Below are positions 1 through 64,000 of a stretch of 64,000 bases of DNA, one piece after another; within the stretch, counting starts at the first letter, position 1, and each line of letters begins with the position of its first letter. Source of the DNA: Tetramitus jugosus (Eukaryota; Protista; Heterolobosea); assembly GCA_937625935.1 (NCBI GenBank), contig OW569370.1, positions 186,001 through 250,000 on the forward strand, given 5' to 3'. The notes beneath the pieces were generated by a model. The model searched no databases. It was not told the DNA's origin and saw only the letters and a list, made by a program, of their open reading frames with translations. Made by a program: the position numbers and the translations under genes.

Positions 1-2089
1 ATATCTGTTGAACAATGACAGTTCACATACCATTGACATTGCCAGAGAATCATTCAAGGTGACGGATGCCAAACTTCGCAAATTTATGAAGCAGGTGAGA
101 GATTCATCGTCTCAAAGCTACCCCGAATCAAGTCTTGTTGGAACCAAGTTTCTTCAAATCAACGATTATCGTGAAGGAATTCTTAATTTTACAATATCAG
201 GTACTCTTGGTTTTAATTTCTATTCCAATATCATTGGTGATATCATTAATTTGATGAATTCAATGATGGAGGATCAAGAAGACCATGGAATAGATGGCAA
301 TGAAGATTTAGTCAATATGTTGAGGATGGTCGAGTTTCAGTACACGACCAAATCAATTGGATCCTTTGTGTTTTCTCAAAAACAATATCCACTGGAGTTG
401 TATCAAGCCATTTCATACCTTATAGCAAGTAGAGATACCCTTCTCGCGTCGGTGGTGCGCTCAATGGATGATAACGAAGAGGAGGTGTATCAACAGATGG
501 TCAATGGAACTCTTCCTGCCATCACTGCAATGGAGTCCTACTTGTCCTCCGATCGATGGAACTTTACAACCACTGGACCACTACCAAGCGTAACAAAATA
601 TTCTGCTATCATGTGGGATTCAGTTACAATGGATCACATCAGAGCGCTCCGATCAGTTCAATCCTTTTTGGAGAAGAAACTCCTGAAGAAGTCCAATGAT
701 ATTATTTCGAAAGGCACCGGAATAATCATATCTATCATTTGTGTTGTCCTCTTCTTCTTCTGCCTTGTGCTGATTTGCTCATCATTGACATCATGCAGCA
801 TCATTGGACCATGGAGAAGATTGAACAAAATGCAAGAAAATGCAATCAGCAAGTTTGTTCCACAACAATTCTTGAGACTCATGAATGTCAAGAGGATCAA
901 TGACATAGAGTTGGGAAAGTTTGTGGAGAGACAGTTAACCATCATGAACATTTCCATTGCTCAGTTCGCCAAGTTGACATCTGGAATGAAACCAGAACAA
1001 ATCTTGCAATTCACCAACTCATACTTTGGTTACATTGGTCCAATCATTCGCAAATATGGATTTGTTCAGAATTACAATGGTGATGGACTTGTTGCATTGT
1101 ATAAGAGCCAAAGGAAAGCATTGTCTGCGAGTGTTGAACTTCAATTGGCAACAAGTGCTTACAACTTGAATGTTGTTTCAAAGAGTGATTTCCCATTGGT
1201 TGAGGTTGGAATATCAGTGCAGACTGGCGCAGTTCTTGTTGCAATTGTTGGTGAGAATGAAAGAATGGAGTGCACCATACTCAGTTCACACCACAAAACA
1301 TCAGCCAAGCTCGATTATTTAATTCAAAAATTGAACTTGAGAATGCTGACCAATACACTAGGAACTGAAGTATCGATCAAAAAATCATTATCTAGTCAGA
1401 TTGCATACAGAATGCTAGGATCGATGGAGGTAGAAACATCTTCTGGTACCCAACTTACGACGGTATATGAGATTTTGAAATCATCAGACAATGCAAAGCT
1501 TCAATCCAGAGATGATCTCAGGAATGCAGTTACACTATTTCAAACTGGACGGTATGCTGAAGCGGAGCCAATCTTTGTTTCGATTGTTAGTGAACTTTCT
1601 GATGATACAGTGAGCAAGTTGTACTTGAGTCGATGTGAACGACTGGTCAACCAAGTGAAACTCATCAGTTTGAATTTAGGTGTTCAGGAGGTCTTGAAAG
1701 ATGATGAACTATTCCATGGATTTGAAGTGTTTTGCCAGCAAGAGTTCAGTGCAGAAAACATTGTTCTTTGGGGTGAGATTGAACAATACAAAGTGCAACC
1801 AGAAAACAAGAGAAGAACCATCGCAAAGAGATTGAGAAGAGAGTATCTGAGTTTGAGTGGACGGAAAACGATCAACATCAATGAGACGTTGAAGGAAGCT
1901 GTTGCGAATGAGATTTTGAAAGAATCTCATGAGAAAGCACCCGCAGCAGAGTTGTTCTCTGACATTCAACATGAACTGGAACTGTTGATGACAGACACAT
2001 GCAACAGATACAAAGCTTCTTCACTCTTCTTTGAGAGCCTTGCAAGATCAAAGTATGCCATCAGAGCACCTTATCTAGACCAATTGTAA
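1..2089 (+). CDS. NIT-like ectodomain / TM / degenerate class III cyclase / TPR-like / RGS protein, paralog 1 (5' end outside window)
   Basis: Colinear with paralogs 2 and 3 but lacks their first TM, so it is 5'-truncated. TM IIISIICVVLFFFCLVLIC; cyclase-like FVPQQFL, YNGDG, IVGENERMECT; RGS FCQQEFSAENI, TINI, LF-DIQ-EL-LLM-DT-NRY. Confidence 0.85.
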   Translation, partial: YLLNNDSSHTIDIARESFKVTDAKLRKFMKQVRDSSSQSYPESSLVGTKFLQINDYREGILNFTISGTLGFNFYSNIIGDIINLMNSMMEDQEDHGIDGNEDLVNMLRMVEFQYTTKSIGSFVFSQKQYPLELYQAISYLIASRDTLLASVVRSMDDNEEEVYQQMVNGTLPAITAMESYLSSDRWNFTTTGPLPSVTKYSAIMWDSVTMDHIRALRSVQSFLEKKLLKKSNDIISKGTGIIISIICVVLFFFCLVLICSSLTSCSIIGPWRRLNKMQENAISKFVPQQFLRLMNVKRINDIELGKFVERQLTIMNISIAQFAKLTSGMKPEQILQFTNSYFGYIGPIIRKYGFVQNYNGDGLVALYKSQRKALSASVELQLATSAYNLNVVSKSDFPLVEVGISVQTGAVLVAIVGENERMECTILSSHHKTSAKLDYLIQKLNLRMLTNTLGTEVSIKKSLSSQIAYRMLGSMEVETSSGTQLTTVYEILKSSDNAKLQSRDDLRNAVTLFQTGRYAEAEPIFVSIVSELSDDTVSKLYLSRCERLVNQVKLISLNLGVQEVLKDDELFHGFEVFCQQEFSAENIVLWGEIEQYKVQPENKRRTIAKRLRREYLSLSGRKTININETLKEAVANEILKESHEKAPAAELFSDIQHELELLMTDTCNRYKASSLFFESLARSKYAIRAPYLDQL

Positions 2090-2299
2090 AAAACTGTACA
2101 TTATACCCATAGGACATTACCAACAGTCCATAAGAATTAAAACTCCTCTCGGCTCAACATTTTATGCGCAGCTACTCTAAGAATAGCAGGACTGTTCCGG
2201 CTCACATCCACAAAAGACAGTCGCACATTTTTCGTTGGAAGCAACACGTCCTTCGTTGCTACCTTGTCCTTTCGATATCGCGATATCACGGCTTTTGAG

Positions 2300-2308
2300 T
2301 GACAGATG
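2300..2308 (+). promoter_or_regulatory. Candidate conserved upstream element TGACAGATG (second copy at 5404-5412)
   Basis: Same 9-mer 137 and 146 nt upstream of the paralog 2 and 3 ATGs, in otherwise unalignable spacers. Confidence 0.3.
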
Positions 2309-2436
2309 AGATTCAGGACTTTAGAGCACGGCGGATTGGACACAGAAATTTTTATGATTACCTGCGAGTATCAACATGTTCAACAGCCAAGTACTCAACA
2401 ACTACTAGACAACAAGAACAAACCCAAGAAAACACC

Positions 2437-4890
2437 ATGATGACAGAAGCTGTTCCAAGTGCCACAGCAACTCACAAAAAGGATCTGGAGCTGTGTGATA
2501 TAGATACACACGGTGCAGAGACTCTGTCGACAGTCAATCATCACAACTCCACAACATCAAGTGATCCATACTCGGATGAGCTGCTCACATTCACTGCCAA
2601 GGGTTTTCAAGGTCTCATTGAAAGAATTCCAATGCCTGTCAAGCTCTTGTCCATGGCGCTCGCTGCACTTGTTGGCATGGTATGTATAGGAGCCTTTTTG
2701 ATTGTGATTCAATCCATTGATATTCGCAAGGCCAATGATGAACGACAGTTCGTTCACATCTCGGTGGCAACGAGCGATACTGTACTATACCTGCAGAGGG
2801 AGAGAGAAACTATAGTTCAATTTCTGAGCGAATCTCAGTTGAATAGTTCGATTGCTATCGCAAAAGAATCATTCGAGACGACGGACCTCAAGCTTAAACT
2901 CTTTGGAGACAAAGTGAAGGGCTTGTCTGCGCAGAATGCTTTTGAAGCAACCCTCATTGAGCTGCAACAACTGAATTCCATACGTCAAGGAATGTTGAAT
3001 TTTACTGTCGAGGGAGAGACAGGTTTCAACTATTACTCCAAATTGATTGACAGCTTTGCGGTGGGGTTGAGTTCGATTACTCGAAGTAGCTCTAGCATTG
3101 AAGGTAGTGACAATTTGGTTAGTATGTTGAGAATAGGCGAGTATCAGTATGCTCTGAGAACGGGAGGAGAGTACCTCTTTGCTCAAAAACAACACTCCTT
3201 AACAGTGTACTATCAGTTGGTATATTACATATCCGCGAGAGATTCCTTATTAAGTTCAGTACTGTATTCCATGAGCCAGACAGAGATAGAATACTATTAT
3301 CAAGCTGTTAATTCCACTAGTCTACTGGCTCAAATGGAAAGCTACTTGACTTCAGATCAATGGAACTTCACTACTACGGGACCCCTTCCAAATGTTACAC
3401 AATTCTCGAAAGATTTGTGGAGTACAACAACGAAGAATCGTCTCCTGGCTTTTCAATCTGTTCAATCGTATCTGACTCAGGGATTGACGAAACAAGCAGA
3501 AGATACTGTTACTCAAGGAACCAGTATTATTGTTGGAATCATCGTAGTTATTCTGTTCTTCTTTTGCGTTGTACTGTGTTGTTCTTCCCTCACATCATGC
3601 AGCATCATTGGACCATGGAGAAGGTTGAACAAAATGCAAGAGATTGCAATCAGCAGATTTGTTCCACAACAATTCTTGAGACTCATGAATGTCAAAAGAA
3701 TCAATGAAATCGAACTGGGAAAGTATGAAGAACGGAAGTTGACCATCATGAACATATCGATGGGAAGATTTGCCAAGTTGACATCTGGAATGAAACCAGA
3801 ACAAATCTTGCAATTCACAAACTCATACTTTGGTTACATTGGTCCAATCATTCGCAAGTTTGGATTTGTTCAGAATTACAATGGTGATGGACTTGTTGCA
3901 TTGTACAAGAGTCAAAAGAAAGCATTGTCTGCAAGTGTTGAACTTCAATTGGCCACAAGTGCTTACAACTTGAATGTTGCTTCGAAGAATGACTTCCCAT
4001 TGGTTGATGTTGGCATTTCAGTTCAATCAGGAACAGTTCTTGTTGCAATTGTTGGTGAGAATGAAAGAATGGAATGCACAATTATCAGTTCTCACACAAG
4101 GATATCTGCGAAGTTGGACAGTTTGATTCATAAGTTGAATCTGAGGGTGTTGACAACTGCTTTAGAAACTGATACGCCAATTCAAAAATCAGTAACCAAC
4201 CAAGTTGGCTTTCGAGCTTTAGGATCGCTCGAAGTGGAAACAGCATCAGGTACACAACTCGTACAGGTGTTCGAGATTGTGAAATCGTCAGATAAAGTTA
4301 AGTTGCAATTGAATCATGACTTCAGCCAAGCAGTCGAATTGTTCCAATCAGGAAGATTTCCAGAAGCTGAACCAATCTTTGCTTCAATTGCAAGTGAGTT
4401 GATTGATGACACAGTGTGTAAGTTGTACTTGAAGAAGTGTGAACAACTGCTTCAACAAGTGAGAATGATGACATCAAACTTGGGAGTTCAAGATATCTTG
4501 AAAGATGATGAATTATTCCATGGATTTGAGGTGTTCTGTCAGCAAGAGTTCAGTGCAGAAAACATTATTCTTTGGGGTGAGATTGAACAATACAAAGTTC
4601 AACCCGAGGCAAAAAGAAGAACCATCGCAAAGAGATTGAGGAAAGAGTATCTAAGCTTGAGTGGTCGTAAGACAATCAACATCAATCAGACTCTGAAAAC
4701 GGCAGTGGCCAATCAGATATCAGATGACCACTCTGGAGCACCTGCGGCGGATCTGTTTTCAGATATTCAAAATGAACTGGAACTGTTGATGACAGACACA
4801 TGCAACAGATACAAAGCTTCTTCACTCTTCTTTGAGAGCCTTGCAAGATCAAAGTATGCTATCAAAGCACCATATCTCGACCAATTGTAA
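2437..4890 (+). CDS. NIT-like / pseudocyclase / RGS 2-TM receptor, paralog 2
   Basis: First ATG (2437) follows an A/C-rich leader; the ORF-track start at 2299 is GTG. TM1 LSMALAALVGMVCIGAFLIVI, NIT-like LYLQRERE, TM2, cyclase-like and RGS motifs. Confidence 0.85.
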   Translation: MMTEAVPSATATHKKDLELCDIDTHGAETLSTVNHHNSTTSSDPYSDELLTFTAKGFQGLIERIPMPVKLLSMALAALVGMVCIGAFLIVIQSIDIRKANDERQFVHISVATSDTVLYLQRERETIVQFLSESQLNSSIAIAKESFETTDLKLKLFGDKVKGLSAQNAFEATLIELQQLNSIRQGMLNFTVEGETGFNYYSKLIDSFAVGLSSITRSSSSIEGSDNLVSMLRIGEYQYALRTGGEYLFAQKQHSLTVYYQLVYYISARDSLLSSVLYSMSQTEIEYYYQAVNSTSLLAQMESYLTSDQWNFTTTGPLPNVTQFSKDLWSTTTKNRLLAFQSVQSYLTQGLTKQAEDTVTQGTSIIVGIIVVILFFFCVVLCCSSLTSCSIIGPWRRLNKMQEIAISRFVPQQFLRLMNVKRINEIELGKYEERKLTIMNISMGRFAKLTSGMKPEQILQFTNSYFGYIGPIIRKFGFVQNYNGDGLVALYKSQKKALSASVELQLATSAYNLNVASKNDFPLVDVGISVQSGTVLVAIVGENERMECTIISSHTRISAKLDSLIHKLNLRVLTTALETDTPIQKSVTNQVGFRALGSLEVETASGTQLVQVFEIVKSSDKVKLQLNHDFSQAVELFQSGRFPEAEPIFASIASELIDDTVCKLYLKKCEQLLQQVRMMTSNLGVQDILKDDELFHGFEVFCQQEFSAENIILWGEIEQYKVQPEAKRRTIAKRLRKEYLSLSGRKTININQTLKTAVANQISDDHSGAPAADLFSDIQNELELLMTDTCNRYKASSLFFESLARSKYAIKAPYLDQL

Positions 4891-5549
4891 ATAAACTGGA
4901 CTGAATCACTGGAAATATGTCGAAGTACGTTCTTACGAGTTGGAAGCATATTGAAATACGTGTTCACCACCTTAACTAATAAATTTTGACCCAAAAAATT
5001 AGAAGTATTCGGATCAACATCGTGATTTGACCCTTCGTATGGTTCAATTCCTTCTTGTTGTTTCGCGTGTTAAAAATGCGGCACATCACAAAGCTCTCGA
5101 GAGAAACCTGCTTCTCTAAGTTGAATCAACTCTTAATGGTCCTTCGTGGCAGTTGTTGTTTGTGCGGTTAAATACTCTCGAGATGAAAGGATCTCCTCCT
5201 TTTGCGGTTCAGATGCTTTAGACATTGGCAGCGAGTCCTTTGCTTGTGCGATCCTTCGGCAAAGGATGAATGAAAGTACTTGCACTGGAGGTTTCGATGT
5301 TGACCCGTATTGGATGTTGTAGCGCAACTCCGCGTGTTTTTCGGGGCACCCTACGGGTCTTTTTAGCCGGGGATTCGCAATACCGATGTAATACAGCGAC
5401 AGATGACAGATGGGTCAACTTCGGAAGGTGCAACAATAGACGAGAAATGTGCGCAAGGAAGCTCTATTGTGTTAATACAAGCCAACACCACATCCATTCA
5501 CAGCACCACTCAAAACAAAACAAAACAAACTAACAAACAACTACCCCAA

Positions 5550-8012
5550 ATGACAGAGCCAACCTCGAACAACAAGGAAAGAGATCTGGAGCTTTGTGAC
5601 ATGGACACTCACGGTGCAGAGACACTGTCCACCTTCAACCACCACAACTCCACAACATCAAGTGATCCATACTCGGATGAGTTGCTCACATTCACTGCCA
5701 AGGGATTTCAAGGTCTCATTGAAAGAATTCCAATGCCTGTCAAGCTCTTGTTCATGGCTCTCACTGCACTCCTAGGCATGGCGTGCATTGCTGCATTTCT
5801 AATCACGATACAATCGATTGAGATCAGGAAGGCCAATCAAGGACGGAAGTTTGTCAAAGTTACGGTTTTGACCGGAGAGACAGTGCTGTACTTGCAACAA
5901 GAGAGAGGAGATGTTATCAATTACTTGAGTGAGTATCAATTAAACAATGACAGTTCAAACAGTATCGAAATTGCAAAGAGATCGTTCATCACCACGAATA
6001 GCAAGATTAGAAGTTTTAGGAGAGAACTGCGAAGTTTATCCACGCAGAGCGTGTTTCGCGATGGTTTGACCCAACTAGAACAATTGGACAATGTGCGTGA
6101 AGGTATATTAAATTTCAATATATCGGCAAATGATGGATTCGATTACTACTACAATGTCATTGTTAGTTTTACTGATGCTTTGAATTCAATGACTGGAGGT
6201 CTCAATACGCTGAATGGCGAAGGGAGCGCAAACTTGATCAATCTTCTGAGGATTATCGAGTATCAGTCCGCGTTGAAAACGGCAGGAGAGTATCTCTTTG
6301 CCCAAAAACAACACTCGTTAGAGTTCTACTCCATAATGACGTCTCAGTTATCTGGTAGGGACTCTCTGTTGGCATCAGTGTTACAATCAATGAATCAAAA
6401 AGAAAGAGACTTCTATCATAAAGCAATCAATGGTACTATAGCTGAACTTTCTACAATGGAGGCCTATTTGACATCATATCAATGGAATTTCACTACGACA
6501 GGGCCACCACCGAACATTACAGAGTATTCGGAGTGGAAGTGGCGCTCTGTGACGAACGATCATATGCAAGCGTTTGAATCAGTTGGATTGTATCTCGCGA
6601 GTGAATTAACGAGAGAAACAAACGCAGTCATATCTGAAGGCACTGGAATAATCGTAGGAATCATTGTGGTTGTCATTTTCTTCTTTATTGTAGTTCTTTT
6701 GTGCTCCTCTCTTACATCATGCAGCATCATTGGACCATGGAGAAGATTGAACAAAATGCAAGAGATTGCAATCAGCAGATTTGTTCCACAACAATTCTTG
6801 AGACTCATGAATGTGAAGAGAATCAATGAAATCGAACTGGGAAAGTATGAAGAACGGAAGTTGACCATCATGAACATATCGATGGGAAGATTTGCCAAGT
6901 TGACATCTGGAATGAAACCAGAACAAATCTTGCAATTCACAAACTCATACTTTGGTTACATTGGTCCAATCATTCGCAAGTTTGGATTTGTTCAGAATTA
7001 CAATGGTGATGGACTTGTTGCATTGTATAAGAGCCAAAGGAAAGCATTGTCTGCAAGTGTTGAACTTCAATTGGCCACAAGTGCTTACAACTTGAATGTT
7101 GCTTCGAAGAATGACTTTCCATTGGTTGATGTTGGCATTTCAGTTCAATCAGGAACAGTTCTTGTTGCAATTGTTGGTGAGAATGAAAGAATGGAATGTA
7201 CCATCATCAGCTCTCACACGAAGGTATCTGCAAAGTTGGACAGTTTGATTCACAAACTAAATCTAAGAATGCTTACTACTGCCTTGGACTCAGATGGAAC
7301 TCTACAGAAGTCAGTGACTAGCCAAGTTGGCTTTCGGTCGTTAGGTTTGATCGAGGTTGAAACATCCTCTGGACCAGAGCTAATCCGAGTCTTCGAAATC
7401 TTGAAGGAGTCTGACAAATTTAAGCTGCATTTTAATCATGACTTCAGTCAAGCAGTCGAATTGTTCCAATCAGGAAGATTTCCAGAAGCTGAACCAATCT
7501 TTGCTTCAATTGCAAGTGAGTTGAACGACGACACAGTCTGCAAATTGTACTTGAAGAAGTGTGAGCAACTTCTTCAACAAGTGAGAATGATGACATCAAA
7601 CTTGGGAGTTCAAGATATCTTGAAAGATGATGAATTATTCCATGGATTTGAGGTGTTCTGTCAGCAAGAGTTCAGTGCAGAGAACATTATTCTTTGGGGT
7701 GAGATTGAACAATACAAAGTTCAACCAGAAGACAAGAGAAGAACCATTGCGAAAAGACTTAGGAATGAGTATTTAAGTTTGAGTGGACGGAAAACCATTA
7801 ATATCAACCAGACATTGAAAGAGACCGTGTCAAAGGAGATTTTGGAATCGAGTAGCGATGCACCAGAACCTGACCTGTTTTCTGACATCCAACGAGAGCT
7901 CGAATTTTTGATGGCAGACACTTGTAACAGATACAAATCATCCTCATTGTTCTATGAGAGCCTTGCCAAGTCACAGTACTCCATCAAAGCCCCCTATCTT
8001 GACCAGTTGTAA
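5550..8012 (+). CDS. NIT-like / pseudocyclase / RGS 2-TM receptor, paralog 3
   Basis: ATG 5550 aligns with the paralog 2 start (MTE...DLELCD). NIT-like LYLQQERG; same architecture. An upstream in-frame ATG exists at 5403. Confidence 0.85.
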   Translation: MTEPTSNNKERDLELCDMDTHGAETLSTFNHHNSTTSSDPYSDELLTFTAKGFQGLIERIPMPVKLLFMALTALLGMACIAAFLITIQSIEIRKANQGRKFVKVTVLTGETVLYLQQERGDVINYLSEYQLNNDSSNSIEIAKRSFITTNSKIRSFRRELRSLSTQSVFRDGLTQLEQLDNVREGILNFNISANDGFDYYYNVIVSFTDALNSMTGGLNTLNGEGSANLINLLRIIEYQSALKTAGEYLFAQKQHSLEFYSIMTSQLSGRDSLLASVLQSMNQKERDFYHKAINGTIAELSTMEAYLTSYQWNFTTTGPPPNITEYSEWKWRSVTNDHMQAFESVGLYLASELTRETNAVISEGTGIIVGIIVVVIFFFIVVLLCSSLTSCSIIGPWRRLNKMQEIAISRFVPQQFLRLMNVKRINEIELGKYEERKLTIMNISMGRFAKLTSGMKPEQILQFTNSYFGYIGPIIRKFGFVQNYNGDGLVALYKSQRKALSASVELQLATSAYNLNVASKNDFPLVDVGISVQSGTVLVAIVGENERMECTIISSHTKVSAKLDSLIHKLNLRMLTTALDSDGTLQKSVTSQVGFRSLGLIEVETSSGPELIRVFEILKESDKFKLHFNHDFSQAVELFQSGRFPEAEPIFASIASELNDDTVCKLYLKKCEQLLQQVRMMTSNLGVQDILKDDELFHGFEVFCQQEFSAENIILWGEIEQYKVQPEDKRRTIAKRLRNEYLSLSGRKTININQTLKETVSKEILESSSDAPEPDLFSDIQRELEFLMADTCNRYKSSSLFYESLAKSQYSIKAPYLDQL

Positions 8013-8076
8013 ATATTCTGCCTCCGAAGCAACTCAATCTTTTTTCTTGACATGTTTCTTGTGTTTCACTTGGCGA

Positions 8077-8190
8077 GTGAATGCCAGTCAGATGAGAAAT
8101 GCCTTCATCTGCGATTTGACTGCAAAACAGCGTATCAAGTGTATGAATGCCAGTTAAATGAGAAAAGGCTCGATGCAATAGGCCATATCG
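8077..8190 (-). pseudogene. Relic fragment of the LRR gene (about 2 repeats)
   Basis: Translates AFSHLTGIHTLDTLFCSQIADEGISHLTGIH. DNA closely matches 9330-9420, and gcaataggccatatcga matches 8911 and 9569. Internally deleted, with no proper termini. Confidence 0.75.
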
Positions 8191-8632
8191 AACTGCAAAT
8201 TTCAATACTTTTATCACTGGGGACAGACAAGTTAGTTTTGTTTGTTTATCCTACTGTCTGTGAATGATTATGTGCTGGGGTCCTTGTGACTCGTTCTTTC
8301 TTTCTAATTCGATAATTTCGAGAACTTCTACACGAAATGGCACTTCTAGAACGGAGCATCATATACCCAACAAATACAATAGCTCAACAACTGATGACAA
8401 ATCAACAGCCTATCAAACTTTTTCTCTTCAATGTACTTGTTGGTGTGATCGGTGTGTTTTGATTGTGGTCAACCACAGTGGCATCCATCATAGTGGTGAC
8501 GAGAGACACTGCACCGAGCCCGAAGAGTAAAACAAAATGTAGAATCGATTTATCATGGCAAAATTGGTCACATGTTACACTCTTGTAACAAAGTTCATCG
8601 TGCAATGTCCTCTCTATCACAATACAAGATCG

Positions 8633-9907
8633 TCACTTCATCACTAGAGTTATTGAATTAGCTTTACAGTGTTCAACCACCTGCTGGATGAAACTGTTGT
8701 CTCGCTCATTATCAAACCAATAGAGGTTGTGAAGGTTCTTCCAATGAAAGAATGCCTGCTCCGTGATCGATTCTTGACTACAACTACTCAGATTGAGTGT
8801 GTGGATATCAGTCAAATGAGCAAAGAATTCATCTGTGATTTGATTGCAAAAAGTCAGATCTAGCGTGTGAATGCCAGTCAAATAAACAAACGCACTGTCT
8901 GTGATTTGATAGCAATAGGCCATATCGAGTGTATGAATACCAGTCAAATGAGAAATGGCTTCATCTGTTATTTGAGGGAGACATCTCATGCTGAGTGTAT
9001 GAATGCCTTTCAAGTGAGAAAAAGCCTGATTCGTGATTTGCTTGCATCTCCCCATGTTGAGTGTATGAATACCCTGCAAATGAGAAAACGAATTGTCTGT
9101 GATATTCTCGCAGTAACTAATGTCGAGTGTGTGAATACCAGCCAAATGATGGAATGCGTTGTCAGTGATAAGGCAACCACTCATGTTGAGCGTGTGAATA
9201 CCAGTCAAATGAACAAACGCACTGTCTGTGATTTGATTGCAAGAGGCCATATTGAGTGTATGAATACCAGTCAAATGAGAAATGGCTTCATCTGTTATTT
9301 GCGCGCAACCAGTCATGTCAAGTGTATGAATACCAGTCAGATGGGGTATAGCTTCATCTGTGATTTGACTGCAAAACTTCATATCAAGTGTATGAATGCC
9401 AATCAAATGAGAAAAGGCTTGATCTGTGATCTGTTCGCACTCAGTCATGGCCAGTGTATGAATGCCAATCAAATGAGGAATGGCTTCATCTGTGATTTGC
9501 TTGCAATAATCCATTCTGAGTGTATGAATGCCAGTCAAGTAAACAAAAGCATTGTTTGTGATTTGATAGCAATAGGCCATATCGAGTGTATGAATACCAG
9601 TCAAATGAGAAACGGCTTGATTTGTAATTTGCGTGCATCTTCCCATGTTGAGTGTATGAATACATTTCAAATGAGAAAACGCATTGTCTGTGATATTCTC
9701 GCAGTAACTAATGTCGAGTGTGTGAACACCAGACAAATGATGGAATGCGTTGTCAGTGATAAGGCAACCACTCATGTTGAGCGTGTGAATACCAGTCAAA
9801 TGAACAAACGCACTGTCTGTGATTTGACGACAATATATCATCACAAGTGTGTGAATCCCTTCCAAGAATTGGAAATGCTCATCTACCACATGTGAATTCT
9901 CATTCAA
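8633..9907 (-). CDS. Cys-containing leucine-rich repeat protein, 17 x ~22-aa repeats (start uncertain)
   Basis: Consensus LTGIHTLxMxxCxQITDxAFxH. The ORF-track start is TTG; no in-frame ATG precedes repeat 1. Confidence 0.85.
   Translation of the reverse strand: MNENSHVVDEHFQFLEGIHTLVMIYCRQITDSAFVHLTGIHTLNMSGCLITDNAFHHLSGVHTLDISYCENITDNAFSHLKCIHTLNMGRCTQITNQAVSHLTGIHTLDMAYCYQITNNAFVYLTGIHTLRMDYCKQITDEAIPHLIGIHTLAMTECEQITDQAFSHLIGIHTLDMKFCSQITDEAIPHLTGIHTLDMTGCAQITDEAISHLTGIHTLNMASCNQITDSAFVHLTGIHTLNMSGCLITDNAFHHLAGIHTLDISYCENITDNSFSHLQGIHTLNMGRCKQITNQAFSHLKGIHTLSMRCLPQITDEAISHLTGIHTLDMAYCYQITDSAFVYLTGIHTLDLTFCNQITDEFFAHLTDIHTLNLSSCSQESITEQAFFHWKNLHNLYWFDNERDNSFIQQVVEHCKANSITLVMK
8745..9870. 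repeat. Coding tandem repeat, 66-bp unit, with a 591-bp-offset block duplication
   Basis: Recurring tgtatgaataccagtcaaatgag; 9121-9236 is near-identical to 9712-9827. Confidence 0.9.
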
Positions 9908-10061
9908 GCAATTGCTTATGACAGCGCGATTCGTGCACTGTTTGATGCATTCTTCCAGTTTTTCACTTGTGGAACTTGAAGGTTCAAAAAGAAAGCAGGT
10001 TCAGTGAGTTTATGCATAAAAATTTCCCATTTCATTCAACAAAAAGCACAACAACAACAAA

Positions 10062-12281
10062 ATGGCAAAGAGGAAAAGAGAAAAGAGCAATTACTCACGC
10101 AAACAACAATCGAGTAACAACAATAACAAGAGAGACAAGCGGAAAAGTCTTGCCGGTGTGACTCCAAATCTTCCGAGCGCCAATTCTCCTCCCGCCAAAA
10201 GATTCAAAAAGGCGCCAAAAAATGCCGTTTTTGCAAGTGTGTTTGGTGATGATGCACGACCAGAGATTTCTCTGCTTAGCTCTCTACCGTCGTCCACCAC
10301 TAACAATCACAACAACAACAATCATCATGTGATTCAACTGAGAGACGTTCAAGATTTGATCATGTGGGTCGTAACCAACACGAGTCACTCAAGAGTGTTC
10401 ATGGTCAAGCACAAGCCACTCATTGAAAAAGTGTTGGTCATTTATGTGAATTCTCTCGATTATACCACACTTGAAAAGCACTTGAATCATGGTGAGAATG
10501 ATGATGAAAAGTCAACATCATCATCAGTATTGAATGTGTTTCATCGTACTCATCCACATTTTTCATGGATTGGAGCGTTGGGTGTTCATGCACCATGGAA
10601 TCGATTCCAGCAGAATGCACAATTGATGAAGGAATCGAGAAATTGTTCGGAAGCTTGGAAATTTCGAAGCATTTCCAATTTGATGCGAACAAAGGTTGAA
10701 AAGGTGCAACAGAAAAGAAATTACGCTGCTCACCAGCAGCACACTCATCAGTCAATGAGTGGAACATTGGCCATTCTTCAACAACAAGAAAAACAACATG
10801 AAAAGCATGAAAATGAAGATGATGACGATGGAATGATTCAAGTGACTAAACGAAGAAAGCGTGATGAGAAATTAAATGATGAGAATGATGATGCGAAATC
10901 TTTTGAAAAGACTACGTTGACGACGACTACTACGACGATGACAACTACTAGTCAAAACAGTGATAATTTGGAAGAGAAGGATGACAATAATGGTGATGAG
11001 AAACATGACATCACAAAAACGATGACGACAACTACGACAACGACGACTACTACACTTGTTGAAAAAGTACCTCGGAGTCAATTGTTGCTCAGTGAGAGTC
11101 AATTACTGGAGCATGGTTATCCGAATGAGAAGGATGTGTTGGAAAGACAGTTCAAACAAACGATTATTAATGAAGTACAGACGAATAATGATGATGAAAA
11201 TGAATCAAAAACGCGCAAGCATAAACTCGTTGCTATTGATTGTGAAATGTGTGTGACTGTTGAGGGATTGGAATTGACGCGAGCGACACTGTTGGACGAA
11301 GATGGAAGTGTGTTCTATGACGAATTAGTGAAACCGCATAATCAAATTGTGGATTACAATACGAGGTACAGTGGTATTACGTATCATCACTTGGAACATG
11401 TAACAAAACGGTTGTCTGATGTGCAAAGCGATATTTTACAATTGATTGATTCGGAAACGATATTGGTTGGTCACTCGTTGGAGAATGATTTACAGAGTTT
11501 GAAGTTGGTTCACAAGAAGGTGATTGACACTGCCATTCTGTATCCTCATCCCAAGGGTGAACGATTCAAATGCTCACTCAGGATTCTAGCCAACAAATTT
11601 TTGTTGCGAGAAATTCAGATGAACGCCGATGGTCATGACAGTGCAGAAGATGCACTGGCTGCGCTTGATTTGGTCAAGATGAAGTTGGCGAGAGGACTAT
11701 CGTTTGGAAGCTCTCACGGGAGAGTAGACTTGGAAAGTATTTTGGCTGTGATGAACAGAGAGAACAAGAAAAGTGTGCTGTTTGATCATCCAAACTACTT
11801 GAATAAGATTAATGATCCCTCTGCATCCGTATCGTCTGCCATGACAGACATGGAACTCGTTTCCAAAGTAAAGAAACAGCTGAGCAAGACAACAGAGCAC
11901 TTTATCTGGTGTCAATTGCACGGACTGGAGAACATGTACCGACACAGAAAACATGAACAATTGACGGACTCTGATATTGCATCTTGTTTGCAGTCGCTCA
12001 ACTCTGACCTGAGTGCAATGTTGGATGCAGTCGAAGATAACACGCTGTGCATTGTTGTGTCTGGTCATGGAAATCTTGATCAAGTTCAAAAGTTGACTGA
12101 TCAACTCAAGGAAGAAGAGACGAAACAAGCGACAACAACAGATCAAGAGGCAGAACAAAACAATTCCAACTCTACCCTGTACAAGGAACTGATGCACGCC
12201 ATCACGCAAGCTTCCACTGGTTTTGCCTATGTGGGCATCAAACAAGAAGTGGCAGATGATGATGAGGCAACAAACAAATAA
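10062..12281 (+). CDS. DEDDh RNA exonuclease (REXO1/REXO5/Rex1-like)
   Basis: AIDCEM, DYNTRYSGIT, GHSLENDL, IDTAILY, HDSAEDA motifs; basic NLS-like N-terminus; poly-T/N/D inserts. Confidence 0.9.
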   Translation: MAKRKREKSNYSRKQQSSNNNNKRDKRKSLAGVTPNLPSANSPPAKRFKKAPKNAVFASVFGDDARPEISLLSSLPSSTTNNHNNNNHHVIQLRDVQDLIMWVVTNTSHSRVFMVKHKPLIEKVLVIYVNSLDYTTLEKHLNHGENDDEKSTSSSVLNVFHRTHPHFSWIGALGVHAPWNRFQQNAQLMKESRNCSEAWKFRSISNLMRTKVEKVQQKRNYAAHQQHTHQSMSGTLAILQQQEKQHEKHENEDDDDGMIQVTKRRKRDEKLNDENDDAKSFEKTTLTTTTTTMTTTSQNSDNLEEKDDNNGDEKHDITKTMTTTTTTTTTTLVEKVPRSQLLLSESQLLEHGYPNEKDVLERQFKQTIINEVQTNNDDENESKTRKHKLVAIDCEMCVTVEGLELTRATLLDEDGSVFYDELVKPHNQIVDYNTRYSGITYHHLEHVTKRLSDVQSDILQLIDSETILVGHSLENDLQSLKLVHKKVIDTAILYPHPKGERFKCSLRILANKFLLREIQMNADGHDSAEDALAALDLVKMKLARGLSFGSSHGRVDLESILAVMNRENKKSVLFDHPNYLNKINDPSASVSSAMTDMELVSKVKKQLSKTTEHFIWCQLHGLENMYRHRKHEQLTDSDIASCLQSLNSDLSAMLDAVEDNTLCIVVSGHGNLDQVQKLTDQLKEEETKQATTTDQEAEQNNSNSTLYKELMHAITQASTGFAYVGIKQEVADDDEATNK

Positions 12282-12422
12282 TGAATTGAAAGCTACAGAG
12301 TAAAGTGTTCATTTACTACAGTGTATTGACTTAGGATGTGTGTATGCTTGTTTTTAGACCAATAAAATACAAAACTCGTTATCGAAGCAGAACGAGATAG
12401 CTCTAGTTGACCAATAACTCGA

Positions 12423-13139
12423 TTAAAGACCCAAAATTTGCTTCTTTTTCAGTTCGAACTCTTGATTGGTCAGAATACCCTTGTCGCGCAACTCTGCCAA
12501 CTTGATCAAATCATCATAGCTGCTGCTGCTACTACTGCTGCTATGATTCGAGCTCTTGGCGGCAACTGGCGGACCAGGTGCAGGTCGGCTATTTGATGAA
12601 GAACTTGCAGGGGACACTGGAGGAGCAACTCTCTGCGGCAAAGCTTTTGGCGCCGTTTTTCTTGGGGAAACCTTTACGCCGAGCTGCGGCAACGATCGGT
12701 GAGCGCTCTTGCTCAAAATGAGCATAGCAAACGAGTACAATGACTCAATGACCCACGGAATGTTCTTTGCTTCGTACAAGTCGGCCTCTGCAAAACATTC
12801 GCGCTCAGGCAAACCCATCTGTTGACATGACTTTGTGAAAACGTGCAAATTCTCCATGCACAAATAACTCAATCTTCCATTGTTGATTTTCTTGATGAAT
12901 CCCGGCTTGATTGTATTGATGAGCTTGCACAGCACTTGTCCGTCCTTTAACTCTTCTTGAACGTTCATACTGTCGGAGAATCTCTCACCTGTCACAGATT
13001 GGATCCAGTGCATGACTTCCAAGACTTTTTCTGGGTTGTCTTTTTCCTGCTTTTTTTTGGCGAGTTCAATGTCCATGCCGTAGAGTGGACGACCGAATTT
13101 GTCCTTTGGTGCTTCTTGGTGACGAGTGAAATTGGACAT
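12423..13139 (-). CDS. Transgelin/calponin-type CH-domain protein with C-terminal SHOCT-like domain
   Basis: LKDGQVLCKLINTIKPG, MENL, DLYEAKNIPWVIESL. C-terminus LIKLAELRDKGILTNQEFELKKKQIL fits SHOCT. Confidence 0.85.
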   Translation of the reverse strand: MSNFTRHQEAPKDKFGRPLYGMDIELAKKKQEKDNPEKVLEVMHWIQSVTGERFSDSMNVQEELKDGQVLCKLINTIKPGFIKKINNGRLSYLCMENLHVFTKSCQQMGLPERECFAEADLYEAKNIPWVIESLYSFAMLILSKSAHRSLPQLGVKVSPRKTAPKALPQRVAPPVSPASSSSNSRPAPGPPVAAKSSNHSSSSSSSSYDDLIKLAELRDKGILTNQEFELKKKQILGL

Positions 13140-13371
13140 TTTTTATCAGTGTTGTTTGTTTGGTTGTTAATTTGTTGTTTGTGGCGATCTGATGCTGAGC
13201 TTTGTGCTTTTGATTAGTTGTCACAAGGAAAAGAAAATGAATTTGTGACATGATTCGCACTACGAAACGTCAAGTGTCAATGAAAAAACGGTTTGAAAGC
13301 GGAAAAATAACAGGGATTGTATTTGCATTGCTAACTGATACAAGGTGTGAATCAACAATGAGACCACCATA

Positions 13372-16300
13372 TTAGAACAAGTAAACCCTCTTCTTCATCT
13401 CTTGTTGCTTCCAAACAGGATGAGTGTAGAATTCTTGCTTTGAGATATCGAAAACAGCACTAAAGTCCTGCTCTGACAAGTAGGATTCAAGCTTCAATGG
13501 ATCGACACCTTCTGGCAATGGTTCATTTAGAAGTACAGAATATGGATAGGTGGCACCTCCACAATAAATCTTCATCACTTCGGCAAGAGTAGCCAAAGTG
13601 TTTTCCTTCTTTGCTGTGGAGGAGGACATGATCGAACTTCTTCTTCTGGCTGTGCCAGAAGTAGTGTTCCAACCCTGGATACCAAAGAAGAATTCATTGG
13701 TCTCTTTGCCGTCATATGCAACAAATGCCTTTGAAAATCCTTCACTCGCCAACGAATTGAGCATATCTTCCGCAGTGAACAGAGCACCCTTCTTCACAAA
13801 GTCATCAGAGCTTCTGCCCAACCAGACAAATATGCATCCCTGGTCACTGTATGGAACCAAGATGTAGCAGTTGTTATGATTTAACAATTCATCTTGACAT
13901 ACATGTCGCACCTCATCACACGAGAAAATACCAGTTGATTGTGTGCAGAGGAACAATCGAGAATAGTGTCTAAGTGATGGCTTTGAAGATGGCTTAATGT
14001 ATCGAACATTTTTGGTGGCAAAGGTGTTGATGAATGCCTCGGGCTCATCTCCCTCCTTCACTTCGGATACACTCTTTGACATGACTGCCGATATCTTCTT
14101 TGCATGCTCATATTCAACATTGATCGAACGAGAACCTCTCCAGATGAAAGCATTTGTGTTACCTGGTTGCAGCAACACATAGCAATGAAGTGGATTCAGT
14201 CTAGAGAAGTCACTTTCAATCTCAACTGCCTTGGCATTGTTTGCTGTTGTTCCTCTCACATCATACAATCTGCTACCGTTGGATTGAGCAGTGTATGAGC
14301 CTTTGTGAACCACGAACTTGCCCTTGAACAACATAATAAACTCGACTGGTTCCTTGTTTTGTTCAATCCGGATCTGAGCGGCACTTCCGTCCATATTGTC
14401 ATCAATACCGACGGACAACACAGCTGACGCACCTTTGCTCTGATTTGATGTCTCTCTTCCTTGCCAGAAGAATAGAATGTGTTGAACAGTAGGTGCACCC
14501 TTTTGAGTCCATGTGAACAGAACGATGAATGTGTCTTGAGCAAAGAAGTGGCCATAGAGTTGCTCAGGATATTCCTCCTTACTAAACTTGTTCACTCTCC
14601 AGATCTTGATCTTCTGAGATTTGAACACTGTGTTCTCAGAGAATGGAATATCATCCTCCTTCAGCTCAACAATGCTTGTCCTCAAAATACCCTTGACATC
14701 AACATCTTGCTGCTCCTTCTTCGTAGCAATATTACCACGTAGTTCAACAATCTGTGTAGCAATAGGAAGCATACCAGGATAGCCAGTAAACTTCTCTTTC
14801 CACAGAGATGTTTCTGCACCTTCGGCAATCTGAGTAATCTTGATCCATGACTTTCTATCAGGTTGTTGTAACAGTTTTTCTGCTACAACCATGGCTAGGT
14901 TTCTCTGTGCTGGCACTGCGTTCTTTCCAATCCACACCATCACTTCATCCTTCGTATCTAGAACGTACACGTACTTGGTGTTCAAAATATCCTTGTTTGG
15001 TCTTCCACTGGCTGGAACTCCTACTGTTGTAATGGCCTTGGCTAGATCCTTGATATTGGACACACGATACAATGTAGGCTTGCTGCTGATTGATGGCGCA
15101 GGTGCCTGATCACCAGGGACCTTAGATTCGTTCTCAATACCTCCAAATAGCTTCCAGAATTGAGTGTTAGCCTTCTTCATCTCGTCATTCATGTCCGACT
15201 CACTATCAATGACCTTGAGTTCAGCTGCTCCACCTCTTTCCTTGAACTTAATGGTCGATGATAGCTCCAATCCCTTGGCTTTTTGCAACTTGCTGGCATT
15301 CTTTCCGTTCCATTGATAAACAACTGTTCCACAGTCAACAACATACACATTTCGATGATTCAATGATGAGAAACTGAATTCGACCTGTGAAACATCGACT
15401 TGCTTGTTTCCTTGGATAGTATACATGGCTTTATCTTTTCCTTCCTTCAATCGCGCAAAATCAGTGACAGCGACATCCTTGCTTGGCTTCTCCTTAATGT
15501 CAGTAATGCCCAATGAGGCAGCAACTGGTTTCTTATGGGATCTCGAAGCATCTGTAAATCCGAGTCTAATATCTTCAGATTGTGAAGAATTCATCTCAGA
15601 CAATAAGTTATCCGTATCATCAGATGTATCGTAGAACTCCTTGAGAATTTGCAATGAATCGATCCAACTTCTCTTCACTTGAATGGTAGGACAGAGGAAA
15701 ATGTTGGTCTCTCCCTTGATGGCCTTGATGACAAAGTAGAATTTTGCATCGTCTCTCTTCATGTGGAACGAGATGGCCATTTCTGTTGTCATCTCCTCGA
15801 TAGCGAAAATGGTCTGAATAGGAATGATTTGGTCAATCAATTCCTTTTCAACAGGTACACCAGAGTTCAATCGATCCAATCCAGCTCTCGAATTAAATAC
15901 GAAGAGACTAGCCGTGTTGTCATCAAAGAAAATCCAACGTTTCTTCACCGTACCGTCACTGCCTCTCTTGAGCAGTTGACCACACACTTGACTGTCCAAA
16001 TCATCAAGCTCTCCAGACTCACCAAGTTGATCCTCCTCATCATCCATCAACTTTTTAATAAACTCAATTTCAGTCAACAAGGTTTGATACCACAATTCAC
16101 ATGTTTGATCATCCTCTGCCTTCAAAATAAAGTTTCTACCAGGTGTAAAGATTTGAATACACTTGTGACTGCTCTTCTTTGAAATCTTTGTCGAAACACC
16201 CTTCTCAACAGACAATGCCTTATCCAAATGAATGTAGCCCAGTGCAGATTTGCTCTGCTTTGCCTTGTAAGACAGAGTGTGCTCCTCTGGTGTATACTCA

Positions 16301-17472
16301 AAGTAACGCTTTCTCCATCCACCCGAAGGTCCCAACTTCTTCAATTTGCCACACAAATTGAAACTACTGGTCGTGGAGTTCTCTGCTCTGGCAGCCTTCT
16401 TCTCATTGGCTGCATGTTGCGAATAAGGACTCATGGCCAATCGAATATTGGCCATCCATTCCTCGCACAGAGTAGCATTCTCAGCCATTAGAATATAGTC
16501 TCTCGAAACGGTTTGAATCACAAAACTGGTGCGACTCTTTGGCGCACTCACAATATCTCTCACCTCCTTGAGACAAATCTTGCCCAGTGATCTCGATGCC
16601 TCCTTTTTATCAAAATAGAAAATGTTGCCATCTTCAATGGTGAACCATCGACGCTTCTTACCAATACCATATGGATTCTTCTTGTCCAGGTATCCACTGT
16701 ACTTTGTCGCTTGAGTAAACTCCTGAGTCATTTGTTGCACCGTTGTCGTAGCTTCACTAAACTTGCTCTTTCGGTCAGAATCGAGTCGAATGCTATATTT
16801 GTGAGAAGATGACGTGCCTGTCATACTGTTCCACATGTCTTCATCACGACTGCTCTGTCTCTGTAGAGACGTAGATGTCGATGGTGGCGATAATGTAGCC
16901 TGTGATTGTTTTTCAGACTCCTCATCACGATGACTGGCAGATGACGATGATGAAGATGACTCTGAAGAAGGTGACTGCTGTGGTTGTTGTTGAGTAGACG
17001 ATGTTGGTGGTGGTGTGTTGGCAGAAATGACAGATTTTCGGTGAACAGCAGTCGATTTACCTCTGGATCGAATCACTCGAACATTATTACCACTATTGCT
17101 GTTGTTTCCAATGATACTTCCACTTCGGATCACTGCAGTACTCGCTGTTGTTGCGGTTGTGACCGTAGTTGTCTTACTCGGAGAATCTGTAGCTGCCAAA
17201 TCCGTTGTCGGAGTGGGAGAAGAAGAAAATTGAGGGTTCCAATCTTCGTCATCGCTACTTCCATCGTCCTCGTCGTCACTGTCATTGACCGCAACTGAAC
17301 TGTTTGTGATAATTACAGGCACATCGTCATCATCATCGTCGTCGTCATTGTCATCTTCACCACCATTGGCAGAAGGTACAACTGTCATTTGAATCTCATC
17401 CTCAACCTCCCAATCTTCATCCGCTTCGTCGTCACTGGACGAATGGTTCTCATAATGATTGTTGTTGACCAT
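13372..17472 (-). CDS. Villidin-like protein: acidic N-terminus, 3 PH domains, gelsolin repeats, villin headpiece
   Basis: PH motifs (SGYLDKK..KRRWF, GKLKKLG..WRKRYF, GQLLKRG..KKRWI); gelsolin motifs (YQWNGK, WIGK, FFWQGRETS, EQNKEP); headpiece PEGVDPLKLESYLS..WKQQEMKK..LF. Confidence 0.9.
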   Translation of the reverse strand: MVNNNHYENHSSSDDEADEDWEVEDEIQMTVVPSANGGEDDNDDDDDDDDVPVIITNSSVAVNDSDDEDDGSSDDEDWNPQFSSSPTPTTDLAATDSPSKTTTVTTATTASTAVIRSGSIIGNNSNSGNNVRVIRSRGKSTAVHRKSVISANTPPPTSSTQQQPQQSPSSESSSSSSSASHRDEESEKQSQATLSPPSTSTSLQRQSSRDEDMWNSMTGTSSSHKYSIRLDSDRKSKFSEATTTVQQMTQEFTQATKYSGYLDKKNPYGIGKKRRWFTIEDGNIFYFDKKEASRSLGKICLKEVRDIVSAPKSRTSFVIQTVSRDYILMAENATLCEEWMANIRLAMSPYSQHAANEKKAARAENSTTSSFNLCGKLKKLGPSGGWRKRYFEYTPEEHTLSYKAKQSKSALGYIHLDKALSVEKGVSTKISKKSSHKCIQIFTPGRNFILKAEDDQTCELWYQTLLTEIEFIKKLMDDEEDQLGESGELDDLDSQVCGQLLKRGSDGTVKKRWIFFDDNTASLFVFNSRAGLDRLNSGVPVEKELIDQIIPIQTIFAIEEMTTEMAISFHMKRDDAKFYFVIKAIKGETNIFLCPTIQVKRSWIDSLQILKEFYDTSDDTDNLLSEMNSSQSEDIRLGFTDASRSHKKPVAASLGITDIKEKPSKDVAVTDFARLKEGKDKAMYTIQGNKQVDVSQVEFSFSSLNHRNVYVVDCGTVVYQWNGKNASKLQKAKGLELSSTIKFKERGGAAELKVIDSESDMNDEMKKANTQFWKLFGGIENESKVPGDQAPAPSISSKPTLYRVSNIKDLAKAITTVGVPASGRPNKDILNTKYVYVLDTKDEVMVWIGKNAVPAQRNLAMVVAEKLLQQPDRKSWIKITQIAEGAETSLWKEKFTGYPGMLPIATQIVELRGNIATKKEQQDVDVKGILRTSIVELKEDDIPFSENTVFKSQKIKIWRVNKFSKEEYPEQLYGHFFAQDTFIVLFTWTQKGAPTVQHILFFWQGRETSNQSKGASAVLSVGIDDNMDGSAAQIRIEQNKEPVEFIMLFKGKFVVHKGSYTAQSNGSRLYDVRGTTANNAKAVEIESDFSRLNPLHCYVLLQPGNTNAFIWRGSRSINVEYEHAKKISAVMSKSVSEVKEGDEPEAFINTFATKNVRYIKPSSKPSLRHYSRLFLCTQSTGIFSCDEVRHVCQDELLNHNNCYILVPYSDQGCIFVWLGRSSDDFVKKGALFTAEDMLNSLASEGFSKAFVAYDGKETNEFFFGIQGWNTTSGTARRRSSIMSSSTAKKENTLATLAEVMKIYCGGATYPYSVLLNEPLPEGVDPLKLESYLSEQDFSAVFDISKQEFYTHPVWKQQEMKKRVYLF

Positions 17473-17935
17473 TATTGTGGTATGTTATATTATTCGTTGA
17501 TGCAGTGGTTCGTTGTTGGTGGGACACCCGAAAGGAATATGAACTAACGATTAATATTGGTTGGTTTTGTGATGTTTTTGTTGTAACTTTACAAACGTGT
17601 GAAACACAACCTATGGATGAGAGATGTTTTTAGCAGACCGTTCTCGCTGTGGGATCATAAGGGGAGCGTGTTTGGAGGGGCTTTCCAATAGTGCTAACTT
17701 CTGTGAATTACCAAGGTGACATCTGACGGACTAAATGTGATTCGTTGACGAGCGGGCACTTGATTTTGACACGCCGCTTTCCGATGGATATCAAATTGAT
17801 ATCTGAATGTTGATTTTGGCGCCAAAGCTGCACGTGGGAATTCCAATCACACACAGTGGACTCTTAGATGATACAGGAGAGAGAGCGCAAGGACAACGGT
17901 TCTCCAGGAGAACATTGATCACTGAAAGGTCTCGT

Positions 17936-18628
17936 TTACTTCTTTTCAAATTTCAAAGCAGCACTGTTGATACAGTATCTCATACCAGTCTTATCCCTTG
18001 GTCCATCATTAAACACATGACCCAAATGACAATGACACTTTCTACACAAAATCTCTGTTCTTGGCATGTGAGCAATCTTGTGATCAACCAACTCGATCAC
18101 CGATTCCTTGTTCACTGTATCCCAGAAACTTGGCCAACCTGTTCCAGAGTCGAACTTTGTGTTGCTATCAAACAGATCTGTGCCACAACAAGTACACTTG
18201 TACATGCCTGTTTCCTTATTGTTCCACAGGGGACCTGTGAAAGCTCTTTCAGTTCCCTTTCTTCTGCACACTTCATACTCTTGTGGTGTCAATGACTTTC
18301 TCCATTCGTCATCAGTCTTTTCAATCTCTGGTTTTGGTAGCTCCATTTCTGTTGTTGCTGTGTTTTTTGTTTCGTTGCTCTCACTATTTCCCATAAATAT
18401 GGTATTTGTTTGATATTGTCGTTGTTGCTGATCTGTGTTGTGGCAGATCAAGTTTTTTTTGTTTGAAGTTTTTGTTGTTCTTTGGATGAAGAAGAACGAT
18501 TGGTGGTAGGGGTGGGCAGTGATGGTGATTGACCTTGGATGTAGAGGGGTGAATCGGTTGACACGAAACAGAGTGCTAAGGCTCTTGATGCTTGGTTGGG
18601 TGCGGGTGACTATTGATGCAAGGAACAT
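17936..18628 (-). CDS. msrB: Methionine-R-sulfoxide reductase B (Cys form) with N-terminal extension
   Basis: GTERAFTG, two CxxC, KFDSGTGWPSF, HLGHVFNDGP, RYCINS; first ATG at 18628. Confidence 0.95.
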   Translation of the reverse strand: MFLASIVTRTQPSIKSLSTLFRVNRFTPLHPRSITITAHPYHQSFFFIQRTTKTSNKKNLICHNTDQQQRQYQTNTIFMGNSESNETKNTATTEMELPKPEIEKTDDEWRKSLTPQEYEVCRRKGTERAFTGPLWNNKETGMYKCTCCGTDLFDSNTKFDSGTGWPSFWDTVNKESVIELVDHKIAHMPRTEILCRKCHCHLGHVFNDGPRDKTGMRYCINSAALKFEKK

Positions 18629-18821
18629 GGTTTCGGTTGTTGATTTCAATTTCGGGCACCAGTGATACCCAACTTGTTTACTTGCTAAAAATTAAGGGTA
18701 TTACCCGGTGTTTCATCCTAATTATTGTTAAACAAGGATCACACTATTAAGTCATCCTCCTCTCTGCCAAATGATCGTAAACGAGGAGCCAGTAGGTCGG
18801 CGGATGTATTTACATGTCCTT

Positions 18822-19694
18822 TTACAACAAAGTACAGAAACTTGGCGGCTCATTGCTCCGAGACAGTACTTCCACTACACATTCTCTATTGAACTCGACT
18901 TGCTCCTTGCGCAACAGATAACCGAGCTGATTACTAACGATACGTGTCTTTCCCTTAGTTTTCGTGTGCACATAGTCCGTACTGTAATGCGAGTGACCAA
19001 ACACCCAACACTTTACACATTGTCTCATCAAGCTCTCCAGATCAGTGGCAAATGCTGTTCGTACCATTGAATTTTCATGCCTCTTTGCGACAGTGTTGAA
19101 AAAAGAAGGTGCGTGGTGAGTGAGGATCAGCACATTTTCATTGTTGGACTCTGCTTTTTGAATCTCCTCCGTCAAAAATTCCACATCACCCTTGTGCATC
19201 TCTACTGTGTCTCTCGCGTGCAATGGTCGTTCATTCTCATCATTTTCACCTCGAATCTTGATGCGCCGATAATCGTTCATCATTAGATTGATTGTGTCAA
19301 TTTCATTGTCCGGTACGTTCGACCATAGAGTGCATCCCAACACCCGAACAGTGTCACTCTCATCCTCTGGATTCACATACAAATAACTAGTCCGATCCAT
19401 GAAGATCACATTGGTGAATTGAGAACAAACTTCATTCAATTTCTTTTTGGCAGTGTAGTACTCTGTTCCGTAGAACTCATGGTTGCCTGCAATGACAAAA
19501 ACGAGTTGAAATTGCTGAGAGACCTTGGTCAAGAATTTTACATAGTGCTCATTGTCAATCTTCTCGTAGTCACTAATGGGAAGTCCAATATCACCAGTGA
19601 GCGCCAAACAGGGCGCACTCGGAATAATATCGGGAAAATCTTGGCAGAGACAATTCATCTCAAGGTGAAGATCACTTGCTAGTTGGATCTTCAT
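18822..19694 (-). CDS. Calcineurin-like metallophosphoesterase
   Basis: SDLHLE, GDIG, GNHEFY, LGCTLWS, THHAP, FGHSH. Confidence 0.9.
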   Translation of the reverse strand: MKIQLASDLHLEMNCLCQDFPDIIPSAPCLALTGDIGLPISDYEKIDNEHYVKFLTKVSQQFQLVFVIAGNHEFYGTEYYTAKKKLNEVCSQFTNVIFMDRTSYLYVNPEDESDTVRVLGCTLWSNVPDNEIDTINLMMNDYRRIKIRGENDENERPLHARDTVEMHKGDVEFLTEEIQKAESNNENVLILTHHAPSFFNTVAKRHENSMVRTAFATDLESLMRQCVKCWVFGHSHYSTDYVHTKTKGKTRIVSNQLGYLLRKEQVEFNRECVVEVLSRSNEPPSFCTLL

Positions 19695-20167
19695 GGTGGT
19701 TATCTATGGGCTTTGGTTGTCAATAAATGTTTTGTGTGGATTTTTGTGAGGACCTTCTGCCAATTCTTTGGTTCCATCATGTTCGTCGCATGTGCTCTGA
19801 ACAAGTATCATCTGTCATCATCATTGGGTTACAAACAAAACCACACCCACGTTTTACGAGCATGTGGACATGGAATCTTTGTATTGAGAGCTCAATCAAT
19901 AGAATCAATAAGATTTGTGCTCGCAGTCTACTTCTGGTGCTCAAGGAACAAACATGTGGAGGACAACAAAAAATGGACACTTGTCCCGAGGAGAAACGGT
20001 CGAATAGAACATTTCGCGCATATTTTTTTGTAATTTGTTGAAAACTTCAACCTGGCTTACAAAAAATAGTCAGATTCTCTCCTCTAATTTCCCACCAACC
20101 CCAACAAAATCGCAGCGAACCAAAAGGAAAACACAATCAAAAAAACAAACAACAAGTTAGAACAAAC

Positions 20168-20855
<688 letters not shown>

Positions 20856-21153
20856 TTTTTTGATTTCCTCAGATATGATGTAACTATTGTGCCACAAATC
20901 TTAACTATATAAAACAACAAGAGAACTCTAGCAACAACAATATTATTATACCACACACGTGAGTATCTTTTTGGAATATCCAAAATCATCTCTCAATCAC
21001 TGTCTCAAATTTGTCCGCGAATTTGATGACACTACTTCCTTTGGTCCAACAGTCCACCTTCGAATACAAAACTTCTACTTTGATGCGAAATTTCGCTTCT
21101 CAACGCCCAAATGATCGTAGAACAACTACAAAAAACCGTCCAATTGACAATAC

Positions 21154-22551
21154 ATGAAGCACAACACCAGAGCTAGATATTGTATTAAATACAGAAGAAT
21201 TCATTCCAATGAGTATCACAAGAGAAGGAATCAAGAGTGGCAGGCACTGATGCAAAATCAAGAGTTCAATACTAAGAGGACGGAACTACTTGAGTATAGC
21301 TCTCATGTAGCATTGCTGAGAATCGACAGCTCTCATAGGAAGCCAAGCATGATCAACAGTTCAGAACACCTCTACTGGCAACAAACACTCAAGAATCTCA
21401 AAGAGAGACCACCTCACATGTCTACAAAGAACATTGACCTTGAATCTCCATCTCCATACTCTCTTTCCATTGATAACTACACGAACAAAAGAGAGGAAAA
21501 GCTACAAGGTAATAGTGGCGATCGTATGATTGAAATGATGCTCCTGACGCAACCCTCTTCTGACAATGAATTCATTCAAGATACAAAATCAAGGCGTTTA
21601 GTAACCAAGGAAACAAAAAGAGAGCTCGAAACGAAAGTTATTGGCCAGGAATCAGAGGTAAAACAACCATGTCGTTCTCTGGAGGAGATATCTGAATTGA
21701 AGATGGCAATTGATCCCATCTTGATCTCAGATGACCACGAGATACACTCAGATGGTGGAGATAGTGCTCGAGGCACAATGACCGAATCGATTCAACATTG
21801 GGAAAATGAAGCTGTATCATTGGAAGCTGATGAAGACAGTGAATGGAGTGCAGAGAACACTGGATATCGTTCTCCCATCGTCTCTTTGTCTACAGTGAAG
21901 GAGAGGATGAATGGCTCGACTAGAGATAAAATACTAAGCACTCGAACTTTTGTACAGTTCAGAGAGAAACAGAAAAGTAGTAGTTTTTTGAGGAGAGGTT
22001 CGAGTGGCGTTCCCTCATTCCTAGTGTACCAAGATCAAGTGGACACCCAAACACCAACGAAGAAAGAAAATCGCGTAAACAAAGGGAGTATCGGGTTGTT
22101 CAGAGAGGAGAAAGAGAATCTCGTTCCACATTCTGTTCGGTTCAATACAACAGTGAACTACATTGGAGAAGAGTTGGGATTTGAGGCCACGGGCACAAGA
22201 TCACCTAACTATCTCTCTTTGAGCCAACAAGGGCCTCACAGATCTCCATTGAGAGACATCACATACCCTCTATTGACCCAAGAAAACTTGGCGATTCACA
22301 ATGAACAGCAAGAACGAAAGGACGCCAAGGGAGGAAAGGAAAGACATTCCAAGAAAAGAAAATCTCTTGACCTGCACGAAGTGGCAGGCAACTCAAGAAA
22401 CAAGAAACCCTCCCGCGCCAAAAGGAAACAGCAGAAGACTCCCAAAAAGCGAAAGCGAGCTAGTTTTAATTACAAAAGACTTCAGTCTGAAGAGGACGAT
22501 GAATCAGATGAGGACTATGTTCCTTCGTCCAATTCGTCAGATTCGTCGTAG
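21154..22551 (+). CDS. Hypothetical, largely disordered nuclear protein with KEN and D-box-like motifs
   Basis: 465-aa ORF; KEN x2, RSPLRDIT, many S/T-P sites, basic NLS-like cluster, acidic tail. Confidence 0.65.
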   Translation: MKHNTRARYCIKYRRIHSNEYHKRRNQEWQALMQNQEFNTKRTELLEYSSHVALLRIDSSHRKPSMINSSEHLYWQQTLKNLKERPPHMSTKNIDLESPSPYSLSIDNYTNKREEKLQGNSGDRMIEMMLLTQPSSDNEFIQDTKSRRLVTKETKRELETKVIGQESEVKQPCRSLEEISELKMAIDPILISDDHEIHSDGGDSARGTMTESIQHWENEAVSLEADEDSEWSAENTGYRSPIVSLSTVKERMNGSTRDKILSTRTFVQFREKQKSSSFLRRGSSGVPSFLVYQDQVDTQTPTKKENRVNKGSIGLFREEKENLVPHSVRFNTTVNYIGEELGFEATGTRSPNYLSLSQQGPHRSPLRDITYPLLTQENLAIHNEQQERKDAKGGKERHSKKRKSLDLHEVAGNSRNKKPSRAKRKQQKTPKKRKRASFNYKRLQSEEDDESDEDYVPSSNSSDSS

Positions 22552-22664
22552 AAAGTGTTTCGGCTGTCCACCCTTTTTTGACCTGACTGTTGTGGAAACG
22601 GGAATTCAAGGGACAGGCGGACACCGCGCGGTTCCTACCATCGTGAAAAAAACAGATTGAAAGA

Positions 22665-23678
22665 ATGACTAATACCATCAAGTACGTTCTATTGGCAGTG
22701 ATTATCCAGGCTTTGGTGTCTATTGTTCTGACACTGCAAGTTGGTGACCGAGTGTGTCTCAAGTCTGGAGTGTCATTAAAGGCCGGTGCTTTGAGCACTG
22801 GGGCTGAAAGCGGTGTTGTTGTTGCCGTCAAAAGAAATCCATCAGGTTCCACCTGGGTCAAGATGAATCTCGATGCCAACGTTAGACCTGATTTGTTGCA
22901 AAAGATTGCAGTTGTTAGGTCTGGAGAAGATGGTATTTTGTTGGCCGATGGAGCACAAGAAGCCTATGGGGTAATAAGAAAGAAGATTGAGAATGATCAC
23001 ACCGGCATCTGGGCCAGTTTGAACAGTGGTCTCATTTATGACTGTAGCCTGACAGTTGGCAACAGTTCAAAGAATTGGCCAGTTCCATACATTCACCAAG
23101 TATTCGACACACCAAACAGTTTCTGTGGTCAATGGGCCTGTGGACCTACCAGCAGCGTGATGAGTGTTGCTTACTATCAAAAGATTGCACCACATCCAAT
23201 TACCGTATCAATCCCTACTGCTCACACTTCACTGTACGGGTGGTACGTTGCCGAGCTCTACAAGAGCAACATTACCCATTCTGCGTTTGATAGAATGCAA
23301 ACTGATGCTTGTTCAAAGCCTGCTCACGGAGCGTATGGTACATGCACTGAAGGTGGAGGTGCCTGGGCATGGAGGATTCAAGACTATGTCAAGAGAAACG
23401 GTTTGCAAAACAAGTTTTATGATACAGCAACTTTCAACATTATCAAGACTGCTATCGACAATCATAGATTGGTTGTGTTGTCCACCAAGCTCACTAGTGC
23501 AGGTCATTTGGTACTTGTTCGTGGCTATGACACAAGCAATGGCAAGATGGACTTGTTCGTGAATGATCCATGGGGAGACAAGACGAAGCCAGAATACGGA
23601 AAGCACAAGAATGGAGAAAATGTTCGATACAGCTGGACGGTCGCCGCTGCCAAATGGATGGTCGAAGTTTGGAACTAG
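22665..23678 (+). CDS. Secreted peptidase C39-like (papain-fold) protein with putative SH3b-like N-terminal modules
   Basis: Signal peptide YVLLAVIIQALVSIVLT; VPYIHQ, ACGPTS (Cys), GHLVLVRGY (His), VNDPWG (Asp). Confidence 0.8.
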   Translation: MTNTIKYVLLAVIIQALVSIVLTLQVGDRVCLKSGVSLKAGALSTGAESGVVVAVKRNPSGSTWVKMNLDANVRPDLLQKIAVVRSGEDGILLADGAQEAYGVIRKKIENDHTGIWASLNSGLIYDCSLTVGNSSKNWPVPYIHQVFDTPNSFCGQWACGPTSSVMSVAYYQKIAPHPITVSIPTAHTSLYGWYVAELYKSNITHSAFDRMQTDACSKPAHGAYGTCTEGGGAWAWRIQDYVKRNGLQNKFYDTATFNIIKTAIDNHRLVVLSTKLTSAGHLVLVRGYDTSNGKMDLFVNDPWGDKTKPEYGKHKNGENVRYSWTVAAAKWMVEVWN

Positions 23679-23947
23679 TTACCCAAACGTCTGCCCTTGT
23701 TCGACAGCTTATGACGGTCTAACTTGGTACTTTCCTTTCTTTTACATAAAGAACATCTGCATGCACCAATCGCAGTGAAAACTTCACTTGTTCTTGAATT
23801 TTTAGTTTCCTTTGGTATTAGCTTGTCTTACGGCAATGTCCGATAGAGAGATCCCATTAAAGTATAAATGTTGAGCTTTCGCATGCGACTACTTCCCGAA
23901 TAATTTTCACTCACCCACTGCGCACCAAAAAACAATGACTTAAAAAA

Positions 23948-26900
23948 ATGAATGAAACCGAACTAGCACCAACTCTGACAATAGTACTAGCCACAGAGAA
24001 TGAACTACCTCGGGAAGAAGAAGAAGAAGTAGATGTCAAACAACTTCAGACATCACTCAACAAGGACAATAACTACCCTAGTTATCATTATCTATCGGTG
24101 GATACCGTGTGTCATCATTTCGAATCGCAACCAGCGACGGGACTCACCAGTGAACAAGCTCGGGAGAGATTGACAAAATATGGTGGAAACAAGTTACATG
24201 GCAAAAAGCATTTTCTTCCATTTTGGTTCCGGTTGCTTATGAGTCACACGTTTACGGTGATTAATTTGATATTGGTGGTGGCTGCAGTGTTGGCAGGTGT
24301 GGTGAAAGAATGGGTCGATTTTGGAGTCATTCTGTTTGTTGTTGTAACGAATATTATTATTGGATTTTTGCAAGAGTATCGTTCGGAGAAGACAATGAAG
24401 CAGTTGCAGAAGATGACCACGTTTACTTCAAAAGTGTTGAGAGATGGTCAAGTGCAGCATATTCCTTCAAGTGAGATTGTACCTGGAGATATTGTCATGA
24501 TCAAGGAAGGAGATTCGATACCGGCTGATCTTCGTATTGTTGAATCGAGTGATTTGGAGTGTAATGAGGCATTGTTGACTGGTGAGAGCGTGCCTGTTGC
24601 AAAGAATGAGGCTGTGATGGAGTCAATGGTTAGAGAATCGATCAATCCAGTAGATGCAGCTTCTTCCAGTAGTTTCTCAAAGCAGAAGGAGATTGTTTCA
24701 TTACCTCGGGGATAGAGTCAATTGTGCGTTTATGAGTACTGTTGTGACAAAGGGTAAGGGTACGGGTATTGTGACAGCAACTGGAATGAAAACAGAGATT
24801 GGTAAAATTGCAAGCTCCATTGGCAATAGCAAACAGAAGAGCACACCATTGCAGAAGAGAATGACCAGAATGTCGCTTGTTCTTGTTGTTGTAGCAGTTA
24901 TTGCGATTGGTATTGTCCTGATTTGTACCTGGAGATATGAAGGAAAGAAGAAGGTGTTTCCTGACGCTTTGATTATTGGTATCAGTATTGCAGTGGCTGT
25001 CATTCCAGAGTGTATGGCTGCTGTTGTGACGTTAACGATGACTGTTGGAATGAGAAGAATGGCACAAGAGAATGTGATTGTTAGAAAGTTAGCCGCTTTG
25101 GAGAATCTGGGGCATGTGAATGATATTTGCACTGACAAAACAGGAACTCTCACTGAAGGTAAAATGGTTGTCACAAACGTGTGGACCCATGGCAAAGACT
25201 ATAATGTCACATCTGTGCCATCAAATCCAACAGAAGGTTCGTTGGTCGAGTCGGGAGTTGAAGTACAGGAGTTGAACGATTGTCTGACAAAGTTGGTCAC
25301 CGCATCTGCTTTGTGTAACACATCCAGCCTTGTGCAAAAATTCTCATCGGGAGATGAAAATGAGACAGCTATTGATATCAAGGACGAGGAAAACAATGAG
25401 AACACAGAATTAAAGGATGCCGTATGGATCTCAACTGGAGACCCAACCGAGATTGCATTAAACGCATTCTCTCAAAAGATGAAGTTAAAGAAGGAGGATC
25501 TGGAAATCCAACAATATGTCAAGTCGTGTGACTTTCCATTTGATTCAACAGTGAAGAGAATGACTGTTATTTATGAAGAGAGAAAAGAGAGGCATTCATC
25601 TAGATTCATTGCACTTACAAAAGGCGCACCTGAACGTATAATTGACTTGTGTAATCGAATAGTGACCACTGAGGGAGAGTTAGCCATGAGAGATTTCCAT
25701 CGATACCAAATCCAAAAGCAGAATGAAGAGATGGCACAAGGAGGACTTCGTGTTATTTCAATCGCATACAAGTACATAGATTTAATGATTGAAACTGTAT
25801 CAAGAGAATCTGTGGAGTCGCAATTGACGTTTGTAGGTGTAATTGGTATTCAAGATCCACCGAGAGAAGAAGTTCCCAATGCAATTAAAACATGCAATGA
25901 AGCCGGAATAGTTGTTCACATGGTAACTGGTGATCATCCAGCAACCGCGAGATCAATTGCTCAACAAGTAGGTATTATTACAGAGGCAAATGCAAACAAG
26001 CCTGGTGTTGTTATGGAGGCGAGTCATTTTGATAATTTGTCAGAAGATGAATTGAAGGTTATGGAGCAGCTGCCACTTGTTATTGCTAGATGTAGTCCAC
26101 AGAGTAAGGTCAAGATGATTAAAGCATTGCACGATAGAAAGAGATTGGTTGCCATGACCGGTGATGGCGTGAATGATGCACCTGCTATCAGTGATGCAGA
26201 TATCGGTATTGCAATGGGAAAGGCTGGATCTGATGTGACGAAGGAAGCCAGTGATATTATTTTGACAGATGATAATTTTGCATCCATTGTCAGTGCTGTT
26301 CGTCAGGGAAGAAGAATGTCCAACAATATTCGAAAATTTGTGATCCACTTGTTGTCAGCAATCGTTGCTTTGTTGCTTTCTCTATTGATTCCAGTTGTAT
26401 CTCGATATCCTATCCCAATGAATGCCACCCATATTCTCTGGGTGAACTTGGTCACTACCGCACCCATTGCTATTGGTCTTGGTGTTGAACGACCTGCAAA
26501 AGACATTATGAGCAAAGATAAGTACAAGATTGGAGAATCAATATTCGATTGGGAGACACTCGGAGACATTATGTTCTATGGTGCTCTGAATGCACTAGTT
26601 ATTTTACTCAATTACTTCTGCATGACCAAACTGTGGTTGAACAGAAGTATCATGTCTGCTCGATCGGTATCATTTACTACTATGGTGGTTGTTCTTCTAT
26701 TCCGTGGTTACACCTGTCGAAGCAGGAGGAAGCCACTCTATGCTGATCAGGTGTTGAAGAGTTACTGGTTGCATGGTTCAGTTGTGCTTGGAATACTGTT
26801 GCAGGTTTGTGTTGTGTATATCCCAGGTTTGAACACAAAGGTCTTCCATCATAATCCACTCAAAGGAGATGAATGGGCTTTCGTTCCTGTTGCTCTCATT

Positions 26901-26996
26901 GTATTCATGGTTGGCGCTGAACTTTACAAACTAGCCAAGAACCTCACCGCTCTATCGATTGGAGGAATTGTGAAGTTGTTCAAACGATCACGATAA
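23948..26996 (+). CDS. P-type ATPase, P2D/ENA-like Na+(K+) pump; frameshifted at about 24704-24707
   Basis: Two overlapping ORFs: GLT..A..RL, IPADLR and LTGES in the first; LGDR, IPE, DICTDKTGTLT, TGDPTEIAL, FPFDSTVKRM, LPLVIARCSP and TGDGVND in the second. Confidence 0.88.
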
Positions 26997-27018
26997 AATT
27001 CAATAGTTGTACACGGAT

Positions 27019-27981
27019 TTACTTTGATCTGTTTAGATATCCCAAAACAAAGAAAAGGAACATGTTGGCAACCATCTTGCCTGTTCTATATCCTTCCTCC
27101 TGTGGATTGTACTCGCTCAAATCAAACAATTGTACCTTGCTATTCTGACCTGCCAAATAACAAATGTCGAGCGCATCTTGTGCGCTGAGCCCCAAGGGAG
27201 ATGGACAGCTGACACCAGGAACGAAATCCATGGACAACGAGTCCAAATCGAAGCTCACAAATATATGATCACATGTCTCACTGAGACGATTCAACAAATT
27301 GTTGAATTCCTCCTTGACAACATTGTAACCAGTTCCCTTGAGCTTTGACAACCAGAATATTTGTCCGCCATGTGTCTCCTTGACAAAATTGGCATGAGTG
27401 AGAGAGCATTGAGATCCTTGAGCTGCAAACTCAACAAAATGCTTACCACTAAAGCCCTCTTGCTCCAACAACAGTCTGAATGGAGAGCCAGAGTGCTCCA
27501 AGCCATTCTTTTGCTCTCTCACATCCAAATGAGCATCAATATTGATTACGGCGACGCGAGATTGATCCTTTACAATGTGACTCGTCAACAGACCCATCGC
27601 ATTACTAAACGATTGATCGTTGCCTCCGCCAATCACAAACGGAACCGGATGCGAAACGTGATTAATCACTTTCTGGACAGTGGTTCGAAGCGCATCGTGT
27701 GCATCCTCAAAACTGGCTTCCATTGAGCAAACATTGCCCAAATCCACAATTTTCAACACAGATGCATCTGCATTGTCAAACTCTGGATTCACTAGCGTAC
27801 CAATTCGTTTCAAATGTGTTTCACGCACGTTGTCTGGTCCGAAGCGGGCTCCTATTCTTCCGCCATTTCTCCGAACACCCTCATCATGTGGAAAACCAAG
27901 GATTACAATGTCAGTGTCTTGTGGTAGCTCATCAGAGGATGATAATCGAAGTATGTTTTCACCAATTCTTGGATCACTCAT
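27019..27981 (-). CDS. hutG: Formimidoylglutamase (arginase/ureohydrolase family)
   Basis: GFPHDEGVRRNGGRIGARFGP, GGGND, NIDAHLDVR, HSGSPFR, FDLDS, PGVSCP, SEYNP. Confidence 0.85.
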   Translation of the reverse strand: MSDPRIGENILRLSSSDELPQDTDIVILGFPHDEGVRRNGGRIGARFGPDNVRETHLKRIGTLVNPEFDNADASVLKIVDLGNVCSMEASFEDAHDALRTTVQKVINHVSHPVPFVIGGGNDQSFSNAMGLLTSHIVKDQSRVAVINIDAHLDVREQKNGLEHSGSPFRLLLEQEGFSGKHFVEFAAQGSQCSLTHANFVKETHGGQIFWLSKLKGTGYNVVKEEFNNLLNRLSETCDHIFVSFDLDSLSMDFVPGVSCPSPLGLSAQDALDICYLAGQNSKVQLFDLSEYNPQEEGYRTGKMVANMFLFFVLGYLNRSK

Positions 27982-28205
27982 ATTTGGTTCTTTTGTTTTT
28001 GTTTTTGTTGTCGCGATTTTGTTTTTTCTGTGATCAGATTTTTCAGGTTTTATTTAGCCCATTCATCGATGAAGGTTCAATCTCCAAGAATGAACTGGGT
28101 GAGCAGAACTGAACAGTTCAATGCTGGACAGGCAACAGGAAACAGCCTGATTGAAAGGTTTCATTCTTCGAGCGATGATTGGAGCACAACAAGCAACAAA
28201 AAAGA

Positions 28206-28871
28206 ATGAATCAATCAACAACGATAGACACGAAAGCAACAACGAACCCCAACAAGAATAAGAGTACCAACAAGAAAAAGAAGGAAAAGAAGACGATTCA
28301 ATGGGGTTCCTTAACAAGCTCCACCACGACAAGCAATGCACAACAGAGTAAAGCATCGAATGCGGATCCTATCGTATCTTATGCTTCTCTCGTGGGTGGT
28401 GGGAATCCAACCGCAGCATCATCCTCCAAGTCTCCTCCACTCAAAACTGCATCGAACAAGAAGAAACCAGCAGTGAACAAGGAAGCGAGTCACAACAAGA
28501 TAGCGAACAGCAATAATGTATTGAATCGAGGAACAGAAAGGAAGGAACAGGTAAAACAAGTGCCTTCAAGCTCTAAAAGCAACAAATCTCTTGTCGTGCA
28601 TTGTAAACGTGGTGAATATGATGTGTATATAGGCAGGAGAAATCCTTCAATCCCTGAGAACAAGACAATGAACTTCAAGTGGGGCAATCCGTTCAAGATT
28701 GGGCCGGATGGCAACAGAGAAGACGTTATTCGAAAATACGACCAATGGATTGAATCGAGGCCTGATTTGATGGAGTTAGCACGAGTTGAGCTCAAGGGCA
28801 AAGTCTTAGCTTGTTGGTGCTCTCCAGAGGCCTGCCACGGGGATGTCCTAGCTCGAATTGCAAACAGCTAA
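28206..28871 (+). CDS. DUF4326-domain protein with basic low-complexity N-terminus
   Basis: VVHCKRGEYDVYIGR, KWGNPF, LKGKVLACWC-P--CHGDVL. Confidence 0.85.
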   Translation: MNQSTTIDTKATTNPNKNKSTNKKKKEKKTIQWGSLTSSTTTSNAQQSKASNADPIVSYASLVGGGNPTAASSSKSPPLKTASNKKKPAVNKEASHNKIANSNNVLNRGTERKEQVKQVPSSSKSNKSLVVHCKRGEYDVYIGRRNPSIPENKTMNFKWGNPFKIGPDGNREDVIRKYDQWIESRPDLMELARVELKGKVLACWCSPEACHGDVLARIANS

Positions 28872-28937
28872 GGAGGTCTTAGCGCCTCAGGGCTTGAAGT
28901 GCAATGAGTGCTAATAAATTTATTCAGAGTGTACATG

Positions 28938-30125
28938 TTACAGCAAATATTGATTTTCTTCGCTCTTTTGAATGTGTTGTGAATCATGATGATGATGCGA
29001 TGGAGGAGTAGTGTATCCAACATAAGCACCAATTTGTTTCCACTTCCTCCGAATATATACAACTGCCACAAGTACATCGATTATGATAATCACCAATGTG
29101 GGAAGAACAAAGAGAGGCACAACTATACCATACCGAGGCATGTAAGTGTACATGATATCTATACGTGAAGCGACCGATGATCCATCAGTATTTGGATTGG
29201 TCGCTGATATCAAGACAATATCTTTGAGATGGGTGGCACAACTGGACGATGAACCCAGTAAGCACCGATGCTTCACAGACGATTCATACATTGGATTGTT
29301 CAAGACAAACTTGGCCTCACACAAACTTACTCTATCATGATCCGATTTCGTGTACATGAACACGAAATAAACCTTGTGTTGTCTCTCTAATTCAATCACT
29401 CTGTCATTCGTGTTTGGTAGTGACTTACTCTTGAACACAATATCCAGTGACACCTCCTTCTCCAACACTGCGTCCTCTATGAGAGAAAAGTACTTGTTCT
29501 GAGCTGTTTTCTTCCATTGATTAAACTTTGAATCACTTACAATGACACCAAACTTGATGGGCGATGGAAATCGATCCTGAAACGACAAATGATACGTTAA
29601 ACGCACAAACGACTCTGGAATGATAATAAAATCCCAAAACTGATAATTTGCTCCTACTGTCAAGTCCTCACAATCTGCATTCACATGCACCACCTGTCTC
29701 AGTGTTTGATTCAGAACTGGAGCTTGTTTCAACGTGTCAATTTGCACCACAGGACCATTGATGCTTGCATCCACCTCCACTCGCAAATCGCTCTCTTCTA
29801 CATGACTCCCATCAGTTCCCACAGTAATTTGCTGCTGCTGTTGCGAAGAAAACACTGCACTCTTGTGCCAAAAACGAGAGTAACCGTACCATTGGAACAA
29901 TACTTGAACAGCAGATTGATTCCCAGGCAAGACATACAATTGCATGTGCTGTTGCATCGGTGTTCGTATGTTGCGCGATGAAAATGTGAATGAGAGACTC
30001 ATGAGGATGATCCAAATGACATGAACAAGGATGAGACTCCATGTGAGAACATCTCTGGAACAAGAAGAAGCTTTTGCTTGTTTTCGAGTGGTGTGATGGG
30101 ATTCTTTGGGTTTCGTCGTTGTCAT
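28938..30125 (-). CDS. Two-TM membrane protein with Cys-containing lumenal domain (weak resemblance to APD1-4-type domains)
   Basis: Hydrophobic segments near both termini (WSLILVHVIWIILMSL; IVVPLFVLPTLVIIIIDVLVAVVYI); the family resemblance is tentative. Confidence 0.6.
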   Translation of the reverse strand: MTTTKPKESHHTTRKQAKASSCSRDVLTWSLILVHVIWIILMSLSFTFSSRNIRTPMQQHMQLYVLPGNQSAVQVLFQWYGYSRFWHKSAVFSSQQQQQITVGTDGSHVEESDLRVEVDASINGPVVQIDTLKQAPVLNQTLRQVVHVNADCEDLTVGANYQFWDFIIIPESFVRLTYHLSFQDRFPSPIKFGVIVSDSKFNQWKKTAQNKYFSLIEDAVLEKEVSLDIVFKSKSLPNTNDRVIELERQHKVYFVFMYTKSDHDRVSLCEAKFVLNNPMYESSVKHRCLLGSSSSCATHLKDIVLISATNPNTDGSSVASRIDIMYTYMPRYGIVVPLFVLPTLVIIIIDVLVAVVYIRRKWKQIGAYVGYTTPPSHHHHDSQHIQKSEENQYLL

Positions 30126-30297
30126 ATCATAATATTATGCTTTTTGATGGTTTTGCAATTTGAAATTGCGAATTGTGTCAAATAGATGAATTGGAAGATG
30201 GTGCTCAGAATTCGAGGTGGTCGGTGTTATCAGGGAGAAAATTGCGAGATTTTCGTGGAGGAAAAAAGAAAAAAGCGGGTCATTTATTACGACTAGT

Positions 30298-31263
30298 TTA
30301 TTCCTGTAGAGTGTCACGCACAACACGTAAATGAGAAGTGTTGTTTAGCTCGATGACTTCTCTCTTGAGAATTTGCAATTGTCCTGATTCTAATGAGGCC
30401 TCTCTGTCCACGTACAGTCCAAATCGATGAACCGATGTGTTGTGCACCTGGAAAATACGCATGCTGGTCAATGGAACTTGCAAAAACTTGCAAGTCTGAG
30501 TACGGATACCACCACCATGACACGCCACAATAATGCCCTTTGGCTTTTCCGTGTTTTTCTCATGTTTAATGTAGTGCATGCACAGAGCTTCGACTCCTTC
30601 ATTGAATCGTTGTTGTAGCTCTGCATGTGACTCTGCATTTGGATTGTTCACTCCACCAATCTTCACATAGGGTGTATCCAAAGGCTCTGACCGAATATCC
30701 TTCCAATGTTTTCCCGCCAAATGATCACCAAAATTAATTTCGCGCAATCGCGGGTCCAACTGCATTTGAAAGTGTGAAGCTTCTTCTTGTTCTTCAGCAC
30801 ATTGTCCATCGCCACTATTCTTCTTGTTACTCGTCTTCTTATTGAGTGCCTCACAAATCACTTGTCCTGTTTTTGAAGCTCTCTTCAAATCACTTGAAAA
30901 AATGTGAGAATAGAATCGATCGACTGCACCATGATGAGAAATGTAATGATTGGAAATGGAGTGAGCCACGAGATGTGCTTGTTCAACACCCAATTCATTC
31001 AACTCAATGTCCAACTGTCCTTGTACTCTGCCTTCTGCATTATAATCGGTTTCTCCGTGTCTGACGAGCCAAATTTCAACTTTGACGACTTTTGGTTTTT
31101 TGGTGGGTTGAGAGAGTGGTAGTGTAGTTTCCTGTTGTGGTGGTAATTGTAGTGGTTGTTGTGTTTCTTCTTCTGCTTCTTCGACGAGGAGAGAGTTGAG
31201 TTGTTGAGTTGATTTGGACTCGTGCAATGATGGTTGATTGTTATTGTTGTTGTTGTTGGTCAT
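30298..31263 (-). CDS. Histidine phosphatase (phosphoglycerate mutase-like)
   Basis: LVRHGETDYN, SSDLKRA, LREINFG, VACHGG; ATG at 31263 follows an A/C-rich leader. Confidence 0.9.
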   Translation of the reverse strand: MTNNNNNNNQPSLHESKSTQQLNSLLVEEAEEETQQPLQLPPQQETTLPLSQPTKKPKVVKVEIWLVRHGETDYNAEGRVQGQLDIELNELGVEQAHLVAHSISNHYISHHGAVDRFYSHIFSSDLKRASKTGQVICEALNKKTSNKKNSGDGQCAEEQEEASHFQMQLDPRLREINFGDHLAGKHWKDIRSEPLDTPYVKIGGVNNPNAESHAELQQRFNEGVEALCMHYIKHEKNTEKPKGIIVACHGGGIRTQTCKFLQVPLTSMRIFQVHNTSVHRFGLYVDREASLESGQLQILKREVIELNNTSHLRVVRDTLQE

Positions 31264-31486
31264 TATGGTGATAGTTGTTTGTTTGTTTTTGTTTTTGTTT
31301 ATGTTGTTTGAATACCAGTGATTTTTGTTCTTTGTTCTGGTATTTTTCTTCGTCGGGGAATGAGCAAAGTTCTCCGCCGATTGTTCATCATTCCCGAGAT
31401 TGAGTTTTCCGACGCAACACAAAAACTATTAGGCTCCAAAGTAGATCAGAGAAGAAAAAACAACAACACAGTTAATCAACTATAAC

Positions 31487-33011
31487 ATGTCATCTAGACC
31501 AATTGGTCCAGTTTTGGCCGAAAATGAAATGCTCATTGGTGGAAGAATCCTCAAAGTGAAGAAAAAGGCTGCTTCTTCCTCATCGTCGTCCTCATCGAGC
31601 AGTGCCGCTGCTCAGAAGACGAAAAATTTGAAAAAACAGTTTCAAGATTTAGCAGAGGGACGGAAAGCTCTGCGACAAGGAAGACACTTGTGTGATTGTG
31701 ATGGAAATGATCATCGTGTGTTAACGAATTGTATTCATGTAAGTGCGTCTGTGATTTTTGTCAGTGTGTGTTTGATGGTGATGGCAGTCTTTTTAACATT
31801 TGAAAAAATCATAATTTTTTTTTTGTTAGTGTGGAAAAATTCATTGTGAACAAGAGGGTTATGGTCCGTGTCTCTCCTGTGGTATCGAAGTGACCAAACC
31901 GACCGATGTTTTGACAAAGAAACAGAGAGAAGAAATTGGATTGGTGGAGGCATTGAGACGCAGAGATCGATTATTGGAGTATGATCGACAATTTGCTCAG
32001 AGAACAACAGTGATTGATGATCAGATTGCAAGTTTGGTGTTTGGTGGATCAGAGAACAATTATTGGTTGACTGAGGAGGAGAGAGAAGAGTCAAAGAAGA
32101 AGGAGAAGCGAGTGAATGAAATTCTGGAGAAGCAAGAGAATCGATCCAATCGAACATTAAAGTACAGAATTGATTTTGCGGGCAGAAGAATCGTAGAAGA
32201 CGATTCACAAGTGATTAGTGAACAGGAGGAAATGAAGAACTTGATCCAGGATTTGAAGGTGAGTCAGACTGCTCCTTCATCATCCAAAGAATTGTCTCAA
32301 AAACAGAAAAAACAACAAGAGTTGGACGAGTATTTGAAGAATGTAAAGACAGTGATTGCATCGAGTATGGTTCACCCGAGTGTAGCCAACTCTGGCATGC
32401 TAAAGTTTGTTGATAAAAAACAAGCCGACGATGGCAAGAAGAAGGAAAAGCTGACCGAAGAGGAAAGAATGATGAAGATTAAGAAGGAACAACAAGCAAT
32501 GAAACGATCCATTGTTCAGGACGAGGTTTCAGTTGATACGGATGATCATAGCAATGATTTGGGATATTGTATGAGTATGCATCAACCTTGGGCATCGTTG
32601 CTCGTTCATGGAATCAAGCAACATGAAGGAAGGCAATGGAATCACCATCACAGAGGTCGTCTATGGATCGCTTCTACTGTTCAGGAGCCAACACAAGAAG
32701 AAATTGAAGAATTGGAACAATTCTACAAGGCAGAGCCACTCAACAGAACGGCAGACACAGGATACGAGTATCCACAGCATTATCCAACGGGTGTCATTCT
32801 GGGTTGTGTCGATGTGAAGGATATCGTTCCTCAGGAGGACTATTCCGACCGGTTCCCTAACGATTCCGAACAAGAGAGCGAAAGTGACTTTGTGTTCATT
32901 TGCAAGAATCCCAGAAGACTCGAAGTTCCATTCCCAATCTCAGGACAGCCCAAGATTTACAAGTTACCTCGCGGTGATCTCATGCGGTGTCAATCGGGTC
33001 TTCGGGAGTGA
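31487..33011 (+). CDS. TRIP4: Activating signal cointegrator 1 (C2HC5 zinc finger + ASCH); exons 31487-31738 and 31830-33011
   Basis: Removing the 91-nt intron (GTAAGT...TAG) restores CDC..H...NCIHCGKIHCEQEGYGPCLSCG; RTTVIDDQ; SMHQPWASLLVHGIKQHEGR. Confidence 0.92.
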
Positions 33012-33342
33012 CAAGTATCTGATCAGATTGTAAAGAAGATCTGTGTCCAGATGCCGCAATCTTTCATGACAACAGATCAATAAACCACTACTCTTCCGCA
33101 GTTTCTCTCCAACTTCGAACTCCCAAGTTTGACTGCGCGTGGAGTAACAGTTCTCCGAGCGGTGAAATTATCAAGTGTCGAAAATGAACCATTTTTTTCA
33201 TCTTCTGCAGTCAAAAGATTTTTATCGAAAACCAAAGAAGAAGCTTTCCAACACCACCCACCATCCACCACACAAAAACACATCTCCACAGTATTAACCA
33301 CCACATCCTCCCTCTCTATTCTTTTTCAAAATAATCATCAAC

Positions 33343-36300
33343 ATGTGGAGACTGACAAAACGTTTTCAACAACAACCACAACATGATAACAACAACAACA
33401 ACAATGATAATGAACAAGAATCAGAAGCAGAATCATATTCAGAGGATATCATCTCTCCTCTGACATCCACATCCACTGGTGCATCACATCATCATCATCA
33501 AAAACCAAGTATCATACCAGATGGTATCAACGAAGAAGAGGATGACGAGGAAAATTTCAATAATAATGAACAACGAAAGAATCATGATCAAGCTTCTGAG
33601 AATTCATTTATTGATTTGGACGATTTTGTTTTGGAGAATTTTGGTGTTGATTTGAAGGAGTATGATGATCATTTGATCATGGATCAACATGAACAAGAAG
33701 TATTGATGAATTCAAAGGAACAAATTTTTGTGTGTGAATTGACAAAGTTGTGGCATGATTTGTATCGTGCCATTTCGAAACAAGTATGTAGAGTGGAAAT
33801 GACACACGGTGTTTTTGTGTGTTGACCAAGATTTTTTTTTTCATGTTGCTTTTTTTTTGTTGAGAGATCACATATTCACACGAAATTTATTGATATTGTT
33901 AGGAAAAGCAATATTGTACGACAAAGTTTGTAGTTTGCTTGAATACTGCATTTGTGAATGGAATGGATATCAAAACACTGGTATCATTGAATGCGTTTGT
34001 ATCTTTATAGCTTTATCAATATTTGTTGTGATTCTCATTTTCATGTTGGTATTGACACATGTTGTGTGTTGTTTGTGTCACATTTTAAATGATTCATTGA
34101 TTCGTGTGAACCACAGTCACTTGAACGTGGGCAAAATGGTGAAAAAATTATCGTTCGAGTACATTGAAGAGTTTTGCGATGTGTTTGATATTGCCAACAG
34201 TCATCAATTGAGACATGAAAAACTGCGATTCAATTGTCGAACAAGAATCGACGGTCCAAGAGCAAAGGAATTTTTCTTTTTGGATGCCAGAACGAGCAAA
34301 GAGGCATCAACGACAACAGAAACGACTGCAGCATCATCGTTATCGATAGAACCGACGATTGATCCATGTAACAGTAGAGCAACGCTCATCTTGAAAGCTC
34401 TGTGTCTTTTAACAACGAGTTTGGATCCTAAAATACCAATTGTTTCCAATTTAGCGAGCTCAGTTATATTAACGATGCGATTCTTTGCGAAATGGGTTGG
34501 AATCGAACGAGAACAAGAGAGTGCAGATGATTCAGGCAATGATAATATAACGACAAATGATTCCCAAGAACGTACACGGATTGGTGACTATTCCATATTT
34601 AGTGGCGTTTGCGAACAGTTGGCCAATTATTTTGAAGTGGACCAGAATGAAGCGTACTTCAAAACGAATTATCGGAATGATGATGCCGTGGATTGTCATA
34701 CACTTAAACCCAAGGACAAAAATCCTTGTATTATTGCGGCATTGCTCTTAAAAAATATATGCCGTTCTCCTCTTGTTTTTACCGAGGTTTTCAATGAAAC
34801 AAATCAATGGAAACAAATTATAGCTTTATTTATTTCAATCAAGGAACAAGAGAACTTTGATTGGCGACTATATATTCAATTTGCTGATATCATGTTGGAA
34901 GCAGGTGCGATCATTTTTGAACAATCCTCAAACGTTATTGGCCAATTGCATGAAATTTCAATGGTACGAGTGACTAGTTTTATTTTGGGTCTCGTGAATC
35001 ATTCGTTGTCTCATTGTGAAACTTTGGACATTATAGATTCAGATACTCGGTTGAAGAGACTACACATGTGTCTCATACGGAGGTTGTCTCTCATGTATCT
35101 TACTGAATTATGTATATTTGGATTGTACAAATCATTGCATGTGATACCTGGACTGTTCATGGAGTTTGAACAGCAAGATGGGTACATTATCTTACAGAGA
35201 TTATTCGATAGTATCACATCTATTAATGTAACTTCGAGTTATGGGGAGGCAAACAACGCGATTCTCCAGTTCCAACAACAGAAAATGTTGGTTGTACTTC
35301 GTATCTTGGTTTGTCTCGTAATCGATTTCGTGAAGAATGTACAACAACGGCGATTTGTGACAGATTATTCGTTGGCGATTGGCTTATCTGCGCCATCGGT
35401 TCCATTGACGAACGCGAATCCCTTTTTAGAGGTGTCTCGAGATCCTCCAATTAAATGGAAGCACAACAATAAGGTATTGGTGATGCTACTAGCGCTCTTC
35501 AATCATATTGCAATGGAAGATAAATATGATTTGGAGGATAGATCTATTGAGTTTAGAGAGCGATTTTGTTGTAAACGAGAGCTCTTGGTGCAAATTGTTG
35601 AGCTACTACGGTTCTTCCCGTTGGAGTATGTGCGAGATCTCAACGATTCCGCGCCTTTTAAGTACCTGTGTGACAATTTCACATCAGTCAACTATCACAT
35701 GCAAATCTCAATCCTGGCAGCATTCAAGAAGTATATGACCTTGTTTTGTAGGTATGTTGTTGCCAATGGAGAAAACACCAAAGGAAGACAGGAGCGAAAG
35801 AAGTTGGACAATATTTTTTCTTCATTAAAGTGGGGAAACAAGAAGGCTGCCAGTAAGAAGAAACTCGAAGATGACTTACTGGTTCAAGCTCTGTGTCGTG
35901 ATTTTCACGAGTATTGTCGTATATTCTCATTCCATCAGAAGAGTCCGTTGGCAATATCACGGGTGTGTTCTCATGCTATTGACTTGCTGTCTACTGTTAA
36001 TAGAACTAGCTGTCTTTCTCGGGATGTTGTCCAGTACATGTTCCGGTTATCAGGTCTTCCACATATATTACTTGAGAGCCTCAATATTGACAGCGAGATT
36101 AGAAACAGGCAACTATCTGCTGAAATGTTGAACTTGCTTTACTCTTATTTGTACCAGAATGAGGAGAATCATAGAGATTTTATTGAAGCCGGTGGTTTGT
36201 TCAAATTTGCAACAGATACCGGTATTGTTCCCATCAAGCCGTTGGAGATTCTCTATTCTTTGCTATATGACGCACAATTGATTGAAATGACATTGACCAT

Positions 36301-39300
36301 TCTCTATCACATTGTTGTGGTTGATACTGACCAAAAATGGAGTTTTATCATTGCAGATATGGTGAGTGTATTGGGCAATCGTGAAGAGAATTGCCAGAAG
36401 TACCGTGGACAATTTACGCTTCGCATGTGTAATCTCATATTATCGACAATAAGGCGGATGTTGGTGGACAACCCTAGTACAAAGGATTCATTCCGAGCTT
36501 GCGGAGGATTTGAATGTATGATTAATTTGTTGTGCTACATGAGTACGTTAAGCGACGACTATGAGATGATTTTTGAAGCAGTTCAATTAATCATATTTGT
36601 GGTTACTTTTGGAATGGAGAATAATTATTGTAATCAGCAATATTTCAATAATTCTATTTCATTCTCCTCATTCCTCGATCCTTTGCATAAGTTAAAGTTT
36701 ATCCAGAGTAGTGTGCATGGATTATGTTTATCGATGAACTTGCTGCAACTTTCGTTGATGAAAACCGATCTACTAGCATGCGAGTCATTCAATAACTCTG
36801 AATCAGTGAATCGCTTTTCAACAATCATTAATACCACGAGTTTGCTTTATTATAATCCAGAGGTTATCACTGAGGTGTTACTCAAGCTATTTGCACGAAA
36901 TCTTGAGTCAATTGACTCGCGATTATCCATGTTCTTCTTCAGTAGCTTATTGAGGTTGAATAGTCAGTTCTCAGGCAATTGTCATAAATTGTGCAAAACA
37001 GGTGCTGTGTCTGTGATTTTGACCGAGTTCCCTTCGGTTCTGATGAATCAAACACATTATCTGCAGGCAACCATATTGGAACACTTCATCCTCTTGGCGA
37101 ATCACAACTTTTCAGTTCAGGAGATACAACAATTTTTTTATCTGATTCATCCAAACGACTATTCAGATATATTCCCAGATAATGTATTGGAGGCGTTTAT
37201 GCATCTTTCAATGGATAGCTTCAGTCCCAGTCACTATATCAATTTCCCAAGTCTTCCCAACAAGAATCCTTATTCAGTCTCAGATTTAGCAAGTCTGTCT
37301 AAGAAATCTACTGCACCTATTGTGAGGGAATCTGCTGTACTATTACCTCAGATAGCCTATTCTCCATGGCCTCCTGCAAGAGGATACACGATATCGTGCT
37401 GGTTTAATGTTGAAAAGATTTTAGCTGGTGAGCTCTGTTTGTTCAGTCTTTCTTCTCGTTACAGAGAAATGCTCATTGATGGTGTAATCGATTCAGACAA
37501 GCACTTTGCCATCAAGTTGTTTGCAGAGTTAAATTCTGAAGAAGAAACAAGCGATCAACCAACGACGAGGAGGGTCAAATGTCTGCACACAAGACGGTTC
37601 GAAAAATTCAAATTCAAGAAACACAAGTGGTATTTAATAAGTTTGACTCATACTCAATCTGTGCAAAAGGAGAAGATCAAGGAATCTTTCATTTTATATG
37701 TGAATGGCTTGAAGGTGGATTCAGCAGTGCTGGAACATGTTGATAGTTCCTATCTACGATTTTTCAAGTCTGTATTTGGAATGTCCGGCTCTGTGTTGCA
37801 GAATGTAGCTCTAGGCTTATCTGTTGAAGATCTGAGAAATAATACTGATTCAAGGGGCAAGGTGCGAGGATCTCGAAGAATTGTTTCACTCCTTGGCACA
37901 CCAACAAAGCGCAAGGGAGATCAGCAAATCACACTTGGTGAGAGCCCTTCTTTCCAAATAGGAAACACATTTATGTTCGAGGGTACTCTCACTGATTCAG
38001 AAGTTTACATGATATACTTCCTAGGTCCAAATTATGTTGGAACGTTCGACGAAGATATTTCACAGTACTATCCGAACGAAATTATCAACGATGGAAGTGT
38101 CAATGTTTTCCCACAGGACATCTATTACATGCGAGAATGTTCAAACAATTTTGGGCTTTCTCAATTATCAGAGCGTATTTTGTTTGTTTTCTCGGCTAGA
38201 GATGCTACATTCGCAACTAGAACAGTTGTTCCAAGATCTAAGGACAAGGTTGCTAGTCCCTCTGGCTCCGTTGATACAAAGGATGACATTGAAACCGAAA
38301 CTGAAGATGATCAGAATCAAATCATAAATGAGAATCTAGAGTCGTATTTACCTGACGACAACGCTGAAGCGCTCAAAGTGACAAAATCCGTGCTCGAGTT
38401 TGTGCCAATGAAAGCAATGATGACCGGCAGTGCAGAAGTGATTTCAAGATTTACTTTTAAGACTAATCTCTATGCTATTGGCGGAATGGAGCCAATTCTT
38501 GGATTACTCACTCGTTTGGACGATCTTTATGCCGAATGTTATTCAGCACATGTTGACAAACGCCAAAAGCACAAGGTTATTCTTCTGCAAGTTTTGGCTC
38601 ATCTTGTCAGATATGATGCTTGCAATACCTCGGATATGATTAACATTGAAGGCTATGACCTGATCAACCATTTACTACTCAAGAAGAAATTCTTGGTTGA
38701 CGATTCAGTTTTGTGCTCCTTGTTGGCCATTTGTGGCTTGAACATTACCCCAACTCAGATCGCTGATCTAACTGTGGACCCTATAGATACTGATGACAAC
38801 CAAAAGAGATTTATGAAGTTGAAGAGACTTTGTAGACAAGGAGTTGTTTCTAATAGCGTAGCGTTTGAACGACTGCTGTTGGATCATCGTATTTGGGCCA
38901 ATGCGCCAATCGAAACACAAAAAAATATGATGGATATGTTATCGATGCTGGTGTCATACGAACATCCTAATGCCGGTCATCATATCAATCTGTTTATCTC
39001 AGTGGGAGTCATGAAGAGATTCCTATTCACGTTGTCTCAAGCATTTGTTCTCAAGAAGCCCTGGCCAAAACCATTGACCAAACCTTTGGTGAACATTTTC
39101 CGATTCGTGATGCCGTCACCATTGTCTGTCACACATCTCTTCCCTATATGTCAATATTTAATATTAACACACCCTGAAAGAGGCATCAGTGTGAATGCAC
39201 CGAACCATAACCAACAAGAGTTTGATGATTCAAGAAATGCTCTATTCCAACTCTTCTATTCTCTCATGAGAGAAGGATCTGAGGATGTTCTGGAAGATCT

Positions 39301-42300
39301 ACATGCCTTTTTACCAATTGGTGAAGTTATTGCGTTGTTAGATAACAGGTCTGACATTACGAGATCTCATTTGTTGAATATTTTAGGTGTGTATATAACC
39401 AGAAGAGCAAATCTCAGAGAACACTTCAAACGAATTAATGGCGTATCTCTTTTGACGCAACAATTATTGAAGTTGTCTCCCTCATTGGTTGAATTTCAAA
39501 TTCTCTTCGATTTGCTACTTGGTAACTTTTACAATTCGGAAAGAGCAGGTCGAGAAAGAATTAATTCAACTGAGACCCCGTTGACTCCAATGAAGTTTAT
39601 CGAGGAAGTTGTACCATTTGCTTCTCCATCCCTAATCGAGCCAGTTAAAAGAACAAAGTCCGTGGAGAGCTTTGATAATATTCAGCTTGACGATAAAATA
39701 GAGTATGAGAACGAACATAAGCGATCTAAACCAAAGAATATTCAGAAGAAGAAACTTGTGTTTGATGTCAATGAGCAAGAGCAACAACAATCGTCACAGA
39801 GTCCTTCTCCTAACAGCGAATCGTTTAAGTCTTCTCTGCGAAAGCGAGCCATGTCGACACTAGCATCGTCATCCAAGGAATCGACTGCTACGGGAAGTCT
39901 CTATTTTCATCCGTCACTGGCGTTTAGCTCTCCTGATCTCAACCAATCATCTGGGAAGCGCAAATCACTGATACCGTCTCTGGATCTAGAGGGCAAGGTA
40001 GTCAATACCTCAAATGTTGGCCCAACGAAGAAATCAAGAGCATACCCAAGCAGAAAGGAGATCTATGTATCTGCTGTTGACAGACTCAAGTTCCCCGACT
40101 TTTTATATGCAATTTTCAAACTATTGCCGGCAGTTACGAACCTTTCTGAGAGACTCAATGTCCTGCGCTCTCTCATGATGCTTTTTAATGAGGGAAGCAA
40201 TGCTCTCAGAAAACAATTTATCGAGACAAATGCTCACAGCTTCTTGTCATCCTTCCTTGCCAAGAAAGTTGTGGACAATAACTCGACATTTATGGATAAC
40301 GTGCTGGATTTTTTAGTATCGTACATGACTCATGCGTTCTTTGATGCTGGTCATGGTCGAGACGGTGTTGATATTTTGCATGAAGTTCTACAGTCGGTAG
40401 CCTTGCTCGAGACCAATTATTCTGTCTGGTTCGTTCACAGTATTCAGCGCTCTATTCTGCATGGTATACTGAAGAATTATCAAGCTCTTCATCTTTTTGC
40501 ATTCTTGGATTCAAATCAGAAGGATCGAAAGAAGTTTAATCAAGAGAAGAAGCACAGAGAATGGATGGATACTCAATTTGCAAGATTTATCTCATGTGTA
40601 ACAGAGTATGTGACACATTGGGTTGACCTTCCACCAAGTATTCCTCATATCGCAGATGCAAACTTGCCATTTGAGGAGGTCAAAACTGCAGATAGAAATT
40701 GGACCATTGCTCCAACACCATATAGCCCTATATACAGACGCAATGAGGAAATTACGAGTAAGCCCGTAGAGCTGATTGATGATTATATTAGCCAAAGTGG
40801 TATCGAGAAACAAAAGACTGTGATTATACCAAGTGCCTTGTCAAGTGATGCCGAATCGCATAAGAAACAACTACTGACCGCATCATTCTGGTACGAATTC
40901 GAACACAGAATTCTTGGAAAACATGACAATTTGCCACAGAAAATGTTTTTATATTCCTATGACGACATTTCGGGTTTTGTATATTGGTTGATTGACTCAA
41001 TAAGAGTGTGTATCAAGAATCGAATGCAAAAGAAGGGTGCAAATGGAGATAACATATCTCAATATCCTGCCACTGATCTCCTACTGGTAGATCAAGTGAA
41101 AAAGTTGATAGTGTATTTGACTGAAGAAAAACGATCAATTGAGGACAATATTTTCATTCTGCTCAGTGTGCTGTACTTCTTCCCCTTGGGTTCATCCGCG
41201 ACCATCAAGAATATTTTGAATGGCCAGGTGCCAACCAATTCGGAATCTTTCAGTGACATGATCCAAACAGGAAAAATCATTACAGAGTGCTCTGCTGAAA
41301 CTCAATTTATCACTCGTCTACTGTATAACACTTCAAAGCTATACTCAAAGGACAATTCTCTGTTGATACAGTTGAATCAAAAGGTCTGGAATATCATTAT
41401 GCAAACAAGAAGAGGATATCTTAAGCACATCTTCCGAACAGATAAGCTAGATCCAATGCATCCTGACTTCTCTTCCATCATCCAGGAAATTACATCGTGT
41501 ATCGCTCAAAAGCAGTTCGATCAGATCATTCTGCAACCAACAGTGACCTTCCAAGTGAAGGAATGGGAGAGTCGAGAATTGGCACAATTCTTCGAGCAGA
41601 CCAACAAGAGAACTCATAAAGTACTGGACGAAGACAAGAAAGAAAAGAGCAGCAACATGGCAGATATTAAGGTGCTTCAGAATGAAACAATTATATTGGA
41701 GGTGTTCCAACTGAAATTCTTAAAACCAACTTTCATGAAGATTAGGAAACTGGTAGATCGAGATATGGTTGCGATGAAACGTTGGAAGAAGATTATCAAG
41801 AGACTATCTGATGAAAGAAGTGTATTGAACATATATTTCCAGACCAAGAACAACACACTTACTTCCAAGACGTTATCAGCAATTACTTCTGTCCAAGACT
41901 ACTTGAGTCAGAATAATGACTATCACAAGTTACCGTTCCGTCCGTACGATGAATATTCATTTGATTTATCATTCTGGAAGTTGGATCCAACAGCTGGTCC
42001 AAACAGAATTCGTATGAGACTCAAGAGGCATGCAAAGCATGAAGTATTTGAACAGGGCATTGTGACTGATGAAGTATTGTTCAACATTGTCTCACCGCAG
42101 TCTGATAAGACTGATGAGTACCAACCACTGAATTCCCGTTCGGAAGAATCAATTAAAACTGAAGAAGGGTTGATTGAAAAGATGCAAGAGCAGGAGGAAA
42201 TGAACACTCAACTCGCAGATCCATCCATTGAAACATTACATCATCCGGGTACTTCAGAACGATTGCTCATCGAACCAAAAATTTGTACCAGAATTACACC

Positions 42301-44791
42301 ACTTCGGAAGTGTGAAGGTGAGCTGCTATTGGCTGAGAATAACATCTATTTTATCGGTAAGCAAACAAGAAATCATGGACCTGCTCGTTTTGGCAATATT
42401 TTCGAGAATCACCCAAAGATGATATCTCAAAATCGTCAATACTGCTTCCCCTATGAACTCATCAAGGAAATTCACAAGCGACGATATTTGTTGAGAAACA
42501 GTGCAATGGAAATATTTTTGACGAATGGTAAGAGCTTGTTCTTGGCTTTTGATGTCATCAGTGATAGAGACGATGTGTACTCGTTGCTCATGACTCCATC
42601 CAAGGTGAAGTTGAACAATTTAAGCTTGCCTAATCTTGTGAATTATGAACAAGAAGTCAATGGTAAATTCATTCTCCAGAAAAGCATTACTCAAAAATGG
42701 CAAGAAGGATTGATATCGAACTTTGAGTATCTCATGCATTTGAACACGCTTGCTGGGCGATCTTTCAATGACCTTACCCAATATCCAGTGTTTCCATATA
42801 TTATCAGCGATTACGAAAGTACCGAACTGGATCTAACAAATCCTAATACTTTCCGTGATCTGTCTAAACCGATGGGAGCCCTGTCTGATTCGCGTTTACA
42901 AAAGGCCATTGCTCAATATGAAGCATTTAGTGATGAAGATGATCTTCCATACCATTGGGGTTCTCACTACTCAACGCCAGTCTCCGTGTTGTACTATTTG
43001 GTAAGATTAGAACCTTTTAGCCGCTGTTTCTGGGAGTTGAACGGTCAAAGACTGGATGTTGCTGATCGAACCTTCCACTCAATTAAGAATTCTTGGCAGC
43101 TATCATCTGGTAGTTCAAAGTCTGACGTGAAGGAATTAATTCCTGAGTTCTTCTTCTTACCAGAGTTTCTACAGAACAGAAATCGGGTTGACTTTGGTGT
43201 AATGCAAGACTATTCACAATCAGACGATGTCGAATTACCACCATGGGCCAAGAACAATGCAATTTTATTCGTAAGAAAGCAGCGTGAGGCACTTGAATCT
43301 GAATACGTCTCTGCTAATTTGCACAAGTGGATAGATTTAATATTTGGATACAAGCAAAGAGGAGAAGAGTCCATTGCGGCACACAACGTGTTCCATCACA
43401 TGACTTATGAAGGTTGTGCAGAAGAAGTGGAGCAGATTGATGATCCAGATTTGCGGGAGGCAAGATGGACTCAAATCTACAACTTTGGTCAAACACCAAA
43501 ACAATTATTCAAGAGACCTCATCCTGAAAGATATCACAGATTTAAACTATTAACACCAAACACCCCAAGAACCGATGCATCTCTAAGAGGAATCCTAGCT
43601 GGAATGTCTGGTGTTTCATCGCCAGAAAGTGCTGCAACCCTGCTATTTAGTGAACCATTTAACCCTAAATCTCCACGGACACCACGCTCTGTGAAATCTG
43701 ATGCCACCACTGCAACAGATGTGTTTACTGATGATGAACGGCTAAAGAGAGCGGAAGCACTTGATTTGAACTCACCACATATTAACAAAATCTACCACTC
43801 TCCGCAGTGTCTGACTCCAAGCAATGTGAGATTCTTCAAAGAAACTGTCGGTGATCTGTATATAGTGGATGATATTACCTCGTATTCTACAAATTCTGTA
43901 GCTGCGATTGGCAAGAACAAGCTCTTCATTCCTCAGTTGGGACAGGAGAGAAAGAAATCGCCCGTCTATCTCAGCTACCAACATTGGGACCAAACCCTGC
44001 GCATATGCAAGTGGGACACTGAGAGAACATTGCACTCCTTTAACTTTATGGTACAACCTGAATCGTATCTCTGCGGAAAGTTTTCGCACGATGGCAAAAC
44101 ATTGGCCTTTGGTACGGACACTTGTGTCATCCACGTCTTCAAAATCAATTCTCAGTTTCGGTTGTTCAAGAAGCGTAACAACAAGTCAAATGTCCGAAAG
44201 AAGAAGAACTTATTCGATTCTTCAGGTTCAGAGACAACTTCTAGATATATTGACCACGTGGCAACTCTTCCAGGTCACTCGAAACGTGTTCTCTCTGTGT
44301 ACGTGTCCTCTGAGTTCAGTATGATTATTAGTGGCTCCGATGATCACTCGATGATGATATGGGACTTGAATCGATTGTCATTCATCCGATCCATCAAACA
44401 TGGCGGACCAGTCCATTGTATTTCCATGAATAAGGCGAATGGAGACATTGCTAGCACATGTACCAATGAAGCAGATGGAAGACACTGCCTCTATTTGTGG
44501 TCGGTGAACGGAGATCTCATTCATGCTAGGTACTTGAAGCAATCCATCTCCTGCCTCGCATTCTCCAGTGTCGAAGAAGGTATTCACGGGAATGTGATCG
44601 TTGCTGGTCTGACCAATGGAACTATTGTTGTCATGGATGCTCTGGACCTCAAGTTTTTCACACGACTCAAGATTGCAGACTATTCCACCCGCATCACCTC
44701 TATTATGATCAATCCATCCATGACTGAGATCATCACAGGTGACGAAAAGGGTGTCGTTGTCACATGGAACGTTGTTCTCAAGAGAAAATAA
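33343..44791 (+). CDS. BEACH-domain protein (LYST/LvsB-like); exons 33343-33783, 33903-33994, 34117-44791
   Basis: Introns 33784-33902 and 33995-34116 keep frame. ConA-like WPP-RGYTISCWF; PH RRYLLRNSAMEIF; BEACH SNFEYLMHLNTLAGRSFNDLTQYPVFP, KELIPEFF, WIDLIFGYKQRG; C-terminal WD40. Confidence 0.92.
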
Positions 44792-44904
44792 AAACCTAGT
44801 TTCAAACTGAACCACGTGCAACAATGGTTGGTTTCCTTCCGTTCTTTCGTAAGTTCAGAATTCCCCGCTACTGTCTTCAATCAAAAATTCCCAGCAAAAC
44901 AACA

Positions 44905-55709: not shown

Positions 55710-56950
55710 TTACTCGTTGGTATCCATAGCTTCGCTAGTTGCCTTCTTTGCGCTCTTTTTCTTGGTCTTCATGGATGTTTGGAGCAAGCTCTTCAATTCA
55801 TTGCTTTGGAGAGACTTGGCAGACTTGTATGATTGAACTTGAGGAACGACATATTGTTGAGTAATGGTTGGAGTCAACAACAAGGTAGTCTTCAAGTGAA
55901 CCACAAAGGCACCCTTCTTCTCGCACAAAACTGGATAAGCATCAACCAATCCATGTCTGTAGCACTCAACCAAACCCATGCCGGCAACCTTTCTGTCAAC
56001 GTGTCTCATGGAGAAAGGAAGAGTGTGGAATCGTGTTTGAACATCCTTCAAGAATTGCTTGGATGAAGCATTCTTCAAGTTGTATGTAACGGTTGGGTTT
56101 CTCTTGTAAATGGTTGGCTTGTGGTTACGCTCGCTCAACTTACCCTCACCACTGGAGACAACAATGTCCAAGGAGAAGATTTGGTTCTCCTCAAAGGTGA
56201 ACTCATCAACAGTGTGATCAGGGGTTGGCTTCAACAAAATAACATTGTTGCCATCAATGACAAATCTCTTCATCTCGTGAGACAAGACACCTTCACAAAC
56301 ATTGACACCAAAGTCTGCGGCGACTTGATTGATCGCCTTTGAGACTTCAACATTGGTGTGACCTGGCTTAACCAAACGCTTGGCAACTTCAAGTGCGGTT
56401 TGAGCAGCAGCCAAAACATCAGCCTTCTCGCCCTCCAAAACACCTTCTTCCATAACAATGGTGGTGGCACCAACTGCGATATATCCATCAACGTGAACAC
56501 CAACATCGAATCTGACGCTGTCTCCTCTTTGAAGAACAGTGGTGTCTTCGTTCAATGGAGAGAAATGACAAATGACTTCATTGACGCTGACGCAAGTTGG
56601 GAAAGCAAGACCCTTTGGCATCTTCTTAATCTTCTTGAAGACGGACTTTATTCTTTCATTGACAAAGTTGTCACCAGCCTCGCAAAGCTCAACGACCTTC
56701 TTTCCTGGAGCGACGAGCTTAATGAGCATGGCCAAGGTTTCTGTTGAAATCATGGAAGCGCGTGTGAGTCACATGCACAAAGAGGTAATTTTGAGCGAGA
56801 AAAATCAAAAAAAATAAGCGATCTACAATTTGCTTCCTAACACATACCATTGACAATGTCGGAAGCGAACTTGTACTTTTGCATAACATTTGCGTTAGCA
56901 AGGGTTTCGTCTTCTTGTTGTTGAGCTAGAATTTCTTCGTCAATGTCCAT
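55710..56950 (-). CDS. PA2G4: Proliferation-associated 2G4 / EBP1 (MetAP-fold); exons 56950-56848 and 56740-55710
   Basis: KYKFASDIVN spliced across a 107-nt intron (GTATGT...CAG); KGLAFPTCVSVN, GVHVDGYIA, GVLSHEMKRFVIDG, Lys-rich tail. Confidence 0.93.
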
Positions 56951-57217
56951 TGTAGTTAGATTTGTGGATGGGTGTTTGGTGATTGTTGGATGTTTTTGTT
57001 TGCTGCGTTTCGAAGAACAATTTGAGATGCTGAAGCAGAGATCTTACTCCATTTCCCCACTATGACCAAAGCGCCACCAGTGTGTGATTTTAGAGGGTCA
57101 ACCAAGAGAAGACACATTCAATCAATACTTGCATGTAGGAGTAACATTGTTTTTTCTTTTCCGCCAAACATAATAGTCCGTTGCCGTTGCTAATTACAAC
57201 AAATTGAACATAGAGAA

Positions 57218-58567
57218 ATGGCTGACCTACTATCGGCTGGACTGGATAGAAATATTCGTTTAAATAAGGATGTGAACCAAGATTTGCCTCTTCAGCAACG
57301 ATATCTATCCTTGAGGTTACCACATCGAAAGGTATCCTTAAAACTGGTGGTATGTCCTCTTGTGGTTCGAGTACTCATTGCCGAGACCATAGAACTGTTA
57401 TCGATCGATAGATTCCATTCATTTGATTCTAAATCATGATTGTAGAAGAGTAGATACATTGATTTGTTTGATGAGAGAGCATTCAACACTGTGAATCAAT
57501 TCATTACTAATGAAGCATCTAGCAAAAGCAGAGACATGTTTCGGACTATTTTCAATAAGATTGGTCAACACACGGACAAGAATTATCAATACCGACCGAC
57601 AATGACCTTTGATAAATATTTTCACTTGGCCAACATCTATGGGAGTGGCCTTCTTTCTTCTAGTGGTGTGCACAGGGTGGCATCGTGGTTATCCTCCGCT
57701 TCAAATGAAGATGTTAAGTTGTTTAAATCGATAATGGGTGAACTGAAGAACTCTCAGAGCTATTCGAGACCGATCAGTCATACACATAGTGCATATTATC
57801 CTCTACCGAGCCAAATAAAAGATCCTACTCTTTCGAAAACAGTAAAGGATTTAGTTGAAGAAAAGGCTACAGCACAATTCATATCAAACAAAAGAAGAGA
57901 GTCTGATAAACGGCGCATGGATGAGAGAAAAACGTTGAGGGAGAAGGAGAAACATATTGTTAATACATTAACACAGAAGCAACGACCATCCTCAGCTCCG
58001 GCAGTAGGCATTTCGAGCCACAAAGCCAACTTTGAAGGAAGGAAGCCTTACGGTTCTTTTAATTCGGATACTCGTATTTTGTCTACAAACAAGGATCATT
58101 TTAGCGAGCCATCGACGAAATTTCCCTATCGGCCTGCCACTGCACGTATTCGAAATTCAGGACACAAGGATGATAGAATGACCTTCCTACCAAAGGCGAT
58201 GATGACAACTGCTTCTTTAGGCGTTGTGGTACCATCTTCTGATGTAAGTTTCCTTCATTATGAAGATAACTATCCAGGGACGAGGGACCGGAAACAACGA
58301 TTTTACTCCCAATTATCTGATTCTGAACTCTTGTCACATCCTCCTCCTGTATCTAAAACCTTATCTGCTGGATTAAACCGAACAACATACTCTGCCCATT
58401 ACGGTGGGTCAATGACCCAGACAGCAAAGAGAGCAACTGCTCCAGAGTCAAGCTTGAAGGCTCCTTTTGGATTCTTCCCTACTGCACAGGAAATGAGTTC
58501 AACAACGGAGTACAACGGTCGTTACAACAAACGGTCACTTACAAGTACTTACTCACCTGGTTGGTGA
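57218..58567 (+). CDS. Hypothetical basic protein with Mn/SAXO-like motifs; exons 57218-57349 and 57446-58567
   Basis: A 96-nt intron (GTATGT...TAG) joins the two ORFs in frame; repeated S/T-x4-5-Y/F motifs. Confidence 0.7.
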
Positions 58568-58663
58568 TGGCACCATGTTTTATAAGACTCTCAATAAACT
58601 AGGAGGAGATCACCACAAACTCGTCGAAAAAAAGAAGCCACACCAACAAAGAGATTACTCAAT

Positions 58664-59605
58664 ATGTCATCCAACTCTGCCATTGATCAAGCCATCCAAA
58701 ATACTGGACCAAGCCATACATCCCTGGAATTCCTATCACCTGGCAAGCGACTCAGATTCGCAGTGGAAAAATACCGGAACGACAACCAAAATTGCCTACA
58801 GATTGCTGGAGCAGTGAATGCTTACTGTGCAATGCTCGCGGAGCACTCTGGTTTCGAAGCTTTGTATCTGTCTGGTTCAGGTGTTGCGACAGCTAGTTTT
58901 GGATTACCAGATCTAGGTATTACAACACTTAACGATGTGGTGGAGGATGCAAGAAGGATCACTGGTGCTTCAAAATTGCCTCTACTCGTTGATGTGGACA
59001 CTGGATTTGGTCAAGCGTTGAATATTGCGAGAACTGTGAGAGAAATGGAACGGGCAGGAGTAGCAGGAATTCATATCGAAGATCAAGTGACAGCAAAGAG
59101 ATGTGGTCACCGACCTGGTAAACAGATTGTGAGCCAAGAGGAAATGGTTGATAGAATCAAGGTAGCGGTCAATGCCAGGACTGATCCTGATTTTGTGATT
59201 ATGGCTCGAACGGATGCCTTTGCTAATGAAGGTCTAGAAAGAGCTGTTGAGAGAGCAAAGGCGTACGTGGCAGCAGGTGCTGATATGTTGTTTCCAGAGG
59301 CATTCACATCCTTGGATCAATATAGGATGTTCTGTCAAGAGGTGAATGTGCCTGTTCTCGCCAATATTACAGAATTTGGCAAGACACCACTCTTTACCGC
59401 GAGTGAGTTGTCAAGTGTGGGAGTCTCGATTGCTCTCTATCCGCTTAGTGCTTTCCGAGCAATGAGTCTGGCGGCGTTGAATGTGTACAAGAGTATTAGA
59501 AATGATGGCTCTCAGGCTTCAATGGTAAGTCAAATGCAAACAAGAGAGGAACTGTATGAACATTTGGATTACTACAAGTATGAAGACGTGTTGAATAGAA
59601 ATTAA
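58664..59605 (+). CDS. prpB: 2-methylisocitrate lyase, bacterial PrpB type
   Basis: [61 protein letters not shown]. Confidence 0.93.
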
Positions 59606-62600
59606 TTGTATTTAGTGAATGTTACAAAAATGACCTTGTGCTTGTCATCGACGCTCATTAAATAAACATATTCGGCCTTCTTTTCCTTGAGTTCCCTGAG
59701 ATGCTTGCAAACAGACCGGAATTGCATGCACCATTTGTTGGGTCGGTCTCGAATGGATTGATTAATGACATCCTCGCTGGATTCATTCATTACATGGCTC
59801 ACTGCATAACGAACGTCTTCATATGTCAGTTCGCAGACAGCCAATATATGTGCGCCCGCTTGTATCCTCTTGACTTTTTCAGCTGCATGTTTCATTGCCA
59901 GGTCCGTAATGACCTTCTTTTGCTTTCCTTGCTTCAACTTGCTGTTGGTTGAAATAATAGTGACAGACTTGGGATCGAATCCATCATGATGATGTTCCGC
60001 ATGCTTCGTGATGTTGGAGGCAAATTTGTGGGTCGTATGAAGCTGTTGGTCCTGTATTGCCGACAGCTGATTCTGAAGTACTGATGGGAGCTCCTTCTTG
60101 TACACTTCGAGAACAGTAATCCTCTTGGTTGGATCCATACTATTCACATCCGGCGTTCGTACCTTTACTAGACCTCTGCTCTGAAGACCGTTATCCGTCA
60201 CAACAACCAACTTGACATGATGTTTGTTACAAAAGTTTTTCACATCTTCCAAGTTCATTCGATCATCGTACATTAAATCACATTTGATGTTGGCTGCCCA
60301 CAATGAATCTGTTATTCTCATTCGCTCTTCTAGCATGTTTCTTCCCGTCGAACAAACAATAACATCTGGAACACTACTTGAGAAAGCACGTGGTGGACCA
60401 GAAGTTCCTGTTCCCTCCACGAGTATCGTCTCTCGGATCAGTTTATCCAACTTGATATTGATGCCTACTACATGATGAGGCTCCTTCTCATAGACGGCAA
60501 ATTTGGAAACCAGCTTATCATATCGGCCACCATACGCCACTGGGATATAGTGTTTTCTTCTCTTGATACCACACTCTATAATAATGCCATCATACCTATG
60601 AAGATTATTGCAACAACTCAGATCGAATTGAAGTTCGCAGTTCGATATTGGCCAAATATCCAGATGACCTATTAGAGTAGCCATGTCAGTCAGAGCTTCT
60701 CTGTTGTTATTGCTGGCCATTATCTTGGTTAATGTTCCGTGTACAGTCGATATATCTCCCTTGATGCTCAGTAGCTGAATCAGCTTGTTTGCATCTTTCT
60801 CTGGAATTCGAAGCTTTAGCAGCTCATTCTTTGCAAAGTTCCAAGAGTAGGATAACCGTATGACCTTGTTACACAACTTACAGATCGTGGCATAGTAACT
60901 CTTGTCGATGTTACATGATTCGAATATGGAGTGTACGAGAGATGCATGATTAATACGGATAATAAATCTTCCATCTCTCTTTGGCTTAAACTCATCAATG
61001 ATACGCGATAGAATTTTGAGAATCTCCGATTCTGTCACCAGCTTAAATGTCGATCCAACAATGTCGAACGAGCACATGTGTTGGGCGGCTGGGATACCGT
61101 GCTTGTTTTTAAAGGCATTCTGGAATGAGTATCTCTTGAGAAATTGAATATTCTCTGGTAGTCTGGAGAGGTATCGAGCAAATGAGAGCGTTCCATCACA
61201 GGAGAGATTGACTAGCTGACCGGATTTGGTAACAATGGGGAAAATCTTCTCCATTGATAATATGTCAGCCGTTTGATGTGAGCTTGGTAAAAGTGGTGTT
61301 ACATCGAACTGAGTTGCACCGTGCAATTGGAAGATTGACTGGAATCGAAGTGTTGACTTTTCCTTGTAAAATGCACTTGATAAGTCAAAATTTTGACCAA
61401 GCATAAAATCTTCTTCCTTTTGAGCAAAGAGAGCTCTCAGGTACTCTTCCTCCATCTTGACGGGCATCAAATCACTTTCAAGCAATTCTTTGGCTGATGG
61501 TCGCTTATTCGGATCCTTGTCGAGAAGCATCTCAATTAGTTTTGCTTCCTTCTCATATGTCTTTGGGAATGAGTTTGGAACTCTGCCTGTTGTTCCAAGA
61601 TCACGCAACACTTCCAGTCTCTCTTGAGTTGTACAGAATGGCTCATGCAGCATTTCAAAAAAGATGATACCTAAACTGAACATATCAACTTTGCTAGAGT
61701 AATTGCTGCTGCTCTTAACTTCAGGAGCAATAAAGCACTCTGTACCAACATCAATACTTAACTCAGGATCAGTTGATGTCGATACGATGCTCTTTGGTAC
61801 TGTAACTCGTTCTCTAGTTCTTCTGGACAAACCAAAGTCTCCAATCTTGACATCTCCCTCAACACTAAGGAAAACATTCGTTGGCTTCAAATCTCGATGA
61901 ATAATGTGATTCTCATGCAGATAATCCAATGCACTCACAATTTGTCTAAACAATCTCCATGCCTCTTGTTTGGATCCTTCCAAATTTTTCTTGGCGATGA
62001 TACTTGTTAGTGTATCTTTACAATACTCCATTTGAATATACAGCGTGTGTGACTTGCCGCCCTTCTCTGGCATATGGGTCGCATTTGTATAATTTGTTTG
62101 ACGAGACATTGACATGTCTTCAGAATCATCGAATGGAGAATCTCCTAACTCATCATGGTTACTACTCGCACTACCCTCTTCTAACCAAGAATTGTAATAG
62201 CGAACAATATTGTGATGATGCATACGAGAGAGCAGGTTAACCTCCCGCAAAATACTTTCCTCCTCACTTCTATTACCAGATCGCATAGGTATCGTTTTTA
62301 TCGCATATATTCTCTGATCAATCTTGTTCTTAGCTTTCACTACGCTACCAAAACCTCCTACTCCAAGCTGCTCAATAAAAGTAAAATCGTTTCGGTATCG
62401 AGACTTTGATTTGAGTTGCTTTTCTCCCATTTTAAGAGTTGGTGGTGTCCACAAGCTAGAAAACGCTTTGCCTTTTGTTGATGCAGAAGCAATTTGTGAT
62501 TTGAAGCTCTTCCTGAACTTGTGCTTTAACGTTCGCAAGTCAGACCAGTTCGTTTTATCCAAAAATCCAATCTTTTGCAGTTGATCCACTAAATCACCAT

Positions 62601-64000
62601 ACGCATTTGAATCCTCGGGAAGACTCGATGTGGCAAAATGATACAATAGATGCGCCAATAGAACTTGATGGTCAGAAGGTACTCTAGCACTGCTGGATGT
62701 AGTACTCCTTCTGGAAGGTGTGGGAATCTGACCCAATCTTTGAATAGGACTTGATCCAAATTCAATCTCGGTGTCTGATGAATCTTCTCCGGATGATTCA
62801 ATATCATCAGTAAACTGCACATCAAACTTAAAATTATTTTCGTCTTGATCCATGAATTCTGCATGTGACAGTTCCTCTCCTTCACTACTCTCCTCGTCTT
62901 CCGACTCAGATCCAGACGAATCATCAGCATATTTGAACATGCCTTTTTGTCTCTCGTATTTTTTATTCGTCTCTTCTTCGCTTGACGACTCTGTTTCGTC
63001 ACTTTCCTCATCCTCGCTTTCACTTTCTTCCTCAGTCTCGTCTGATTCATCTGTATCCTCGTCTTCTTCCTCCTCCTCATTAATTAGTGATGCGCCATAA
63101 TCCCAATCATCAGAATCAAGATGCTTCTTCTCGTGACTATGCAGCATATCGTCTATATCTGAATCAAGGGATTGATCACTGTCTACATTGGAACTGCGAC
63201 CGCTCCTGTCCCAACTTATATCAGCGGAGGATGCACTGAACTGTATCAATCGCTTCTTCTTTTCGTTTCTGAGCATGGCTGTCTTCAATTTCCGCTGTCG
63301 ACGCATCTCCATAATCTCCTTCTCAATCGCATCGTTGTGTTGTTTCCGCTGGTCTGCTGCCTTTTGAGTCTCGCAAGCTTGATTCATCTCTTGTATTCTC
63401 TTTCGATCTTCTCGATCCTTGATAAAGGTATCATACAACGAAGGCGTAATCTCTCTTCTGTAAAAGTGCGTATCCAAGTACTCTTGACACAGAGTGCACA
63501 AGTTATAAATCATTACCGTTCCAGCCAAGCTCGCTACATTAGTCTGGAGCAAATCGTTCAATTCCTTGGTTTGTTCACTCGATAGACCTCTTACTCTCTC
63601 AATAGACACCTTTGGAGACAAGAGTGGATAACCTTTTGAGAATTGAACAATGAGAACAACTCTTCCGGATGATGGAATCGGATCCAACTCTGCCTCATAC
63701 TCATCAAAATCCATGGCTGACGATACCATGGATGGAGAATCATCGTGTCTCAAGAGTGTAATCTTTACGCAAACCCATTCAAAATTGGCAATCTTTGAAA
63801 TGTTCGTTATCGGAACAAAACTAAACTTTGGTTTCTCCGTTCGTTTTCTCCGCTCTCCATGATTCGAATTGTGAAAAGTATCGTCGTCATTGTCTTCGTC
63901 TTCTTCATTGTCATACTCGTCGTCTTCACCTTCAAGATGACTCTCGATCGGTACCATTCGATACACTTTGCAAACATACGGTTCATATATACACTGCACT
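59602..64000 (-). CDS. GCN2: eIF2-alpha kinase GCN2 (RWD, kinase, HisRS-like, anticodon-binding); start outside window
   Basis: RWD YPLLSP; [42 protein letters not shown]; HisRS-like GGRYDKL. Confidence 0.92.

Follow-up and report, generated by a model that had tools for sequence, protein, structure and literature searches.

Receptor-like membrane proteins that end in a cytosolic RGS domain, with a (self-activating) Gα as its target, are known from Arabidopsis (AtRGS1) and from Naegleria fowleri, which has 28 7TM-RGS proteins (PMC9283941). A second group of membrane proteins, the NIT-cyclases of animals (NIT-GCs; PMC7400543) and bacteria, has the order TM, NIT, TM, class III cyclase. The NIT-ANTAR nitrate sensor NasR (4AKK) is cytosolic and has an RNA-binding output. 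The class III fold can also be used for binding or regulation without the full catalytic set, as in P. aeruginosa 6YII. In mammalian adenylyl cyclase and soluble guanylyl cyclase, a degenerate second site keeps this fold for binding or regulation, and one competent site remains. In receptor guanylyl cyclases, the kinase-homology domain is a pseudoenzyme relay between the membrane and the output.

We analysed a 64,000-nucleotide window of the genome of Tetramitus jugosus, a soil/groundwater protist, which contains three adjacent tandem paralogs of ~820 aa that are intronless and transcribed. From the N- to the C-terminus, the paralogs consist of a cytosolic motif, TM1, a NIT-fold ectodomain, TM2, a cyclase-transducer helix, a class III cyclase-homology domain (CHD), a helical hairpin and an RGS domain. 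These proteins would share off-switch coupling with the 7TM-RGS proteins, but they have two TM helices instead of seven, an extracellular NIT bundle as the sensor, and a transducer helix, dead cyclase and hairpin between the membrane and the RGS domain. Their topology is that of the NIT-cyclases, including one encoded on contig C42 of the same genome, and NIT-domain cyclases were their nearest ESM Atlas clusters. In the NIT-cyclases, however, the catalytic residues are present and the RGS domain is absent, whereas the array proteins combine a dead cyclase with an appended RGS domain. Use of the class III fold without a full catalytic set is shared with 6YII; the mammalian cyclases differ from the array proteins in their one competent site, and none of these inactive CHDs works as a transmembrane relay for an RGS output. 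The kinase-homology domain is an analogy only, being unlike the array proteins in both fold and output. No published description of such NIT/dead-cyclase/RGS receptors was found in the literature.

Layout and transcription of the tandem array

The three-paralog receptor architecture, first noted in a preliminary description of this DNA, was confirmed, and all of the motifs quoted there were found in frame. Paralog 1, which had been described as truncated inside its ectodomain, is cut by the window edge alone and is an intact 820-aa ORF in the genome (L003:1558-4020). ATG 2437 is the likely start of paralog 2, the mechanical ORF from GTG 2299 being probably too long, and ATG 5550 is the likely start of paralog 3. 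An in-frame ATG upstream of the latter (5403) would add 49 residues, which are unconserved, and the RNA contigs of paralog 3 start at ~5600-5720. Soil metatranscriptome contigs, one oligo-dT library among them, covered paralog 2 and part of paralog 3. None of these RNA contigs lay over the spacer 5016-5597, although a DNA-type run does cover it. Gene conversion was detected between paralogs 2 and 3, so the apparent conservation of their CHDs is inflated. The features of the array are listed in Table 1.

Table 1. Features of the three paralogs (window coordinates).
Feature	Position	Strand	Evidence or remark
Paralog 1, 820 aa	1..2089	+	gene start 374 nt 5' of window (G000:C27:185627)
Paralog 1, part inside window	1..2089	+	residues 126-820 + stop
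Paralog 1 transducer helix + pseudo-cyclase	797..1486	+	
Paralog 1 degenerate codons	Ser 953-955, Asn 1070-1072, Ser 1286-1288, Lys 1295-1297, Lys 1307-1309	+	
Paralog 1 RGS	1694..2059	+	Pfam RGS E 3e-14; contact residues kept
Paralog 2, 817 aa	2437..4890	+	Pfam; RNA contigs from 2397-2428 covering gene
Paralog 2 NIT ectodomain	2722..3513	+	Pfam NIT E 8e-13; family alignment
Paralog 2 transducer helix + pseudo-cyclase	3601..4290	+	
Paralog 2 degenerate codons	Ser 3757-3759, Asn 3874-3876, Ser 4090-4092, Arg 4099-4101, Lys 4111-4113	+	
Paralog 2 RGS	4498..4863	+	Pfam RGS E 6e-15
Paralog 3, 820 aa	5550..8012	+	ORF from ATG 5550
Paralog 3 cytosolic N-terminal segment, then TM1	5550..5822	+	pre-membrane motif ELL..KG..GL.ER.P.P.KL
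Paralog 3 NIT-fold ectodomain	5823..6635	+	Pfam NIT E 4e-17; AF2; Foldseek
Paralog 3 NasR R50 equivalent	Arg 5904-5906		
Paralog 3 NasR R176 equivalent	Lys 6276-6278		
Paralog 3 TM2	6636..6722	+	hydropathy windows, residues 358-378
Paralog 3 juxtamembrane cyclase-transducer element	6723..6845	+	IIGPWRRLN..QE.AI.[KR]FVPQ.FL
Paralog 3 pseudo-cyclase	6846..7412	+	class III CHD fold
Paralog 3 CHD, changed codons	Ser 6879-6881 (metal Asp1), Asn 6996-6998 (Lys), Ser 7212-7214	+	
Paralog 3 CHD, changed codons, transition state	Lys 7221-7223 (Asn), Lys 7233-7235 (Arg)	+	
Paralog 3 CHD, kept codons	Asp 7008-7010 (metal Asp2), Arg 7188-7190	+	
Paralog 3 helical hairpin, CHD to RGS	7413..7619	+	AF2 helices
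Paralog 3 RGS	7620..7985	+	Pfam RGS E 8e-16; RGS4 alignment
Paralog 3 RGS4 equivalents	S85 7674-7676, N88 7683-7685, N128 7800-7802, D163 7917-7919, R167 7929-7931	+	

Ectodomain, transducer helix and degenerate cyclase domain

All three paralogs gave Pfam NIT matches (E 4e-18 to 8e-13). The motif LYLQRERE or LYLQQERG is in frame. The ectodomain is bracketed by two hydrophobic segments and contains five of the eight N-glycosylation sequons. NasR was the only significant PDB match (Foldseek E 2e-6, TMq 0.81) of the AF2 model of the paralog 3 ectodomain (pLDDT 91.9, pTM 0.90), and the two have in common the fold and the LQxER motif with the R50 equivalent, which bears out the NIT-like ectodomain proposed earlier. 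The columns of the pre-membrane motif of paralog 3 were invariant or near-invariant in family alignments, and TM1 was placed by hydropathy. Only one half of the nitrate pocket shows conservation: 43 of 48 sequences keep the R50 equivalent, whereas the R176 position is occupied by R in 15, by K in 14 and by another residue in 19. In place of E175/R176 of the NasR pocket, the array proteins have a hydrophobic residue and K/R/K across the three paralogs, so the ligand need not be nitrate.

Within the family, conservation peaks in the transducer element, at 46.5% mean pairwise identity; the CHD reaches 26% and the RGS domain 27%. In paralog 3, the transducer helix can be overlaid on the transducer regions found in 6FHT, 5M27, 7YZI and 6R3Q (for the element, see PMC5995499).

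Whereas the Pfam NIT and RGS matches were strong, those to Guanylate_cyc were marginal (19.6-25.3 bits against a cut-off of 21.9, with 25.3 for paralog 1). The cyclase fold is intact in the AF2 cytosolic model (pLDDT 89.9), which matches Cya2 (Z 19.6) and also CyaB and bPAC (Z ~19). The CHD motifs in frame are NISIAQF or NISMGRF, NYNGDG, and SSHHKTSAK, SSHTRISAK or SSHTKVSAK. Residue mapping against the solved cyclases Cya2 (2W01) and bPAC revealed that the first metal Asp is replaced by Ser, the Lys/Glu by Asn, the substrate Asp by Ser, the transition-state Asn by Lys or Arg and the transition-state Arg by Lys, with the second metal Asp (GDG) retained. The signature is therefore S-N-D-R-S-K/R-K as against the canonical D-K-D-R-D-N-R, with five of the seven positions lost, and the mapping agrees with the earlier reading that all three paralogs lose the same residues. 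For the CHD, comparison of paralog 1 with paralogs 2 and 3 gave a dN/dS of 0.11-0.14. An independent trio of dispersed genes gave 0.04-0.06 for this domain and 0.21-0.27 for the ectodomains. With values of 0.04-0.14, strong purifying selection acts on the dead CHD.

A degenerate CHD could also be an ATP- or GTP-binding sensor, the receptor then integrating ligand and nucleotide state and acting through its RGS domain. Although compatible with a relay, this reading seems unlikely to us. The CHD could still bind a nucleotide because the second metal Asp and the phosphate-contacting β4 Arg are retained, the latter in 64 of 74 relatives (86%), and the structure of a class III cyclase-like protein limited to ATP binding (6YII) matches the CHD model (Z 12.3). 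However, family members differ freely at the base-specifying and the ribose/transition-state positions, which speaks against a conserved pocket, and the conserved Arg lies within a family-specific G-E-N-E-R motif and may be structural.

The CHD of paralog 3 is followed by a hairpin of three helices (238-249, 253-266 and 271-293 of the cytosolic model), which is also found behind the CHD of the NIT-cyclase on C42, a protein that has no RGS domain. The hairpin had been labelled TPR-like, but it matched Pfam TPR_19 at E = 0.17 only; this label is weak, whereas the rest of the proposed order (TM, NIT, TM, cyclase fold, RGS) holds.

RGS domain and predicted docking on Gα

Pfam RGS was detected in all three paralogs (E 3e-14 to 8e-16), with EFSAEN and TININ in frame as previously noted. 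Alignment to RGS4 in 1AGR showed that S85, E87, N88, N128, D163 and R167 are all kept, and the paralog 3 RGS model superposes on the same structure (VIA Z 13.8, rmsd 1.5, 113 residues). The RGS-Gα prediction suggested in the preliminary description gave a canonical predicted dock: the complex with a native Gα scored 0.77, compared to 0.00 for the best of three controls. Of 78 solved complexes 51 attained that mark, as did 2 of 108 mismatched pairs. Three runs shared at least 70% of contacts, with a partner pLDDT of at least 82, and the predicted interface places switch I, II and III of Gα against EFSxEN, TININ and DTxNR of the RGS domain. This result may stem from the predictor having memorised solved RGS/Gα structures. 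The genome has at least 20 Gα loci and at least 119 RGS loci, and docking on one native Gα singles out no partner among these at least 20 Gα proteins.

The RGS domain might serve to dock on Gα or as an effector module, with no useful GAP activity, like the RGS-homology domains of GRK2, axin or SNX type, in which case Gα-GTP would form the input or the protein would be a scaffold. PMC3971589 states that RGS domains are not always GAPs, and in the intact relatives P0017 and P0024 the RGS domain could put the cyclase under Gα control. Nevertheless, the residues that define a GAP-competent R4-type RGS domain are all kept here and in 84-91% of the 74 relatives, no structure matches better than RGS4 as seen in its Gα complex, and a dead cyclase leaves Gα no other output to regulate. 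We consider such a pure docking role decidedly unlikely in the array.

Family context and proposed signalling

Across the 74 CHD-RGS relatives, the catalytic positions drift freely and the RGS contacts are near-invariant. A full catalytic set was found in 3 of the 74, whereas 71 of 92 plain cyclases in the same alignment, a working control for residue scoring, read D-K-D-R-D-N-R; 5% of the relatives retain the transition-state Asn and 24% the first metal Asp. The array genes fall within a 62-row clade (SH-aLRT 97) with 0 members that have the catalytic set. The metagenomic proteins P0017, P0024 and P0032 are catalytically intact NIT-cyclase-RGS proteins in a short-branched clade near the family base, with profile matches across all 816 positions and Pfam NIT, Guanylate_cyc and RGS domains. 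They have architecture and family in common with the array genes but retain D-K-D-R-D-N-R.

It is highly unlikely that the CHD still aids cyclic nucleotide synthesis, whether through non-canonical chemistry or by pairing with a competent subunit. Class III cyclases do act as dimers and heterodimers, in which one protomer gives both metal Asp residues and the other gives Lys/Asp/Asn/Arg; mycobacterial Rv1900c is active with Asn in place of Lys, and its CHD (1YBT) matches our model (Z 17.2). A candidate partner would be the one NIT-cyclase of the genome with a near-canonical D-S-D-R-D-N-R, encoded at C42:358591-360606. The paralogs, however, lack residues from both half-site sets, so no heterodimer would contain a complete site, and rescue by an active subunit, raised in the preliminary description, appears unlikely. 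Moreover, the catalytic positions differ among close relatives, a pattern of lost constraint, and Guanylate_cyc falls from 74-77 bits in the intact relatives to ~20 bits here. That the array genes are decaying, functionless duplicates, for which the in-frame TAA in the RGS domain of the dispersed family member C36:373293 could speak, is already contradicted by the three intact ORFs, by dN/dS of 0.04-0.25 in every domain, by coverage with RNA contigs and by a near-identical, intact metagenome ortholog of paralog 2 (P0001).

We suggest that each paralog is probably a two-TM receptor-GAP, with the RGS domain as the sole remaining catalytic output and the ex-cyclase as a dimeric signal relay. The extracellular NIT double four-helix bundle would bind a small ligand, possibly an oxyanion, and the signal would pass through TM2 and the conserved transducer helix to the CHD. 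No longer synthesising cAMP or cGMP, the CHD would be retained as a dimeric relay that the hairpin joins to the canonical RGS domain, so that ligand occupancy would set how fast Gα is switched off. Within this scheme, we infer dimerisation and GAP activity, as well as the ligand, its control of the output and the direction of that control. No literature precedent was found for a conformational change of a CHD dimer that alters RGS activity. The interpretation put forward in the preliminary description is supported in the parts that can be checked in silico, namely the NIT fold, an intact cyclase fold with lost catalysis, purifying selection and a canonical predicted RGS dock. The logic would be that of the plant and Naegleria receptor-RGS proteins, on a bacterial-type sensor-cyclase chassis, and the array suggests an undescribed route linking an outside signal to G-protein shut-off.

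Organisation and transcription of the tandem genes

The window (G000:C27:186001-250000) comes from a eukaryotic assembly of 26.35 Mb in 56 contigs, and its first 8 kb hold three ORFs on one strand. The sequence motifs quoted in the preliminary description are all present in these ORFs. Its statement that paralog 1 is truncated was rejected: the gene only appears truncated because the window edge cuts it, and the whole 820-aa ORF is intact. For paralogs 2 and 3, the ATG codons listed below are most likely the starts; with these the N-termini of the paralogs align.

Coordinates of the genes, transcripts and related features (window positions unless a locus or contig is named)
Feature	Position	Remark
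Paralog 1	1-2089 (+); whole ORF L003:1558-4020	start 374 nt ahead of the window
Paralog 2	2437-4890 (+)	most likely start ATG 2437
Paralog 3	5550-8012 (+)	most likely start ATG 5550
RNA contig start, paralog 2	~2397	
RNA contig starts, paralog 3	~5600-5720	
RNA contigs X7 + X12	2397-3621 and 3882-4949	paralog 2
RNA contig X14	3595-4046	paralog 2
Spacer	5016-5597	
Pre-TM1 motif, paralog 3	5685-5745	residues 46-66
First tract shared by paralogs 2 and 3	3620-4076 vs 6742-7198	98.4% match, longest exact run 209 nt
Second tract shared by paralogs 2 and 3	about 4300-4560 vs 7420-7680	
Joint in DNA contig X1	4095 to 7608	3512 nt skipped
L004, dispersed family member	G000:C36:373293-375722	in-frame TAA
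L008, NIT-cyclase	G000:C42:358591-360606	70-nt intron
L035, G-alpha	C34:253662-254624	
G-alpha used for complex prediction	C9:542239-543210	intronless
PBP_like_2 ORF	L052:7014-8264	417 aa

The RNA evidence came from soil metatranscriptome contigs, which give neither levels nor strand; three libraries contributed, including an oligo-dT one. On paralog 2, collinear RNA contigs were found at 95-99% identity, with the gap between X7 and X12 filled by X14. RNA contigs covered parts of paralog 3, and those on both genes were without joints. The spacer was without any contig from these soil metatranscriptomes, yet was spanned by the DNA-type run X1. Since the RNA contigs are collinear and jointless and leave the spacer uncovered, it follows that closely related strains transcribe these genes and that the genes lack introns there. 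A reading of the three paralogs as pseudogenes was ruled out by dN/dS and by the RNA contigs. In the dispersed family member L004, an in-frame TAA lies within the RGS domain (TDTF*RFKSS, where the others read TDT..RYK); the stop marks either recent pseudogenisation, a truncated allele or a sequencing error.

Groundwater and soil metagenome runs contain the stretch as well. Among the metagenomic proteins, P0001 and P0027 are 98% identical to paralog 2 and paralog 1, respectively, and P0010 and P0011 lie on very short tree branches next to the family copies on C45 and at C27:454675, respectively. These near-identical proteins, together with the groundwater and soil runs, therefore indicate that those habitats commonly harbour this organism or strains very close to it.

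Sensor ectodomain and cyclase-homology domain

The NIT domain (PF08376) was detected by Pfam in all three paralogs (E 4e-18 to 8e-13; 49.7-67 bits, cut-off 24.9). The ectodomain model, built from an alignment of 48 sequences (pLDDT 91.9, pTM 0.90), has nine long helices, and its only PDB matches at E <= 0.001 were to the NIT-ANTAR nitrate sensor NasR (4AKK chains A and B; E ~2e-6, TMq 0.81, probability 1.00). A phmmer search of the ectodomain against the PDB returned nothing; the family profile also recovered NasR by sequence (E 3.7e-5). The Pfam hits, the double four-helix-bundle fold and the match to NasR uphold the NIT-like ectodomain of the preliminary description. The NIT region lies between two hydrophobic segments and contains five of the eight N-glycosylation sequons, so it fits an extracellular sensor.

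For NIT domains, "two conserved arginines" have been named (PMC7400543). The pocket residues named for NasR are E175 and R176 (PMC7496416), and two interface arginines, NasR R50 and R176, were proposed as nitrate binders (PMC7496416, PMC7400543). Using the PDB-chain numbering offset, we placed R50 in LQCER and E175/R176 in GQERALG. The R50 equivalent is present in 43 of 48 family members. At the R176 position, paralogs 1 and 3 have Lys and paralog 2 has Arg; across the family the residue is Arg in 15, Lys in 14 and another in 19. The E175 equivalent is hydrophobic. Identity among the paralogs is 46-50% in the ectodomain, where synonymous sites are saturated or nearly so, and 81-91% in the cyclase-homology domain (CHD). 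Because the R176 equivalents and the ectodomains diverge while the CHD stays similar, it is plausible that the paralogs differ in ligand specificity.

The family copy at C27:454675 has as its immediate upstream neighbour an ORF with a PBP_like_2 domain (PstS-type solute-binding; E 2e-14), and a MatE transporter lies farther upstream; the PBP_like_2 neighbour possibly points to an oxyanion as ligand or to a binding protein as partner. On the cytosolic side, before TM1, all three paralogs carry the motif ELL..KG..GL.ER.P.P.KL, in which K65 (paralog 3 numbering) is invariant among 48 members and G52, E58, P61 and L66 reach 90% conservation or more. This motif may pack on the transducer helix.

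Profile matches to Guanylate_cyc (PF00211) straddled the Pfam cut-off of 21.9 bits, at 25.3, 20.4 and 19.6 bits for the three paralogs. A genome-wide PF00211 scan at E <= 1e-5 had none of the seven family genes among its matches, and BLASTP of the CHD against one canonical cyclase of this genome gave no alignment. The class III fold is nevertheless present in the cytosolic model (48 sequences; pLDDT 89.9, pTM 0.81), which matched Cya2 (VIA; Z 19.6, rmsd 2.7 over 182 residues; Foldseek E 1e-10) and also CyaB, bPAC, CyaC and Rv1900c. The N-terminal helix of the model was included in cyclase matches to 6FHT, 5M27, 7YZI and 6R3Q; this helix is the cyclase transducer element, which couples sensors to class III cyclases (PMC5995499).

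The catalytic positions were mapped by phmmer alignment to Cya2 and bPAC, and the losses described earlier were borne out in all three paralogs. Each lacks one of the two metal Asp, the substrate-specifying pair (Lys/Asp or Glu/Cys type) and the transition-state Asn and Arg of a competent class III cyclase, whereas canonical cyclases in the same genome keep all seven catalytic residues. The paralogs descend from NIT-cyclases and, judged by these residues, would not be competent cyclases.

Catalytic positions of the CHD in paralogs 1-3 and in the family
Position	Canonical residue	Paralogs 1-3	Canonical residue kept (n=74)
Metal Asp 1	Asp	Ser, all three	24%
Substrate-specifying 1	Lys or Glu	Asn	38% (Lys)
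Metal Asp 2	Asp	Asp, kept	47%
Beta4 Arg	Arg	Arg, kept	86%
Substrate-specifying 2	Asp	Ser	23%
Transition state	Asn	Lys or Arg	5%
Transition state	Arg	Lys	16%

The dead CHD may conceivably still bind nucleotide, as it retains the second metal Asp and the beta4 Arg, and a precedent exists in 6YII, a P. aeruginosa class III cyclase-like ATP-binding protein. The preliminary description had also considered the CHD as the partner of an active subunit. In the class III mechanism, both metal Asp come from one protomer and the Lys, Asp, Asn and Arg from the other. Because residues of both half-sites are missing here, any heterodimer would have two incomplete sites, which, with the drift across the family, makes such a partnership unlikely.

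The helices between the CHD and the RGS domain had been called TPR-like, for which the profile gave no support (TPR_19 E 0.17, 12.7 bits, cut-off 25). This linker is a helical hairpin, and the same hairpin follows the CHD of an RGS-less NIT-cyclase on C42, the two exons of which were searched separately. That gene, L008, is alone among the NIT genes of the genome in having no RGS; it has a GTAAGT...TAG intron within the CHD and the near-canonical signature D-S-D-R-D-N-R, with Ser at the Lys position. It is likely a relative of the ancestral state.

Selection and catalytic drift across the family

Between paralog 1 and paralogs 2 and 3, dN/dS in the CHD was 0.11-0.14 at dS 0.8-0.9. A second, independent set of three copies, located on C36 and C45, gave 0.04-0.06 in the CHD and 0.21-0.27 in the ectodomains. 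By this measure of selection, the dead CHD is still needed. Mean pairwise identity among 48 members was highest in the transducer helix (46.5%), followed by RGS (27%), CHD (26%) and NIT (15%). The paralog 2/3 pair taken alone overstates constraint, because the two genes share tracts of gene conversion, which evens out the transducer/CHD and the beginning of the hairpin/RGS part but leaves the ectodomains to diverge. The tract edges are sharp, with 98-100% nucleotide identity inside and 57-75% in the flanks. The joint in the DNA contig X1 is probably an assembly cross-over within these tracts.

Comparison across the family argues more strongly still for lost catalysis. A profile search over 1.84 billion cluster representatives recovered many full-length relatives. 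From these and the genome's own copies, 74 sequences with CHD, hairpin and RGS were placed in one HMM alignment. The full D-K-D-R-D-N-R signature was found in only three (P0017, P0024 and P0032), compared with 71 of the 92 plain cyclases run alongside as the alignment control. The six RGS contact positions were kept in 84-91% of the 74. P0017 and P0024 score 74-77 bits against Guanylate_cyc alongside NIT and RGS, so NIT-cyclase-RGS proteins with intact catalytic residues exist. The family members whose source was checked came from JGI, Logan and ENA assemblies, and one cluster from NCBI. The ESM Atlas gave no large cluster of this architecture, the nearest entries being animal NIT-GCs, all with scores <0.9.

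In a CHD tree made by a quick method and rooted on four cyclases of this genome, the intact forms fell in a short-branched clade of nine rows near the family base. The window genes fell in a clade of 62 rows (SH-aLRT 97) with zero intact members. This topology fits, without proving the order of events, one early catalytic loss followed by drift at the catalytic positions. With intact and dead versions in one family, the transition is therefore testable. The metagenome contig that carries intact P0017 (L051, JGI, 99 kb) is gene-dense, intron-poor and eukaryotic. The degenerate P0012 is assigned a contig of identical length (99,309 bp) and does not occur within 10 kb of P0017; if the two are on the same contig, dead and intact forms occur together in one organism.

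RGS domain and a proposed two-TM receptor-GAP

The RGS domain (PF00615) was detected by Pfam in all three paralogs (E 3e-14 to 8e-16; 53.8-58.9 bits, cut-off 23.9). Its fold matched that of G-alpha-bound RGS4 in 1AGR (Z 13.8, rmsd 1.5 over 113 residues). The intact RGS motifs noted previously, EFSAEN and the Asn of TINI, are present. In the alignment to RGS4, each paralog retains every one of the contact residues S85, E87, N88, N128, D163 and R167 and has Thr at S164. The RGS domain is possibly a non-GAP scaffold; the conservation of the G-alpha contact residues argues against this.

The RGS of paralog 3 was modelled in complex with the core of a native G-alpha from an intronless gene, with a score of 0.77 (best of three controls, 0.00), a mark attained by 51 of 78 solved complexes and by 2 of 108 mismatched pairs. 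Three prediction runs had at least 70% of contacts in common, with partner pLDDT of at least 82. The predicted interface sets switch I (RKTTGIVQ), switch II (GGQRNERKKW) and switch III against EFS..N, TININQT and ..DT.NR, which in the model is the geometry of 1AGR. The prediction supports binding of the RGS to the G-alpha switch regions; such a pass may also reflect solved complexes of these families that the predictor had learned, and it does not single out the true partner from the 20 or more G-alpha.

The genome encodes at least 20 G-alpha, at least 119 RGS and at least 45 cyclase-domain loci, a G-protein toolkit that is very large for 26 Mb. One G-alpha, L035, appears to be without the switch I catalytic Arg (NAVKTIGV), as judged by eye against the G-alpha-i1 motif. 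The repertoire is like that reported for Naegleria fowleri, which has self-activating G-alpha and 7TM-RGS proteins acting on them (PMC9283941).

The evidence best supports a two-TM receptor-GAP that acts as a dimer, in which we infer ligand control, GAP activity and dimerisation, the last because class III cyclases generally form dimers (PMC5995499). A ligand would act on the NIT domain, and the signal would pass through TM2, the transducer helix, the ex-cyclase dimer and the hairpin to the RGS domain, the end of the path being faster GTP hydrolysis on G-alpha. Receptors of the 7TM-RGS (AtRGS1) type have seven TM helices before the RGS; the paralogs have only two hydrophobic segments, so they are not members of that class and would share with it a working likeness, that of receptor plus RGS. 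Our literature search found no report combining NIT, RGS and cyclase; earlier mention of the architecture, Naegleria included, is possible. Pfam-based pipelines label these proteins "class 3 adenylate cyclase" or report NIT and RGS alone, as the source annotation of relatives shows, and both labels are misleading.

Receptor-coupled RGS proteins are the main known G-protein control in plants and in some protists with self-activating G-alpha. To our knowledge, all those described to date are seven-transmembrane proteins. Taking the evidence jointly, we tentatively propose, at slightly less than even confidence, a widespread, hitherto undescribed class of receptor-GAPs in protists of soil and groundwater, which would number at least about 60 clusters at the 50% identity level. 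Its sensor-cyclase-RGS ancestor would have lost catalysis once, and the CHD would long have been kept purely as a transmembrane transducer. An extracellular small molecule would thereby set the off-rate of heterotrimeric G-proteins without a GPCR or a second messenger. If true, this would be of interest for G-protein signalling, pseudoenzymes and protist sensing: it would offer a clean case from nature of an enzyme domain turned into a signal relay, and a second, unrelated receptor chassis for RGS, made of a bacterial-type two-TM sensor and a cyclase transducer.
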